A DNA stretch of 64,000 bases, from positions 1,859-65,858 of IMG/VR virus record IMGVR_UViG_3300048080_000202; one strand, written 5' to 3'. Below the pieces are notes generated by a model, which was not told the origin of the DNA, searched no databases, and saw nothing but the letters and a program-made list of their open reading frames with translations. The stretch's first letter is position 1. Each line of letters opens with the position of its first letter. This document shows, one piece after another, positions 1 through 64,000 of the stretch. Position numbers and translations under genes: made by a program. The DNA is from a virus.

Positions 1-820
1 ACAGACCATTCTTGTGGAGTTCAAGGGAGGTTACGGGAGAGGGGGATTGCGTGAGGGTGAAAATAAGATTCACCCCATTGATGGTTCCCGAAGGAACTTC
101 ATCCGCGAAGCTGACAGTGAGAGTGAGTGTGGGCATGGTGGGATCTCCAAGAGGGCTGGACGGTTCCAGAATGTCCCGCTCATACCGTTGGGTGGGACGG
201 AGGGAGAGATACTTCGGGGCCATGTAGCCAGCCTTGAAGGAACTCATGGAGGTGAGATCCCGAAGGAAGGCCGACTTGTATCTCAGGGCTTTGTTGGTAT
301 CTTGGTTTGGGCCGTGCCGGAGGTGGGAGCGAAAGAGGAGATAGTTATTGGCGCTGATGGCGGCCCAGGCGGGGAGGGAGGTGGTGGAGGTTAGGGTGCC
401 AAAGGAGAGAGTCTTGGGGTATTCATAGGTGATGGTGCCGGAGACACTGGGGGCGGGCCAGAAAGCAATCTCGTCAGTCCCCTCATTCTGATAGAACACC
501 ACCGGCAGATTGGCGTTGGAGTTCCGCCACTCCCGCAAGCGGATGTTGAGTTCTTCAGTAGTGCGCTGCGCCAACCTGCGGTTGTTCCAATATACCGCGT
601 CCACACGGAGCATGTCCGATGGAAGAGTGGTTGTGGCGCTGGCGGTTATGGTGGTAGAGGTCCCCCACACAAGCTCGTATTGGTCCTGGACCCGATCCTG
701 CCATTGGTCCACATAGGCGGCGAGTTCGGTGTCTGTCCAATATTTGCTGTTTGGATCAAGAAGTTCACGCCGAGCGGCGTTTATGAACTGCTGCTTGGTC
801 CACCGGACATAAAGGGGCAC
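1..820 (-). CDS. Head-tail adaptor/connector-like protein (partial, runs off the left edge)
   Basis: Manual translation from GTG at 820 (MPLYVRWTKQQFINAARRELLDPNSKYWTDTELAAYVDQWQDRVQ...FWPAPSVSGTITYEYPK) is open to position 1. It is absent from the ORF track because there is no stop in the window. The 'W-T-D-x-E-L-x-x-Y' start, the 'WPAP' motif and the position after the capsid genes are typical of adaptors. Confidence 0.65.
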   Translation of the reverse strand, partial: MPLYVRWTKQQFINAARRELLDPNSKYWTDTELAAYVDQWQDRVQDQYELVWGTSTTITASATTTLPSDMLRVDAVYWNNRRLAQRTTEELNIRLREWRNSNANLPVVFYQNEGTDEIAFWPAPSVSGTITYEYPKTLSFGTLTSTTSLPAWAAISANNYLLFRSHLRHGPNQDTNKALRYKSAFLRDLTSMSSFKAGYMAPKYLSLRPTQRYERDILEPSSPLGDPTMPTLTLTVSFADEVPSGTINGVNLIFTLTQSPSPVTSLELHKNGL

Positions 821-837
821 AACTAATTATAACACTA

Positions 838-1449
838 TTAGAAGATTTTTGCGTGCCCATGGTTTCTGCAAATACGCCGAGCTTGGTCTAGGAATTCCTC
901 TACAGTTCTCTCGCGTTTTGACAAGTTACACCACTTACAACATGCCACCACGTTATCTAATGTGTAGCCTTTCAAACTATCAACACGATCAATACCGTTA
1001 TAAATAAAAGGACGAGAGCGTATTGAGTTTGTCAGTTTATCTCGCCTTGGAGGCTTGGCCACATTTTCTGGGGCTTTTCCACAGTACCAACAAAATTGAG
1101 AAGTAATTCTTTCAAAGTCTTCTTCTGATAATTTAAATTCGAGGTCTCTATCTTTTGCGGCATATTTATACATGTAGTATCGAGCAATAGCTGCTTTACT
1201 CCAACGATCTCTTAGTTGTGCAAGTTCTGGATTTTTTGCGGATTTAACGCGTTGGCCTTTCAGACATCCACAACTTATCGTTCGCTCTAAAAGCAACAAA
1301 GATTCTCGAACATTAGTTATCCTTCCACAATCGCATTGACATTCCCAAAATGTGCGTTTTGTGTTACCTCGTACTACTCCGGGGCCAGTGATAACTAATT
1401 TACCAAATCGAATTCCTATAAGCTCGGTTCTACTATTTAATTGTTGCAT
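838..1449 (-). CDS. Free-standing HNH homing endonuclease
   Basis: N-terminal 'RFGKL...WECQCDCG...SCGCL' DNA-binding module; C-terminal 'CWYCG...NGIDRVDSLKGYTLDNVVACCKWCN' nuclease motif; looks more AT-rich than its neighbours. Confidence 0.85.
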   Translation of the reverse strand: MQQLNSRTELIGIRFGKLVITGPGVVRGNTKRTFWECQCDCGRITNVRESLLLLERTISCGCLKGQRVKSAKNPELAQLRDRWSKAAIARYYMYKYAAKDRDLEFKLSEEDFERITSQFCWYCGKAPENVAKPPRRDKLTNSIRSRPFIYNGIDRVDSLKGYTLDNVVACCKWCNLSKRERTVEEFLDQARRICRNHGHAKIF

Positions 1450-2968
1450 ACCAAGGAGTATATACTTTGGTTATTGCTGCGTGGACAACTTCCCCACTCA
1501 CTGCTCCCATTGCACAAACCGGCCCCTCCGCAATAATTTCCAAAGTGGTATCATTACGAACAGCAGCCGTTGGACAACTTTCCCGGGAATAGTGTAACTG
1601 CTTGCAAGGAAAGCATTTAGCAATTTCTGGGTCAGGCGTTAATGCCTGAGTATTTAACCAATGTTTTGTTAAATCTTCCGGAGCCGAATGCGACATCATG
1701 ACGATCTTCGGGGTTTCAAAACACCCTGCTGCATTCAAGATTCCTGTCTCAGGACCCATCACCAAATCCACATGTTGCGTGAGGCACATGATTTTACGGA
1801 TGTCCACGGCTCCTGCCATTTTTACCAAGCGTGGGTGATCGAATTCCAGCAGGCGTCCCATTTGGTCTCCACATGTGATCATCACAGAGTTGGGATGAGC
1901 GTTGAGCCAATCAGTCATCACGGGCTCGAAGAGGCCGTAGATTTTGTGAAAACTGGAGCCAGTAAGGGAATAGAGGATCAGAAACTTGGACTTGTATTGC
2001 TTTCGAATATCCCTTGCCCAGCGTTCTTCTTCGGGGGAAAAGTAAAGCTCTCCTCGTGGGGATGGGATCTCCCCCTTGCATCCACCCAACTCCATCGTAA
2101 AATCATAGTAATTCTTTCCACTCCCACGCCATTGTCGAAAAGATTTTGGGCTGTAGAATTCAGCGCGTCCTTCAACTGCGAGAAGTTTTCCTTCGATGGA
2201 TTCAGAGAGGTTGACGAATTCGTCATATTCGGGTTTCCAGAGATCCCAGTATTCTCCGAGTTGGGGGTTGGGAATTCCCTCGCGCTCCTGGCAGATAATG
2301 TTGTCAACAAAGGGATTGTGGTTGAGCATGGATTTGGAATAGGAGGTGCAATTTACGGTGACATGATATCCTTTGTTCTTCCATGCTCGGATGAGCGGAG
2401 TGATCATGATCATGTCACCGAAAGCCCCGTAGCGAACAATACAGACACGTTTGGGGGTGGGGGGTTTGGGTTCAGAGATATCTCCGCGTTTCTCCGAGAC
2501 CTTCTTGTAGATTTGCAGAAGGTGTCCTTCGTGAGTATATCTCCCTTTACACTTCCACCCCCCAGAACTCGCCACAAGTTTATCGACAGATTCGGGGGTG
2601 AAGGAAGAGATAACAGTTGTAGAAAGCTCGGCGGAGATGGGAAGGAAGACAAGGAGGTGGCCTCCGGGGCGAAGCTTGGTGGCAGCCTCCTGCACCAGCT
2701 TCTTTGGGTCTTCTAAGGCTTCAAGGGCCTTGGATATGAAAACCCAATCGAAGGCATTCTCCGCGTAGATAGACAAATCATCCGTACAGATATCACAAGC
2801 GGCGGCTCCTGCGGGGTTAACACCGGCGCAGAAGACGTTGATGGTTTTGGCAGCACGGGGAAGAATGGGTTCGTTTCCCATCCCGAAGTGCAACCCTTTA
2901 CCGATTAGATATCCGACGGAGCGAAATCTCGCCCAATCAAATGTCGTCATCGGTGTCGTTGGCCGCAA
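1433..2968 (-). CDS. Glycosyltransferase family 9 (heptosyltransferase-like) with N-terminal methyltransferase-like domain
   Basis: 'RVCIVRYGAFGDMIMITPLI' and 'VDLVMGPETGILNAA' match GT9 (RfaF/RfaQ) motifs; the N-terminal 'FDWVFISKALE...LRPGGHL' resembles class I methyltransferases. Confidence 0.8.
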   Translation of the reverse strand: MRPTTPMTTFDWARFRSVGYLIGKGLHFGMGNEPILPRAAKTINVFCAGVNPAGAAACDICTDDLSIYAENAFDWVFISKALEALEDPKKLVQEAATKLRPGGHLLVFLPISAELSTTVISSFTPESVDKLVASSGGWKCKGRYTHEGHLLQIYKKVSEKRGDISEPKPPTPKRVCIVRYGAFGDMIMITPLIRAWKNKGYHVTVNCTSYSKSMLNHNPFVDNIICQEREGIPNPQLGEYWDLWKPEYDEFVNLSESIEGKLLAVEGRAEFYSPKSFRQWRGSGKNYYDFTMELGGCKGEIPSPRGELYFSPEEERWARDIRKQYKSKFLILYSLTGSSFHKIYGLFEPVMTDWLNAHPNSVMITCGDQMGRLLEFDHPRLVKMAGAVDIRKIMCLTQHVDLVMGPETGILNAAGCFETPKIVMMSHSAPEDLTKHWLNTQALTPDPEIAKCFPCKQLHYSRESCPTAAVRNDTTLEIIAEGPVCAMGAVSGEVVHAAITKVYTPWYATIK

Positions 2969-3413
2969 GCGGGGTGGCGAAGCCGAGGGTTAGGAGGAAC
3001 TCACCACCGGGGCGGACTCTGCGAGTCTTTCCGGAGTGAGCTTTCATGTGGGAGAGAATGCGTTGAGTGGAGAGGGGAATGGTTTCATCACAGACATCAC
3101 AGCGGAAGTCTTGGAGTTCCACGCCGGTTTCTGCGAGGCGTGCCCACCCAGGCCATTCCTTCTCGGATTCCTTGAGGGTGAGTTTGAAACCTCCCCCATG
3201 TTCCGGGACGTGAGCAAGCATGGTGTCCACGCTGCGTGGGAGGCGAGTGTGGCAGGACATATCTCGGCGATGAATTGGGGCGTAGCCGAGGCAGAGGATT
3301 TCTTTGGGGTGAAGACGGGCTTTGATAAAAGCCAGCCAGTTGGTGAGGGACTTGGGAGAGTCGGAAGCTCTCACTGGTGCGATATCGGGCATTGGGACTC
3401 CAATGAAAATCAA
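2937..3413 (-). CDS. Hypothetical protein with C2H2-type zinc finger
   Basis: 'CDVCDETIPLSTQRILSHMKAH'; lies in operon order between the capsid-associated gene and the GT9 gene. Confidence 0.6.
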   Translation of the reverse strand: MIFIGVPMPDIAPVRASDSPKSLTNWLAFIKARLHPKEILCLGYAPIHRRDMSCHTRLPRSVDTMLAHVPEHGGGFKLTLKESEKEWPGWARLAETGVELQDFRCDVCDETIPLSTQRILSHMKAHSGKTRRVRPGGEFLLTLGFATPLAANDTDDDI

Positions 3414-3452
3414 GGGTGATTAATGGCTCACCCTCGGAAGCCAGTTTAAGAG

Positions 3453-3863
3453 TTAGCTATAAAGCTCGCCTTGCTCGTACCAAATGTCATACGTGCCATG
3501 AGACTGATTAGCTGAAGCTGTAGCAGTCCCAACGACAGTGACAGTGGATTCACCACCGGCGGCAAATGTTCCAGTTGCTCCTGTGGGGGCTCCTGTCACA
3601 CTCTCTCCAGCGGTTCCTGCGGCAATAGTAACCATAGTGTTTGTGCCGTTAAGGAAGTTGAGCTTGTTAGTTGTGGTTACACCAGCAGTGATAGTCTTCA
3701 CATGAACCTTGGTGACTGCTGTTCGACGAATAAATGCGGGCATTTCAACTGCGTCGGCAACAGTTACCACTTGCGCGGAGGCAGTGGCAGTTAAGGTTGT
3801 GGTAGACGTGAATCGTGCTGGCACTTGGACGCGAATGTTGTATTTGGGATCTGAATAACTCAT
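3453..3863 (-). CDS. Capsid decoration/cement-like protein
   Basis: 136 aa, Thr/Ala/Gly-rich predicted beta protein immediately after the major capsid gene, with an RBS (AGGAG). Confidence 0.55.
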   Translation of the reverse strand: MSYSDPKYNIRVQVPARFTSTTTLTATASAQVVTVADAVEMPAFIRRTAVTKVHVKTITAGVTTTNKLNFLNGTNTMVTIAAGTAGESVTGAPTGATGTFAAGGESTVTVVGTATASANQSHGTYDIWYEQGELYS

Positions 3864-3875
3864 ATTTATTCTCCT

Positions 3876-4826
3876 TTACGCGCTTGTGACAAACACGATG
3901 TGCTGCTCGGCATCGGCTGCGAAGTTCCAGACGATCTTGAAGCCCAGAAGGGCATACCAAGCCATTGCCATGTCTCGACCGAAATCTTGCGGAACTTTCA
4001 TGCGGATCTCTTCGGGAATACAAACTCCCTCGTAGACCGAATCAGCGCCGAAGAAAACAGCCTGACCACGGAGAGAACTCAAGCCAATGGTGTTGGAAAG
4101 AAAGCCGGTTTCCTGTATGAAGCGAACTCCGTAGAAGGTTCCGACTTCGCCAGTGAAGATATTCTTGGCGAATTCGCCGGTGTATTTGCTGATGTCAATC
4201 CATCCACCAGTTCCACTATCTGCGTGCATTCCACTCATGGCGGATACAGAAGCTACGCAAATGTAGTTCTGGCCGTCGTATTTGGGGACATTACGCTTTA
4301 GCAAGAAATCAACCACTGAGCGAACATTTGCAGCGGTGAGATCGGCGGAGGCAGTAGCGGTAGCAGTACCGTTGGTGGTGAAGATGACAGAGTTAGTCGC
4401 AGACATTACTGCGATGTAGTCGGTGGCCGCGAACTGTGCGCCTGCGGCGGACTCAAGAACCTTGACCTGATCGTCACGGAGTTTCATTTCCGTTACGCTG
4501 TCAATATCGAATTGTCCGAGGGCGTCGAGTTTTTGGGTATAAGGGACACTCAAACCGAATTCGGTAATCGTGCCGGTTCCCTGGTTGGTTACGTAGTTGG
4601 TTTCGGGGATGGTGGCTGTTTCGACCAGTGTGCCGCCTTGAGTAGCGACATCACCGGACTTGTCAAACAACCAGGTATCACCCCGTTTCTTCCCGACCTG
4701 TTCTTTAACGTCAATGAACTGACGAAGCTTAAAGTAAGGCTGTGCTTTGTGACGCAGCCGTTCGGTAAGATAAGGTACCGCCCAGTTACCACCCAAGGTT
4801 GATGTGGACCATAATTGTCCAGGCAT
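3876..4826 (-). CDS. Major capsid protein (N4-gp56-like family)
   Basis: 316 aa; 'FRQFIDVKE...G..GDT..F.K', 'GEVGTFYGVRFIQE' and 'DFGRDMAMAWYALLGFK' are typical of this capsid family; follows the scaffold gene. Confidence 0.9.
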   Translation of the reverse strand: MPGQLWSTSTLGGNWAVPYLTERLRHKAQPYFKLRQFIDVKEQVGKKRGDTWLFDKSGDVATQGGTLVETATIPETNYVTNQGTGTITEFGLSVPYTQKLDALGQFDIDSVTEMKLRDDQVKVLESAAGAQFAATDYIAVMSATNSVIFTTNGTATATASADLTAANVRSVVDFLLKRNVPKYDGQNYICVASVSAMSGMHADSGTGGWIDISKYTGEFAKNIFTGEVGTFYGVRFIQETGFLSNTIGLSSLRGQAVFFGADSVYEGVCIPEEIRMKVPQDFGRDMAMAWYALLGFKIVWNFAADAEQHIVFVTSA

Positions 4827-4843
4827 TTATTTCTCCTTGTGTG

Positions 4844-5665
4844 TTAATTGGAAAGACCCCGACCTGCATCAAGCAGAGCTTTGCGTTTGCGAATGTAGCT
4901 CTCGGGAGAAACATCCGGTTCTGCTGGCTTGGTCTCTGTTTGCCCACGTTCTGCAATCTGATTGGGCGCAAGCGGGGACGAGGAAATGACTTCCCTTCGG
5001 GTTGTCATGGCCTCTTCTTTTCCATTGGCACGATACCGTTGGATGCGTTTTCGGACTTCTTCAACCGCTTCGGATACGGCGGTTTTGTATTCTTTGATTT
5101 GAGAAGCGTGATCGGTGACTTTACCAGCCGACTGAGCGGCCTGGAGTTTTGCGGTCGCAAGACTGGTGATCCACGGTTCTTCTTCAATGATGTCGGGGTT
5201 TTTAGAACGAATGTCGTTGATGAATGCGTTGAGGTCTTGGCGGGTGTCGAATTCGACAAGGGATTCTGCCTTGGCGGTTTCGGTGACGCGCTGGGAGACA
5301 GCGGATTGCACGGTCTCGATCAGGGCCGCTTCGAAACCTTTGGTGTCGCCTTCTTTGAGGTAGTCAACCCAGGTTTTGGGGGTTTCCTTGGCGGCCTCCG
5401 CAGGCTTGGTGCGCTGCTCGATTGTAGAGATCTGAGCGATGACCGGGGCGAGGGCTTCGCGGATGATGGAGGCGAAGTCGGGAGAGACGGCAGCAGTGGT
5501 TACTGGTTCAGTAACAATGGGCTCGGCGGTTTGAGTTTCAACTACAGGCTCGGGGTGCTCGGAAGCATAGAGACGTTGATAAGCAGCTTCGCGTTGGGAA
5601 AGAGGGGCGGTTTCTGTGGAGGTGGATGTTGCGACAACGGTTTCTGTGGTTACGGGTTCAGGCAT
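4844..5665 (-). CDS. Capsid scaffolding protein
   Basis: Acidic, low-complexity, helical 273 aa ORF directly upstream of the capsid gene. Confidence 0.7.
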   Translation of the reverse strand: MPEPVTTETVVATSTSTETAPLSQREAAYQRLYASEHPEPVVETQTAEPIVTEPVTTAAVSPDFASIIREALAPVIAQISTIEQRTKPAEAAKETPKTWVDYLKEGDTKGFEAALIETVQSAVSQRVTETAKAESLVEFDTRQDLNAFINDIRSKNPDIIEEEPWITSLATAKLQAAQSAGKVTDHASQIKEYKTAVSEAVEEVRKRIQRYRANGKEEAMTTRREVISSSPLAPNQIAERGQTETKPAEPDVSPESYIRKRKALLDAGRGLSN

Positions 5666-5681
5666 GAATGGTCCTATTTAT

Positions 5682-5692
5682 ATTGTAGCACA
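5682..5692 (-). promoter_or_regulatory. Extended -10 promoter-like motif TGTGCTACAAT upstream of the scaffold gene
   Basis: TGnTACAAT; an identical 11-mer lies upstream of the portal gene (12210-12220). Confidence 0.55.
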
Positions 5693-5717
5693 ATTTGTGG
5701 GATTTGGTATAAGAATT

Positions 5718-6011
5718 TCAAATGGAGATTCCAATGGATGCGAGATATTCTTCAGCATCTTTGCCGCGTTTGAGAATTTTTTGCATCAAGGTGACAACGA
5801 AGTCGAGGCCGTAGATGCGGCCTGCGATTTGTTCGCGGGTGATGGGGGATGTAGTTTGGGCCCCAAGAGTGAGGGCGACAAGGGAGGAGGTGTATTGTTC
5901 GCGGGCCGCAAGGATCTTGGGGAGGATTACGTCAGTCCAGGCGATGTTGTCGAGAAGTGATTCGACATCCTGGGCTTGGTGGGCTTCGAGGAGAGCTTTG
6001 GGGTTGTTCAT
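5718..6011 (-). CDS. Hypothetical head-module protein
   Basis: 97 aa helical ORF overlapping the upstream gene's stop; typical position before the scaffold gene. Confidence 0.6.
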   Translation of the reverse strand: MNNPKALLEAHQAQDVESLLDNIAWTDVILPKILAAREQYTSSLVALTLGAQTTSPITREQIAGRIYGLDFVVTLMQKILKRGKDAEEYLASIGISI

Positions 6012-7195
6012 AGACGGATTCCAATGGAGAGGGAGGTTTTTTGATATTGGACAGGGGTGCCAGCGGTGCCGATACGACCTCGGGCAGAGATGGTGCGGTC
6101 GGTGGTAGCGGTTATGCGTGCGCGGGCGAGGATAGTGCGGTCGGCTTGGAGGGTGATGCTGGCTTTGGAGGTGACAGTGCGGTCAGTAGTTACTGTTATT
6201 CTCGCCAAAGACAGAATGGTTTTGTCAACTGTGGCTGTGATCCGAGCGAGGGCGGGGATTGTTCGATCAGTAGTTACTGTAATACGTGCTCGGGATTGGA
6301 TAGTCTGATCGGTAGTGGCTGTGATCCGAGCACGCGCTGTGATGGTTTGGTCTGTGACGGCCCCCGTGACGATGTTTGCTTTGGCAGTGATGACTTGATC
6401 AGTGGTTACTGTGATTCGGGCTTTGGCTGTAACAGTTTGATCCGTTGTGCCAGCGATTCTTGCCCTGGCGGTGATGGTTTGATCTGTGGTATCTTGTGCT
6501 CGGATCTCCAACATCACCCCACGCCAAGCGACGTTGCCTGTCCAAGTGGCGCTGGACAGGTCTTCCCAGGCGTCGTTTCGGAATTGGCATTCATGCCCCG
6601 TGGCGGGGCTGTTGTAGTTTCCGTCGGCCCCGGCGGTTTCGGTCCAATTGGTTCGTGGGGTGGTGGCTTCGTTGGCAAGGTGGACGAAGAAGGCGAGTGG
6701 GCGGTTGGAGGGTTTTTGAGAGGTGGTGGCGGTGCAGGTGCCAGAGGTTGCGGCGGCGGTTCCGAAGGTGGGATTTTGGACAACCGCATTAGCTGCATCG
6801 GTGCCGCCCCAGCCGGTAACCTCAAATTCAGTAATGCCTGCGCCGGTACGGTTGGAACCCCAAGTGCCGATGACAGCGGCGGTGGATGGGGTTCCCCCGG
6901 CGTCCGCCACCCATACCGAGAGAATATGAGTGGTGCTGAGAAGATTGGCGGCGAGGGTGAGTTTGGTGAAGGCTACGCCATGGCCATTGACAGCGGTGGG
7001 ATCGGTGGGACTGGACGCAAGACTGGCGTTGATGAAAGCGACAAGGAGGGAGTTGGCAGCTGGGGTGTAGGTGGGAGCGCAGGTGTAAGTGACGGCAGCG
7101 CCGGTGCTGTAGATACTCGATCGGTATGTAGTGGTAATAGCCATCGAGGGGGCTATCCGAGCCCGAGCCGTGATTCGCTGTCGCCGTGTTGCCAC
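6008..7195 (-). CDS. Virion protein with ten 14-aa tandem repeats
   Basis: Beta-rich N-terminal domain followed by repeats of consensus TxTTD(Q/R)TIxA(R/K)ARI. Confidence 0.7.
   Translation of the reverse strand: MATRRQRITARARIAPSMAITTTYRSSIYSTGAAVTYTCAPTYTPAANSLLVAFINASLASSPTDPTAVNGHGVAFTKLTLAANLLSTTHILSVWVADAGGTPSTAAVIGTWGSNRTGAGITEFEVTGWGGTDAANAVVQNPTFGTAAATSGTCTATTSQKPSNRPLAFFVHLANEATTPRTNWTETAGADGNYNSPATGHECQFRNDAWEDLSSATWTGNVAWRGVMLEIRAQDTTDQTITARARIAGTTDQTVTAKARITVTTDQVITAKANIVTGAVTDQTITARARITATTDQTIQSRARITVTTDRTIPALARITATVDKTILSLARITVTTDRTVTSKASITLQADRTILARARITATTDRTISARGRIGTAGTPVQYQKTSLSIGIRL
6071..6499 (-). repeat. Coding tandem repeat, about 42 nt unit x10, degenerate at DNA level
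   Basis: Repeats are visible in the translation (e.g. TVTTDRTIPALARI, TATVDKTILSLARI). Confidence 0.85.
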
Positions 7196-7198
7196 ATG

Positions 7199-7585
7199 TT
7201 ACTTGAGGACAATGAGTTGTTGGTGATTTTTCCCTTCAACAGTAGTTTGCCAGCCGAAGCAGTGTTCGATGGTGTGGGAGAGTTCACTCCAGCCAGCATT
7301 AAGGGAGTGGGTGTGGCGACGAAAGTAGATGAGACGAAAGGGGGAGGTTTCGGGGGTGTCGGTCCAGAATGGCACGCCGTCAATTTCGAAGTGTCCGTCC
7401 CGAAGATCCACGAGATACTTGTGGCCTTCGCCCTCAAGTTGAAACACCTCCACCTCATCGTAGCGTTTCATAACATCGAAGAATGCGCTGCGAAGGGGGT
7501 CGGTGAGGGAGGTGTCGAGGAGGGTTTGGAAATACTCAGAACCGTCTGAGTATCTTACGCCAAAGAGATACTTTAGGGGTGTCAT
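7199..7585 (-). CDS. Hypothetical phage protein
   Basis: 128 aa ORF in operon context with 'LIYFRRH...CFGWQ' motif. Confidence 0.6.
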   Translation of the reverse strand: MTPLKYLFGVRYSDGSEYFQTLLDTSLTDPLRSAFFDVMKRYDEVEVFQLEGEGHKYLVDLRDGHFEIDGVPFWTDTPETSPFRLIYFRRHTHSLNAGWSELSHTIEHCFGWQTTVEGKNHQQLIVLK

Positions 7586-7760
7586 TGGATTGAGGGGGAT
7601 CGATGGGATTCGATTGAGGTTGGGGATTATAGTCCCAAAGGATAGAACCTGGGAATTTCAGGAAGCGTCCACAAGCACACGTTGCTACCATTTCGCCATT
7701 GGCGTCAACGGAGACTTCTCGTTCGGTGGGTTCACCGCAGAGGGCACAGAATAGTTTCAT
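7536..7760 (-). CDS. Small zinc-ribbon protein
   Basis: 'CALCG...CACG' Cys pairs; tight operon spacing. Confidence 0.5.
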   Translation of the reverse strand: MKLFCALCGEPTEREVSVDANGEMVATCACGRFLKFPGSILWDYNPQPQSNPIDPPQSNDTPKVSLWRKILRRF

Positions 7761-7762
7761 AT

Positions 7763-8290
7763 CTAATTCTCATTATAACGGAGTGTATAAGTGATATTGG
7801 CAGTATCACCAGCGGCGGGTGTGGTGGTTTGGAGTTGATGGGTGAGATAGTTTGTGAAGCAAGGGTTGGTGGTCATTGAGGCGGCTTTGCCAGCGCTCGC
7901 GGGGCCGGTGGCACCAAACCACACTGCACGCCCGGAGGTGATGGCGATTGCGGTGGTTTGATCAAAGGTGAGATTGGCGTTGGCGGAGGCAGAAGGAGTG
8001 GCATACAGCAATCGATCGGCATCGACAGTCATTGCGGGCTGACCTTTGGCTACTAATCCAGTTCCAAGAGCGGTGGTAGTGTGCGCCCAAAGGCCGGTGG
8101 AGATTTGATTGAAGGTGCCGGAGAAATGACCAAATAGCCATTTGTCGAAGGAGTTTGCGCCTGCGGTGATGGGGGAGGCACTATAGGCGGTGGTGGAATC
8201 GTCGATACCCTTCCAATTGCTTTCTGTGCGGGCGTGGGTGATAGTTTCACCAGCACCGTTGGATTCGTCGAATTCGAATGTTGCGGCCAT
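7763..8290 (-). CDS. Putative structural protein
   Basis: Likely start ATG 8290 (MAATFEFDESNGAGET...), right after the upstream stop; Thr/Ala-rich, ending 'TLRYNEN'. Confidence 0.6.
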   Translation of the reverse strand: MAATFEFDESNGAGETITHARTESNWKGIDDSTTAYSASPITAGANSFDKWLFGHFSGTFNQISTGLWAHTTTALGTGLVAKGQPAMTVDADRLLYATPSASANANLTFDQTTAIAITSGRAVWFGATGPASAGKAASMTTNPCFTNYLTHQLQTTTPAAGDTANITYTLRYNEN

Positions 8291-8292
8291 GA

Positions 8293-8553
8293 TTATTTTA
8301 TTCCTATAATTGAAGTAGCGGTGGTGCCGGTGGACCAAACGCGGACACATCGGATGGGGTGGACAAGTCCTGCGGCGAGACTTACAAAGGTCACTGTGTC
8401 ACCATCATATAGGGTGACCTTGAGATCCCCGGAACCCCCAACATAGACACCACGGTAGGCGAACGGGAGATCGGCGGAATCATTGGGGGTGACGGCAAAA
8501 GCCCCGGTGGCGGGGCGGTCATAGGCGGTAGTGGAGGCGTCGGGATAGGGCAT
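8293..8553 (-). CDS. Head spike base protein (GTA Rcc01079-like)
   Basis: 'AFAVTPND...YVGGSGDLKV...PIRCVRVWSTGTTAT' matches the family as I recall it. Confidence 0.8.
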   Translation of the reverse strand: MPYPDASTTAYDRPATGAFAVTPNDSADLPFAYRGVYVGGSGDLKVTLYDGDTVTFVSLAAGLVHPIRCVRVWSTGTTATSIIGIK

Positions 8554-8681
8554 TAGTGTCTCTTGAAAAATTCAACTTGTTGAAGACGTTTTATAGCTTG
8601 ATCTCTGGAAGGATATACCTTACTTAAGCTCTTACCCTTGTGGGAGACAACCTTGTATCCACCTTTGGTCTTGACTATCAT
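8553..8681 (-). CDS. Small basic conserved phage protein (42 aa, below the ORF-track cutoff)
   Basis: Manual translation MIVKTKGGYKVVSHKGKSLSKVYPSRDQAIKRLQQVEFFKRH; TAATG overlap with the next gene. Confidence 0.7.
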   Translation of the reverse strand: MIVKTKGGYKVVSHKGKSLSKVYPSRDQAIKRLQQVEFFKRH

Positions 8682-9016
8682 CGAGGTGCCTTTAATCTGT
8701 AATTCCTACCAGCAACAATACCTGTTGTTCCGGCGACTACAAAATTGAGGGGTATAAAAGGACGACGGGTTAACTTTTCAACCAGTATCAAACCCCCCGC
8801 TAGCCCAATTTTCAAAGCAATTCCACGCCGCATGGAAAAGCCGCCCCGCGAATTACGAAGTAGTGGATTGACTTCTTGTAGTCCTGTTGAAGAATGCACA
8901 TCAAGAGCATTGGCGGCAATCATTGTTCCCACACTTAGTAGCCAAAGCTTTTTAGGAGCGGCGTGCAAGCTATTAGTTAGAACTAAGCAAAGTACCAGTG
9001 CCTTAATACTGAGCAT
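8678..9016 (-). CDS. Membrane/secreted protein (DUF5658-like)
   Basis: Signal peptide, 'ANALDVHSS...EVNPLL' motif and hydrophobic segments. Confidence 0.6.
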   Translation of the reverse strand: MLSIKALVLCLVLTNSLHAAPKKLWLLSVGTMIAANALDVHSSTGLQEVNPLLRNSRGGFSMRRGIALKIGLAGGLILVEKLTRRPFIPLNFVVAGTTGIVAGRNYRLKAPR

Positions 9017-9638
9017 AGGTTAGAAATCCCGTAATAGTACCAGTGACTGACGCTAAACACAAAGCATTAGCAGAGGCAGTTTCAAACAGATTGCTGCCTG
9101 AAGGGGCGCGGGCAGAGATGTTGCCATTGGTTGGCAGCGCCATTGCTGCTGTTAAGTCCACCGGACCCGTCACGCAATTGGTGCCTGTGCCGTATAAAAA
9201 CTTCGCTGTACCTGCCAGGCTTTCGGTGATAACAAAACTACATACTCGTACTTTCTTTGCAGACGCTAAAGCCACAATCTGAGTGGTTGCACCCGCAGTG
9301 ACACTGATAGTTGCGGAATTGCGGCAGGAAAATTGCCTATCCCACGTGGTGCCGTTGAATGTATAAGGCCAGAATTGTAAAAACGCACTAGAGCCATTTT
9401 GATCGGGAGTAAAAAGCCCAACAGCATTTGATACTCCATCTGCTCCATTACCTACTACTCCAAGACTGATACTACCTGAGGCATTGGCTCCAATTATTCG
9501 GACATAGAGTCCTCGGTCAGTAATAGCAGGAGGGCCAATTCCAGAAGTGATTTCATTATAATTACCATCGACAATTTTTACTGGGGCTTGGGCAAAAATC
9601 AGACCACTGAACAACAGTGCAATAAGAAGTTTTTTCAT
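9003..9638 (-). CDS. Secreted/structural beta-rich protein
   Basis: Signal peptide 'MKKLLIALLFSGLIFAQ'. Confidence 0.6.
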   Translation of the reverse strand: MKKLLIALLFSGLIFAQAPVKIVDGNYNEITSGIGPPAITDRGLYVRIIGANASGSISLGVVGNGADGVSNAVGLFTPDQNGSSAFLQFWPYTFNGTTWDRQFSCRNSATISVTAGATTQIVALASAKKVRVCSFVITESLAGTAKFLYGTGTNCVTGPVDLTAAMALPTNGNISARAPSGSNLFETASANALCLASVTGTITGFLTYAQY

Positions 9639-10183
9639 ATTCTATTTCCTGTGGGAGTTCCCTTCCCATTAAGCCACCACACAACGGATTCCCAGCAATA
9701 TCGAATGAGTTTCATGGAGGTGTCAAAAAGGATTTCGTCGGTTTCATCATCTAATTTCTTTAGTTCTTTGTTATCTTTGAATAAACTTCCATTGATATAA
9801 GTATAGACCACAAGAGTGGATTCTTGTACTTGGATATCAATTCTAAAGTCTTCAAGATTATAGAAAAGTTGAACGATACTTTTTTCATCCACGCCCACAA
9901 CCTTGTCTGCAATGAACTTCGTGAATTTATCCATTCGTTGGGTGATGAATTCCCCTTCTTTCTTTTCAAACTTTCGCTGCTTCGAGCCGTGGGACATGGT
10001 GGCAGCAGGGAGGTTGATACTCCAGGAGTCTGCTTTGGGTGGAAGGGACTTCTCGTTGTCATCGAATTCCTGTGTGGACCATTCGAGGAGTTGGAAGTCA
10101 GGGAGATAGTGTATGGTGGTTATGTGAGGATGGGATTGGGCAAAGAGTCCAGTGGAGAATAAGAAGTATATTAGGAATTTCAT
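9635..10183 (-). CDS. Secreted hypothetical protein
   Basis: Signal peptide 'MKFLIYFLFSTGLFAQ'; C-terminal 'RYCWESVVWWLNGKG'. Confidence 0.6.
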   Translation of the reverse strand: MKFLIYFLFSTGLFAQSHPHITTIHYLPDFQLLEWSTQEFDDNEKSLPPKADSWSINLPAATMSHGSKQRKFEKKEGEFITQRMDKFTKFIADKVVGVDEKSIVQLFYNLEDFRIDIQVQESTLVVYTYINGSLFKDNKELKKLDDETDEILFDTSMKLIRYCWESVVWWLNGKGTPTGNRI

Positions 10184-12198
10184 GTAGATACCTTGGGGGA
10201 CCTAGCAGCAGCGGCCTTTGCCTTCATAAGTTCAATCTCCGCTTCTTTCTTTTCCAATTCAAGTTCTGCAAGACGCTGTTGGAACTGCGCTTGCTGTGCT
10301 TCAGCCTGCGCCTTCGCTTGCTCCTGCTGCTGGCGCAGCGCCATGTCGATCATCGCAACCTGTTGAGCCATTTGCTCAGGGGCGAGTTTTTCAGCTTGCA
10401 TCGCGGCTTTGTTGGCTTCGATGGTGGCGGGCTCGGCGAGGATCTTCTCAATATCTCGGATACCCGGACGAAATGCTTCCATGATGCGACGAAGGAGTTC
10501 AGATTGATTGATATAGGGTGCCCAAGCTTCGGAGTTCTGTCCAATGATATTCATGAACTGAGTGAGATTCTGAAGCATCTCGGCTTTTTCAAGCTGGCCG
10601 GAGATCCCGGAGACTTTAATCTCATAGTCTCCTTGAATCATTTCTTGGATCTCTTCCTTGGTCATGCCACGGAGAACCTCGGCACCCTGGCCGAGGATAG
10701 AGGCAATTCGGGGATCGGAGTTTGTGTCGATGAATTGGAAGATCAATTCCCAAGCCATTTCAAGCATGGGCTTGAGGCCTTGTTCTTCGATATCCACCGC
10801 CATGTTGCCGAAGAAGGATTGGGAGTTGTCGTTTTTGATCTCGATCTCAGCAGCGGTCTGGGCTCCGCGAAAGCGAGGGAGGGCTTGTTGGATCTCGGAG
10901 ACTAAGGCTCCTTCTTGGTGGGCGCGGTCAAGCTGACCGGCGACCTGCACAGTGCCGGAGGAGATGTCCTCAAAAGTGATTGGTGTAAGTCCTTGTATGC
11001 CTGCTCCAGCCTGGGTGCGCCGGAATATCTTGCCAGGATGCAAGCCTGTTTCAAAGTCCTCGGGATTTTCATAAACATCAAGCGGTACCTCAAATACCGG
11101 CAGTAACCGGAACAGCAGGGTGTCCATCGAGAGATTGGCGAGTTTGTTGATGGCTCGGTCCACGCTTCGGACATTCTCAATGAGTCCCACACCTTCGGTG
11201 CGGAAGGGGAGGGAGAGGGGAGAGAATCCAATGTATGGAGCCTTGCGATGGAGATAGGGGTTGCGATCAACGAGTAGGGGAATGTCTCCCGCGAGAATCA
11301 CATGAGCATACTTCTCAATCACACGATTATTTTTAACAAGAGGGCCGTAGTATTCCGTGAGCTTGATCATGTCCACGTCGTTAGGAGTGGACGTGGGGGC
11401 GGGGGGTTCATCAAACCGAAATCGCCGACGATCTTGATCGGGGTTGATACGAGAGGTGGAGGCTTTTTCTACAACTTCGGCATCCAGGATTCCCTTCTCT
11501 ACCATGTCCCAGAGTTCCCATTTGGGGATCTCGATTTCTTCGAGGGTGCCAACCCATTGGTTGAGCTTGGAACCGGGGAGCCAATAGAAGTTGTATGGGT
11601 CCACGGCTCGGATGAACAAACGACCTTCCAGGATATCCTGTTGAATGAGTTGACGGCCCATTACGGGTTGACCGTTAGGACCCATCTGAGGCACTTGCTG
11701 CACCTGCGTCACTGTACGGGGCACCAGTCCCCACCACATTTTCCATACCCCAAGACCCATAATGAATCCACACTCAAGACCCTCGGAGAAGGATTCCTTG
11801 TATTTCGCCATGTCCATGAAGACTCTGACAAGATCGGTGGATTGCTGGGAGCGAGTCTGACCCGCCAGGTCGTCGGGATTGATGGGTTCGAAAGACCAGG
11901 GGTTGGGAGATGAAGAAAGAAGTCGTTTGATAACGTTTGTGGCTTGCTTGACGCTGTTCCAAGACTTCGGTATAATAAGCTTGCTTTGCCAGTCTTCTTT
12001 GTCTGTCCAATCCTCCACACCCCGATAGAGTTGCCAGCATTCGTCCCAGAGGTTCACCTTTTGGCGGCGGTTGTTTCGAAGGGTGCTCTTCCAAGAGAGA
12101 ATTTGAGTTTTGACTTCCTCGGGGGTTAGGGGGATTTCAGAATTGCTGGATTTAGCAAAATCTGCGGGGATGGCCGCCGAGAGCGAGGTGGTAGACAT
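10180..12198 (-). CDS. Portal protein
   Basis: 672 aa between terminase and scaffold/capsid; 'LIIPKSWNSV', 'GFIMGLGVWKMWW', 'RAVDPYNFY' and a coiled-coil Gln-rich C-terminus, as in P22/N4-like portals. Confidence 0.9.
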   Translation of the reverse strand: MSTTSLSAAIPADFAKSSNSEIPLTPEEVKTQILSWKSTLRNNRRQKVNLWDECWQLYRGVEDWTDKEDWQSKLIIPKSWNSVKQATNVIKRLLSSSPNPWSFEPINPDDLAGQTRSQQSTDLVRVFMDMAKYKESFSEGLECGFIMGLGVWKMWWGLVPRTVTQVQQVPQMGPNGQPVMGRQLIQQDILEGRLFIRAVDPYNFYWLPGSKLNQWVGTLEEIEIPKWELWDMVEKGILDAEVVEKASTSRINPDQDRRRFRFDEPPAPTSTPNDVDMIKLTEYYGPLVKNNRVIEKYAHVILAGDIPLLVDRNPYLHRKAPYIGFSPLSLPFRTEGVGLIENVRSVDRAINKLANLSMDTLLFRLLPVFEVPLDVYENPEDFETGLHPGKIFRRTQAGAGIQGLTPITFEDISSGTVQVAGQLDRAHQEGALVSEIQQALPRFRGAQTAAEIEIKNDNSQSFFGNMAVDIEEQGLKPMLEMAWELIFQFIDTNSDPRIASILGQGAEVLRGMTKEEIQEMIQGDYEIKVSGISGQLEKAEMLQNLTQFMNIIGQNSEAWAPYINQSELLRRIMEAFRPGIRDIEKILAEPATIEANKAAMQAEKLAPEQMAQQVAMIDMALRQQQEQAKAQAEAQQAQFQQRLAELELEKKEAEIELMKAKAAAARSPKVST

Positions 12199-12209
12199 GG
12201 GGTGATATT

Positions 12210-12220
12210 ATTGTAGCACA
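12210..12220 (-). promoter_or_regulatory. Extended -10 promoter-like motif TGTGCTACAAT upstream of the portal gene
   Basis: Identical to 5682-5692; 11 nt upstream of the portal ATG. Confidence 0.55.
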
Positions 12221-12236
12221 GAATGGAAGATTGTGC

Positions 12237-13100
12237 TCACTTTCTCCACCATTTTGACATATTGGGGAGATTGATGTTTCGGACCTTGAAGGTTGGCTGG
12301 GAGTTGAAGAAGTACTTGGCGTCATCCAAGGAGTGATTGTCCTTGTCTTGCATTTGTTCGCGATAGGACTTGGTGAGGGCTTGGCGCTCGGACATGGACA
12401 CATAGACTGTGGTTTCGAACTCCCGGATTTGATTCGGGCAGCAATCGAAGATGCAGAATAGGGGGTCTTTTTTGTCGAGGTCCCGCCAGAGGTCGTGGAT
12501 TTTGGCGATGAATGCTTGTTCATCTTGAATTCCCCTGATCATCTTGCGGACCCCGCAGTCCCACAGGAGTTGGTGAATAGAGGTGACGTTACCCTCGCGG
12601 GTTTGTTGGGTGGGGGACCAAAGGTTGGGATCGGCGGCGACATACTTGAGTTGATGCCAGTATGGGCACCCTAGGAGCTTCTGGGAGAACTCGGAGATGT
12701 TTGTACAGGGCTCGAAGAGTTCCCATATGCTGTAGATCACCTTGTCGAGCATGGTATAGACGTGGAAGCTGGAGGGATTTCGGGCACCGAAGTCGAATCC
12801 CCCCCAACAGGGGTGATTGCCAGGGATAGTGGGGTAGGGGTCCTTCACCACGATCTTGTCTTTGTTTGGCCCGAGTTCTGGGAAGATCTTCTCCCCCATC
12901 ATGGCAAAGTATTCGATTTCATACTCACGTGCCCATTTGGCGGGGGAGAGCCCGGCGCGGGCTTCCTTGATCCACTCGGGGTCACGTTTGCTGGGGTTTG
13001 CTGTGAAGTGTAATGTGCAAACGCAAAATTGATTCTTTGGATTCTTCCGAATCGTAAGACCCGTGGATTGGTGGAGGATTTCCGGGGCGGGGCTGCTCAT
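12237..13100 (-). CDS. terL: Terminase large subunit, C-terminal nuclease part
   Basis: 'HFTANPSKRDPEW...WAREYEIEY', RNase H-fold 'GGFDFGARNPSS' and 'DKDNHSLDDAKY'; no Walker motifs; directly upstream of the portal gene. Confidence 0.85.
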   Translation of the reverse strand: MSSPAPEILHQSTGLTIRKNPKNQFCVCTLHFTANPSKRDPEWIKEARAGLSPAKWAREYEIEYFAMMGEKIFPELGPNKDKIVVKDPYPTIPGNHPCWGGFDFGARNPSSFHVYTMLDKVIYSIWELFEPCTNISEFSQKLLGCPYWHQLKYVAADPNLWSPTQQTREGNVTSIHQLLWDCGVRKMIRGIQDEQAFIAKIHDLWRDLDKKDPLFCIFDCCPNQIREFETTVYVSMSERQALTKSYREQMQDKDNHSLDDAKYFFNSQPTFKVRNINLPNMSKWWRK

Positions 13101-13210
13101 CTATCACTCATATATTGTTGGCACTTGCACTTCTTACAAGCCTTCATGTTTTCATGATCGCTAGGATAGTGTTTACAAATGCAGTTTTGAGTATAAGTGT
13201 TTTTAGTCAC
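13097..13210 (-). CDS. 37-aa Cys/His zinc-finger microprotein
   Basis: Manual translation MTKNTYTQNCICKHYPSDHENMKACKKCKCQQYMSDR; its stop overlaps the TerL-nuclease ATG (ATGA). Confidence 0.6.
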   Translation of the reverse strand: MTKNTYTQNCICKHYPSDHENMKACKKCKCQQYMSDR

Positions 13211-14021
13211 CCAAGCACCTCTCCATAATCACCTTGAGATTCTCCTCCGTAACCTTCTCCCCGCCCTCAACCTCAAGTTGATTCTTACCATCAGGTGGAG
13301 TGCATATCATGTTGAAACTCGCTTGGGGGCCAAAGACGTTGGTGGGGTTTTTGAAAAAGTTATCTTCTGAGAATAGATTGGCGATGTGCCAGAAGCAGGT
13401 GTAGTCCAGGGAGGTGAGGGCTTGCCACAACGCTATTGCCTTTTTCTTGCGGTCATTCTCCACAAACAGAATCGGCTTGTGTTTGGAAATGGTTTCCGTT
13501 CCCCCCTTTAACACTTCCATTTCCATCCCTTCCACATCAATCTTTGCGAAACGAAGCGGGAGGGGGAATTCCAGATCATCAAGACGAACTTGTGGGATGA
13601 GGAGATTTTTCCATGCTCCTTTCTCTCCAACCTCTACACGCCCGTAGTTATACTGTTGATCATATCCCTCGAAGTCTGGGATCGAGACCATGGATTTCTC
13701 CGCTCCCACCGCGACATTCATCACCCTGACACTCACGTTGTTGATTGTGGCGTTGGCGGCGATCAATCGAGCGAAGTCGGGCTGAGGTTCGAAAGCCCAC
13801 ACCCTGCCCTCACGCCCCACACTGTGGGCCATGGGAATTGTTAGGCTTCCGAGATTCGCGCCGATATCGAGGGCGAGATCTCCGGGGCGGAGGATCTGGG
13901 AGAAGAAATTTACCTCGGGTTCGGAGTATTCACCGTAGGTGCGCAGGCTGCGACCGACGATATCGTCGGATGAGGGGAAAAACATGTGGCCGTGACGGCA
14001 CTTCAAGAGTTCGAGTTTCAT
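13203..14021 (-). CDS. FkbM-family SAM methyltransferase
   Basis: 'LDIGANLG', 'AFEPQP' and 'FAKIDVEGMEMEVLKG'. Confidence 0.9.
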   Translation of the reverse strand: MKLELLKCRHGHMFFPSSDDIVGRSLRTYGEYSEPEVNFFSQILRPGDLALDIGANLGSLTIPMAHSVGREGRVWAFEPQPDFARLIAANATINNVSVRVMNVAVGAEKSMVSIPDFEGYDQQYNYGRVEVGEKGAWKNLLIPQVRLDDLEFPLPLRFAKIDVEGMEMEVLKGGTETISKHKPILFVENDRKKKAIALWQALTSLDYTCFWHIANLFSEDNFFKNPTNVFGPQASFNMICTPPDGKNQLEVEGGEKVTEENLKVIMERCLGD

Positions 14022-14494
14022 AGTTTAACCAGCTTGCATCGACGAATAATTTCAGATGTGGAGAGACTTTTCTTCGGGCGATGGACAAAGAACTTTGGGA
14101 TTTTGAAACGACTGTCGTGCTCAAGATGATCTTCGCCTTGAATGCGGAAGTCAGGCTTCAACCCCGCTATTAACAACCTCATGTCTTCTTCCGCTGTGAT
14201 CTCCACCACAAAGTGGACATCCAGAAACCCCAATGCCGCTGCACGCTCAGAGAAGCACATCACCGGCCTGCCGACTCCTTTGGAGTCATTGATCTTGCGG
14301 TCGCTGTCGAGGGCTACCACCACAGTTTTCGCCCGAGCTTGCGCCTGGCGGATACACCGCATGTGGCCGGGATGGAGGAGATCGAAGGCTCCGTTGAGGA
14401 GACACACTGGATGTGCTAGCCCTACGGGCCAGAGATCTGTGGGACGCATCCACTCAGTCTGGGGCTCTTGTTCTACCCTGATAACTTTAGACAC
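14018..14494 (-). CDS. rfaE2: Heptose-1-phosphate adenylyltransferase-like (HldE domain II, cytidylyltransferase fold)
   Basis: 'NGAFDLLHPGH' (HxGH), 'VALDSDRKINDSKGVGRPV' and C-terminal 'LSTSEII'. Confidence 0.8.
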   Translation of the reverse strand: MSKVIRVEQEPQTEWMRPTDLWPVGLAHPVCLLNGAFDLLHPGHMRCIRQAQARAKTVVVALDSDRKINDSKGVGRPVMCFSERAAALGFLDVHFVVEITAEEDMRLLIAGLKPDFRIQGEDHLEHDSRFKIPKFFVHRPKKSLSTSEIIRRCKLVKL

Positions 14495-14603
14495 GCGGTT
14501 TCACAGCCATTTCTCCCCAACAACTGTCGTAGTGCTTCTGTGCGTGCTCCCACTTCACGAATTCTTTGCAATAGACACAGGTGAAACCGTAGCAATTAGT
14601 CAT
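14487..14603 (-). CDS. 38-aa Cys/His microprotein
   Basis: MTNCYGFTCVYCKEFVKWEHAQKHYDSCWGEMAVKPRV; the start overlaps the HNH stop. Confidence 0.5.
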   Translation of the reverse strand: MTNCYGFTCVYCKEFVKWEHAQKHYDSCWGEMAVKPRV

Positions 14604-15042
14604 GGTTAGCCGTATACGGTGATTTCTTATGCGGACAAATTCCTTTATTTGCGTGCTTGCCCCAGTTGCAGTTTGCACACAGAACTTGGAATCCTGACGG
14701 AAAATTATTTTTGATTAACCAACTGCACATATGTTTGGTAGAACGGGTTTTTCCTTTTAACTGTCTTCGATGTTCTGCCCCATTATTATTGATGTGATCA
14801 ATTGAAAGAAACTTGTAGTTGTCCTCACCACAACAAGCACAGAATGCTCCACCGTATGCTTCGTATACTATTCTCTTACGGTTTTCGTAACTTTTCGCGT
14901 GTTTCTCATTATCATAAACCACGCACTCAATACATCGGCAGGTACTTGGTCCATTGAGGGGTATGCCACAATCTACACACAAACCCGCTTCTTTTCTAGC
15001 AGCGCGCCGTTTCTTCATCCATTTAGTACATCTATCAGGCAT
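14596..15042 (-). CDS. HNH endonuclease
   Basis: 'CACCGE...LSIDHINNNG...FQVLCANCNWGK' with an intact HNH His. Confidence 0.85.
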   Translation of the reverse strand: MPDRCTKWMKKRRAARKEAGLCVDCGIPLNGPSTCRCIECVVYDNEKHAKSYENRKRIVYEAYGGAFCACCGEDNYKFLSIDHINNNGAEHRRQLKGKTRSTKHMCSWLIKNNFPSGFQVLCANCNWGKHANKGICPHKKSPYTANHD

Positions 15043-15046
15043 ACAA

Positions 15047-15908
15047 TTATCCCTCTATAATCGTATCTGTTGAGTCACGACAGACATGGTAAAAAAAGCC
15101 CAAATTTGCTGTACTAATCATTGTACACCTACCACCATTTTGTATAGATGGTTTAATAGCAGCAAAGGCTTCTCCCGCTTCTATTTGGAAAGCAGCTTCG
15201 TCAAAGAAACACCGCAGATGGGTGATATTGACGAATTTGGTCGGGGCCTTGAGGAAATCCAAGGATCTGACTGCTATTCGCAACACTTAATACCCCACTC
15301 CGGCTTTGTCCGAGAGTGTATTCTGTCTTAGTATAGTTTCGTAAAAACTTAGGTTGATGCTTTGCTATGAAGTCTGCTCGTTCAACCAGTTCTGCTGTTT
15401 TGGTAGAATCGTCTGACTGGAAAATTACTTGCCGTCCTTCATGATACATGACTTCCCAAGCGTAAAGTGTCACCACCAGCCACGTGGCCATCATGTCGCG
15501 GCTCTTCTCCAGTGCCAGAAGGGGATACTTCAGCCATGCTTCAATAATGGGAATCATGTAATCATAGAGTGGAAACGCTCGGGTACTCGGAAGCTCCAAG
15601 AAACTACTCCGGAGAAGTGAGGTAGGGGCATCCAGAATATCGTGACGACGAAGAAGGTGATCTCCCAGCTTGCTGAAGGTGTGGGTGTTGTTGTCGTTGC
15701 AGGTTTTGCACACATACATTGGATGGGGGTCTTGGGTGTAGACATAGGGGATTCCCGCGTGCCGTGAGGCATCGAGCCAATAGAAGATGTCATCTTGGCA
15801 TTTTTCCCATTCGGATTTGCCGAGGAGCCGAAGGAACCCAGCGGCTTTGCCCTTCGGGACTTTGGCGATGGACTCTAGAAGCTCTTTGGAGATGGAGATA
15901 TCAGTCAT
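15047..15908 (-). CDS. terL: Terminase large subunit ATPase part, needing a +1 frameshift at 15200-15206 (235 + 51 aa)
   Basis: Frame 1 has the degenerate Walker A 'LEKSRDMMATW' and ends 'HPSAVFL*'. The +1 frame continues 'DEAAFQ...MISTAN' (Walker B and coupling motif). Confidence 0.8.
15200..15215 (-). other. prfB-type +1 programmed frameshift cassette GCGGTG-TTT-CTT-TGA-C
   Basis: Exact CTT TGA C slippery/stop site with an SD-like hexamer 3 nt upstream, the same geometry as prfB. Confidence 0.7.
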
Positions 15909-16276
15909 TAGAATCGGCGGGATTCCTCAAGGCGTTCTACATCGTCATTTTTGTGATGTGTGGAAAATTCCACCATCAATGCAGAAGTGGCTTCGAAGTT
16001 GCTGAACCTATGCCAGCTTCCCGCAGGGATATCAACACAATCCTTCGCCCATCCCCGAAGAATATGAGTCTCTCCTTCAAGTTCCACTTGAATCAATCCT
16101 TCGAGACAGAGGAAGGTTTCGGACTTGAATATATGACGATGAAGGCTACTTTGGGACATCGGGAGGATTTCAAACAACTTCCCACAATAATCTTTGTTAA
16201 CGACGTAAAATTCAGTTCCCCAAATTTTACGTTCGATCTTTCGGCCTGCTTCGACGTATGATTTTTCGATATTCAT
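15908..16276 (-). CDS. Cupin-domain protein (sugar isomerase/epimerase-like)
   Basis: 'SSLHRHIFKSETF' and 'DIPAGSWHRF' cupin motifs; follows the heptose kinase gene. Confidence 0.8.
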   Translation of the reverse strand: MNIEKSYVEAGRKIERKIWGTEFYVVNKDYCGKLFEILPMSQSSLHRHIFKSETFLCLEGLIQVELEGETHILRGWAKDCVDIPAGSWHRFSNFEATSALMVEFSTHHKNDDVERLEESRRF

Positions 16277-17009
16277 TCAATTCCTTTATTGTACATGTCG
16301 CTGTCATAGGCTTTCCCACCACGACAGCAGACGCTAGGGATGCGAACTCCATAGCATCACTGCGAGGCCAGCGAACAGCAAACCCAGCGCTAAAAGTGTC
16401 TCCAGCACCGGATACCGATACAGGCGACATATTAAAAGCCTCCACATGTTCGATTTCCTTTCCAAACTCCAACAAACTCGCTCCATGCTCCCCCATTGTC
16501 ACCACACAGCGTTCGAAGAGATCATATTGGCTCTTGAACTCCGCGTATTCCTTGACATTCGGAAAGATCGTGGTGGTCCATCCGAGATACGGTGTGGGAT
16601 CACACTTTGTGTCCACGAATGTGGGGAGGTTCATTTCATATAACGCCAGCAAGACCTCTGGGGTGATGGAGCCCTTGGCATAGTCGGCAATCACAATTCG
16701 ATCGACTTTTTGTTTCTTCATCCATTCCAGATCAAACGGCGGACACGAATCATATTCATCCCAACGAGCAATCTGGTGGCCATCGGCGATCAAACGATTC
16801 TTGATTGGCCCCGTGTGTTCCCATTCCCACCAGGGTTCCACGGAGGCTCCGAGGGCGAGAATATTCATCCCAACATTCCCCGCTCCACCGGGGATTCTCT
16901 TCACATCGTTGATAAGGACAATGGGGATTGGGGATTCGGGGGAGAGCCTAGTGGCGTGGCCAAGGAAGTATAGATCTTGGATTCGGTCACCGATAACTAG
17001 GAATTTCAT
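16227..17009 (-). CDS. rfaE1: Heptose-7-phosphate kinase-like (HldE domain I, PfkB family)
   Basis: 'LVIGD...D.Y..G.ATRLSPESPIP...GGAGNV', 'IADYAKG' and 'SGAGDTF'. Confidence 0.9.
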   Translation of the reverse strand: MKFLVIGDRIQDLYFLGHATRLSPESPIPIVLINDVKRIPGGAGNVGMNILALGASVEPWWEWEHTGPIKNRLIADGHQIARWDEYDSCPPFDLEWMKKQKVDRIVIADYAKGSITPEVLLALYEMNLPTFVDTKCDPTPYLGWTTTIFPNVKEYAEFKSQYDLFERCVVTMGEHGASLLEFGKEIEHVEAFNMSPVSVSGAGDTFSAGFAVRWPRSDAMEFASLASAVVVGKPMTATCTIKELNEYRKIIRRSRPKDRT

Positions 17010-17012
17010 CGT

Positions 17013-17276
17013 TTATCCACTAACATATAAATTACTCGGTGAATCATCAATCCAAATATCTATATGTAGCCCTGCGTTCTTTACATACTCTGCTTTTGCG
17101 CTGCGATTGGTATGAACGGTTTCAATGTTTGGTACTGTTATAATTCCTTGGTTGTTTGGCCCACGTTTGGTGACGCAAACTACTGTGTGCCCGTAAGTTG
17201 TAGCGAGAGCAATAAAATCCTGCCAAAACTTTGGATCGGCTGTGTAGGTGCCATCATAATCAAGAGCAATTGTCAC
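17013..17276 (-). CDS. Small HAD-family phosphatase
   Basis: GTG start at 17276; 'IALDYDGT' (DxD), 'VTKR' and 'IWIDDSP'. Confidence 0.75.
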   Translation of the reverse strand: MTIALDYDGTYTADPKFWQDFIALATTYGHTVVCVTKRGPNNQGIITVPNIETVHTNRSAKAEYVKNAGLHIDIWIDDSPSNLYVSG

Positions 17277-17581
17277 TCCACCTCCTTCACCACATCCCGG
17301 AGGTTTTTCCATGCCCTTTCCACCTCCACCCACTGCTTGCGCTCCCGGATATCAATCACCTGCTTGCGCTCGGCGTTCCCACGTAACCACACCCAGTAAG
17401 AATAATTAAACGCAAAATTGTTGGCTTCTCGCTCGGCGGAACGCAGTGGGGGGACCCCAAGGGTATGGGCCAGGGTCCCCCAAACCACCCCAAGTGCTAG
17501 GAGGCGTAGCAGCACACGAAAGGGATGATGGGGAATCATCGAGGGGGGCTTTCGTGAGCGGGGTGGGAGCGTCAATCGCAA
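17273..17581 (-). CDS. Hypothetical membrane protein
   Basis: Hydrophobic stretch 'VLLRLLALGVVWGTLA'; the true start is probably internal. Confidence 0.45.
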   Translation of the reverse strand: MRLTLPPRSRKPPSMIPHHPFRVLLRLLALGVVWGTLAHTLGVPPLRSAEREANNFAFNYSYWVWLRGNAERKQVIDIRERKQWVEVERAWKNLRDVVKEVE

Positions 17582-17729
17582 GTTCCGTTAATTGCATCCC
17601 AAAGATGGGAGTCTTCGTGTTCAAGGGATTTAATTCTGTCTTGAAGAAATTCAAAACGTATTTGCAGGTCTTCAAGTTGTTCTTGAATTCGAGCTTCGAG
17701 CATCAATAAATCAAGATTCGTGAGTTCTC

Positions 17730-18011
17730 TCATTGTCTCCTCGGATTTTCATTTATTTCAGCATGTCTCACAGGTTGACCCTTTTCGTCGAAGGTAGCAC
17801 AGTGGTTACCTTCAAACACCACTACAAATGGTTGATCGATTGTGGATTCGTCCCACTCCTTTGACTCCACTTGAAAGATTAACATTCGCTGAAGAGTGGT
17901 GCTTATCCCGAATTGTTTGACTTCTCCGTTAATAGGCAGACCAACCCCATTCACGTAGTGAACCATCAATCGATAGATGTCATTTGGTTCGAAGACCAGA
18001 AGTCGGGTCAT
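17730..18011 (-). CDS. Hypothetical protein (paralog of 18353-18568)
   Basis: Shared pattern 'LM..Y.....LP.....L...VES.E'. Confidence 0.6.
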   Translation of the reverse strand: MTRLLVFEPNDIYRLMVHYVNGVGLPINGEVKQFGISTTLQRMLIFQVESKEWDESTIDQPFVVVFEGNHCATFDEKGQPVRHAEINENPRRQ

Positions 18012-18352
18012 AGTTCTTCTTTCGCGCCGAGAATAACTTTTATGGCTTCCTTTTCACACGTTTTCCATCCCGCGTTGAATCCGGCTTCGAAGGCCCCTCG
18101 TCTGCCAAAGAAATAGGAGACAATAGAGGAAGCAACCAATAACACTGCGGAGCCGATAGCGAGATAGTCTTGGGTCATATAATCTTCCAAAGGTGAAGTG
18201 TGCCCTCTGGTGGCCAGTTGTTTCCCGTCTGGGGCCACTCCGCGCTACTCGTTCCCGAGTTTCGGGGCGTTACTCCCTCATCAGGCGTATGACGGGCCAG
18301 ATGTCGTCTGCACAAGGGCACATTGACGACCCACGCTCTAACCTCACCTTTG

Positions 18353-18568
18353 TTAGACATATCGGCGTAAATCAAACTTCACTTCAATCACCGGATCTCC
18401 CCGAATCTCCGGACTCTCCACTTCTAGTGCAAGCTTGTTCGCGTGCTGGGGATTGAGCCGGAGGCGAACAGCCTTGGCGTCAGCGGGGAGTTGATCTTCT
18501 CCGAGATACCCTCGCATGATCTCCAACAGGGAATCGATGGTTACAAGCACTGCACGTGTGCCGGTCAT
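18353..18568 (-). CDS. Hypothetical protein (paralog of 17730-18011)
   Basis: 'IMRGYLGEDQLPAD...LALEVESPE'; ATGA overlap with the upstream gene. Confidence 0.6.
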   Translation of the reverse strand: MTGTRAVLVTIDSLLEIMRGYLGEDQLPADAKAVRLRLNPQHANKLALEVESPEIRGDPVIEVKFDLRRYV

Positions 18569-18954
18569 TTCACTTTCCTTATGCTCTGCACACTGTACAT
18601 TGGAATATCTAATGTCCTTCGAGCAGAATCATCTCCCGCTTCTTGAGCGATTACTATCCAATCTTTATCTTCGTATAATAAATATCCAACATCATTTAAT
18701 AGTGCCCCGACTCTATACTTCCCCGGAGCTACATTCCCGGCCCAATTCGCGGCGTCCAACCACGTTACTTCCACTATCTGTGGTTTCTTGAACTCCGGAA
18801 TCACTATCTCCCGCTTCTTGAGCCTCCCAAGCTTTCTCTTCATCTCCCTTATCCCTTTCAATTGTGATTGCCCCCGAGAATCCATAGGGGGTTTCTCCTT
18901 TGCACCGAGCCCGCAGGGGTCCGCCCACTCCAAGGTGGTCGATCCGCATTTCAA
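18565..18954 (-). CDS. Conserved phage hypothetical protein
   Basis: 'VEVTWLDA...VGYL..ED...IVIAQ...IP...V..I' pattern; the real start is probably 'MKRKLG'. Confidence 0.6.
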   Translation of the reverse strand: MKCGSTTLEWADPCGLGAKEKPPMDSRGQSQLKGIREMKRKLGRLKKREIVIPEFKKPQIVEVTWLDAANWAGNVAPGKYRVGALLNDVGYLLYEDKDWIVIAQEAGDDSARRTLDIPMYSVQSIRKVK

Positions 18955-19114
18955 TCATCTCTGAGGGTTCGTTGCAGATGATGCAGTTTTTAACCTCCCG
19001 CACAATGAAATCCTGTCCACACCCGGGGCACTTCTCAATCCGCAGGCGCAGCGGCCACGTGTGGCCTGCGGAGCATCTTGCGAATGTGCAGGGGGTGAGG
19101 GGTTTTTCTGCCAT
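18713..19114 (-). CDS. Zinc-ribbon protein
   Basis: 'RCSAGH', 'CPGCG' and 'CIICN' Cys pairs. Confidence 0.55.
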   Translation of the reverse strand: MAEKPLTPCTFARCSAGHTWPLRLRIEKCPGCGQDFIVREVKNCIICNEPSEMIEMRIDHLGVGGPLRARCKGETPYGFSGAITIERDKGDEEKAWEAQEAGDSDSGVQETTDSGSNVVGRRELGRECSSGEV

Positions 19115-19362
19115 TTATCTTGACACCATCCCCATACAGAATGGGCATACTCGATAAATCGGGAAATATCGTGCCCCGCAAATTGGGCAGGGTATAACAC
19201 GAGATGGTGTCATGAATTCTCCCCGCAATTCTCACACAACACATCGAACTTCACATCCCCGTCGGGCATACGCTTAGACTTCACAGTAAACACAGACTTC
19301 ACTCCGGGGACATCTGAAGTGTGGTCAAACAAGAAGTCAATAAAATCTTCACAGTAAAGCAT
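19115..19362 (-). CDS. Two coupled microproteins (19210-19362, 50 aa; 19115-19213, 32 aa CPxC-CPxC)
   Basis: Manual translation: MLYCEDFIDF...CENCGENS after SD GAGGTGGAGG, and MTPSRVIPCPICGARYFPIYRVCPFCMGMVSR with an ATGA overlap. Confidence 0.55.
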
Positions 19363-19380
19363 TCCTCCACCTCACCAATC

Positions 19381-19409
19381 ATTCTACCACAAACTCTCAC
19401 AAAATGCAA
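19381..19409 (-). promoter_or_regulatory. Sigma70-type promoter TTGCAT-N17-TAGAAT
   Basis: 17-nt spacer with extended TG, upstream of the SD and ATG at 19362. Confidence 0.7.
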
Positions 19410-19599
19410 TACCCTTTCTGGGGACATAGTAAGCCAGGAATTTTTCTCTTTCCTTTTCAAAACAATTGACTCGCCTCCCCTTATATATACACCCCTTGTT
19501 GTATCTCACAAGGCCTGACCATACAACAAGGGGGTGTTACATATATATAAATATATAATATTAAAAAATAAAAGAGTATAAACCAAGAAGAAAAACCCC

Positions 19600-19929
19600 T
19601 CACACATCTGGACAACCTCTTTCCTTCTCCCGTTGGCAGTTCAGACACAGGAGTTCATAGTCCGGGGATTCCATGAGAACTGCATGGTAGATTGAGTACC
19701 AACCTTCTTTCTTGGAGGTCTTACGTGTAACAAGTAATCCAATCACTTTATCATAACCACATCTCTCACATTTCCCCCCAAGCTTTTCAATCGCCTGTGA
19801 GCGAAGCTTTGCTTGATACCTCTTCTGAGGAGAAACCGGGGTCTCGGGCTTTTCAATCTTTGCTTTCTCCCAAGATTCCTTCACCCACCATGACTCGTTG
19901 ATTTGTTCTTGAAGTTCCGCAGGAATCAT
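19600..19929 (-). CDS. Degenerate HNH-like zinc-finger protein
   Basis: 'GGKCERCGY...YELLCLNC', lacking the 'DH' catalytic motif. Confidence 0.6.
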   Translation of the reverse strand: MIPAELQEQINESWWVKESWEKAKIEKPETPVSPQKRYQAKLRSQAIEKLGGKCERCGYDKVIGLLVTRKTSKKEGWYSIYHAVLMESPDYELLCLNCQREKERGCPDV

Positions 19930-19930
19930 A

Positions 19931-20260
19931 TTAGTCGGGGAGATTCAGTGGTGTCACCAAATTCCCCGTCCCCTTCATTTTGATCTCTTTTTCCCCATCC
20001 AAAATCCAACAATTCGCACAAAGTAACTGGCTAGTCTTCTCGCCCCACACAATATCTTCACAAATTTTAGCGACCGTTTTCTCCCGGGTATCCACTCGAA
20101 GCGCTCGTGAATCGTTAAATCCACACTTCTCACACTTTGATCCGTAGAATTCCAAAATTCTCTGTCTCTGCCTTTCCAAGAATTTCCTTTGGTACCCCCT
20201 CACCTTCTCTGGGTTCCTCTTCGCCCACTCCCTTTGGTATCCAATTTCTCCAATTTTCAT
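19931..20260 (-). CDS. Degenerate HNH-like zinc-finger protein (paralog)
   Basis: 'GSKCEKCGFNDSRALRVD...QLLCANC', with no catalytic His. Confidence 0.6.
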   Translation of the reverse strand: MKIGEIGYQREWAKRNPEKVRGYQRKFLERQRQRILEFYGSKCEKCGFNDSRALRVDTREKTVAKICEDIVWGEKTSQLLCANCWILDGEKEIKMKGTGNLVTPLNLPD

Positions 20261-20286
20261 ATTCAGTCTCCTTTGACTGTAAGGAT

Positions 20287-20315
20287 ATTATAACACACTC
20301 CTCTCTCGTTGTCAA
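20287..20315 (-). promoter_or_regulatory. Consensus sigma70 promoter TTGACA-N17-TATAAT heading the leftward arm
   Basis: Perfect hexamers, 17-nt spacer and extended TG; RBS GGAG before the ATG at 20260. Confidence 0.9.
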
Positions 20316-20745
20316 GAGAAAAGAATCGAAATGATATCTGAATTTTTTCTGTATTTTCCGCGAGTAACCCCACCGCCATACGCGCGTGCGCGTGCGCGTG
20401 CGATGGACTGACCCGTCCCCGTCAAAGGAAATGAATAGTACGTTTGGCGCTACGCGGGAAGAAAACAAACGACTTCGGATAATCCCAGGTATGCTAGGGT
20501 ATCACACGCGCACGCGAGGTCTTGCGGAGCGCTCCAGTAGTCTAACTATGGGAGTGGAGCGGGTCGCCTCTTCCGGCGGTCGAACTAGAATCCAGCGCCG
20601 GGCGATCTTCCGCCAGGTGGCCCGCCGTGGGCTGGGCGTGGCCCGCCCTGCGGTCGCAGGACATGAAGTGCAGGTATTGCCCGATTCGGCAATTATCAAC
20701 GGGTTAGCTTGTGGAAAACTGTGCAAGACCTGGGTATGGCTAACG

Positions 20746-20810
20746 GCTCACATGATCTGAGTTTGGGTTACTCACATTATCTAAGTGTCCAAGACTCATG
20801 ATATATGAGT
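20746..20810. promoter_or_regulatory. Three 17-bp palindromic operator-like sites (ACTCA-N7-TGAGT) at a 24-bp period
   Basis: GCTCACATGATCTGAGT at 20746, ACTCACATTATCTAAGT at 20770 and ACTCATGATATATGAGT at 20794. Confidence 0.65.
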
Positions 20811-21143
20811 GCAGGATTGACAGGATTATCTAAGGGTTTCAGGCGCATATTTCGGCATATCTGAGTGTTCGGCGCGCACATAGCTTTAGAATCAGCGGTA
20901 GTCATTACTGAGTAGGGCGAATTTACCGGCAGATTTTACCGGGCGGGCAGATTTTACACGATTCGGCGGAAGTTCCAGCGGAATCAACAGGATAGCGGCG
21001 AAAATCGCCGTGGAGCGGCTAGAATCGAGTAGAATTTACATGGGCGAAGAAAAAGCGAAGATCTTTAGAATCAGCGACTTGCGGCGGGTTCGAGGTTTGG
21101 CAATCGGGCTGCAACCTGGGGTCTGCGCCGAACCAGGCGAGTT

Positions 21144-21271
21144 ATGCTCTATAGTAGCACAGGATATGCGGAAAGGGTAGACGGGTTGAAGTCATGCTTC
21201 ATAGAATCCAGTCTAGAGCAGGGTACCGAACAATCTACCCTTTCCGCGCATCCTGCGCCCTATAGGAGCAT
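21144..21271. repeat. Imperfect inverted repeat with 38-nt arms covering the RBS of the first rightward gene
   Basis: 21144-21181 versus 21234-21271; the core GCGGAAAGGGTAGA/TCTACCCTTTCCGC is perfect. Confidence 0.8.
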
Positions 21272-21272
21272 T

Positions 21273-21629
21273 ATGGAACCACTCAAAACAGTAACACCAC
21301 TGGTAGCGGTCGAAGATCCAATGGCCGCTATCTGCGAAGAACTCAACGCTGCGCCGGAAAAGGCGTCGGAGAAATACCCGCCTTGCCCCGCTACGTTGAT
21401 GATTCGGGAAGGGAAATACGTCCTGGAAATCGACCCTTCGGTTCTGGCGAAGTTCCTTCACCCAATGAAGGAAAAGGCGAAGAAAGACAAGGCCGGTAAC
21501 GAACTGAAGCTGGCCGATGGCACGTCAGTGATGGAACGGCCAGGTGGCCGCACTACGTACCTCGCTGTGAAAGCCATCACCGTCAACAAGAGGGAGTTTA
21601 CCATCAACGCGAACGCTTTCCTGCGGTAA
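21273..21629 (+). CDS. Early hypothetical protein
   Basis: SD GGAG before ATG 21273; followed by a terminator-like hairpin. Confidence 0.7.
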   Translation: MEPLKTVTPLVAVEDPMAAICEELNAAPEKASEKYPPCPATLMIREGKYVLEIDPSVLAKFLHPMKEKAKKDKAGNELKLADGTSVMERPGGRTTYLAVKAITVNKREFTINANAFLR

Positions 21630-21645
21630 TTCCGGCAGGCACACG

Positions 21646-21686
21646 AACGGCCAGAGGTTAATAGCTTCTGGCCGTTAAGTGTTTTT
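21646..21686 (+). terminator. Intrinsic terminator-like hairpin
   Basis: AACGGCCAGAG/TTCTGGCCGTT stem followed by a T-rich tail (GTTTTTC). Confidence 0.55.
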
Positions 21687-21692
21687 CGGATC

Positions 21693-22157
21693 ATGTCACT
21701 AACTAGCAAAATCTACGGCGACCAGGAACGCGACGGTATTCCACGTGGCCCCGTTCGCAAGCGCCTGGCGTACACCTTGCCAGAGATCGGTGAGTGGCCG
21801 CAGGAGTGGTTCGAGACACCGGACCAGGCGCTGGGCAAGAGGATCGATCGAGACGTCGCTTATCGCGGACCGCGATTCAAGAAACCCGAGGTACAAGCTC
21901 CAGCCGAAAGGGACACCGCTCCGCTCACGGATATGGAAGTCCAAGCGTTTATAACAGCGTGTTTCGAGGGAGCTTCTTCCGTCCCCTGCTGCCCCGCAAC
22001 GGTCACCGACCAACGGGGGGAGTACACTTTGCGGGCGGGCGAACGGGTACAGCCCAAGCTACATGACCTCACTGGACTTCCTATCGTCCGTGTCGAGGGT
22101 ACGTGCATGGTACAACCCGTGCCAAGGCGGGCAAAAGGAGTATTAAAAAACCCATGA
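21693..22157 (+). CDS. Early hypothetical protein
   Basis: 154 aa; shares the 'CPAT...G.Y.L' motif with 21273-21629. Confidence 0.6.
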   Translation: MSLTSKIYGDQERDGIPRGPVRKRLAYTLPEIGEWPQEWFETPDQALGKRIDRDVAYRGPRFKKPEVQAPAERDTAPLTDMEVQAFITACFEGASSVPCCPATVTDQRGEYTLRAGERVQPKLHDLTGLPIVRVEGTCMVQPVPRRAKGVLKNP

Positions 22158-23415
22158 CCACCAGTATCTCTGACCCTGTTATCCTGTTAGAAGTCCAGGA
22201 CTGGTTGTGTGAGAAACCGGACTTCAAGGAATTGCGAATTTTCAAGCTCCGTTATCTCATGAAGTGGGGGATAATGCCTTTAGACGTTTTGGACAGAGTG
22301 ACGCGTGGGGAGTTGACGATGGCGGACGCCCTGGGAGGGGCGAAAGAATGAATGTGATTAGCATTCCTTGTGAATGGAAGTTGTTGTACTATGTGTATGC
22401 CCCGTTTTTGTTGTTTGCGAGGCAGCGCTTATGAACACCGAACACGAGGTGGACAAACGCGACACGAATGTGACTTTCTGTCGCACGTGTGGGTACCTCG
22501 CTGGTAAATCCCCCAAAGCGAGAGCGGAGTCGTTTTGCGTTGGGGATGTGAGAGACCCCGGGAAGGAGATTTTTGATGCTGAAGTTAGCTGAATGTCCGG
22601 TCTGTGAAACGTGCTTATACGACGGGCATTCACCCAAGACTCATGGGTTCCTGGCGAAGATGCGCAGGTTTGTGAGGCGTCACAAGGAGTGCAAACGTGC
22701 AAAGAAGAAATAAATGGGGTGTGAGAGAAGCACTATTGGCGGAAGCCCAACACATCCTGTGGTTGTTCAATAACCACTTCATCCAGGGTTGGGAGTTTGT
22801 GCTTCGCAGCACCCGGGTAAAGCGAAGGATGGAGAAAGTGGGGATGATAGTATGAAACACCAACGTATATTGTACGAGGAGATTCTTGCCAAGAATTTCG
22901 TTTGGCAAAAACTAGAGGAAGGTCATAGCGTGGCTATGGCAGTAGAGATTTCAGGAGTTCAAACAAAGTACTATGTTAATTGGGATTGAGCGTACCTCGA
23001 TTTAATTCTATAACATGCTTATAGAATTAAATGGGGGTTACTAAACGTTCACCTTCAAAAGCCATAGCAGATTTAAGGCGGGTAACCCCCAAAAGGGAGC
23101 CATTGGAATGACACACCCAAAGCGCGATGGATGGAAGGGCCGGAAGGCGAGTGGGGGACGGGCGAATGTGCCGGATACACGGGTGAAGCCCGAGCGTCCT
23201 CGGCAGGTGTGGGTGTTGGAACCGGGGTTGGAGCGTTTTGAACCCATGAAGATTTTGTCCACAGGAGATCGCACGTGAAATCCCCACGGTCCTATCTCCG
23301 ACGGCTGGGAAAGCGTCGATACCCAAGAAGTGGAAGCCAACCCAAAAGGAGCGTGCCATGCGCGATACCGAACCGATCGACGAGTAGACTAATGAGCAAT
23401 TCGACGGCCATGAGA

Positions 23416-23690
23416 TAGTGTTTCGACCCACCCTGCGAGGTAACATCCCCCAAGGCGGTATTGGGGTTTCATCCCTCGTGGGGGTGGGTGGGGTCACTAC
23501 AGTGGAGGCATCTAGCACCATAGGTGCAGAGTGAACCTAAGCACTCACGCTTCCCCCAAGAAATAGACCACCACGCGCAATACCCGTTGAAGCTAGAAAC
23601 ACACTCGGCATACGCGGGGCATAGCAGCAGGTGAAATAGTGTGATAGTAACCTGTGGAACGGAACTCTAATCCGTCGGAGTGGTGGTCTA
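23416..23690 (+). ncRNA. Candidate structured non-coding RNA
   Basis: Long hairpin 23416-23499, then a multibranch domain closed by an 11-bp TAGACCACCAC/GTGGTGGTCTA stem with a possible loop-loop pairing. Confidence 0.5.
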
Positions 23691-24487
23691 AAATAATTAA
23701 GAGGAAAGATATGTTTTCAAGATTGATTGTCGCAATCATGTTCATATGGGCGTTATTCGCCTTATTCACCTCCGAGGAGTACGAAACTCCTGAGAGTGTG
23801 AGTGTACCAAGGGTGAGGTTGTAAGGGAAGCCATGGAGCTAACTCTCCTCGACCGCCTCAAAGCAGAGAATCTCCTCCTCGCGGAGATTGACTTCCGTCG
23901 TGCATGTGAGGGGGATGTGAATGAGGAGCTTGCCATTCCGGCGATTGACCCCGAACACACATACCATCTTGCGCAGATTGTAGAGCACACACTTGTGGCG
24001 AGACACCTCCGAGAGTTAGAGGAGGAGTGGAGGGGGAATCCCGGGAACCCAAGGGTTGTGAGTACTCTTTCTGCTCTTGAATGTGCCGCGTGTGACATGG
24101 CGGGGGTGGCGGAGAGGATAAGGAAGGCGTGGGGGTATCGAAATGACTAAACTCCGGAAGTCCCAGAAGCATACCCTTCGTGTGTGGATTGCTGCAACTA
24201 GGAAAGCTGTTAAGAAGGGTAAAGAACCGCCTCCTGCCCCAAGGTTTAACTGAGGTTAATATGCAAAGATCGTGGAAACAAATCTTATTTCCAACCACTA
24301 TTCTAGGTCGCCCTTATACTCCAGAAGAGAAGCTAGCCACCGATGAGGACATGATGGGTGAAGAAAGGTGCGCGATGATTTACGAAATGCGCACTGGTGG
24401 GCGGTGTCTGCTGATAGATACAATGGTAGGTGGGTTTCTCACAGCTATGTTGCTGGCTTTAGTTGTAGTGCTGGTGGCGGTGGTTTT

Positions 24488-25012
24488 GTGAAAACCGTTC
24501 TTTTCGTCGACGGTGGGTATGTGGAGAAGATTTCCCAAGCCCGTTTGGACTACCGAAAGCTCCCAGGGGCGCTCCTCAAAGCTGTAGGGGGAGGTCACCT
24601 GCTTCGCACGTATTATTATGATTGTGTGCCAGGGCAATATGAGAGTAATAAGCAGAAGTTCTTGGATGCTTTAACATACATCCCAAATTTCGTAGTGCGA
24701 TATGGACACCTTGAAAAGCATGTGGGAAAGGATGGGGAAGAAGTATTCACCCAGAAGATGACGGATGTCCAGCTAGCATTGGATGTATTAAAAGCGGCAC
24801 AGAATGGGGTGGAGAGAGTGATTGTTATGACCGGGGACATGGATTTTGTCCCGGTGTTTGAAGCAGCAAGGGAGGTAATGTGTGAAGTGGTGTTGGTTAG
24901 TGGAACCGGGGTGACGCCGATGTTGGCGGGGAGTGTGGATAGGAAAGTGACGTTTGGGGGGGTGTTGCAAGAGGAATGTCGGTGGAAGAATGGGGAGGAG
25001 AGAATATTATGA
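24488..25012 (+). CDS. NYN-domain (LabA/DUF88, PIN-like) ribonuclease
   Basis: GTG start overlaps the upstream stop; 'FVDGGY', 'RTYYYD', 'QKMTDVQLALD' and 'MTGDMDFVPV' carry all the acidic catalytic residues. Confidence 0.85.
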   Translation: MKTVLFVDGGYVEKISQARLDYRKLPGALLKAVGGGHLLRTYYYDCVPGQYESNKQKFLDALTYIPNFVVRYGHLEKHVGKDGEEVFTQKMTDVQLALDVLKAAQNGVERVIVMTGDMDFVPVFEAAREVMCEVVLVSGTGVTPMLAGSVDRKVTFGGVLQEECRWKNGEERIL

Positions 25013-25863
25013 AATGCGCAGCATGGGATCGACTTATTGACTTAGGGGAACCAAGTTGTAAAGAGTCTAATGAAGAGTTCTTATGTACATTAGGAGATGG
25101 ACACCTATATGAATGCCATGCGCACAGTGCAAATGGGAACTGCCTTCATATTTGGATGGCGGTCAAGAAAACACCGCGTCAAGTGCGCATGGAGAGGAAC
25201 AACAGGAATGAAGGAAGGTAAGGGAGGAAATATGAACGAAGGTGAAACTCTCTTTAGTTTAATAGGTGCAATGCTTGATGGGCTTAAAAACCCGCCCCAG
25301 CCCATGTTTCGCACTCAATGTGATAATGGGTTATCTGTTTCTACTGTGAACACCTCTGATATGGGAATGGAAACAGCAATTATTGCGCATTGTCATGCGC
25401 ATCCTGTGGAGAGATACAAGGATTCTGCGAAAGCCGCAAAAGCGGGACACAAAAAGTGGGTGGAGTTTTGTAACCAAGAGAATGTGATTGGGAAGAAGAT
25501 TACTGAGCTTGGGTGTGGGTGTGTTGAGAGTAGGGAAATAACTCTATGAACAAAGAGTGGCAATTTATAAGACATCGACTTCGTGGTGAAGTGTTAACTG
25601 TGAAACGCAACGGGAGGACTTGGGCAGAATTCCTCCCCTCCACCCTTGATTCAGCCAAACTTTACGCAGAGCGGTGGTGTGTGTGAGTGAAAAGCAACGA
25701 AAGCAGTTGTGGAATAATGGTGTGGAGTTGGAAGCGTCAAAACTAGGAAACGTGCGGTCGCAATTGAGTCCTGATTGTGAGTGGAGTTTTACTGGGAAGA
25801 AGAAATTTGGGGGGAATGTGATTGCAGCAGAGAAATTGGTGGCTGGAAAGTTTGGTCGTTAAA

Positions 25864-25952
25864 GCTGGCATGGTAAAGAGGGGAGTTACATCATACTGCT
25901 ATTATGTGGGGGCGCAAGCTCCCAGTCGCTCCCTTCGTTTGTTCCTGCCAGC
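25864..25952 (+). ncRNA. Y-RNA-like RNA 1
   Basis: GCTGGCA/TGCCAGC terminal stem, TGGTAAAG/CGTTTGTTCC internal loop, GAGGGGAG/CTCCCTTC upper stem and a GCAA tetraloop hairpin. Confidence 0.75.
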
Positions 25953-25959
25953 AAAAGTT

Positions 25960-26032
25960 CTTGGGTGTGGTGAAGTTGGGGATTCCTTCATTTTGGAATG
26001 ATAAAGAGCCCCGGCGTTTGTGCCCACCCAAG
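25960..26032 (+). ncRNA. Y-RNA-like RNA 2
   Basis: CTTGGGTG/CACCCAAG terminal stem, TGGTGAAG/CGTTTGTGCC loop and GTTGGGG/CCCCGGC upper stem. Confidence 0.7.
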
Positions 26033-26038
26033 GAGAGA

Positions 26039-26134
26039 TTCCAACATGGTGAAGAGTGGAAATCCTTCATTGGAGCAGGAATGCTGCTTCGGCAAGCGCC
26101 TGCATTTAGGTCCGCTCGTTTGTTCCTGTTGGAA
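26039..26134 (+). ncRNA. Y-RNA-like RNA 3
   Basis: TTCCAACA/TGTTGGAA terminal stem, TGGTGAAG/CGTTTGTTCC loop, GAGTGGA/TCCGCTC upper stem and a UUCG hairpin; ends 17 nt before the Ro60 start. Confidence 0.75.
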
Positions 26135-26151
26135 GCATTAAAGGAGATAAT

Positions 26152-27507
26152 GTGAAAATCAATCATAAACCCGCTCCGATATTCACTCATGAAGGTGGAA
26201 GGGCTTCCAGGACGTCGGATGTTAATACGCTTCGACGGTTGGTGTTGAATTGTCTTCTTTGGGAACCGACGTTTTATGAAAGTGGCAATGCGATTGCGGC
26301 ACAGATTGCAAAGTTGGTGTCTAAGATTGATCCTCAAACTGTTGGTGATCTGGCGAAAGAAGCGCGGAATAATATGTATCTGCGGCATGTCCCATTGTTC
26401 CTTGCAAGGGAGTTGGCAAGAAAAGGTAATGGCTCGATTGTGGCAGATGTGTTGGAGGAAGTTGTACAACGTGCGGATGAGTTAACGGAGTTTCTTGTTA
26501 TTTATTGGAAGGACGGAAGGAGCCCTTTGAGTGCGGGGGTCAAACGCGGACTCGCCAAGGCATTCCGAAAGTTCAACGTCTATCAGCTTGCGAAGTATGA
26601 TCGCGCAAACACGGTGAGGTTGAGGGATGTATTGTTTCTTACCCATCCCAAACCCAAGGACCAAGACCAACAAGACGTGTGGGACAAGTTGGTGCAAAAT
26701 GAGCTTGAGGCTCCAGACACTTGGGAGGTAGCACTGAGCGCGGGGATGAACAAGAAAGAAACATGGGAGAGATTATTGAGGGAAAAGAGGCTGGGTGGAT
26801 TGGCTACTCTCCGAAATCTCCGAAACATGTTGTCTGTTAGTGTGGATGTGGAGTTAATCAAGGAACGTTTGAATGACTCCATGGGAAAGATATTTCCGTA
26901 TCGGTTTATCACAGCAGCTAAGTATGCCCCGAAATTGGAGGCTGCTCTCGAACACGCAATGCTTGGAGCGATTGATAAAGAGTTGGTTCTCAAAGGGAGA
27001 ACATGCCTTGTTGTGGATGTGAGTGGGTCGATGGATGGAGCAATGAGCAAGAAATCTGAAGCCACAAGAATTGACACTGCATGTGGATTGGCAGTATTAC
27101 TTCGTGAGGTGTGTGAGGACTTGGTGGTATATGCAACTGGGGGAGATGATGGAAGGAACATTCACGCCACAGCGGAGGTGCCTGCAAGACATGGATTTGC
27201 ATTGAGAGATGCAATTGATGGATTAAAGGGTAAATTGGGTGGTGGGGGAATATTTCTTGCTCAATGTATGGATTATATTGCCAGTAAGGAGAAAGCGGAA
27301 TTCGAAAGAGTGATTGTGTTGACAGATGAACAGGATTGTGATAGAAATCGCACAGCGATGTCAGCGAAGAAATTGGGGAAGGTGAATTATACATTGAATT
27401 TAGCTTCGTATCAGAATGGTACTAGCTATGGGAGCGGTTGGCATCTTGTGAATGGCTGGAGCGACCAAGTAGTGAGATATATTCAATTGTTGGAGAGTGA
27501 GCAATGA
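26152..27507 (+). CDS. rsr: Ro60-related (TROVE + vWA) RNA-binding protein
   Basis: 'THEGG', 'LRRLVLNCLLWEPTFYE', 'YQLAKY...LRDVL.L.HPKP' and 'TWE..LS'; vWA MIDAS 'VDVSGSM' and 'VLTDEQ'. Confidence 0.95.
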   Translation: MKINHKPAPIFTHEGGRASRTSDVNTLRRLVLNCLLWEPTFYESGNAIAAQIAKLVSKIDPQTVGDLAKEARNNMYLRHVPLFLARELARKGNGSIVADVLEEVVQRADELTEFLVIYWKDGRSPLSAGVKRGLAKAFRKFNVYQLAKYDRANTVRLRDVLFLTHPKPKDQDQQDVWDKLVQNELEAPDTWEVALSAGMNKKETWERLLREKRLGGLATLRNLRNMLSVSVDVELIKERLNDSMGKIFPYRFITAAKYAPKLEAALEHAMLGAIDKELVLKGRTCLVVDVSGSMDGAMSKKSEATRIDTACGLAVLLREVCEDLVVYATGGDDGRNIHATAEVPARHGFALRDAIDGLKGKLGGGGIFLAQCMDYIASKEKAEFERVIVLTDEQDCDRNRTAMSAKKLGKVNYTLNLASYQNGTSYGSGWHLVNGWSDQVVRYIQLLESEQ

Positions 27508-28220
27508 TTCATGGTTACAACGCTGAACCCACTGGAGGTTGGGTTATTCAGGGAGTTGTAAAAAACCCAATCGGAGTAGAATTAGAGGTGGATTATCAGG
27601 GGTATGAGCCAACTAATCAGCACTATTGTTGTATAGACTGCCATGGTCCTCGCAGCATATGGGAGGGCCAAAGACTAGAGTCAATTCAAACAAAAATTGA
27701 TGAAAAACTAGCAGAAGTGAAATGGCTGTTTCTCAAACGAGACAGCTCGCTCAAGAACGGCGTGGAGGTTGTGAGTCATCCGATGGGACTAGGGAGTCAC
27801 AAGAGAAAGTGGCCGGAGGTATTGGAGTTTTTGGGGGGTGTGGGAAAGTTGCGGCCACACGATGAACAGGGGCTTCATTTTCATTTTAAAGTTCAGGAAT
27901 ATCAGATAGTACGGGATTTTGTATTAGACTATCCTAAAGAATTACAAGAGATTGCGGGGAGGGGAGAGAATGAATTTTGTGTGTTTAACAAAGGAAATCA
28001 TCACCATTCTGTTATTAACCGCCGAGACGATAACAGATGTGAGTTTAGGCTCTGTCGATCGACAGTGAAGATAGATGAATTCTTTGCTCGTCTTGAACTC
28101 GCTCATGCGCTTGCATCGATTGCGAGTGTGGAGGAGATGGAGTGGGGGGAGTTTTGGGAGAGGTGTCAAGAGAGGCCGGTGATGTATAAGGAATTGTTAT
28201 TGATTGGGGGAAAGTCATGA
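27504..28220 (+). CDS. Amidoligase-like (COOH-NH2 ligase family) protein
   Basis: 'IGVELEV', 'DSSL.NGVEVVSHP', 'GLHFHF' and 'EFRL'. Confidence 0.7.
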   Translation: MIHGYNAEPTGGWVIQGVVKNPIGVELEVDYQGYEPTNQHYCCIDCHGPRSIWEGQRLESIQTKIDEKLAEVKWLFLKRDSSLKNGVEVVSHPMGLGSHKRKWPEVLEFLGGVGKLRPHDEQGLHFHFKVQEYQIVRDFVLDYPKELQEIAGRGENEFCVFNKGNHHHSVINRRDDNRCEFRLCRSTVKIDEFFARLELAHALASIASVEEMEWGEFWERCQERPVMYKELLLIGGKS

Positions 28221-30030
28221 CCCCACAATACCGACTGTCGGAGTTTGGCGGGGATATAGAGATAGTTGATAATAACACTGGATGGGTTGAGTGTGTGGTG
28301 GGTATAGAATATAAAGAGGACATGGAGAGATATGTGGAGTATTTGAATGGAAAAGACGTGGATGATCGGTTGGGGGCGGTGGAGAAATGAAACCAACAAG
28401 TTTAATATGGAATATTTTCCTAGTTAGTGGGTGTGCATATCTAGTATTTTGGAAAGGGGCGTCTCCCTGGTGGCTATTGATACTACCGTTTTTCACATTA
28501 TGGACAATCACCTTAGATAAGAAGGAAAAGGGATAAGTCTAAATGAAGTGTCCATTATGCAAGAGTAAAAAAACAGAATCCATAAGCCACTATGTGTACA
28601 CGGATTGGTGTAAGACTTGCGGGACATTGTTTAGAAACGGGGTTGTTAATCGCCCTGATCGTTGGGTGAGTGAAGCAGAGTTTCGGTGGTCAACAAAGAT
28701 GTTGCTAATTGAGCTACAGAAGAGACTTTTAACGAAAAGAGGTTTGAAACAATTAAGAGTAATAGCACACCAATGTGGGTGTGGTGCCCACAGTACTTGC
28801 TCAGACTGTCAAGTTCCAGAATGGATGAGGTTTACAAAATAGTGGACAAACCCCATATTGGGCTGTTGCTTTTTTGGATCTTTGCAAATCTTGTGGTGTG
28901 GTTTGGGAGGAAGAGATGAAAATAGTCGTTGGTATAATACTGATCTTTGCCCCACCGGAGGAATACGAGTGTTATGGAGATGACATATTGGATTCACGGT
29001 GGGTTTGTCCATGCCGGGTGTTTATGCTAGCAAGATTCGATGTGTTTTTACTATGAATCTCCTTGAACTCCTTTTCTGCCCCCAACACGGGATGTTAGGG
29101 GTGTTACTATTGATTCCCACTTCAGCGTGTTTGAGGTATGTAAAAGTTTGGTGGAGGAGGAGAAATGCTTGATCTAACAAAGAAGATACAAACACGAGGC
29201 GGATATCCTGTAAGAATACTTGAATCCAACCTCAGGGGAAATGATTTCCCAACTAGCAAAACTATCGCCATTCTCCACACATTCTTCGAAGGCACCGAAG
29301 GAGACGGACTTGAGTGAAAAAGCAATAACACTCCGTTTACTCTCCCCAAAGGAAGTATGTGAGGAATTCGGGCACCTCGCAATCACCATTGAGCCCGAGC
29401 AAGGGAAGTATGCAAAGTGGTGCCCGAGGTGCGGGGAGAGAGTGAGTGTGGATACGCCGGGGAGGATTGTATGAAATCAACTGCGTGGGGCATTGTTCTC
29501 GTGTTATTTTGCACGTTTGGACTCCCAACACTATTTTTGTTTGGGGCTAAATGGATAGCGGTACTGTCAAGGTGGTTGAATCTATGAAATCAATCATTAT
29601 CGTCGGAAACGTGGTGGATGGGTTGAATTTCTATGGACCGTTTGATAATGCGGGGGATGCAATGAAGTATGCGGAAGATATATTTAAGAATTCCACCTGG
29701 TTGGTGACGACATTGTATAGCAGGAATTCCCCAATAGTTCGAGGATTCAAAAATGTACTCTGACGGGCAAATAATTCACAATTTTGACACAGGGAAGCCT
29801 ATAAAAGTGGGGGATGGGCGATCTGCATTCGTGTGGGCTGGACTACCCAAAAGACATACACATTATTTAAGGGGTAAAGGAGTATTCTTGGCTGCCTCTG
29901 TTAAAGAAGCGTGGAAATTACTTCTTCAAGGACTTATTGTGCCTGCGCCTTGTGGGGAGAATCATTGTTGGGATTGTAGAAATTGGCTGAGTAATTCTAA
30001 AGCGAATTGGTGTAAGAATAAGGACCACAA

Positions 30031-30558
30031 ATGATCTTACAAAAACTATACGAACTCGCCAAGCACGTCAAGCCCGTGGGGAATGCTCGGGTGATGGCGG
30101 CGGTGGTGCAGAAGGGGAGGATTGTGTGTGTCGCAAGTAATGAGAAGAAGAGTGATCCGAGTCAAAAGAGGGCGAACAAAGGACTATGTAAATGTGGACA
30201 CATAAAATATGAACATGCTGGTCCTGGATGCTTGGCTGTTGTACAAGAGACCAAAGGATATTGTTTGTGTACGATGTTTGCAGCGATTGAAGAAGAGAGA
30301 ATCTACTGGCACGCCGAAACCAAGGTAATCAAACGTGCAAAGAAACTTATCAAGGATTCCAATGGATACTTGAATGGTTGTGTGTTGTATGTGGCGAGGG
30401 CGAAGAAGAAGGTGATTGAGAAAAACGTAAATAAATATGAGTTTTTTCGACGGATTGTTTGGACCCCCGGCCTCGCCCGCCCCTGCGAAGGCTGTTGGAA
30501 GGCGATTGCGGAGAGCGGGATTACGAAGGCGGAGTGGACAAAGGATGAGTGTTTCTGA
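30031..30558 (+). CDS. Zn-dependent cytidine/dCMP-deaminase-fold protein with inserted zinc finger
   Basis: 'HAE' and 'ARPCEGC' deaminase motifs; insert 'CKCGH...H...C...CLCTMF'. Confidence 0.8.
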   Translation: MILQKLYELAKHVKPVGNARVMAAVVQKGRIVCVASNEKKSDPSQKRANKGLCKCGHIKYEHAGPGCLAVVQETKGYCLCTMFAAIEEERIYWHAETKVIKRAKKLIKDSNGYLNGCVLYVARAKKKVIEKNVNKYEFFRRIVWTPGLARPCEGCWKAIAESGITKAEWTKDECF

Positions 30559-32044
30559 TAGAAACATGAGTGATGCAATTGATCAGATCGCTTATGATTT
30601 GAAATATTATCATTTGTTCCTTGATTAAAGACCCCTGGGATGCTGAGTACCAAGATGACTCACTCATCTCAGTCCATCCTGCAAGTGGGAAACAGAAGCC
30701 ACTAAAAACAGACAACGATCAATCCCTTCGGGGAAGTATCAAGTTCTGTCAGTGGTGGAAAGGAAGAGGAGTTTATATAATGATTATTCTTCCGCTCCCT
30801 CCTCTTTTTGCATTCCTATCCCCGGTGGTTGCAGGCTTGGGGGAAACGGGTGGACAAAATTTTCAAACTAGGAGAAACCAATGCAAAAGCTTAGGACTAC
30901 GAATAATGCGAACGGGCTTGGCACAGTCACATTGGGAACAATTTGCCTCATTAGTGGTTTGATGTTAATAGGACTTAAACTTCCTGTGGCAATTGGGGTA
31001 TTTCTTACTTTATTTGGGTTACGAGTATTATGGGTGTATTGTCAATGATTCAAATATCGGTTGGCCCAAGGATTCCGTTAGAGAAATTTTTGCGTGGTGA
31101 GATAAAATGTCCAAAGTGTGGAAAGGCTTGGAATCTTATTAGGTGTGTTTGTGGTTTTAACCCAAAGGCGAAGAAACAAAAGGAGAAATAACATGATTGA
31201 GATTGTAAAAGAACCACGCAAACCCAAAGAAGTTTTTACCGATGTAAGAGCCCTTCCTATGGGCTTATGTGTTGTAGACTGGGTGAATGGAAAGAGTTAT
31301 CTTGTTCTTACCCGTCCTATAGATGGTACTACCTGTATTAACATAGATGGTTTGAGCAGTGGGCACTGGATAAAAAATGGTTCTTACGTGAAAAAAGTCT
31401 ATAGAATTAAAGAGGTTATAGTGGAAGAGATATGAAACCCATTTGTAAGTGGTGCAAAACTAACCTCTGTGTATGGGGGATGGATTTGTGTAATCGTTGT
31501 TGGGAGCTGTTAAGAATTGCAGGTATTGAATGACCCACCGCCGTCGATTGTTCAACGCCACCAGAGCCCCAGTAAGAATATCCGTCCCCTCGGGTTCGAT
31601 CATCCTGCCAGTGTATGCAGGGATGGACTTCGTGGAAGACACGGAGAACAAATTGGTGGTATTGGATGGGGGATTGCGGGTTCCTGTAGTTAATGTAGAA
31701 AGTGGTTATGATATCCCTGATCCCGAAGAAAAGACCGTCTTTATTGTTTCTGAGGATGTATTTCGGATGGTGGGGCGGAGGAGAGATATGACAATGGTGT
31801 ATCCCGGAGATCGATCGATGTTTTTGAGAAGAGATTTCTGGTGTACCGGGAGAAAGGCGAGGGTGAAGTAATATGAAATGTTTGCATTGTGAGAGTGAGG
31901 ACCTCAAGTTTATTAAGGATGTGGGGAATTATTCCCTTACGTGGTGTAAAATGTGCGGAGCTTTATCACATTTTTATCTGTTTAACACAGGAGTGAATTA
32001 TAAAGAGATTCCACACACTTGTGTGGTTGATTTTTAAGGAAAAA

Positions 32045-32716
32045 ATGAATAACTACACCAAATGCAGGTGCGGATGTGTGCTTGCCTTACACGAAGGAAA
32101 AGGAGGCAGTGGGAGATGTATAAATAGCAGATTTACACACCCAACATTACTTGGCGCTTGCAATTGTGGTTGTTTTGAGGAGAAAATTATGAATTGCGTG
32201 AATCCAATGCAAGTAGAATGCGACCCCGGAATTCTATGTGACTGCCAAGATAATGAGGTATATTGTGTATTAAAAATTGGGCATAAAGGAGACCACCATA
32301 TTCATTCTTGTGGGAATTGTTGGATGTATCCAAATTTGAATAGAGGAGAAAACATCATGCTCGATTTAACCAAACCCATTCAAACCCGCAATGGCCGCGA
32401 GGCTAAGGTGTATGAAGTGTTTAAGGATTATTTACTTGGTGCTTGGAAAGACGAAAAAGTTACAGGTCGCTGGATTCCGGTTAGCCGTGATCTTAACGGT
32501 GAAGGACATAACTACACAGTTGGAAGGTTTGACTCTGGAACCAACTTCATCAACATCCCCGAGAGTTTTGGAATCCAGGGATGGGTGAATGTGTATAGTG
32601 ATGGGGCGATGTCGAAACCCTATAAAATTAAGGGATGCGCTGCTACTAAGATTGGCCCTGATGTTATTGCCTGCATCTACGTCAATAGAACTATTATTAA
32701 AGGGGAAGGCTTATAG
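32045..32716 (+). CDS. Three-module ORF with internal in-frame starts at 32189 and 32357
   Basis: Zinc-finger module, Cys/His 'GH' module and 'LDLTKPIQTRNGR' module, each preceded by an SD. Confidence 0.55.
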   Translation: MNNYTKCRCGCVLALHEGKGGSGRCINSRFTHPTLLGACNCGCFEEKIMNCVNPMQVECDPGILCDCQDNEVYCVLKIGHKGDHHIHSCGNCWMYPNLNRGENIMLDLTKPIQTRNGREAKVYEVFKDYLLGAWKDEKVTGRWIPVSRDLNGEGHNYTVGRFDSGTNFINIPESFGIQGWVNVYSDGAMSKPYKIKGCAATKIGPDVIACIYVNRTIIKGEGL

Positions 32717-32739
32717 TCTCTCCAGACCCTCACAGTAAA

Positions 32740-32952
32740 CCAAACGAAGTATGGATGCTTCCACGCAGACGGAGGAATAGGGTGTCGAAGACCACACACC
32801 TTGACTGTGTAATCCACAGTGAGTACTCCTATCACGACTTTCGTGGCTGCGATATGGCCCATACTTGAGCCGAAGGATGAATACCATAATGGGAAATCCC
32901 AGTGGTGAGCATCTGCGTTTGGCTATGGGGATACGGCTAACTGATAGGAGTA
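32740..32952 (+). ncRNA. Candidate pseudoknotted non-coding RNA
   Basis: Intergenic; TACTCCTATCA/TGATAGGAGTA (11 bp) crosses AAGTATGG/CCATACTT (8 bp). Confidence 0.4.
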
Positions 32953-33534
32953 GTTATAAATGAGATGTTATATTGGACTAGACGGTCATTTGTATGTGCG
33001 TGGCTTGTTAGATATTTTGCTTTATCGTTCTAAAAATAGGTGGATAATTAAGGGATGTGATGAATAAAGACATCATTCGCTCGATGTTCTTCCATTGGCA
33101 TCAATGCCATACGTGCCGGAGGTTGTATCGGCACATGGATGTGGGGTGTAAGGCATCTACTATCCGGGGGTGCCGAATAGTTAATTGTAATTATGTAGCT
33201 AACAAGCTATTTCGCCCAGACCATTTCCATAAATGTATTGTGTGTTCGGGGCTTATGCAGTGTGCAGGGGCGGAAGCGAAGGTTTGTGAGATCCGAAGAA
33301 TTCAAACGGTGTGCTTTGGGTGTCAGACAAATGTTGGAAAAGGGGTGATTGTATGAAATGTAATGGAAGACTTCGAATTAAGCAAAATGATTACTGTCAT
33401 GATAACGGTGAATTAGATCGTGTGAATATTGTTTTTATTTATTGCCAAGAAGATCTTGGGCACTCTAGTAAACATATACACCATAATCATGTGTTTTGTG
33501 TAACATGGGAGGAGAATAAAGTAGAAGGAGAGGT

Positions 33535-34227
33535 ATGAGCATTCAAATCATTGGCCCACAAAGCTCCGCCTCACGGGCTCTCCTTCAGGAAATGTGCGAT
33601 GGTCTGTCGGGTGATCTTCGAGTTGTATGGGGGAGGGAGATGGATAAGTGGACGCAGTTGAAAATCTTATTTTCAAAAGCAGTTCCTATTCCTGTATGTA
33701 CTGACGATTTTGAAAGCGCAAGATTGTGGGTCGATCGTGGAGTAATCACATGGGGACGAAAAATCAATCATACTCAAGGGCGAGATATTGCTACAAATCC
33801 AGCATCAAACAAATGGCGTAAATGTGATTATTGGGTGGAAGTAATTCAGGATGTGAAAGATGAATGGCGAATTCATGTGATGGATGGATTGGTGATTCAT
33901 TGTGAGAGGAAGGTTCATATTGATCTAATGGGGGCAATGGGTTTTAGTTGTAGACATAGACTACAGCCTAACTTATGTGGTGAATGTGGAGCGATTCGCT
34001 CCCATCGTAACAGTTGGCGCATGATTCGTGACCGGAAACCCAGTTTGCGGCTAATGAAATTAGCGAAGAATGCTGTTGCTGCACTGGAATGGGACCTCGG
34101 GGCAGTAGATATTTTGGAGAAATCTGATGGGGCTGGGGCTGTGCTTGAAGTTAATAGTCGCCCGGGATTGGATTCGAGGACGGCAAGGCAGTATGTGAAA
34201 GGGATTCAGAGACGGATACAAAGATGA
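33535..34227 (+). CDS. ATP-grasp domain protein (RimK/YheC-like)
   Basis: 'EWRIHV', 'RSHRNSW' and 'LGAVDIL...VLEVNSRPG'. Confidence 0.8.
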   Translation: MSIQIIGPQSSASRALLQEMCDGLSGDLRVVWGREMDKWTQLKILFSKAVPIPVCTDDFESARLWVDRGVITWGRKINHTQGRDIATNPASNKWRKCDYWVEVIQDVKDEWRIHVMDGLVIHCERKVHIDLMGAMGFSCRHRLQPNLCGECGAIRSHRNSWRMIRDRKPSLRLMKLAKNAVAALEWDLGAVDILEKSDGAGAVLEVNSRPGLDSRTARQYVKGIQRRIQR

Positions 34228-34922
34228 AATCTCACGGTGAGCACTCACGTTGCAACGCAGGATTTTGGACCCCCTTTAACTACACCTCCGGTCTTATGAT
34301 GGGGGTGGAGCTTGAGGTGGAGGCTCCGACTAACTCTAATGTGCTCCTAGATATAGACTGCGCCATTGAATCTGGTACCTTCCCGGCGGTTGTGAGTGAG
34401 AGTGATTCAAGTTTGAACTATGGTATAGAGATCATCTCACATCCAATGGATATCCAAGGCCACTACCGTGTGTGGCCGGATATTCTCAAACTCTTGCGGA
34501 AGAAAAAAATGCAAGGAGATTTAGCGGAAACCGCTGGATTGCATGTGACATTTGAAAGTATTCCGTTAACTGCAAGGGCGAATCAAATACTCAAAGAGCA
34601 TCAAGGGTTGATTTGCTTAATTGCGGGGAGAGAATATAGTGTATATTGTAGTTGGAGTCGGATTTATCAAGAACACGTCAGTATTTATAAGGAAAGTGTG
34701 CTTGCAGACCGAAACCACAAACCCATTCTTGATCAATCCCATTCTGTTTACGAATTTCGGCCATCTCGAAGTAGTGTCAAAGATCAAAAATTCTTTGCGA
34801 GACTGGAGATGGCACAAGCATTTCAAGAATGGGCAATAAGAGAGGAGCCTGTGAAGGAGTGGCCGGAGCACATGAGGACGTATGAGAATTTGGGAGCAGA
34901 GATGAGGAGATTGGGAGTATGA
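34224..34922 (+). CDS. Amidoligase-like protein (paralog of 27504-28220)
   Basis: 'MGVELEVE', 'DSSLNYGIEIISHPM', 'AGLHV' and 'YEFRP'. Confidence 0.7.
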   Translation: MKSHGEHSRCNAGFWTPFNYTSGLMMGVELEVEAPTNSNVLLDIDCAIESGTFPAVVSESDSSLNYGIEIISHPMDIQGHYRVWPDILKLLRKKKMQGDLAETAGLHVTFESIPLTARANQILKEHQGLICLIAGREYSVYCSWSRIYQEHVSIYKESVLADRNHKPILDQSHSVYEFRPSRSSVKDQKFFARLEMAQAFQEWAIREEPVKEWPEHMRTYENLGAEMRRLGV

Positions 34923-35300
34923 CCAAAGTAACCTTTTGTAGCTGTATTCATCCCGGCCAGGATAAAATCTATGGTCTCGGGCTGCGCCTGCACAATTCTT
35001 CGAAGAACAAACAAAGCATCAAACCGAATTGGAGGTGTACGGTATGTGGGAGGGTGAAAGAATGCTAGGAACAACAAAACGTGAACGCCGCTCACGTGCC
35101 TCTAAACATTCCACCGCCGCTCTTTATAAGCCCACCAAATTTGTAGTATCATGTCCATACTGCCAAAACAAGTGGGAAGGAAAGATAAAGGGTATGCAAG
35201 ACGGGATGCGGAGGATGTGTTGAGACTAGCCGCTGAATGTTGCGGACTGTTTATTGATTTAGAATAATTAGATATTCACTTTCAAATTTGGGACAGTAGA

Positions 35301-36632
35301 ATGAAGCACACAATCACACCACAGAACAAGAAATTTAGCTGCCGAGCTTGTGGTTTGTTTCATCATTATAATTATCGACAACCCTCAATAGTATGGCGGG
35401 CGTGTGGGTACTGTGGACACAATCACAACCCCAATCGCGCACATTATTGTTCGCAGTGTCAGAAATTTCATCCTACACGCAAGACTTTGGTTGGGCCAAG
35501 GTTTCTATGTCCAAAACTTCAGCAGTGTGCGAGATGTGGGAAAGCGGGAGTTAAGTGTAAAACTTGCCGCCGTTGTATTGCCTATTGTGGATGTGCGTGC
35601 AGAAGTTGTTTCTCTTGCCACCAAAAAACAGCGAGTCTTTGCCCAAATTGTCGAACGTGCCAAGAGCGTTGCTGTCTATGTGGCGGGAGAATTGGGCGGG
35701 AAAATGCTGTTTGGCAACAGAGTTTGGTGACAGTTAAAGAAGGAAAAATAGTAAACTCTCTTATTGATCAGGGTCTCGGTCGAACTATTGGACTTGAGAT
35801 TGAGTTGTCGGAGTTTGGGACGATCAAGAAATGGAAGGGTATAAGATATACCATTGCTCATGACGTGAGTGTAAAACCAAGTGGAGAGGAAATAGTGTTA
35901 GCTCCCACTTGTGGGAGGGAGTTTCAAGAAAACGTTTATAAACTTGGTACAGCTTTGATATATTCACAGTGTGAGGTTAATGAAACTTGTGGACTTCATG
36001 TTCATGTGGATGCAAAGGATTTCGGGTGGTGGGAAATTCGGAAACTTTTAATAATGTGGTTGGGGATTGAAAAGGAAATGTTTCGTTATTTTGTAGACAA
36101 TAAAGATAGGATTAAGGATCGATTCTGTCTTCCATATCGTGAGAGTGGGGGACACCCCTGTGCTTTTATAATTCCTAATTTTGAAACTGATCTTACCTCT
36201 CGATCTATCCCTATTTCCACCATTAAATCTATGTGGATTTCTATGTTTTATGACGGAAAGTTTATACCTCACCCCTCCGGAAAACCAGAGCTTATCCAAG
36301 GATATGAGGAAGGTTATAAATCTCATAAGAAAAATAAATATTCTCGCCCCCGCTATTATGCTCTCAACATCCACTCCTGGCTATATCGAGGGACAGTGGA
36401 GTTCCGTCTTAAAGAAGGTACCGTGAATGGAGTAGAGATCCGAGATTGGGCATTATTGTGTGGATGGATTGTGGAGATGGTGAATAGAATTACTTTTGAG
36501 CAAGCGTTACAAGTGTATAATAAGGGTATCGTAGCCCTTCGGGATCTCACATCCACATCGGAGTTTTCTATTAAAGACACTTTCATTCTCCCAGAGAGTG
36601 TGAGAAACTACATTACTAAAAGGATATCATAG
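35301..36632 (+). CDS. Amidoligase with Cys-rich N-terminal region
   Basis: Many CxxC pairs, then 'IGLEIE', 'TCGLHVHVD', 'RYYALN' and 'GTVEFRL..GT'. Confidence 0.85.
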   Translation: MKHTITPQNKKFSCRACGLFHHYNYRQPSIVWRACGYCGHNHNPNRAHYCSQCQKFHPTRKTLVGPRFLCPKLQQCARCGKAGVKCKTCRRCIAYCGCACRSCFSCHQKTASLCPNCRTCQERCCLCGGRIGRENAVWQQSLVTVKEGKIVNSLIDQGLGRTIGLEIELSEFGTIKKWKGIRYTIAHDVSVKPSGEEIVLAPTCGREFQENVYKLGTALIYSQCEVNETCGLHVHVDAKDFGWWEIRKLLIMWLGIEKEMFRYFVDNKDRIKDRFCLPYRESGGHPCAFIIPNFETDLTSRSIPISTIKSMWISMFYDGKFIPHPSGKPELIQGYEEGYKSHKKNKYSRPRYYALNIHSWLYRGTVEFRLKEGTVNGVEIRDWALLCGWIVEMVNRITFEQALQVYNKGIVALRDLTSTSEFSIKDTFILPESVRNYITKRIS

Positions 36633-36634
36633 TT

Positions 36635-37519
36635 ATGTGTGGAATCTTTTGTCTCGCCCCCCAAAACGCTCGAACAATCACTATGGCCCCATACCTAGCG
36701 TGGGAGATTGAAGGTCGTGGAAAGGATAGTTGGGGAGCGACAAATGGAGTGCATATTCATAGAGAATTGGGACCAATCACAGATAGTTTCAAATTCTTTT
36801 CACAATGGGACAATGCTTTGTATCATACTCGGCAAGCATCCACGGGGGCGGTAGTGTTGGAAAATTCTCACCCATTTTATGCGAAGGGAGATAAGGGGCG
36901 GGTTGTAGGGGTACATAACGGAGTCGTATCAAATCATGTCGAATTGAACAAAGATAATCACCGATCTTGCAGTGTGGATTCTCAACACATTTTCATGCAT
37001 CTTGCAGAAGGGAGGGATCTTGGGGAGTTGAGTGCTTGGGGAGTAGCAGTTTGGTTCATAAATAATCAAGAGGATGTTCATTTTATCAAGTTCAGTTCTA
37101 CAGCAGACTGGTATGTTGGGGAGTTAACATGCCATCCTGGGGAATTTGTGATGTGTTCATATAAGGAACCTCTTAGACGTGCGGCAAAAATGAATGGATT
37201 AGGAGAAGTGGAGTATTACAAGATTAACCCGGGTTATGAATATATTATTCGAAACGGGAAGATTTTGCAGGGGCAGGAGATTTATAAATACCGACCCCCA
37301 GTAATGGTTGCACACAATAATGACAGCGCTTTCGGTCATGTTTATACTGGGGTTCATAATAGTTCTTGGGAGACATGCACAAACTGCCAAAATCACTATA
37401 TTGATGCTACCAAGGATCTTGTGTGTTCTGACTGCTTCAATGCTCTCACCAATGTAAATGGAGATATTCCTCCCACAGTTTGGAGAAAAAATGGGCCGAC
37501 CCAAGAAGTCAGAGTATAA
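36635..37519 (+). CDS. Class II glutamine amidotransferase
   Basis: N-terminal 'MCGIF', 'RGKDSWG', 'HTRQAS.G...ENSHPF', 'HNGVV' and 'VDSQ'. Confidence 0.9.
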   Translation: MCGIFCLAPQNARTITMAPYLAWEIEGRGKDSWGATNGVHIHRELGPITDSFKFFSQWDNALYHTRQASTGAVVLENSHPFYAKGDKGRVVGVHNGVVSNHVELNKDNHRSCSVDSQHIFMHLAEGRDLGELSAWGVAVWFINNQEDVHFIKFSSTADWYVGELTCHPGEFVMCSYKEPLRRAAKMNGLGEVEYYKINPGYEYIIRNGKILQGQEIYKYRPPVMVAHNNDSAFGHVYTGVHNSSWETCTNCQNHYIDATKDLVCSDCFNALTNVNGDIPPTVWRKNGPTQEVRV

Positions 37520-37799
37520 TCCCAAAGATGCAATGCTTGACGAGTTTCGTGAAAGTGCGAAGCTTGCAAAAGTTACTAGAGATCTTATTCGTCAACAAAT
37601 AGATGAGGTAATCACAAGGATTACCCCACAGACTTCTGCGAATGATAGAATGGAAATTATTGAGCAATTAGCGGACATCTATGCAAAACTTAGTCGAGCA
37701 ATGGAAACGACGTGGAAAGGCTTGGTGGCGAAGGATGGTTCCATTACGGAAAAGGACCCTAGCCTCCAAGAATTGCTTGATCTCGCGAAGAGAGGGTGA
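37491..37799 (+). CDS. Hypothetical helical protein
   Basis: SD GGAG before 'MGRPKK...'. Confidence 0.55.
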   Translation: MGRPKKSEYNPKDAMLDEFRESAKLAKVTRDLIRQQIDEVITRITPQTSANDRMEIIEQLADIYAKLSRAMETTWKGLVAKDGSITEKDPSLQELLDLAKRG

Positions 37800-38146
37800 A
37801 ACTATGCCATTCACAATCGTGCATTTGAAATTAAAAGTAAAAGGTAAACCAAAAGATGTCAGCACATTTTTTCAACTTATGAGAAGTTTGGACTGGGATT
37901 TTCCTATAGGTACAGGAAAACTGCCAGAAACAGGAAAATGTTATACGCAATGTGATTGTGGAGGATTTGTGTGGAAAGGAGCAGCGCTTACTAAAGAAGA
38001 GATAATGCGTGGGGCAAAGCAATGTAACGTAACAGTGAAGAAACTTTCGATGATATTAGAAGGTGAATGTCAAAAGAACTATCAAACTTGTGAGAACGTA
38101 CCATTTATTGAAGCCACAGTTACAACGACTAATTAGAGGAACTCAA

Positions 38147-38815
38147 ATGATGATCGATCTTCCAGGAGAATATATTGAGGGATGTGTAGATTATTTGGTA
38201 TATAATGGGTACCTTCCTTTTTTTAAGCCCTTGTCTTCTTGGTGCGTAGCGGGGGGTTTTTTAAGAGGAATGATTACTAATCAAAAGTTTACCGATATTG
38301 ACGTATTCATTAAAGGAGATAAAGAGCATCATACATATAACAAAAATTATCGTCCAATGGTGGATATGATTGAAGTAGTTGAATCTACCCCATTGGAAAG
38401 AGTTAAGAAATTTGACTTTACGTGTTGCATGGCGGCTATTGGACGGGGAAAGGATGGAAAATGGTGGGGAAAGTGCCATGAGAAATTTGTGGAGCATTGT
38501 AAAGATCGTAAGCTTGTATTAAATGAAGATTGGAATGGATTCTCAAACTGGGCGAGGATTGGTAAGTTTTTAGAACAGGGATGGAACATATCTGACACAA
38601 ACTTGGGAAGAATAACGAGAAAGTTGATGTTGGGAAACGGGACGACAGAGCAAGGAATTGATCCACAAATGGAGCCGGAGCCGCCAGATGTTATGGAAGC
38701 CGTGGAGCCACTACTGAGGAGCCCTAGGCATCTCGCAACGAGTTTTTTGAATACGGATAATTCACCGCCCGGAGCAGCCAACCCCATGCCGTGGCCGTAT
38801 TCATCACTAAGATAG
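38147..38815 (+). CDS. Nucleotidyltransferase (CCA-adding/poly(A) polymerase head-like)
   Basis: 'VAGGFLR...TDIDVF' and 'FDFTCCMAAI' signature motifs. Confidence 0.8.
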   Translation: MMIDLPGEYIEGCVDYLVYNGYLPFFKPLSSWCVAGGFLRGMITNQKFTDIDVFIKGDKEHHTYNKNYRPMVDMIEVVESTPLERVKKFDFTCCMAAIGRGKDGKWWGKCHEKFVEHCKDRKLVLNEDWNGFSNWARIGKFLEQGWNISDTNLGRITRKLMLGNGTTEQGIDPQMEPEPPDVMEAVEPLLRSPRHLATSFLNTDNSPPGAANPMPWPYSSLR

Positions 38816-38816
38816 T

Positions 38817-39872
38817 ATGTTATACATCGACTACAGTGCGAAGCGACTTTTTGAATTCTGCCCATGGGCATGGTTTGAGAGGTATGTGAATAAAAGGAAG
38901 GCCCGGGAACGTGAGGGTCAGAGGAATGATCCACTGACGTTGGGGAGTCTTGTTCATAAGGGGTTAGAGGCGTGGTATAAAAATGGAAACATTGATACAG
39001 AAATGGCACAAAGCGTATCCGAGCTTAACCCAACACCAGAATGCCTTGCGGAAGCGTCTACACTTGTCTCCAATTACATCTCCACATATCCCCAAGAACT
39101 CTGGACGCCGCGACTTTTTGAACACCCGCTTCACCGTACTTTATTCAATGAGTGCGAACTCGTTGCTAAAATTGATGGAAGCTTCTCTCTTGAAGAACAA
39201 ATAAGGATTCCCGGAGGTTGGCAAGGTGAAGGCATTGAGCTTGAATCTGGAATGTATGGCCTTGAGCACAAAACCAAGTCTGCCAATATTGACAAAGGGC
39301 TATATGTAAAATCTTGGCAGACAAACCTCCAGGCAGCTTTTCAACTTCTTGCTCTGCGAGAGCACTTCGAGAATGTCCGAGGCATCCTTGTTAATGTGCT
39401 GGAGAAGCCGCGGCCGTATGTGCCGAAATGTGTGTGTAAAAATTGCAAAAATTTGCTCGAACGAGCAACTTATGTCGCGACCGCCAGTGGCCACATGTGC
39501 CCGATTTGTGGGGCGGAACAGGTGTTGAGTGCCCTAAAAGGCCCGAGGGTGGAGAGGAAGTATGAATGTTGGAGGTTTTTGGTAACGAGAGAGGAGGGAC
39601 AGCTTGCAGGAAGTTTGGATGAGATTATTCAGACTTCTAAGGATATAGAAGCAATGTTGGATCATGGGATGGAAGCTCGTCCCCCCAACCGTGAGAACTG
39701 TGTTACCCCTCGGCAGAATAAAACTTGTGAATATTTCACGCCACACTTATACAACACAGGGACCGCAGGCACAGAGTTTCAGGATCAAGAGGATTATGTT
39801 GGTGGGGGGATGTTCGGATTTGTCCCCGCCCAGAATCTTCTTGACACCAGAGTGAGGAGTGTGGTAGAATGA
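38817..39872 (+). CDS. PD-(D/E)XK exonuclease (Cas4/RecB-like)
   Basis: 'CPWAWFERY', 'LGSLVH', 'AKIDG...LEHKTKS' and a C-terminal Cys cluster. Confidence 0.85.
   Translation: MLYIDYSAKRLFEFCPWAWFERYVNKRKAREREGQRNDPLTLGSLVHKGLEAWYKNGNIDTEMAQSVSELNPTPECLAEASTLVSNYISTYPQELWTPRLFEHPLHRTLFNECELVAKIDGSFSLEEQIRIPGGWQGEGIELESGMYGLEHKTKSANIDKGLYVKSWQTNLQAAFQLLALREHFENVRGILVNVLEKPRPYVPKCVCKNCKNLLERATYVATASGHMCPICGAEQVLSALKGPRVERKYECWRFLVTREEGQLAGSLDEIIQTSKDIEAMLDHGMEARPPNRENCVTPRQNKTCEYFTPHLYNTGTAGTEFQDQEDYVGGGMFGFVPAQNLLDTRVRSVVE
39841..39870 (+). promoter_or_regulatory. Sigma70-type promoter TTGACA-N18-TAGAAT within the end of the nuclease gene
   Basis: Hexamers with extended TG, upstream of SD GGAGG and TTG at 39901. 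Confidence 0.7.
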
Positions 39873-39900
39873 CAGTTCAAGACCTAAATTTGGAGGCACT

Positions 39901-40746
39901 TTGCCAGACATCGCAGGAATAAAGATTCATAACACAAGGGATTTATTCAATGAAGCAACGAAGATATGCGCGTTGGTGTACTCTGCTCCGGGGGTGGGTA
40001 AGACAACCTTTGCGGCGACGCTGGATAAACTCACACGTCGCCTTTACAACAAACCAACTCTCTTTGTTGCCATCGAGGCAGGGGAGGGGGGAGGTACTGC
40101 CAGTATACAAGATGCCGGTATCGATTACGTGGTGCCAGAGGATCGTGGGGAGTTGGACAAACTTCTTGCAACTCTGCAATCAGACACTCACTATGCTGGG
40201 GTTGTGTTCGACTCAGCCACCGAAGGTGTGAAACGATACATCCAACCCTTCGCCTTGTCGATGGAGAATGTAAAGGAGAAATCCCCGTTGCGTACCCTTG
40301 GGGTCCCCGGACGCTCCGATTACCAAACCATGGGTGAGATGATGCGGAGTGCGAGTCAGAGATTGATCAATCTCACTACGAAGAATAAAAGAGATGGCTC
40401 CCCAGACCTCGATATCCGCAAGCATGTGATCATGACCGCGCTTCAGAGGGTTAAGACAGAGAATGATGAGATTGTGGCGATTGGGCCAGACCTTCCTGGA
40501 GCTATGATGATCACATCCACCGCAATGTTTCAACAGGTGTTTGCGTTGAAGATTAAGCAGATGGTGGAGAGAGACGCGAATGATCCAAAGAAAGCAGTGA
40601 GGATCACGAAGAGAGTGGTGATGACAGAGGGGGATGGGTTGATGATTCTTAAAGATCGGTTCAATGTTTTTCCAAAAGAGTTTGAACCGGACTTGGATAA
40701 GGCGTGGGATCAGTATTGGGTTCCTAAACTTCAGGGGGCGAGATGA
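39901..40746 (+). CDS. AAA_24/Sak4-like recombination ATPase
   Basis: Walker A 'YSAPGVGKTT' and 'VVFDSAT'; follows the exonuclease gene. Confidence 0.8.
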   Translation: MPDIAGIKIHNTRDLFNEATKICALVYSAPGVGKTTFAATLDKLTRRLYNKPTLFVAIEAGEGGGTASIQDAGIDYVVPEDRGELDKLLATLQSDTHYAGVVFDSATEGVKRYIQPFALSMENVKEKSPLRTLGVPGRSDYQTMGEMMRSASQRLINLTTKNKRDGSPDLDIRKHVIMTALQRVKTENDEIVAIGPDLPGAMMITSTAMFQQVFALKIKQMVERDANDPKKAVRITKRVVMTEGDGLMILKDRFNVFPKEFEPDLDKAWDQYWVPKLQGAR

Positions 40747-41267
40747 AACACAGTAGTTATGAGTGTGATAGATGTCATAAAACACACCTAACCCAGACAT
40801 ATTTTATCTCAATGCATAATACAACATTTGCACTAAGCCGATATGATCTTTGTGAAGAGTGTTTTAAGTTTATCAAAACTTGGATACTTAGACCATGAAA
40901 CTCGTCCCCTGTTCCTATGTTGGCTGCCGGTATCGTCGTGATAATTGGGAGCAAAAACCTGACGAACAGCCACGAGCCCATCAACAAGTCGAAGTCCCCG
41001 ACAACCACGAAGGCCCCGCATACTGCTCAACCGTGTGTCAGGTGTGTGATAATTTATCATGAGTTATAGTCGGGGAGAATTTTACGTGTATGACGACGGG
41101 GAATATATGAATATTTCAGTCGGCAGATATTCAAAAGCTCATACTATGTATACTCCAAATTTGACAAAGGAAGACTGGGATAAGATTGATCCAGAGTATT
41201 TGAGGATTCCTTTGAGAGTTTTTGATAAAATTGTGTTGGAACGTTTTAAAGATATTGTGGGGACATA

Positions 41268-41591
41268 ATGACTGACATCTTCGATAGAGAATTTCCGTTA
41301 GAGCACATTCTCGGGTGTGTGGGTAAAGGGTGGCATTCTATTGTCACCCGTCTTATTAGTGATTTGAAAGAACTTGGATGGGATGGAAATCTCAATCAAA
41401 TCAAGGAAAAGTTTGGTGGCTTGAGATTCTATATTGGTGCGGGGACAAAGGAGATATATGATAGGATCGCTAAAGCTGGGGATGAATCCTTAAAAACATG
41501 TGAAATGTGCGGGAAGTTAGGGAAGCCAAGAGGAACTTGGTACGTTAAAACACTTTGTGCGAAGTGTTTTCGAAGGGGACAAAAGGGGTAG
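41268..41591 (+). CDS. Conserved phage protein
   Basis: 'GWHSIV...QIKEKFGGLRFY...CEMCG' pattern. Confidence 0.65.
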   Translation: MTDIFDREFPLEHILGCVGKGWHSIVTRLISDLKELGWDGNLNQIKEKFGGLRFYIGAGTKEIYDRIAKAGDESLKTCEMCGKLGKPRGTWYVKTLCAKCFRRGQKG

Positions 41592-41594
41592 GCT

Positions 41595-41996
41595 TTGCAA
41601 AAACTGGATAAACGTTATATTGCTGGATTCTTTGATGGGGAAGGAAGCATTGGAATATATCGTAATAAAGGTTCCAAGGACGACCGTTATTTATCTGGCT
41701 ACAGAAGACCTTGTTGGGTTCGTGTTGTTACTATAAATGTTGCTTATAAATCAACTTTAAGCTTGATTCACAAGCAATTTGGAGGTTCATTTAGATTATT
41801 ATACGGTAGAGATAAAAGATGGAAGCCAATCTGGTCTTGGAGTATTGGGTCAAAAGAAGGTATCAAAAGATTTTTAACCTTTATACTATCCTACATAAGA
41901 GAAAAGAAGAAACAAGCTAAAGTAATGATAAGAGTTTGTAATAACAAGTTGAATGATGAAATTGCAGCAAAGCTGTTAAAAGAGTTAAAAAAATGA
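41595..41996 (+). CDS. LAGLIDADG homing endonuclease (single motif)
   Basis: 'YIAGFFDGEGSIGI'; AT-rich and free-standing. Confidence 0.9.
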   Translation: MQKLDKRYIAGFFDGEGSIGIYRNKGSKDDRYLSGYRRPCWVRVVTINVAYKSTLSLIHKQFGGSFRLLYGRDKRWKPIWSWSIGSKEGIKRFLTFILSYIREKKKQAKVMIRVCNNKLNDEIAAKLLKELKK

Positions 41997-42943
41997 TAAG
42001 CTCATACCCAAAAGTGTGGAATCTCGGTCACCGAGCAATCCGGGATCTATTCACCGCCCCGTGTGTAGTCGAAGAAAAAGTTGATGGCTCTCAAATCAGC
42101 TTTGGAATGATTGATGGTGAGCTTCATATCCGCAGTAGGGGTGCCACGATCAATCCCGACGCCCCAGATAATATGTTTAGTCTTGGGGTAACAGAGATCA
42201 AGAAACTTGCACCAATGTTGCATCCGGGGTGGATATATCGAGGGGAGTATCTGAGAAAACCAAAACACAACACCCTCACATATTCTCGAAACCCAAATAA
42301 ATATATCATTATTTTTGATATCCAAACTGGAGAAGAAACATATCTTGATGCGACCGATCGCCGAAACGAATGCTCAAGTGTGGGGTTAGAGGTCGTACCA
42401 ATTCTTGGAATGTTCGGGGGAGGTCTCCTTACAACTGATATATTGAAGGGTTTGTTAGAGCAAGAGAGTTTCTTGGGGGGCGTAAAGATCGAAGGTGTGG
42501 TCGTAAAACCCGTTGATTATAATCTCTTTGGTGAAGACAAGAAAGTTTTGATGGGGAAGTATGTCTCGGAAGCATTCAAGGAAAAGCATTCGAATGAGTG
42601 GAAAAATAGTAATCCAAGCAATGGGGACATTCTCCTCAACCTTGGTGAAACGTATCGAACAGTACCAAGATGGGAAAAAGCTGTGCAACATTTGCGGGAT
42701 GCTGGGACGTTGGAAAACTCTCCACGAGACATCGGGTCTATTATTCTTTCGGTAAAGAAAGATGTGCAGGAAGAGTGCGAAGACGAAATCAAAGATGCCT
42801 TATGGCGTTGGGCATGGCCACACATTCAAAGGAAGATTGTGGCAGGGGTGGCCGAGTGGTACAAAGAACGTTTATTAGAACAACAATTTGCGCAGGACGG
42901 GGTTCGAGACCCCGCACTGGCAGATGCCGGTGATGGTGTATAA
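41993..42943 (+). CDS. ATP-dependent RNA ligase (Rnl2-like family)
   Basis: Motif I 'EEKVDGS', III 'YRGEY', IIIa 'IFDI', IV 'EGVVVK' and V 'MGKYV'. Confidence 0.8.
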   Translation: MISSYPKVWNLGHRAIRDLFTAPCVVEEKVDGSQISFGMIDGELHIRSRGATINPDAPDNMFSLGVTEIKKLAPMLHPGWIYRGEYLRKPKHNTLTYSRNPNKYIIIFDIQTGEETYLDATDRRNECSSVGLEVVPILGMFGGGLLTTDILKGLLEQESFLGGVKIEGVVVKPVDYNLFGEDKKVLMGKYVSEAFKEKHSNEWKNSNPSNGDILLNLGETYRTVPRWEKAVQHLRDAGTLENSPRDIGSIILSVKKDVQEECEDEIKDALWRWAWPHIQRKIVAGVAEWYKERLLEQQFAQDGVRDPALADAGDGV

Positions 42944-42959
42944 CTGGGAGCACGGCGCG
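42889..42959 (+). ncRNA. Circularly permuted tRNA-like element (T-arm, acceptor hairpin, D-arm; YrlA-type topology)
   Basis: CGGGG-TTCGAGA-CCCCG T-arm, CACTGGC-AGAT-GCCGGTG acceptor hairpin, GTGT-ATAACTGGGA-GCAC D-arm, closed by TGCGC/GCGCG. Confidence 0.7.
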
Positions 42960-42965
42960 ACGACC

Positions 42966-43040
42966 GTGACCGTAGCTTAATGGTAAAACGATAGTTTGTG
43001 GGACTATTATATGAGGATTCAAATTCCTTCGGTCACCCCA
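42966..43040 (+). tRNA. tRNA-His(GTG), atypical
   Basis: GTGACCG/CGGTCAC acceptor, C73, encoded CCA, and ATAGT-TTGTGGG-ACTAT anticodon arm. Confidence 0.8.
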
Positions 43041-43101
43041 TATTTGTAGTACTATTTTGGTTCGCGAACACCAAATAATTCGCAAATAAGGAGGAAGTAA
43101 A

Positions 43102-43566
43102 TTGGCTGATTCATTTGATTATGTACACTTGGGAGACATTGATCTCTCCTATAAACCCATTCCTGCGGCGGTGTATACCCTTCAGGTGGTAAAGGGAGAG
43201 ACTAAGGAATTCCAATACAAGAAAGGAGAACGTGCAGGGACTTCTGGAAGTATGCTGAAGTTCCAGTTTGCAGTGACGGACCACGCGGAGTATTCGGGGC
43301 GTCGGCTGTTTGCAGCGTTCTTCCCGAATGACTTTGATTTGAGGAATCTCCGTCGTCTCCAAGACGCCACGGGGGTGGTTCAAGAGCAAGGGGAACCCCT
43401 CACCGAGTGGGCGGTTCGTCTTGCAGAAATCAAACCCACATTCAAAATCCCGGTGCTTCTCACAAACGCGAAGGATTTCTCGCAGAAGGGGAAGGATCGG
43501 TTAGATGAAACTGGGAATCCTATTCCCGAGAACACACTGAATTGGAAGGAGGTTTCACCGGCGTAG
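43102..43566 (+). CDS. Single-stranded DNA-binding protein (DUF669-like)
   Basis: 'PIPAAVY.LQV...MLKFQF.V...YSGRRLF' OB-fold pattern in the recombination/replication cluster. Confidence 0.65.
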   Translation: MADSFDYVHLGDIDLSYKPIPAAVYTLQVVKGETKEFQYKKGERAGTSGSMLKFQFAVTDHAEYSGRRLFAAFFPNDFDLRNLRRLQDATGVVQEQGEPLTEWAVRLAEIKPTFKIPVLLTNAKDFSQKGKDRLDETGNPIPENTLNWKEVSPA

Positions 43567-43678
43567 GATTGGGCAAGGTCGAAGGGAAACCTTCATTGTA
43601 GTTGGCCTAAACCCAACGGTGGCGGGGATTCCAGGCACCCTCAAGGCCCCCTTAATGCCAAAAAGCCACCGACTTTTT

Positions 43679-43755
43679 GGGGTTGTCGCCAATTGGAAGG
43701 CCGGGTGGGGTAACTCCTACTCCATATGAAGGTTCGAATCCTTCCAACCCCACCA
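43679..43755 (+). tRNA. tRNA-like RNA with non-canonical anticodon arm (no readable anticodon)
   Basis: GGGGTTG/CAACCCC acceptor plus ACCA, D-arm GCC-AATTGGAA-GGC and T-arm GAAGG-TTCGAAT-CCTTC. The anticodon arm is an 8-bp stem with a TAAC loop. Confidence 0.7.
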
Positions 43756-43777
43756 ATCACTCTACCAAGGATACATT

Positions 43778-43924
43778 ATGTTATGTGCATGGTGCAAGGC
43801 TCGAATAACGGTTGATGAAGAAGAATACTTCAATGACAAGAAATATTGTTCAAGTCATTGTGTGAATATGGCTGCTGGAGAGCAGCGGTTGAAGGATCGT
43901 TATGAGGAGAAGGATGACGAGTGA
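43778..43924 (+). CDS. 48-aa TRASH/FCS-type zinc-finger protein
   Basis: Manual translation MLCAWCKARI...KKYCSSHC. Confidence 0.55.
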   Translation: MLCAWCKARITVDEEEYFNDKKYCSSHCVNMAAGEQRLKDRYEEKDDE

Positions 43925-44004
43925 CCCAGGAGCAATTTCACTTTCAATCATAGGGATGGTGATACTTTATATTATCTTAATGAATAATAACGACAAGGGG
44001 ATGC

Positions 44005-46734
44005 ATGTCTGAGAAGCCGGACTTCTGCCAAAACTGCCCCATCAATAATTTTACAGAAGGCTATGTCCCTTTGAAACTCGGGGCCTCGGATGATCTCGGA
44101 GTAGGGGAAGCGGCGGGGGAGAATGAAAGTCGGGAGGGAATTCCGTTTGTGGGCGGAGCCGGAGTGTGGTTGGACTCCCTTTGTCGCTCCGCAGGAATGA
44201 AGAAAGGAGATTTGAATCTTGTCAATGTTATTGGATGTCAGCCTCGGGGTAATGTGTTTCCTACTTCTAGCGATTGGACCCACACTGATCACAAAACGGC
44301 TTTGGAAGCTGTAGAGTATTGCCAAAGAAACCACTTTGAACCCGCGTTGCAAGGGAAGAGGTGGCAGTTAGAAGTTGATACTACAACAAGCGATCTTGTA
44401 TGGAATCAAACACAAGTTCGCACTAAACCCTGGAAACGTATCATTGCCCTCGGTGACCACGCACTCCACGCTTTAACGGGTAAACGTGGCATCGGGAATT
44501 GGAGGGGATCTCCACTGACGAGTCGGCTGCCACTCCTGGGGAACCCCCCTCCTCCTCACATCATGCCCACTCTCCATCCCGCATATCTCATGCGGCAGGC
44601 AAGTATGTTTAGTATTGCCCGGAGGGATTTGCTGAAACCGATGGTGCTTCCACCGGAGAACTATGAACTCTATCCAACTCTTGCGGATGTTCAGGCGTTT
44701 CAATCCCCCGTATTTGCCTTCGATCTTGAATGGGATCGAAATGGAGATATCACACTGTGTGGACTTACAGATAGATTGTATCAAGCGATCGTTATTCCTT
44801 GGCAGGAGCCATTTATTGGAGAGTTAAAGAGAATCTTTGAATCCGCCACCGATATCATAGGCCAAAATATCATCATGGCGGATTGGCAGCATTTGGAGAG
44901 GTTGGGATGGAATGTAAAAGCACGCTTGCATGATACGATGCTCAAACAGCATCTTATCCAGCCCGACATGCGGCATGGGCTGCATTTTATTGCAAGTGTG
45001 TTTACAAACAAGGTGTTTTGGAAGGGTGGAGGAAAGGAAAAAGATGAAGAAGAAGAGGGAAATGTTGCATATGAAGCAACGGGGGCTCAGTGGAAGACCT
45101 GGAATGACCCACTCCGTGGGATTCCTCGTGAACAGGGAGGATATTTTGGATGCGTCTCCGCCGACGAAGCTTTCCGACTTTACAACGCGCGAGATAATGA
45201 TGGAACTTTCCAGGCTAATGTACCCATCCACCAAACATTGGTTAAATACGGGATGGAGTCCATATATTGGAATATATCAGTTCCTGTGGCCCACGAATGT
45301 CGAAGAATGTCCGGGCGAGGAATTAGAATCGACAGAACCAAGATACGAGAGGTAAATGAGAAACTCACCACAGAAATTACCGAAGTCGAACTCCGACTCC
45401 CTGAGGGACTACGACCTTTTGGAAAGTCAATATCACGAAGTCACCGATTGGATACTCCAATTATTGTCCCAAAGCGCAAAGAATGCCGAGGAACAAAAAA
45501 GAAAGCTCACGAGGTTTGTGAATGGACATTCGAGAAAGAGGGAGAGTGGGAGTGTCCAGGGTGTGGGAAGCTCTATCGAAGTGGGAAGTTGAAGGTAGTT
45601 AAAACAGAGAAGAGAGAAGAGATCAAAATTATTCGCCCCTATGCTTCTTCTCGGCAGCTTCAGGTGTATGCAGGAAGTGTGGGGTGTAAGGATATCAAGA
45701 ATCGAAAGACGGGTAGGAAGACCACCGGAAAGAGTGCCCGAAAGGTGTGGGGAAGGGAACACACTGAGTTTACCCTTGTAGACATACTAAAGAAACTTTC
45801 GACATTAAAGAACAATTTTGCGAAAGGGAAGCTTTTAGACTATGATCGAATATATTTTCAACTCCTCCCCCACGGTACCTCTGAAGGTCGTCTTTCGTGC
45901 AGAGGGCTTCGTGATGGAATTGACCCCAACATCCAAAACCAGCCTAAGAGCATTCGAGGAATTTATATTCCCGACTACTCCGATTGGGGATTTGTTGAGG
46001 CGGATTGGTCCCAGGGAGAAAACTGGCTTACTGCCTTTCTTGCGAATGATAGAGAGAGGCTTGCGCGCCTTGGCACTCCCGGATATGACGAACACTCCGA
46101 TCTCGCAAGCAGGTGCTTCAAGGTAGAGGTTAGTAAAACTATCAATAAACACCTGCGTAATCCTGGTAAGGTGGTTAATCATGGTAAGAACTATGGCATG
46201 GGTGTTAATCACATGCAAGAGAATCTTGCAATGGAGGGATTCAATTATTCCCTTGCAGATGTCAAGGAAATGAATATTGAATGGGAGAGGTTAAATGAGG
46301 GTACAGCGAGATGGCAGAAAGAAACGGTTAATAAAGTCAAGTCCCAAGGTTACCTTGAAAACCCTTTTGGAAGGAAGCGCTGGTTTTCGAGTCGAGATTA
46401 CGCTACCAAAGGTTTGGCTTTCAACCCTGCCTCAACTCTCGCGGACATGATGCTTCGGGTGATCATTGCACTGAATCCACGAGATTACTCTCAGGAGATT
46501 TCGAGTCTTGGGATTCAAGTCGTAGCCAATCTCCCCCCACAGTGGTTCCTTGCATGGACTGTGCATGATTCATTTATTCTCACAGGGCCATGGAAGTATC
46601 ACCGGGAGGCGGCACAGCAGTTGAGGGCGGTAATGGAACAGAAGTGGAATGCCCTGGATGGATTCAATTTATCCTGTGACATCACGGGGAGTGATGTTTC
46701 ATGGGGGGAGATGAAAGAGATTGAGGGGATATGA
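44005..46734 (+). CDS. polA: Family A DNA polymerase with N-terminal family-4 uracil-DNA glycosylase-like domain
   Basis: UDG 'CQNC...GEAAG...PFVG...NVIGCQP...HPAY'; exonuclease 'FDLEW'; polymerase 'TSEGRLS', 'ADWSQGE', 'KVVNHGKNYG' and 'TVHDS'. Confidence 0.92.
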   Translation: MSEKPDFCQNCPINNFTEGYVPLKLGASDDLGVGEAAGENESREGIPFVGGAGVWLDSLCRSAGMKKGDLNLVNVIGCQPRGNVFPTSSDWTHTDHKTALEAVEYCQRNHFEPALQGKRWQLEVDTTTSDLVWNQTQVRTKPWKRIIALGDHALHALTGKRGIGNWRGSPLTSRLPLLGNPPPPHIMPTLHPAYLMRQASMFSIARRDLLKPMVLPPENYELYPTLADVQAFQSPVFAFDLEWDRNGDITLCGLTDRLYQAIVIPWQEPFIGELKRIFESATDIIGQNIIMADWQHLERLGWNVKARLHDTMLKQHLIQPDMRHGLHFIASVFTNKVFWKGGGKEKDEEEEGNVAYEATGAQWKTWNDPLRGIPREQGGYFGCVSADEAFRLYNARDNDGTFQANVPIHQTLVKYGMESIYWNISVPVAHECRRMSGRGIRIDRTKIREVNEKLTTEITEVELRLPEGLRPFGKSISRSHRLDTPIIVPKRKECRGTKKKAHEVCEWTFEKEGEWECPGCGKLYRSGKLKVVKTEKREEIKIIRPYASSRQLQVYAGSVGCKDIKNRKTGRKTTGKSARKVWGREHTEFTLVDILKKLSTLKNNFAKGKLLDYDRIYFQLLPHGTSEGRLSCRGLRDGIDPNIQNQPKSIRGIYIPDYSDWGFVEADWSQGENWLTAFLANDRERLARLGTPGYDEHSDLASRCFKVEVSKTINKHLRNPGKVVNHGKNYGMGVNHMQENLAMEGFNYSLADVKEMNIEWERLNEGTARWQKETVNKVKSQGYLENPFGRKRWFSSRDYATKGLAFNPASTLADMMLRVIIALNPRDYSQEISSLGIQVVANLPPQWFLAWTVHDSFILTGPWKYHREAAQQLRAVMEQKWNALDGFNLSCDITGSDVSWGEMKEIEGI

Positions 46735-46896
46735 AAAGATATGTTATTCACGGTGGTATGGAGAATGTGGAAATATTCGTCGGAGATAGAGCCTCGGAAA
46801 TTCATGTTATCCATACAGAAGATGGTCAGAGTTTTATAGGAAGAGTAAGAACAGAGAAACTAATAGAAGGTCTAAGGATTTTAATGGAAGACTATT

Positions 46897-47148
46897 ATGA
46901 TTGTTATCAAAGTTGAACTCTGGCCCCTTGGGGATGAATCCGCTGCGAGGGAAATTGCCCGAGGGAAGATTATAAATGACGGAACGGGAAATATAGACGG
47001 GTTTGTTGATCCAACTATAGGAAACTATGATGTCTTCTTCTATGAAGACAACCAGCAAAACCCCATACTAGGTTCCCGTGTCGAAGGTTATTGGCGTTCG
47101 TCATCGGTATGGTGTCTTATCAAAAGAGCTTTAAAGGAGATGTATTGA
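46897..47148 (+). CDS. Conserved phage hypothetical protein
   Basis: 'MIVIKVELWP.G.....IA...I.NDGTG...GNY' pattern. Confidence 0.6.
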   Translation: MIVIKVELWPLGDESAAREIARGKIINDGTGNIDGFVDPTIGNYDVFFYEDNQQNPILGSRVEGYWRSSSVWCLIKRALKEMY

Positions 47149-47369
47149 ATGAAGATTAGCGCACGAGGAAATAGTGTTTTGATTTCTATTCCAAGAGGAG
47201 AAGTTCAGCAACTTGGGGTGGAACAAGATGGAAATGTGGTAGAGGGACTGACACTTGATGCAATGGTGTTTGGGCGCAGATTGATGGTGTCGATTTGTGC
47301 GGAGAAAAAGGAGTATCCACAGGTAGAAAACGAAGACCGAAATGATTATGACAACGGGATTGATTCTGA

Positions 47370-48521
47370 ATGAATCTCCTCTCCACTATCCCACCTACCT
47401 CATCCATCCGCACCTGGATGAGAATGCTCAAAATCACAGAGATCCCATTGGGATTCCAACTCTCAGTGTTTCTATCGGCGGTTGGGGCGCTCTTTAAAAG
47501 ACATATCTATGTTGACCAACAGCTTTGGAAGGTCTGGCCGAATCTCAACGTCCTCCTCGTTGGCCCATCCGGCATTGGAAAAGACACCGCTATTGATCAG
47601 GGAGAATGGCTTCTTCGTAGTATCGGATATGACCGGATTATTGGAGGACGTACAATTGAATTCCTTATCGCGGAGATGTCTGAAATGGGTGATCCTGCTG
47701 CTTGCGTGGTGCTTGCTCCAGAGCTTACAGCGTTTCTTGGCCAGAGGGATTACCAAAAATCCATGGTCCAAGATCTCACCAACATCCTCACTTCCAAGGA
47801 TTACCTTAACGTTTCCCAACGGTCAACTGGGCCGCGTCTTATTACACGTCCCACGGTGACGATGATAGCGGGGAGTACAGAGGCGTGGCTTCATAAGGCG
47901 ATGCCAGAGGGGGGGTTGGATGGGGGATTTCTTCCAAGGTTCCTGGTGGTGTGTGAGGAGTATCCTTCTCGACATGTGCCGTTGGTGAAACACAGTATTG
48001 ATGTTCATGAACGTTTGGAACACGAAGATCTCCGTGTGCAAATTCTTGCGGATGTGGTGAATATTATGAATCGATTCCCCACCCCCCGGGAGATCATTAT
48101 TCTTGAAGACGCGAAGTGGGCCTATACAAACTGGTATGAAAATCGCATGAAAATGTTTCCAAAGACTGTGCAGGCATATGCGAATCGCTCTCGGGATCAA
48201 GTACTGCGTCTTGCAATGCTTTCAGCGGTGTGTGATAATCGGGAAGCCATTGATGTAATGGATGTGAATTTTGGAATTCAATTCATGAAACTCGTGGCGC
48301 TGCGATTGGATTCTGCCGTGCAACCCCCCACCACCGAAGCTCAATGTGCTAAGATGGTGATGAATATGATCCCCGCGAAGCGAGAGCAAATTTTGAAGCT
48401 TGTTGGAAAAACTTACACAATGCAGATGATAAAAAATGCTATGGATTGGCTTGTGCAGAGTGGGCAAATTAAGGCTGGGGCAGAAGGAAAGCTTGACTTT
48501 GTGAGGGAGAATGTGGTATAA
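47370..48521 (+). CDS. DUF3987-type AAA helicase (primase-helicase associated)
   Basis: 'WPNLNVLLVGPSGIGKDTA', 'PELTAFL' and 'GGFLPRFLVV'. Confidence 0.8.
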   Translation: MNLLSTIPPTSSIRTWMRMLKITEIPLGFQLSVFLSAVGALFKRHIYVDQQLWKVWPNLNVLLVGPSGIGKDTAIDQGEWLLRSIGYDRIIGGRTIEFLIAEMSEMGDPAACVVLAPELTAFLGQRDYQKSMVQDLTNILTSKDYLNVSQRSTGPRLITRPTVTMIAGSTEAWLHKAMPEGGLDGGFLPRFLVVCEEYPSRHVPLVKHSIDVHERLEHEDLRVQILADVVNIMNRFPTPREIIILEDAKWAYTNWYENRMKMFPKTVQAYANRSRDQVLRLAMLSAVCDNREAIDVMDVNFGIQFMKLVALRLDSAVQPPTTEAQCAKMVMNMIPAKREQILKLVGKTYTMQMIKNAMDWLVQSGQIKAGAEGKLDFVRENVV

Positions 48522-48522
48522 T
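48493..48522 (+). promoter_or_regulatory. Sigma70-type promoter TTGACT-N18-TATAAT in the end of the helicase gene
   Basis: Hexamers with extended TG; an ATG lies 6 nt after the -10 box (48529). Confidence 0.65.
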
Positions 48523-48881
48523 ATGATTATGCAACTAACCTTTAGAGTTCGTGTGGGCCTTGTAGATGCTTGGAACCCTCCATGGCCTGAGAGGATGCCA
48601 AGAAGGAATTCTCTTGTAAGAAGTGGAATAAGGTGGTGGAGAGACAACGCACATTTCTGCCCAGATTGGGATTTCATGTACATAACACCTTCCGATCCAG
48701 AGATAGAGGCTTGTATATGTTAATTTGTCAGTCCTGTGGAGGCCAAGTACATGGGAAGGATGGAAGTGGGAAGTATTCCACAAACTTAATTGTCAAAGAA
48801 TGATTGATTTGAGTAATAATTGTGGTATGCATCCAATATTACCTAAGTACTATCCAGATATTATTTTAAAGGAGCTACCTA

Positions 48882-49553
48882 TTGCCAGCACCAGTTCATC
48901 GTCTTAAGAAGTCTGAAATCGTTTGGCTCGCTAACAACAAGTGTGTCGCACATTGTCATGACTACCTTGGCCATTATAATTGTTACCTATTAGAGAATCC
49001 CAACCGCCAACCGAAGATAGGGTACTTCGACATTGAATCCACGGATCTTGTCGCCAACTTCGGAATCATGCTCTCATATTGTATCAAGGATGGAGCATCC
49101 GATAAAATCTATTCAGATGTGATTCGAAAATCAGACCTTGGAAATGAATTTGAAGACAAAAGACTTGTCCAAAATTGCATCCGAGACCTTGGAAGATTCG
49201 ACCGCATCGTAACGTTTTATGGCACTCGTTTCGACATTCCGTTTGTGCGAACCCGCGCCGTACACGCTGGGATTGACTTCCCCAACTACGGTACACTTGT
49301 TCATACTGATCTCTATTTTATTATTCGGAACAGGTTTCGTCTTCGCAGAAATGGTCTTGAATCGGCCTGTCGAACGTTGCTTAATAAGACTGATAAGACT
49401 CACATCAATGAAAAGGTTTGGCGAAAGGCGGGACGAGGAGACGCAAAAGCTTTAGCATATGTGTTGGAGCACAACAAGTTTGATGTGCTTGATACGGAGA
49501 AGTTGTATAATAAAGTCACGAATTACTTTATGCGAAGGGATACAAGTGTATAG
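48882..49553 (+). CDS. RNase H-like 3'-5' exonuclease (YprB/RNase_H_2 type)
   Basis: DEDD motifs 'FDIES', 'GTRFDIPF' and 'HNKFDV'. Confidence 0.85.
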   Translation: MPAPVHRLKKSEIVWLANNKCVAHCHDYLGHYNCYLLENPNRQPKIGYFDIESTDLVANFGIMLSYCIKDGASDKIYSDVIRKSDLGNEFEDKRLVQNCIRDLGRFDRIVTFYGTRFDIPFVRTRAVHAGIDFPNYGTLVHTDLYFIIRNRFRLRRNGLESACRTLLNKTDKTHINEKVWRKAGRGDAKALAYVLEHNKFDVLDTEKLYNKVTNYFMRRDTSV

Positions 49554-49562
49554 AGGAGGGGT

Positions 49563-50099
49563 ATGAAAGACCGTGGAAATTGGATCAAGACGTTTACAGG
49601 ACAGAAGTTCTATGTTCTTGATCCAATGCCAGAAGAGGTGTATATTGAAGACATCGCCCACGCGCTGTCGAATCAATGTAGGTTTGGGGGACACGTCAAA
49701 GACTTCTACTCAGTAGCAGAACATTGTTATAATGTTAGTATCTTGTGTTCTGATCATTTCAAACTTGACGGCCTTCTTCATGATGCTTCCGAAGCATATC
49801 TTGTGGATATTCCAAGACCCATTAAACACATGATTGATCTCGATGGATATAGAAGGATCGAGACATTAGTTCAAAACTGCATAGATTGGAAGTGGGATGT
49901 AGCTCATGCCAACGCAAAGCCCCAAGATAATCAAATGCTTGCGTTTGAGATTCGAGAACTTATGTTAAATCCATTGGAGTATAATATAACTTTCCCAAAC
50001 AGTTCTTTTGGAATTAATTGTTGGGAACCAAAACGTGCAGAAAGGAACTTTCTTGAACGATTCTACGAGCTTCGATCAAATAGTACAAAGGCAATTTGA
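49563..50099 (+). CDS. HD-domain 5'-deoxynucleotidase (YfbR/YfdR-like)
   Basis: 'DIAHALS.QCRF.GH', 'SVAEH' and 'LLHDASEAY..D'. Confidence 0.9.
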   Translation: MKDRGNWIKTFTGQKFYVLDPMPEEVYIEDIAHALSNQCRFGGHVKDFYSVAEHCYNVSILCSDHFKLDGLLHDASEAYLVDIPRPIKHMIDLDGYRRIETLVQNCIDWKWDVAHANAKPQDNQMLAFEIRELMLNPLEYNITFPNSSFGINCWEPKRAERNFLERFYELRSNSTKAI

Positions 50100-50367
50100 A
50101 CATTGCGAGGAACTGCTTGAAAAAAAGGGCCACGACTACACAGATGGAACAGACCGATATTTCAACTTCACCTCTATTGCCAAACACCTGGGAATATCTC
50201 CATTCCAAGTTTGGTCTGTGTACTTCCTTAAACACATCTATGCCATCACTACGTTCTGTGGAAGGGGTCGTGTAGAGTCGGAACCCCTTGAAGACCGGAT
50301 AACAGACGCAATAAACTATCTCCTTCTTTTGAAGGGTATGCTCCAAGAGTTCAAAAAAGAGGTATAA
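50053..50367 (+). CDS. Nucleotide-modification-associated/MazG-like all-alpha protein
   Basis: 'KKGHDY...YFNF' and 'EDRITDAINYLLLL'; TTG start after SD AAGGA. Confidence 0.6.
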   Translation: MNDSTSFDQIVQRQFEHCEELLEKKGHDYTDGTDRYFNFTSIAKHLGISPFQVWSVYFLKHIYAITTFCGRGRVESEPLEDRITDAINYLLLLKGMLQEFKKEV

Positions 50368-50680
50368 TGTATGTATGTTAGCATGCTCACAGAAGTTGAG
50401 TGACTATAAACTGGGGGTGTGGTTTTGCAAACATGAAGCTCAATGGATGGTGGTTTACGGGGACGGAAGTTTTGATGTGATGTGCGAATTTCATTTACCG
50501 TGTGATGCCAGGAATATAGTGAGGAGAATTGGGAGTGCATGAATAGATATTATTGCAAGTTATGTGGAAAGCAAGCACAAGCATATTATGAAGGGCAAGC
50601 GGGAAAGGATTTGAAAGATAAAAGAAGCCTTGGGACTTGGAGGTGCGAAACCTGTGGTAAGGTTCCTGTAAGGAGAGAGC

Positions 50681-51172
50681 GTGCTTAACATCGGACTTGA
50701 CTTCGACGGGGTGATTTGTGAGTGGAGAGATATTCCCAAAAAAGAAAGAACTTTAGAGAATTATGACAAAATCCCTTTGATGAAAGAAGCCGAGGATATT
50801 CGTGAGATATGGGATGTGGGAAATGATCTAACAATTATCACTGCTCGTCATTACCCCAACGCAAGAAATCATGTGTATGATTGGTTAGATCGTGAACTTC
50901 CAAATATCTTAACACACACAGGGGATGGGGAATGTGTGGATGTTATCGCGGGCGTTCCCACCATTGATAAATGGCGGGTTCTTCAAGCTATTGGAGTAGA
51001 TATATATATCGATGACAACACACGAGCCATTTACTGTCTCCCTAAAAGTATCACTCCAATCCTATTTCGCGGGACTCATAACGCACATTTACCGTGGGAT
51101 GGGCTGGAAGTTAACAATTGGCCAGAATTAGTTACAATGATTAAATTTCTTAAGGAGAAATTGAAGAAATGA
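50681..51172 (+). CDS. HAD-family 5'(3')-deoxyribonucleotidase-like
   Basis: 'IGLDFDGVI', 'ITAR' and 'YIDDN'. Confidence 0.8.
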   Translation: MLNIGLDFDGVICEWRDIPKKERTLENYDKIPLMKEAEDIREIWDVGNDLTIITARHYPNARNHVYDWLDRELPNILTHTGDGECVDVIAGVPTIDKWRVLQAIGVDIYIDDNTRAIYCLPKSITPILFRGTHNAHLPWDGLEVNNWPELVTMIKFLKEKLKK

Positions 51173-51561
51173 AGAAACTTGTTTTAGCATTAGCGTTGTT
51201 TTTCACCCCACTGTTTGCAGAGGTGACATGGGATGAAGTGAAATCTCAGATTCCTGGGAAGGTGATGATTCTTCCGCCAGATGCCCAGCCCAATCTCACC
51301 AATCTCAATAAGACCTTTGTGTGGATGGGGACTGTGGGATTGAATCAAGACAAGGTGACTTTGGCGGACTTCGATTTTGTGGCTGTTCTTGTGTTTTCCA
51401 CTGCTGCTCCTGGAGTACATCAATACACACAAATTCATGTGATATTCAAGAGTCTTAAAAGCGGCGGGCTTGAGCCACACAGCTTGATGTATATGGATAA
51501 GTTTGGAACATACCCAACTGCGGTGAGTTTGATGAATTTGACGAAGAAGAAATCAGAGTAA
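51169..51561 (+). CDS. Secreted hypothetical protein
   Basis: Signal peptide 'MKKLVLALALFFTPLFA'. Confidence 0.55.
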   Translation: MKKLVLALALFFTPLFAEVTWDEVKSQIPGKVMILPPDAQPNLTNLNKTFVWMGTVGLNQDKVTLADFDFVAVLVFSTAAPGVHQYTQIHVIFKSLKSGGLEPHSLMYMDKFGTYPTAVSLMNLTKKKSE

Positions 51562-51833
51562 TATACGTTCCACGGCCATTGGCCTGGGTGGTCAGAGGGG
51601 AACCACGTATAGAATCCCCTCAAGAAATTTATGATCTGGTGTCTATTTTGCGGAGCCAAACTGATACACTTTAAGTGTAAGATTGTTTGCTCGAATTGTC
51701 AGCAAATATGGGAGAATTGCAATGGAGATTAAATTAGAGTGTAAAAGACATCCAAAATATAAAGCTATACGAAAACCCTCTACAGGCTGTATTCTTTGTT
51801 GGAGATATTACCATGCCTTAGAGGATCAAAATC

Positions 51834-52247
51834 GTGATTAACCTCATCATCCTCAAATCCGACATCGCCAAGTTCGCCCGATGGGCAAAGACACACTTCC
51901 CCAAAGAAGTCCTTTGTGCAATGATTGGGGAGAAGGAGGACGGGGGGATGTTGGAGGTCCGATATCTCACCAAGCCTATTATTGGTGACAAGGAGGGAGT
52001 TGAGTATTCTCTTGAACAATGGAGGATTGTACAGGAAGAGACTCGAAGTGGTTTGAGTTTCATCGGCACCATTCATTCCCATCCAAACGTACCTCCGCCC
52101 GTTAGTCCCTCAGCATATGATATTGATAATGCTTCGGGTAATGAAAAAGTGTATGGGATTTGTGGGGTGTGGAAAGAAGAGGGAAGACTGAAGACGAAAA
52201 TTGAATTCTTCAGTGGAGGGCCGGAATTGAGGGTGGGAAAGATCTAA
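51834..52247 (+). CDS. JAB/MPN (JAMM) metalloprotease
   Basis: N-terminal 'PKE' Glu and 'IGTIHSHP...PSAYD' Zn motif. Confidence 0.85.
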   Translation: MINLIILKSDIAKFARWAKTHFPKEVLCAMIGEKEDGGMLEVRYLTKPIIGDKEGVEYSLEQWRIVQEETRSGLSFIGTIHSHPNVPPPVSPSAYDIDNASGNEKVYGICGVWKEEGRLKTKIEFFSGGPELRVGKI

Positions 52248-55200
52248 TAGTTTAATCCCTGCTTCCTTAATTCTTCCCTCACAATATGCTTCGCCCAAGC
52301 AGGAATACTATCATCCGTATTGATCCAATGATCTACAAAGGCTTTTGGATCTTTTGTCTCCCCTGCACTGCGGGCGGCCTCTTTTAATCCCGTATACAAT
52401 TCTCTTATCATAGCTGATTGCTTTGTTTGAAGAATTAGCTTTGGATCAATAACCACAGTTTGACCTTTGAGTTTGTTGAGAGGGTAAAGGCTCATTTCTT
52501 CTGGAGCCAACTTCTGTTGATTCAAGAAATCTGCCACTGTATCTCCCAAGGTCCCTTCCCCAACCTTTGACCCCAACGCCTTTCCTATCAATGTGTGAAC
52601 AAGGAAGTTTGCGCGGTCATTGCCAAAGTCTCCCATCAAGTCCCCAAGCTGTAATCCAGGAATTGAAGTAATAAGCTGCTCAAGCTTTGATTGAGCGCGG
52701 ATGGTTTCTCCAAGCTGGCGACGAAAAGGGTGCGTGGTTGTGACGGGCTCGCCTGTGAAGGGATCGATGCGTGGGGGAAGCCAATTGGCGAGGCCGGGGA
52801 TATTAGCCATGGTAGGGCCATAGAATTCTCTCCCCTCGGTATCTCGTTGAATGAGTTGGGATTCGAGGGCTTTATTTCCTGTGGCTTTTCCCGCCGCTCC
52901 AGCAATATCTTGGATGGCTTTTCCGCCTGTAAAGAATGATGCGAGTTGTTGACCGATCTGAGTGTAAAGCACCTTACTCCAAGCTTCGGGATTTTGAGAT
53001 GTGAAGTTTCTCACCAGGTCGGCAATTGAGAGAATTGGAACCTCTTCTACTCGACGGGCTCCAAGAACTGCGTCAGTTAATTCAGAAGGGGATACATTAG
53101 GAGGACGGCCTTCAATGTTAGCAGTGACATATTCTGCTAAGAGACTATACATGTGGAATGGTTGATAACTTCGAGTGTCAAGAAATTCGTCCTTTCCAGA
53201 TGCGTCTTTTTGTCCAGTTTTGTATAGGTAAAATTTTGATCCCGCTAATGGTGACTGCCGCATTGCTACAGCCGCTCCGAGGTACATCATTCCTTCCACA
53301 CCACGAGCGAGATGGCGCACACTTTCTGCGTGTTTTAAACCTCCGTCTAATCCATCTGTTAGAGTTTTTCTAAACTCCGGATTAAGCATGTCCATCCAAT
53401 TGAGTGGACTGCGTTCGGTGAGGTACATGTAGCTGTTGATAAGGAAGCGAGGAAATAGGGGGCCAACACTTGTGACCCAGGGATTGTCGCGGTAGATATT
53501 GAGGATCTGTTTTGCGAATCCCGCTTCCGGATTGAACCGAAGACCTTGTTTGTAAGAATGATTAAAGGCATCATGCAAAGCGGCGTCGAATTCCAATTGC
53601 TTCGCGGTTCTTTTTTTTGTCTCTCCAATCAATTCTGTGGGATTCTGGAGTTTCTCATATACCTGCTCCATTGAGTATCCAACTCGTTTCATGTTTGCTT
53701 CAAGACGGGCTTGGAAGGTAAACTTTCCTTGTTGCCATTCTGCGGAGCGATTCAGAATTGTGAGATGATCGGCAAGGGTTTGAGCACGGGGTTTGACGGT
53801 ATCTGCTGTTAGTTCTGCGGCGGTTCGAAGAACAGCGTCATTGAGAAGAGTGTTTCCTTTGAAGCGTTTGTGTTCGATGGGGAGGGACTTGAGGATGTCA
53901 TCGATCTTTCCACGATTCTCCACACGATCAAGCATGGATGTGAAGGCGGCGGCGGAGTCGATGAAGTAATCGCTAATTGGACGTGATTCTCCTTTTGCTA
54001 CTCCAATTCCAGTTTCAATCAGTCCAACTGTGGCATCGTTGAATACTTGTCCAATTGTCATCGCCCCCGCTACTCGCACGTTTCGAGCAGTAGTAGTGGG
54101 TTGAATAATTGAGTAAACTCGCCGTCCTTTGGCGATTTTAGCCATTGGGCCTGCGTTAAAATCTTTCCACATTCTGCTAACAATCGGCCAATGATAGACT
54201 CGATTGGCTTCTTTGGTGGCAGAGATTGAGTCAAGGATTTTTAGTCGAGAAATGGCGGCGGAATCTCCAGCCAAGGCATCGATACTGAGGTCATGAGCGA
54301 GATCCGCGAGGACCGCCAACCCCTTTCCGTGTTCAGAGAATGTATATTCCAACGCATCTCCAACATGTTTGGCAGCTTCCACAACAGGAAGCGCGTGTTC
54401 AATGGCGATACTTCTAACAAGCTCTCCCCCAATCTGGTCAGATCGTACTGCTTGTGATACTGCGTCGATCATTTGAAGTCCGGCCTCGCCTCCGGCGTTA
54501 ATGCGTGGGGCGAGTTCTTGGAATAACGCAGTGTCGAGGGAGGCTTTAGTGAGGGATTCTAATTCTTGGCGTTGAAGAGTTACAGGACCAATTGGAATTG
54601 TGGCTTGTGGGGGAATGGGACGTTCGGTTCTTTTCTCTACTTCTTTCATCAATGAATCAAGAACAGGAAACTTTTCACTCTTGAGTACTTCTGTGGCGGG
54701 GGCTGATGCTTGTGTGGGAGTGACTCTGGGTTCGCGGGCGGCAATTTCCGCTTTGCGTGCAGCAACATCTCCTGCGGTTACAAACCTCGGAGGAGTAGGG
54801 GTTGTGACTGGGGCGGGTTTGGTGAGGCCTGCCATTCTGCCTAGTCCGGCAAGAACGGCGGTTTTTCCAAGTGCTTGAACGGCGGTTTTTCCAATTTCCT
54901 CTCCCGTCATTGGAGAAGAAATAAACTTTGCGATTTCTGCCGCTGGGAGCGCGTCGTTGATTGTTCTCTTCGCGGCATCTACTACAATTTGAAGATCTTC
55001 ATCCGCTCGGAAGGTTTCTTTGCTGGATTCGATGAGAGTTCGACGGGGCTGCCCTGGCTGTAATCCCCGTCTTTCCCGTTCTTGATCGAGATTGGAGATG
55101 TAAAGATCGCTCATTCCAAGGGTGAAGAGATTTAATCCAGATTTTCCAAAACCTGCGATTCGATTGAGAATTCCCTCGGGATGCTCCGTGGCCATGGGAA

Positions 55201-55486
55201 TTGGAATGGGGGATAATGCTTGAATTGGGTTCACGGCCATTGTCATTGCACCACGAAGAGCTTCGTGGCCTTCTTCCAAGGCTCCTAGCACTGTCCCCGG
55301 CCAATCTCGAAATCCAGAAGTTATGATATTAGGGACAAGTCCTCCCACTGACCTTGTGGCGTTAGGGTCCTTTTTAAACAGGGCCTCCGTCATCTGCATT
55401 GCAGATTCTGCTAAGGGAGATATTGGGGCAGCCCCCGGAACAGCCTGTCGGGTTCGTCGAAGCAACTCTTCAAGTGTAAGTGGCAT
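52244..55486 (-). CDS. Large internal virion/ejection protein (P22 gp16-like position)
   Basis: 1080 aa helical protein, last of three ejection-type genes. Confidence 0.65.
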   Translation of the reverse strand: MPLTLEELLRRTRQAVPGAAPISPLAESAMQMTEALFKKDPNATRSVGGLVPNIITSGFRDWPGTVLGALEEGHEALRGAMTMAVNPIQALSPIPIPMATEHPEGILNRIAGFGKSGLNLFTLGMSDLYISNLDQERERRGLQPGQPRRTLIESSKETFRADEDLQIVVDAAKRTINDALPAAEIAKFISSPMTGEEIGKTAVQALGKTAVLAGLGRMAGLTKPAPVTTPTPPRFVTAGDVAARKAEIAAREPRVTPTQASAPATEVLKSEKFPVLDSLMKEVEKRTERPIPPQATIPIGPVTLQRQELESLTKASLDTALFQELAPRINAGGEAGLQMIDAVSQAVRSDQIGGELVRSIAIEHALPVVEAAKHVGDALEYTFSEHGKGLAVLADLAHDLSIDALAGDSAAISRLKILDSISATKEANRVYHWPIVSRMWKDFNAGPMAKIAKGRRVYSIIQPTTTARNVRVAGAMTIGQVFNDATVGLIETGIGVAKGESRPISDYFIDSAAAFTSMLDRVENRGKIDDILKSLPIEHKRFKGNTLLNDAVLRTAAELTADTVKPRAQTLADHLTILNRSAEWQQGKFTFQARLEANMKRVGYSMEQVYEKLQNPTELIGETKKRTAKQLEFDAALHDAFNHSYKQGLRFNPEAGFAKQILNIYRDNPWVTSVGPLFPRFLINSYMYLTERSPLNWMDMLNPEFRKTLTDGLDGGLKHAESVRHLARGVEGMMYLGAAVAMRQSPLAGSKFYLYKTGQKDASGKDEFLDTRSYQPFHMYSLLAEYVTANIEGRPPNVSPSELTDAVLGARRVEEVPILSIADLVRNFTSQNPEAWSKVLYTQIGQQLASFFTGGKAIQDIAGAAGKATGNKALESQLIQRDTEGREFYGPTMANIPGLANWLPPRIDPFTGEPVTTTHPFRRQLGETIRAQSKLEQLITSIPGLQLGDLMGDFGNDRANFLVHTLIGKALGSKVGEGTLGDTVADFLNQQKLAPEEMSLYPLNKLKGQTVVIDPKLILQTKQSAMIRELYTGLKEAARSAGETKDPKAFVDHWINTDDSIPAWAKHIVREELRKQGLNY

Positions 55487-56457
55487 TATTTACGGGGTTC
55501 AATTTGGATGTTCTTGAAAAGTTCTCCCCACTTATCTTTTTCACTCGTGGTATGCCGAAGTCTCTTCATTGCTTCCATGATTCCGACAGCACGATTTTGA
55601 AGTTGGGGATCTTTCATCACCATGGCTTGAACTTGATTGAGGATGGAATTGAATTCTTGCTCTGTCCATTGTTCTGGAGGTTTGTCAATTTTCCGCGCAA
55701 TTTGATTTAAAAGTCCTGCGGCAATTGTTTCTTCTTCGGCCTCTTTTCGTCCAGAATAGGTGGGGGTAGTTGAACGAGCAAGAATCCCCGCAATGATTGG
55801 TTCACTCTTTAGGCGAAAAGCCTCTCGAAAAGTTATTTCTTCGTTTCTCACTGCTTCAGCAAGGGTTTCGTCAAGACTTGCATCTTCAGGAAACTTGCCG
55901 GTAGCTTGGTAAGTTAATACACCTTTTGGGCCAAAGAGTTTGAAAAATGCGGGGTTGGTGCGAATAAAATCCGCACGACGTTTTAATTCTGCTTCTGCAA
56001 CGTGTCCTTTTATTTGTTCTTGAAGATTGGCGGCTTGTAATGCTTGTTGTTCCATTGGGACAGGAATTACTCTCTGTCCGGCAATGTCCACTCCACCCAT
56101 TGGGCCAGAAGCACCCTGGTCAATTCCTGTGGCTTCCATGGAAGGAAGAGAAGTTACCTTTCCCGCACCAGTATCTTGTAAAATTTTGTACAAATCATCT
56201 CGTTTAGCACGTTCCTCTACTCGTAAACGTTCTTCATTTTGTGCCTTTTGTGAAGCTTCAAACCGTTTTTGGACAGCAAGATTCTCTGCCTTGGCTTCAG
56301 CAAATCTTCCCTCTTCAACAGTAGCTTGACGCTGTTGAATGGCGTTTTGCATCTGCGCAAGCGTCATTCCCTGGGTGAGAGCCCGCCGCTGACGGATATC
56401 TTCATCCCGGGCATCCATACCCTTTAGAAAAGCATCGAGGAAAGAGTTCTGAGGCAT
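55486..56457 (-). CDS. Ejection protein (gp20-like position)
   Basis: Gln/Ala-rich coiled coil, starting 'SFLDAFLKG'. Confidence 0.6.
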   Translation of the reverse strand: MPQNSFLDAFLKGMDARDEDIRQRRALTQGMTLAQMQNAIQQRQATVEEGRFAEAKAENLAVQKRFEASQKAQNEERLRVEERAKRDDLYKILQDTGAGKVTSLPSMEATGIDQGASGPMGGVDIAGQRVIPVPMEQQALQAANLQEQIKGHVAEAELKRRADFIRTNPAFFKLFGPKGVLTYQATGKFPEDASLDETLAEAVRNEEITFREAFRLKSEPIIAGILARSTTPTYSGRKEAEEETIAAGLLNQIARKIDKPPEQWTEQEFNSILNQVQAMVMKDPQLQNRAVGIMEAMKRLRHTTSEKDKWGELFKNIQIEPRK

Positions 56458-57359
56458 TAGCGTCTCCGAAGAGAAGTGGAAGTAGATAGGGGAGGCATTC
56501 CGAAGCCGATGGAACCGGGGATGTAAGGATAGCCATAGGGATTTCGGGGATCAGCAGCAGGTGGGGTGGTGTCGATACCACTGATGTTTCCGCCTCTTGC
56601 AAGATTGCCTCCAGGAAGCATTCTTGGCCCCATGTTTCCAAACATTCCCCCAATATTACTTAGCAATCCACTTGTGAAGCTTGGGCCTTGAGTAGTCTGG
56701 GTAGTGTTACCGGTAGTTTGTCCGGTAGTGTCAACTTGTCCGGCGGTATCCTGCGTGGTCTCTCCGGTTTGATCAAAGTCTGTGGTGCCGGTGGTACGTT
56801 GCCCACGTGGGCCGGAAGCAAGGAAGTTGTTGGCAAGGCCAAATAGATCATTAAAGCGTTTACCTTGGGCCTCTTGTTCCATGAATGGGAGATTACCAAA
56901 GAACTGTCCAGCTTGTCCGGATCGTCCCATTTCGATGTTTTGGAATCCTGTCGCGGCTCTGCCGGAATCCAACCCCCCTGAAGACGCAAGGTTTTGCTTT
57001 AAATTCTCTCCCGCCGCTGCGGATAGGTCGTTGAGATTGGATAGGAAGCTTGCTTTTTGGGCCTCTCCGTAAATCGGCTGCCCCGCCCGGTGAAATTGAT
57101 CCTGCATTCGCCGTTGCTGCTGAGAGCGAAATGCGGCCATCTCAGGAGTCTCGGATGCCTGCGTGGTTTGGTCAATTCGTTGCTGTCCACGTTGAGCGGA
57201 ACTTCCCCTCGTTTGCCCAGTAGAGACCTGTCGGCCAGTTTGATTCTGGGTTTGATTTACTGTTTGTCCGCCTTGGTTCCCTCGTCCGCCAAGGGCACTG
57301 GCGACTGCGCCAACACCTCCGGCGATGAGTGAGGGGGCAAAAGGGGCGAGAAATGGCAT
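56457..57359 (-). CDS. DNA pilot/ejection protein (gp7-like)
   Basis: N-terminal 'SLIAGGVGAVASALGG' and a Gly/Gln/Thr-rich body. Confidence 0.7.
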   Translation of the reverse strand: MPFLAPFAPSLIAGGVGAVASALGGRGNQGGQTVNQTQNQTGRQVSTGQTRGSSAQRGQQRIDQTTQASETPEMAAFRSQQQRRMQDQFHRAGQPIYGEAQKASFLSNLNDLSAAAGENLKQNLASSGGLDSGRAATGFQNIEMGRSGQAGQFFGNLPFMEQEAQGKRFNDLFGLANNFLASGPRGQRTTGTTDFDQTGETTQDTAGQVDTTGQTTGNTTQTTQGPSFTSGLLSNIGGMFGNMGPRMLPGGNLARGGNISGIDTTPPAADPRNPYGYPYIPGSIGFGMPPLSTSTSLRRR

Positions 57360-57889
57360 GTGTGGTTCCTTTTAAGAAGGCCGAAATGAGACATTGCAGC
57401 GGGGAGATTGTCTTTGACAATCATGTCTGACATGATTGCTTCTTTGACAAATCCTACTCGTTTGGCGAGGGACTGTGCAAGATAATTAGTGGATGGAATG
57501 AAAGCACTGATGCGGAGAAGGGGAAGAGTTTCAAAGAGATGATTGATTACTCCTTGGACCGCTTGGTCAATCACTCGGGTTCCCCGAGCCCTGCGGGTAC
57601 AGGCGATGTGGAGATAGCCGTTGTGTGGGGAATTGGGTTCGAAGATAATGATTCCCACAATTGGTGCGGGGTGCTTCATCTTTAGCCAATTGTCGCGGTC
57701 GATCACACCGAAGGAGAGAACACGAGGAAGATAATTCTTAAGATATTCCACCACGTCTTCTTTTGTCTTTGGCGATTCATCTGTTACAAACATCGCCTGC
57801 GTGGCGGCGGTCCATCCCCAGACTCGGGGGATTTCACTTGTCGGAAACGGGCTTATTAGATCCAGGTTGGGGGTTTCGATTATCTGCAT
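57257..57889 (-). CDS. GNAT acetyltransferase (P22 gp14-like position)
   Basis: 'VGIIIF...YLHIAC...RISAFIP.TN..AQ.LA.RVGF..E'; directly precedes the pilot gene. Confidence 0.75.
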   Translation of the reverse strand: MQIIETPNLDLISPFPTSEIPRVWGWTAATQAMFVTDESPKTKEDVVEYLKNYLPRVLSFGVIDRDNWLKMKHPAPIVGIIIFEPNSPHNGYLHIACTRRARGTRVIDQAVQGVINHLFETLPLLRISAFIPSTNYLAQSLAKRVGFVKEAIMSDMIVKDNLPAAMSHFGLLKRNHTCHFSPLLPPHSSPEVLAQSPVPLADEGTKADKQ

Positions 57890-58166
57890 TTGGGGATTTC
57901 TCCGTGGGTTCTAGCTTGTATTTCTTGGTGAGTTCTTCTTGTACCTTTTGAAATTCCGCGAGTTTTTTGTTGGCATAGGCTTGCTTCATCAGGAAGTCAC
58001 GACCTTCAAGGGATTGCAGAAGGACAGTGAGTGCGATGTTGACTTCAGCGCGGGCCTCAGCGGCATCAGCTTTGGCACGTAGCAGGCGGAGTTCGTCTTC
58101 GGGGGCGAGGGCTGCGGCAAAAAGATTGCCAAGAAACACAAAAACGATAAGGCTTTTTCGGATCAT
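57834..58166 (-). CDS. Secreted coiled-coil protein
   Basis: Signal peptide; own TGCTATAAT motif (58190-58198) and SD. Confidence 0.5.
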   Translation of the reverse strand: MIRKSLIVFVFLGNLFAAALAPEDELRLLRAKADAAEARAEVNIALTVLLQSLEGRDFLMKQAYANKKLAEFQKVQEELTKKYKLEPTEKSPNADNRNPQPGSNKPVSDK

Positions 58167-58200
58167 AAATCTAAGGTTCTCCAGTAGTTATTATAGCATA

Positions 58201-58776
58201 TTACTTGATATTTTGCCTGCGGGCGTAGATTTTAGATAGGCGGGAGGTATCGATACCTTGGGAGGCAAGAGCTTCAAGGGTGGAGGCGACAAAGGCGGAG
58301 CGAGAGGGCTCGGACATGTTGATGTCGGAGGCAGAGGGTTCAGTTATAGAATATGCAAGGGCTTCTTGAGTTATTTTATCAGGATTAAACGCAGAAGAAT
58401 TAACCCCTCTGCGTTGTTCGATCTCTTCTCTGAGTTCTTTAGGAACAGTAATTTTGCTGAGATCCATAGAACGACTTAAACCATGGATATCTTCATGTTG
58501 AAGAACGCTAGTGAGATCTCCAGGAGATAGATCTGGATCGTATAAAGTGATATTTCCGGGCAGGTTCATCCCCTGATAATTTGAGTTCATAAATTTAAGA
58601 AGTTTTTTGCTAGGAAGCGTGTATCCACGAGATTCTCTTAGCTGGCCGAGGCCAGTGGGAGTAATGGAACCCATCACAAAGTCCGCGAGTTTCTTAAGGG
58701 GACCCCGGGTGTCTTGAAAATCCGTTCGTGGTTGCGTGATTCGTCCGATGTTGATTTCAGCCATTAGGCGCTCCAA
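58201..58776 (-). CDS. HExxH zincin-like metallopeptidase
   Basis: 'VLQHEDIH' with downstream 'QEALAY'. Confidence 0.6.
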   Translation of the reverse strand: MERLMAEINIGRITQPRTDFQDTRGPLKKLADFVMGSITPTGLGQLRESRGYTLPSKKLLKFMNSNYQGMNLPGNITLYDPDLSPGDLTSVLQHEDIHGLSRSMDLSKITVPKELREEIEQRRGVNSSAFNPDKITQEALAYSITEPSASDINMSEPSRSAFVASTLEALASQGIDTSRLSKIYARRQNIK

Positions 58777-59033
58777 AGGGGTTTGAGATATTGGGGATGG
58801 AAGCGGGTGATGATTGTGGGGCTTGGAGGAGTTATAGCTTCCCCGTACAGAGGGAATGCCATAACTGCGATTCCGCCGTTATAAGACACTGACACGTTTG
58901 CATATATGATATCATATCCAATATCCAAGCTATTATCACCACTTCGTGCGCCTTCTACACCATATCCACACATTGCCCATGTAGGACCGGCGGAGGCTGT
59001 GATGTTACGAAGGATTTGTGCCTTAATTGACAT
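58764..59033 (-). CDS. Small tail-associated protein
   Basis: 89 aa, coupled to the upstream tail gene. Confidence 0.5.
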   Translation of the reverse strand: MSIKAQILRNITASAGPTWAMCGYGVEGARSGDNSLDIGYDIIYANVSVSYNGGIAVMAFPLYGEAITPPSPTIITRFHPQYLKPLWSA

Positions 59034-60577
59034 TAACCTGTGAAAATTTCAGTAACACGCCCACATAGAGTGAAAGGAGCGTTGTTAGTAGTGGCGGTGT
59101 TGATAGTGTATGGTTGCCAAGTTTCATCATCCCAGGAGACAGTAAAGGAATCGGGATCAGTAGTGGCACGAGCTACGCCCACCATGTCCCAAAGCTGGCC
59201 GAGGATTGGGGGTTCTTGATTGAGGTTGTTGGTGGCTGTGCCGGAGAAATATGGATTAAAAGCGAACCAAGGCTCGAAGAATTCCGCGTCCCCAGATTGC
59301 CAAATAACTCCAGTTCCATTCACCGATCCTGCGATTCTCGCGGGGGTGTAGGTAATTAATCGAGGGGAGCCCACTCCTCCAGTGAGTCCGGAGGTTCCGG
59401 AAGCGGTGATTCGAGAGAAGGATGGGCCAGAAAGACTCAGGTATATCTGTCCTGTTAATGCTTGAAACCCCTGACGAAAGTTATTCCCGCCAATCGCGGC
59501 CCAAGCGGCTTCGTTCCACTCGGGGGGGAGAGTACGATCGGTTCGGAAGTCCATCAATTTTAATCCACCTGCGTGGGCGGAGAATAACATAGATTCCAGT
59601 GGAGTGGATGAATGAATTATTGCTTGATGGGGGTTGATGAATCCTTGGGTGGTTATTGGGGAGCCTTTGCTGATACCGAAGTTAGCGGGGGTCGCGAAGT
59701 TTGATGTTTGAGAAAGACTCACATAAGATGGATGGGCCACGGAAGCCCAAACCGATTGTTTGGCTGCGGCCATACACCAACTACGAACGGCTCCGAAGGG
59801 TCGAATTGTCCAATAGAGTGTAATATGGTTATCGGTTCCAACCGTGCCGGTATTGAACGTTCGAGTGCTTGCTGCGCTTTTAGCAAGGTAGCCACCGTGG
59901 GCGGGGACGTTGTGGGAACTTCGAAGTACACCTCCGGTGGAAAAGTTGCCAGAGATGGATGGAGTCACGGGATCGGGAATGTAGTTTGATATGACATTTT
60001 GAAAAACTCGGGTGACATAATTGGCTCCCGAGACCACAGCAATTGGTTGTTCAAGGGTCCAAGTAGGACGAAGAACAAGAAGAGATCCCATGACTGCGTA
60101 GTGGAGATAGAGACGTGTAGGGGGTGCGGGGAGTTTTATAACCTTTCGCCCCATCATAAATTCCCAGCCTGCGGAGGTTGAAGCAACTTGGGAGAGAGTT
60201 AGGTCAGCAGGGATACCATTGGCGTCCCAATTGCTGGGACGAGTAAGAGCAGAGAGTGTAAAATGTCCAAACTCAGCGTCAATAATTGTGATTGGAGCGG
60301 CGGCGTTGTTTTGGTCTTGGACATCCCATGAAGCGACGTTGCCAGGACTGGGGAGGGCGAAGACGAAGCTTTGGATGTCTCCATTTGTGGTGTAGTCGAA
60401 GTAGGAGATAACTGTAGTTACTGTCCAACCACCAGTGGTGAAAGCACTTGCCAAGCTGGTGCTGTAGACATCAAGGTATTCAGAAATAGGCAAACCCCCA
60501 CCAGTGTAGCCAATGACGTTTTGGAAATCGAGCTTGACTGATTTGGAGGAATACATTATGGAGTGCCTGCGGTACAA
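59033..60577 (-). CDS. Tail fibre/tailspike-like protein
   Basis: 514 aa beta-rich protein; C-terminal 'GQLWD...WQPYT' is shared with its neighbour. Confidence 0.6.
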   Translation of the reverse strand: MYRRHSIMYSSKSVKLDFQNVIGYTGGGLPISEYLDVYSTSLASAFTTGGWTVTTVISYFDYTTNGDIQSFVFALPSPGNVASWDVQDQNNAAAPITIIDAEFGHFTLSALTRPSNWDANGIPADLTLSQVASTSAGWEFMMGRKVIKLPAPPTRLYLHYAVMGSLLVLRPTWTLEQPIAVVSGANYVTRVFQNVISNYIPDPVTPSISGNFSTGGVLRSSHNVPAHGGYLAKSAASTRTFNTGTVGTDNHITLYWTIRPFGAVRSWCMAAAKQSVWASVAHPSYVSLSQTSNFATPANFGISKGSPITTQGFINPHQAIIHSSTPLESMLFSAHAGGLKLMDFRTDRTLPPEWNEAAWAAIGGNNFRQGFQALTGQIYLSLSGPSFSRITASGTSGLTGGVGSPRLITYTPARIAGSVNGTGVIWQSGDAEFFEPWFAFNPYFSGTATNNLNQEPPILGQLWDMVGVARATTDPDSFTVSWDDETWQPYTINTATTNNAPFTLCGRVTEIFTG

Positions 60578-61470
60578 AACATTAGGGCTGCACGGATGGT
60601 GTCACCGCCGGAGTGGGCGGTGAAGTTTTGAAAGCTGTGATTGTCGTAGGTGAGATTAGTGGACTCAATGTAGTCGCGATCAAATATCAGGGCGTCCCAT
60701 AGGAAGCCCTTGATCTTTGCAATCACTGCTCCAGTGTCACCCCATGCCATGGCAGCGGGGGAAACAAGTGGATACCATCCACTGGGGGCGGACATTGTGG
60801 GATCGACATTGGGACCTGTCCATACAAGGCCGCTTCCTGGTGCTGCACCATCTCGGCAGCCCACAAAACAGAAGCGAATACGAGAAGTGTCGGTGAATCC
60901 CGATTCCCAATAGCGCTCTCCATCGGAGTCGTTGAGATAAGAGAAGAAACGATCGGGGAAAGCCCACAGGCCGAGACGAAGTTGGGTGGCTTCGTAAGCA
61001 ATGAAGCAGTTGATGGTGGATTTTGCGGAGAGCACAAATGGAGGAATGTGGAGCATGGACACAAGTCCGGCGTTTTGCGATCCTCCGGTGGTTCCCGGAC
61101 GAAGCCACGTGAACTGCCATTTATTGGCCATCAAACGATATGTGGTGGAGAGGACTAATTGAAGTTCGCGGTCGGGGCTGCTGGGGAATATGGACTCATC
61201 AGAGGTCATTACTCGAATGTGGACACGAGCGGAGGGGGAGGAGTTTTGGGCGTATATGAGAACCTTGTATTGAGCGCCGTGATCGGGGGAGACTGCTGAA
61301 ATGAGTTTGAACGCAGAGTGACCGTTGATGGTGAGGGAACTTTCAAGTCCCCATCCCACCGCCACTAGAGGATTCTTAACCGCCGTGGCAAGGGCTGAAG
61401 GCGTAGCTCCGGATATCACGGTATTATTTCGTGTACCCGCATAGGCGATAAGATCCACAGTACGGGGCAT
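60556..61470 (-). CDS. Tail fibre-associated protein (paralog of the 59033-60577 C-terminal half)
   Basis: 'KGFLWDA...FQNFT' C-terminal motif. Confidence 0.6.
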   Translation of the reverse strand: MPRTVDLIAYAGTRNNTVISGATPSALATAVKNPLVAVGWGLESSLTINGHSAFKLISAVSPDHGAQYKVLIYAQNSSPSARVHIRVMTSDESIFPSSPDRELQLVLSTTYRLMANKWQFTWLRPGTTGGSQNAGLVSMLHIPPFVLSAKSTINCFIAYEATQLRLGLWAFPDRFFSYLNDSDGERYWESGFTDTSRIRFCFVGCRDGAAPGSGLVWTGPNVDPTMSAPSGWYPLVSPAAMAWGDTGAVIAKIKGFLWDALIFDRDYIESTNLTYDNHSFQNFTAHSGGDTIRAALMFCTAGTP

Positions 61471-62981
61471 TAAGTTTGGACCTCGGCAACAAGAGTACTA
61501 CCTGCGTTAGTGCTTCCGGCCTGAACAACGACCAGGGTGAGATGACCATCGGGTTTGAAGAAGACATATTCGCCGGTGGTGGCGAGGGGGAGAGCGCCGG
61601 TGAAATTTTTGTCAATATCGAACAAGCTTCCAACGATGCTTACCACGGGAAGCCTGGAAAACGGAAAAGTTCCAAGGTAGGGGGAATTACGGCCATCTGG
61701 AAGGCCTGCCCCAGAGGCGAGATAGGTTTCTTGCTGGCTGTCGGGGAAGGAGAGTTGGCCGAGGATGGCTACCTTACGGGAGTTTTCATTTCCTGCAAAG
61801 GGTTCAACATATAGGACATAGGCCACAGTGGCGGCAGTGATGGTTTCGAGGATTCCCACGAAGCTGCTTCCCCCCGTGCTCACACGAGCGAGGCGTCCAA
61901 AGATGCTTCGGATGTTGCTGGGGTGGCTGACGGATATCCACTCCGGCATGGTCGCTGAGAGTGTGCAAGTGCCGTTGATAGCGAGGGTGTATTGACCGGA
62001 GTCGTTGATGCGGAGGCCTGGGGCGGCGGGGGTGGTTCGGGCTGTGCTGGATGTGGAAATTGCGTTGACAATCTTCCATGGACCAAAGGAATCTTCACTC
62101 TTGGCTGCGCCCACCACGGCGATTACTGTGCGGGAGGGAATGAGAATGGTGTATTTGTCACGGATGCCAGAGGCGGTTTGGGGAATGCGGGCATCCCGAG
62201 CGTTGGGGGCTACGGCGAATTCCTCACGACGCATTTCGACGGGGAAGATAAGGTTGCGGTTGTTGGTGGTGTCGGTGTGAGCGGAGAGTTTGGTTTTGAA
62301 GTAGGATGTTCCGACAAGGAAGTCTTCAGAGTCCACACGTTTGACGGTCCATGTGGTAGTGGCGGAAGCAGTGGCGGTGCCAGTTATTGAGGTGATCTTG
62401 AATGCTTCGTATCCAAACTTCGATGCCGCGAAAGTGTTGTCGTTGATCAGGGCAAAGGAGTTTGTGCCAAACGGAATGTGTTCCAAACCACTCTCTTGGA
62501 TGTAACGGGAAGTGTTGGTGCTGTTGATGACTACGAGTCCAGTGTAGGGATCGGTGGTGTTGGCGAATGTGCCGGTGCCGTGATATTGAAGATTAGTTTC
62601 GTCAATGGAGGGGATGAGAAAGTGAATCTTGTCCACACTCCCGCCATTGGCTACTGTGACATCGTAGATTTCGAGGATGCCGGGGAGGTGCTGGCGGACT
62701 TTGAAATCAAGGGCTCCTGGAGATCCGGCATTACGAACAGCAAAGCGCTTGCGTTTGAAGATATCCAGTGCATCCTCAAGGTATTCCACATTCACTGCAT
62801 CGTGAAGTTCCGCAGGCCATGCGAGGTTTTTGATCCGATGCTCTCGCATGTTGAAGTCGTTGAAACTTCCACCTTGGTTGAGATGGATAATCAAACGATT
62901 CAAGAGAGTTTGCAGGGCTCTGCGAAGAGCCTCGGGATCTTCGGAGGGCGGGATCAGAATGGGTGGAATGGCGTTGGGCAT
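61470..62981 (-). CDS. Tail structural protein
   Basis: 503 aa beta-rich protein; N-terminal 'MREHRIKNLAWP...DAVNVEYL' resembles fibre-attachment motifs. Confidence 0.6.
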   Translation of the reverse strand: MPNAIPPILIPPSEDPEALRRALQTLLNRLIIHLNQGGSFNDFNMREHRIKNLAWPAELHDAVNVEYLEDALDIFKRKRFAVRNAGSPGALDFKVRQHLPGILEIYDVTVANGGSVDKIHFLIPSIDETNLQYHGTGTFANTTDPYTGLVVINSTNTSRYIQESGLEHIPFGTNSFALINDNTFAASKFGYEAFKITSITGTATASATTTWTVKRVDSEDFLVGTSYFKTKLSAHTDTTNNRNLIFPVEMRREEFAVAPNARDARIPQTASGIRDKYTILIPSRTVIAVVGAAKSEDSFGPWKIVNAISTSSTARTTPAAPGLRINDSGQYTLAINGTCTLSATMPEWISVSHPSNIRSIFGRLARVSTGGSSFVGILETITAATVAYVLYVEPFAGNENSRKVAILGQLSFPDSQQETYLASGAGLPDGRNSPYLGTFPFSRLPVVSIVGSLFDIDKNFTGALPLATTGEYVFFKPDGHLTLVVVQAGSTNAGSTLVAEVQT

Positions 62982-64000
62982 CAGTCCACCCTTGGTTTAA
63001 GAAGATCAAGTTGAAGCGCGGACATCTGATCTGGAGTACCAGCAACACTATAGAAACTCACACCCTTGCGACCCACGCGATAGAAGTCCACTGAAGAGTG
63101 CCAGACACGGAAGTCCTGGGAGGAATTCAGGCGTTGTTGGAAAATTGAGCCACGACCACCGGGACCAAAGGGGATGCGGGTGCGCCATTCTCGGCCAGTG
63201 AAAGTAAGTGTGTTGGTTTGGAAGGCTGTTCCATCGATCTCCCATGTGGAAGTGAGCGTGGAAGTTGTAGTGGGAGAGGCTTCAGTTCCAGGACCCGGCT
63301 CCGCGTCAATCTCAAAGAATCGTGCGAAGTCGAGTTGGGAGGCACCACCGGATTTCTTGTAAGAGATCAACCAAGTCTTCTTGCCAAAAGGTTTGGGCTC
63401 GGCTTCCAGGGTGGTACTGTAGTGCTTAAGGCGGGTGGAGTTGGTGTAAACTACATCCACATCCCCACCAACGGTGATGTTCGGGAGGCCGATATTGAAT
63501 GTTTGACGACGGGTGCCAACGAAGGTGTTGGTGGCTACCGCCGTTCCTTCTACAATGATTGTGCCAGTGGATGTCCCGAGGGGATTAAGTTCCGCCACCC
63601 AGGTTTTAATGATGCTGTCAGAGGGGAAGGTTTGGGGACCCCACTGGACGAGGGTGAGGCGATCTGGCTCCGCTTCTTTATGCCACCAAGTTTTGTAGTG
63701 TTTGAATCTCGCCCCACCCGAGACATTATAAATCATCCACATTGTGCGCCCATAGGTGTCTTCGGTGACAGCATTGACGTAGCTTTGACGTTGGGAGCCA
63801 GTGAAGGTGAAGGTACCGACGGCAATGTTATCTACCATCGCAGTTCCAAGAACTGTGTTTCCCAAACAGTTGAGGTCGCAGTCTACGGCGTGGATGAAGG
63901 ATTCGTCACCGGATTCCTTGTCAGTGACGAAGTTCTGCCAGCGGTCGGGTTCGGGGCGAAGGTGGAACCAGGTTTTGTAGTGCTTTAGAAGCCCTCCACC
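62981..64000 (-). CDS. Tail tube/DNA-stabilisation (gp10-like) protein, C-terminal part (enters from the right edge)
   Basis: The frame is open from 64000 (GGGLLKHYKTWFHLRPEPDRW...), so the TTG at 63865 in the ORF track is internal; contains repeated modules of about 78 aa. Confidence 0.6.
   Translation of the reverse strand, partial: GGGLLKHYKTWFHLRPEPDRWQNFVTDKESGDESFIHAVDCDLNCLGNTVLGTAMVDNIAVGTFTFTGSQRQSYVNAVTEDTYGRTMWMIYNVSGGARFKHYKTWWHKEAEPDRLTLVQWGPQTFPSDSIIKTWVAELNPLGTSTGTIIVEGTAVATNTFVGTRRQTFNIGLPNITVGGDVDVVYTNSTRLKHYSTTLEAEPKPFGKKTWLISYKKSGGASQLDFARFFEIDAEPGPGTEASPTTTSTLTSTWEIDGTAFQTNTLTFTGREWRTRIPFGPGGRGSIFQQRLNSSQDFRVWHSSVDFYRVGRKGVSFYSVAGTPDQMSALQLDLLKPRVD

Follow-up and report, generated by a model that had tools for sequence, protein, structure and literature searches.

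Introduction

In the current view, phages use their tRNA genes as weapons against the tRNA-cutting defences of bacteria. Phage tRNAs escape or neutralise tRNA-cleaving defences (eLife 2023, PMC10264068), the T5 tRNA-Lys acts against PARIS (PMC11464382) and a phage tRNA-Tyr acts against retron effectors (PMC11555353). The tRNA look-alike described here, which lies in a 64,000-nt stretch of phage DNA (hereafter, the window), resembles these RNAs in that it is phage-borne, has an anticodon arm that differs from that of the host and belongs to a genome with RNA-repair genes; in contrast to it, the anti-defence tRNAs keep a 7-nt anticodon loop and still decode. To our knowledge, all phage anti-defence tRNAs known so far are working tRNAs.

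The closest described systems also include RNAs with a tRNA shape. The tRNA-like module of the Y RNA YrlA (RF02553), found in bacteria and phages, is a non-decoding tRNA mimic with T and D arms. In M. smegmatis, RNase P cleaves YrlA and CCA is added to it; the 'anticodon loop' of D. radiodurans Yrn1 has 6 nt (Chen et al. 2014, PMC4201824). Unlike the YrlA module, the phage look-alike has its arms in the normal, non-permuted order, an acceptor end that is open and carries an encoded CCA, and no Ro60-binding stem; a search with RF02553 gave no match at E values up to 10 in positions 41000-46000 of the window. [quoted passage not shown] Our element shares with mascRNA the Gln/Glu-type cloverleaf without an anticodon loop, but mascRNA is cut from a long non-coding RNA and has no sequence relation to the look-alike, to which the Rfam mascRNA model gave no match. 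By analogy, the look-alike would work like these known tRNA mimics, the YrlA module and mascRNA, while being a member of neither.

All plant viral tRNA-like structures, like tRNA-His, are characterised by pairing between bases -1 and 73 (N-1:N73) (PMC9976931). The look-alike has in common with the plant-virus 3' ends and with tRNA-His ends a possible N-1:N73 pair and a CCA end; unlike the plant-virus structures, it is a separate gene in a DNA phage operon instead of a genome end and has no pseudoknotted acceptor. The pseudo-tRNA gene 'tRNA-Other' of Bacillus cereus (PMC3399842) is reported to be tRNA-shaped, not to work in translation and nevertheless to have a phenotype; unlike our element, it is chromosomal, of a different tRNA type and has an anticodon that is not sealed. 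No description of a free-standing phage tRNA mimic with a sealed anticodon was found in the literature searched on it.

Results

A tRNA look-alike in a phage replication operon

The window makes up most of a 75,304-bp phage record in IMG/VR that is rated complete. The best match to its polymerase among 50,697 phage records was 23-30% identical, and the phage is without a cultured relative. On the + strand, genes for an exonuclease, a Sak4-type annealing protein, a LAGLIDADG endonuclease and an RNA ligase are followed by tRNA-His(GUG), o154 and the look-alike, and 3' of it come a 48-aa zinc-finger gene, a UDG-fused family A DNA polymerase and a primase (Table 1). The look-alike sits in the replication operon. 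The zinc-finger gene is present only in the window and in two relatives, L025 and L026; its match to the Pfam family VATC was sub-threshold (E=0.006) and this assignment was rejected.

The tRNA-His(GUG) genes of the clade (window 42966-43040; L054:1501-1574 on the - strand) have C or U at position -1, G1-C72 and C73, so that C73 is kept though G-1 is not encoded. The tRNA-His acceptor sequence GUGACCG is the same in two distant relatives.

Table 1. Coordinates of the look-alike, of its neighbours and of the abnormal tRNA shapes of the polymerase clade
Feature	Position	Strand	Remarks
RNA ligase gene (PF09414)	41993..42943	+	upstream; not strictly linked to look-alikes
Canonical tRNA-His(GUG), no encoded G-1	42966..43040	+	ARAGORN, Rfam
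o154, 154-aa gene	43102..43566	+	conserved clade core gene; no Pfam family; marks start of the tRNA slot
Base -1 (U), complementary to discriminator A at 43752	43678..43678	+	possible eighth acceptor pair; sequence
Acceptor stem 5' strand GGGGUUG	43679..43685	+	7 Watson-Crick pairs with 43745-43751
U8-C9, D arm GCCA-AUUGGA-AGGC, position 26	43686..43702	+	Rfam alignment; pattern as in E. coli glnX/glnW
Abnormal anticodon arm, 20 nt, 8 bp (3 G.U), UAAC loop at 43711-43714	43703..43722	+	sequence, fold
Variable loop CAUAU	43723..43727	+	Rfam alignment; CAUUC in E. coli tRNA-Gln
T arm GAAGG-UUCGAAU-CCUUC	43728..43744	+	Rfam alignment, fold
Acceptor 3' strand CAACCCC, discriminator A (43752), encoded CCA (43753-43755)	43745..43755	+	sequence, Rfam
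48-aa zinc-finger gene (CxxC...CSSHC)	43778..43924	+	start codon 22 nt past CCA
UDG-fused family A DNA polymerase	44005..46734	+	directly follows zinc-finger gene
Abnormal shapes described in the text	window element, L026:7402, L025:6405, L025:7272
Abnormal shape	L043:3626		6-nt loop
Abnormal shape	L045:2949		7 bp + GAUAG
Abnormal shape	L061		3 bp + 8-nt loop
Abnormal shape, class II tRNA (relative G006)	L055:1501-1598		10-nt anticodon loop CCCGUUAGGA, 10-bp variable arm
Abnormal shape, 58 nt, no anticodon arm at all (relative G006)	L059:1501-1558
Abnormal shape, doubtful	L062

An 8-bp helix seals the anticodon arm

The look-alike is a ∼77-nt element at 43679-43755 (+) with an encoded ACCA end, and reads GGGGUUG-UC-GCCA-AUUGGA-AGGC-C-GGGUGGGG-UAAC-UCCUACUC-CAUAU-GAAGG-UUCGAAU-CCUUC-CAACCCC-A-CCA. 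The Rfam tRNA model (RF00005) matched positions 43679-43752 from end to end with 41.3 bits (gathering score 29), at E = 1.9e-6 in a 5-kb scan with all families and 6.8e-9 over the whole 75-kb genome; the model bypassed the anticodon arm through a local end, with 22 nt in place of 18 model positions. The minimum free energy fold is a cloverleaf with a 7-bp acceptor stem, a 3-bp D stem with a GG loop, an anticodon helix of 8 bp with a UAAC loop, and a 5-bp T stem with a UUCGAAU loop. When folded alone, the 20-nt anticodon arm reached -8.4 kcal/mol, a value that 1.2% of shuffles also reach. Sequence, fold and Rfam alignment therefore bear out, well beyond chance, the initial annotation, which had placed here a tRNA look-alike with an arm of 8 bp, wobbles included, and a 4-nt loop. 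That annotation had also described the remaining parts as canonical; this holds for the acceptor stem, the ACCA end and the T arm and less well for the D arm, whose loop is one base short and whose 13:22 pair is A.A, as in E. coli tRNA-Gln. Alignment and fold revealed no defect in the body of the window copy.

Acceptor, D and T arms with G18G19 and a UUCRA T loop are present in the element; a 5-bp anticodon stem with a 7-nt loop, U33 and a triplet at 34-36 is absent. Direct reading of the anticodon arm found no register in which a 7-nt loop is closed by at least 4 bp, which supports the earlier claim that the RNA cannot decode. ARAGORN left the look-alike uncalled, its only call there being the tRNA-His at 42966-43040. 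The sole alternative fold of the arm, a 5-bp stem with the 10-nt loop GGGUAACUCC, would suit a decoding tRNA with an expanded anticodon loop, e.g. for an unusual codon size, and a second 10-nt loop occurs in the class II shape L055 of G006. Against such a tRNA, the loop has no U33-NNN-R37 layout, three further pairs shut it to a tetraloop, and the loops of sister elements run from 3 to 8 nt; we regard this alternative as extremely unlikely.

A tmRNA tRNA-like domain was also considered: the element has G3-C70 instead of G3.U70 and possesses a D stem, and the Rfam scan listed no match of the tmRNA model (RF00023) to it. Complementary targets of the anticodon arm were no commoner within the window than expected by chance. 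At window 23486-23500 (+), the sequence GGGTGGGGTCACTAC agrees with the abnormal arm at 13 of the arm's first 15 bases, with ∼0.1 such matches expected by chance on a rough estimate. Just upstream, an AU-rich 8-bp hairpin at 43658-43680 (CCAAAAAG/CUUUUUGG) extends over the first two G residues of the acceptor stem and might form at the expense of that stem in the precursor; in L025, the corresponding position has a hairpin richer in GC.

A Gln/Glu-type body that has lost glutamine identity

Alignment showed that the element shares with E. coli glnX/glnW the U8-C9 dinucleotide, the D stem GCCA/AGGC with A13.A22 and a CAUxx variable loop, and its acceptor stem is nearly that of a clade tRNA-Glu(UUC) in L060. 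When IMG/VR was scanned with the sister D arm UCGNCUAAUGGUAGGNC, 89 well-formed tRNAs were recovered, among them 61 tRNA-Gln (53 UUG, 8 CUG), nearly all of which start with U1-A72 and most of which carry G73. On these sequence grounds, the body is assigned to the glutamine/glutamate tRNA type. It is like canonical tRNA-Gln and tRNA-Glu (RF00005) in its cloverleaf with a 7-bp acceptor, U8-C9, D stem, variable loop, T arm and CCA, and unlike them in lacking the 7-nt anticodon loop and U33 and in ending with G1-C72 and A73, in place of the U1-A72 and G73 of phage and E. coli tRNA-Gln. Two IMG/VR contigs, L309 and L366, carry a tRNA-Gln(UUG) with C at the otherwise universal U of position 33 (loop CCUUGGA).

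GlnRS depends on the anticodon and on the U1-A72/G73 end (review PMC9976931). Using an identity set taken from that review and from phage tRNA-Gln genes (U35/G36, U1-A72, G73, G10), we found only G10 kept in the window element. Because the glutamine identity of the acceptor end is lost, the element is not simply a tRNA-Gln with a fresh lesion in its loop. Moreover, a Pfam search of the phage found none of GluRS/GlnRS, Thg1 and class II CCA-adding enzyme. With the anticodon and the acceptor marks missing and no such synthetase in the phage, GlnRS or GluRS is unlikely to charge the RNA.

The initial annotation had suggested that the RNA could donate an aminoacyl group to a 'ligase module', by which it probably meant the ATP-grasp (R2K, weak match), Amidoligase_2 and class II glutamine amidotransferase genes that lie in a row upstream, at window 33535-37519; the latter two are also present in L025/L026. 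Enzymes of the ATP-grasp, Amidoligase_2 and class II amidotransferase families use ATP and free substrates, not aminoacyl-tRNA. We found little support for such a donor and, given the chemistry of the amidoligase and ATP-grasp enzymes, no basis for linking it to this module.

Syntenic relatives carry abnormal tRNA shapes in the same slot

A search of IMG/VR with the PolA sequence alone found no relative; polymerase relatives were recovered with an alignment. Among 5.8 billion proteins, only three close relatives of the polymerase were detected (68, 66 and 64% identity), followed by matches of 53% and lower. L025 and L026, the two close relatives whose DNA was examined (polymerase 66-68% identical), are both syntenic with the window. 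Each of them has a tRNA shape with an abnormal anticodon arm in the slot of the window element, and in neither is the anticodon arm normal, as simple decay or an assembly error in the window copy had been expected to show. The abnormal arms of the slot partners differ from each other in sequence and length, so the expectation that homologs would conserve the abnormal arm holds only loosely: the abnormality recurs, its sequence and length do not.

The L026 element (7402-7470), immediately upstream of the zinc-finger gene, folds as a cloverleaf; its D arm is of the Gln/Glu type, its acceptor end has G-1:C73 and its anticodon arm reads CAGC-CGACAA-GCUG (4 bp, 6-nt loop). It lacks an encoded CCA and has a 4-bp T stem and a C at the U55 position. 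Its counterpart L025:7272-7342 has the arm GCCCCC-GUA-GGGGGC, two T-stem mismatches and a Thr-like, decayed body in which GG and C56 are lost. A further shape, L025:6405-6476, occupies the slot of the window's tRNA-His and has a 5-6-bp anticodon stem with a CAUAG/AUA loop. The body defects of L025:7272-7342 and of the L026 element look like decay. In the distant relatives L033 and L040, a canonical tRNA-Thr(UGU) follows o154, and many relatives have no tRNA shape in the slot after o154.

These observations bear on two alternatives. The first is that the element is a young pseudogene, a Gln/Glu-type phage tRNA gene with an insertion or rearrangement in its anticodon loop that has not yet decayed elsewhere, in a slot that acts as a hot spot for tRNAs. 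Such a hot spot would fit the unrelated tRNA types found there (Thr-UGU in L033 and L040, the Thr-like body in L025), and decay would fit the variable arms and the two defective bodies. The second is a cis-acting signal: the tRNA shape would guide an RNase P or 3' trimming cut between o154 and the zinc-finger/polymerase genes, or would stay as a protective tRNA-like 3' end of the mRNA. For such a signal decoding is irrelevant, and the anticodon arm would thus be free to drift. MALAT1/mascRNA and mitochondrial tRNA punctuation are precedents for tRNA shapes that direct processing in cis. In agreement with this role, the slot is conserved between the same two gene blocks and accepts any tRNA shape, canonical or not; the next start codon follows the discriminator base of slot elements at a constant spacing of 22-25 nt; a scan for an own promoter or terminator of the look-alike yielded nothing above chance; and the extended acceptor helices of L025:6405-6476 (4 extra pairs) and L055 (3 extra pairs) would hinder normal RNase P cutting. 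However, the relatives with an empty slot, together with abnormal shapes at other places in other genomes, make a processing signal unlikely in our judgement.

Exact IMG/VR scans for the abnormal arm and for the 3' 25-mer gave no match, the locus and the element, searched by blastn in 50,697 phage records and in every complete E. coli genome, gave only generic T-arm matches, and the D-arm 16-mer had 25 viral and 120 cellular matches, none of which was a tRNA. Relatives of the RNA ligase (L003-L024) were considered as locus homologs and rejected for lack of synteny, the ligase being mobile. The RNA ligase occurs in only two of 11 relatives, G007 and G016, and G006 has 3-4 look-alikes and no ligase, which excludes the ligase as a strict partner of look-alikes.

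Abnormal anticodon arms are in excess in the polymerase clade

To take a census of the clade, we combined ARAGORN, a simple helix scan, the Rfam tRNA model (18 whole IMG/VR records) and a custom covariance model (52 loci, 533 kb). This yielded 10 tRNA shapes with an abnormal arm versus 16 distinct canonical tRNAs (Thr-UGU ×8, His ×2, Trp ×2, Gln ×2, Pro, Glu), in a set that is biased towards 'only the anticodon arm damaged' by the need for an intact acceptor and T arm at detection. The abnormal loops range from 3 to 10 nt, and the arms have no common sequence or length. Every clade shape with U8-C9 and a Gln/Glu-type D arm was abnormal (5/5); by comparison, a 7-nt loop was missing in only ∼4 of the 89 well-formed phage tRNAs with a Gln-type D arm elsewhere in IMG/VR. 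The abnormal forms of this general sample were L271 (queried), L308, L349 and L360.

In the five U8-C9 Gln/Glu-type look-alikes, 63/65 acceptor and T-stem cells were paired and 11/13 pairs had changed on both sides, and the arms fold as stable hairpins. Overall body identity does not separate look-alikes from canonical tRNAs. A single shared ancestor of the look-alikes had been considered, and this claim was dropped because body identity does not cluster them.

How likely, then, is a pseudogene? Pseudo-tRNAs are routinely listed in phage genome papers, and other phages do show abnormal forms at low frequency (L308, L349, L360). On the other hand, the clade ratio of abnormal to canonical shapes is high for a short-lived state when set against the frequency elsewhere, pairing in the body helices is nearly complete, the anticodon arms form long, stable helices and are not eroded, the acceptor end has also changed its glutamine identity, and an excess of complementary bases at -1 and 73, described below, is not expected from decay. 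We therefore consider a young pseudogene rather doubtful as an account of the element, and the finding would be ordinary if this were all it is. The variety of the abnormal arms, which share no conserved feature, the body defects of L025 and L026 and the detection bias nevertheless keep that account alive.

Base -1 is complementary to the discriminator in most abnormal shapes

Nine of the 10 abnormal shapes can form a Watson-Crick pair between base -1 and base 73 (U:A ×4, G:C ×2, C:G ×2, A:U ×1), compared with 2/16 canonical clade tRNAs and 22/79 general phage tRNAs. Base frequencies at -1 predict 3.8 of 10, giving P(9 or more) = 6e-5 in a test that was conceived after inspection of the data. 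Abnormal shapes with a discriminator other than A were paired in five of five cases (P=9e-6); the window's own U-1:A73 has a 65% chance expectation. L026 and L061 carry G-1:C73, and these two cases may descend from a bacterial-type tRNA-His. A complementary -1:73 pair may offer a simple, testable mark for telling mimics from decaying genes.

HisRS charges minihelices with G-1:C73, and the -1:73 pair directs HisRS (PMC9976931). An RNA that is chargeable without decoding has accordingly to be weighed, in which the -1:73 pair would let a synthetase, most plausibly HisRS, load the RNA, so that it would serve as an aminoacyl donor or as a synthetase sponge. The possible N-1:N73 pair resembles that of tRNA-His and of plant viral ends, exactly G-1:C73 in L026 and L061, and the window element ends in ACCA. 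However, the window element has U-1:A73 in place of G-1:C73, no transferase that depends on aminoacyl-tRNA is apparent, aminoacyl-tRNA is not a substrate of the amidoligase/ATP-grasp module, and the phage encodes neither GluRS/GlnRS nor Thg1. Taken together, these points leave a charged acceptor very unlikely for this element.

A putative non-decoding tRNA mimic

The reading that we prefer, to which we give about an even chance, is that the look-alike is a gene derived from a Gln/Glu-type tRNA and retained because its tRNA body serves as a mimic that does not decode. It is favoured by the clade-wide excess of abnormal arms, by helices that are intact, by arms that are long and stable, by the -1:73 signal and by the abnormal shapes in the slot of both syntenic relatives. 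Its product would be an L-shaped RNA of ∼77 nt whose anticodon loop, sealed as a stable hairpin, no longer allows it to read codons. Host tRNA-processing enzymes would excise it from a long early transcript, RNase P acting at the 5' end and 3' trimming proceeding to the CCA, and base -1 might be kept as an eighth acceptor pair. The mature RNA would then occupy a protein that binds tRNAs by their acceptor/elbow part, and would itself stay out of translation. Our first guess for this partner is a host tRNA-directed defence nuclease or toxin, for which the RNA would be a decoy, and our second is one of the phage's own RNA-handling proteins. We infer that a decoy is the leading mechanism for a mimic; since the look-alike cannot decode, it could act against a defence only in this way and not as a tRNA replacement.

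More broadly, and somewhat tentatively, it is possible that the clade maintains free-standing, non-permuted mimics that combine a tRNA body, a sealed hairpin and a -1:73 eighth pair, and that these would be stable RNAs that either divert host enzymes directed at the acceptor/elbow part of tRNAs, as decoys, or act as acceptors that can be charged but do not decode. If so, a phage RNA that keeps the tRNA body and gives up decoding would represent a second strategy beside working anti-defence tRNAs, that of a harmless decoy or handle for tRNA-binding proteins, and such mimics would explain part of the 'pseudo-tRNA' calls that genome reports ignore.

Other unusual tRNA-shaped genes

Three further genes with a truncated or reduced tRNA shape were recorded. 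L013:7672-7751 is an 80-nt 'tmRNA' that consists of the tRNA-like domain only (Rfam tmRNA, 67.4 bits), with 12 nt in place of 306 tmRNA model positions, G3.U70 and an ACCA end; it sits between an RNA ligase gene and a tRNA-Thr on a GC-rich phage contig. In L024, a 124-kb phage that also has an RNA ligase, a short tRNA shape with a 3-bp anticodon stem (L024:699-766) adjoins a full tmRNA gene with its tag peptide (L024:874-1272). Finally, L049:13766-13860 (-) contains the 5' half of a tRNA-Lys(CUU) that stops in the anticodon loop near an integrase gene (L049:12203-13270), and it looks like an attachment-site junction.
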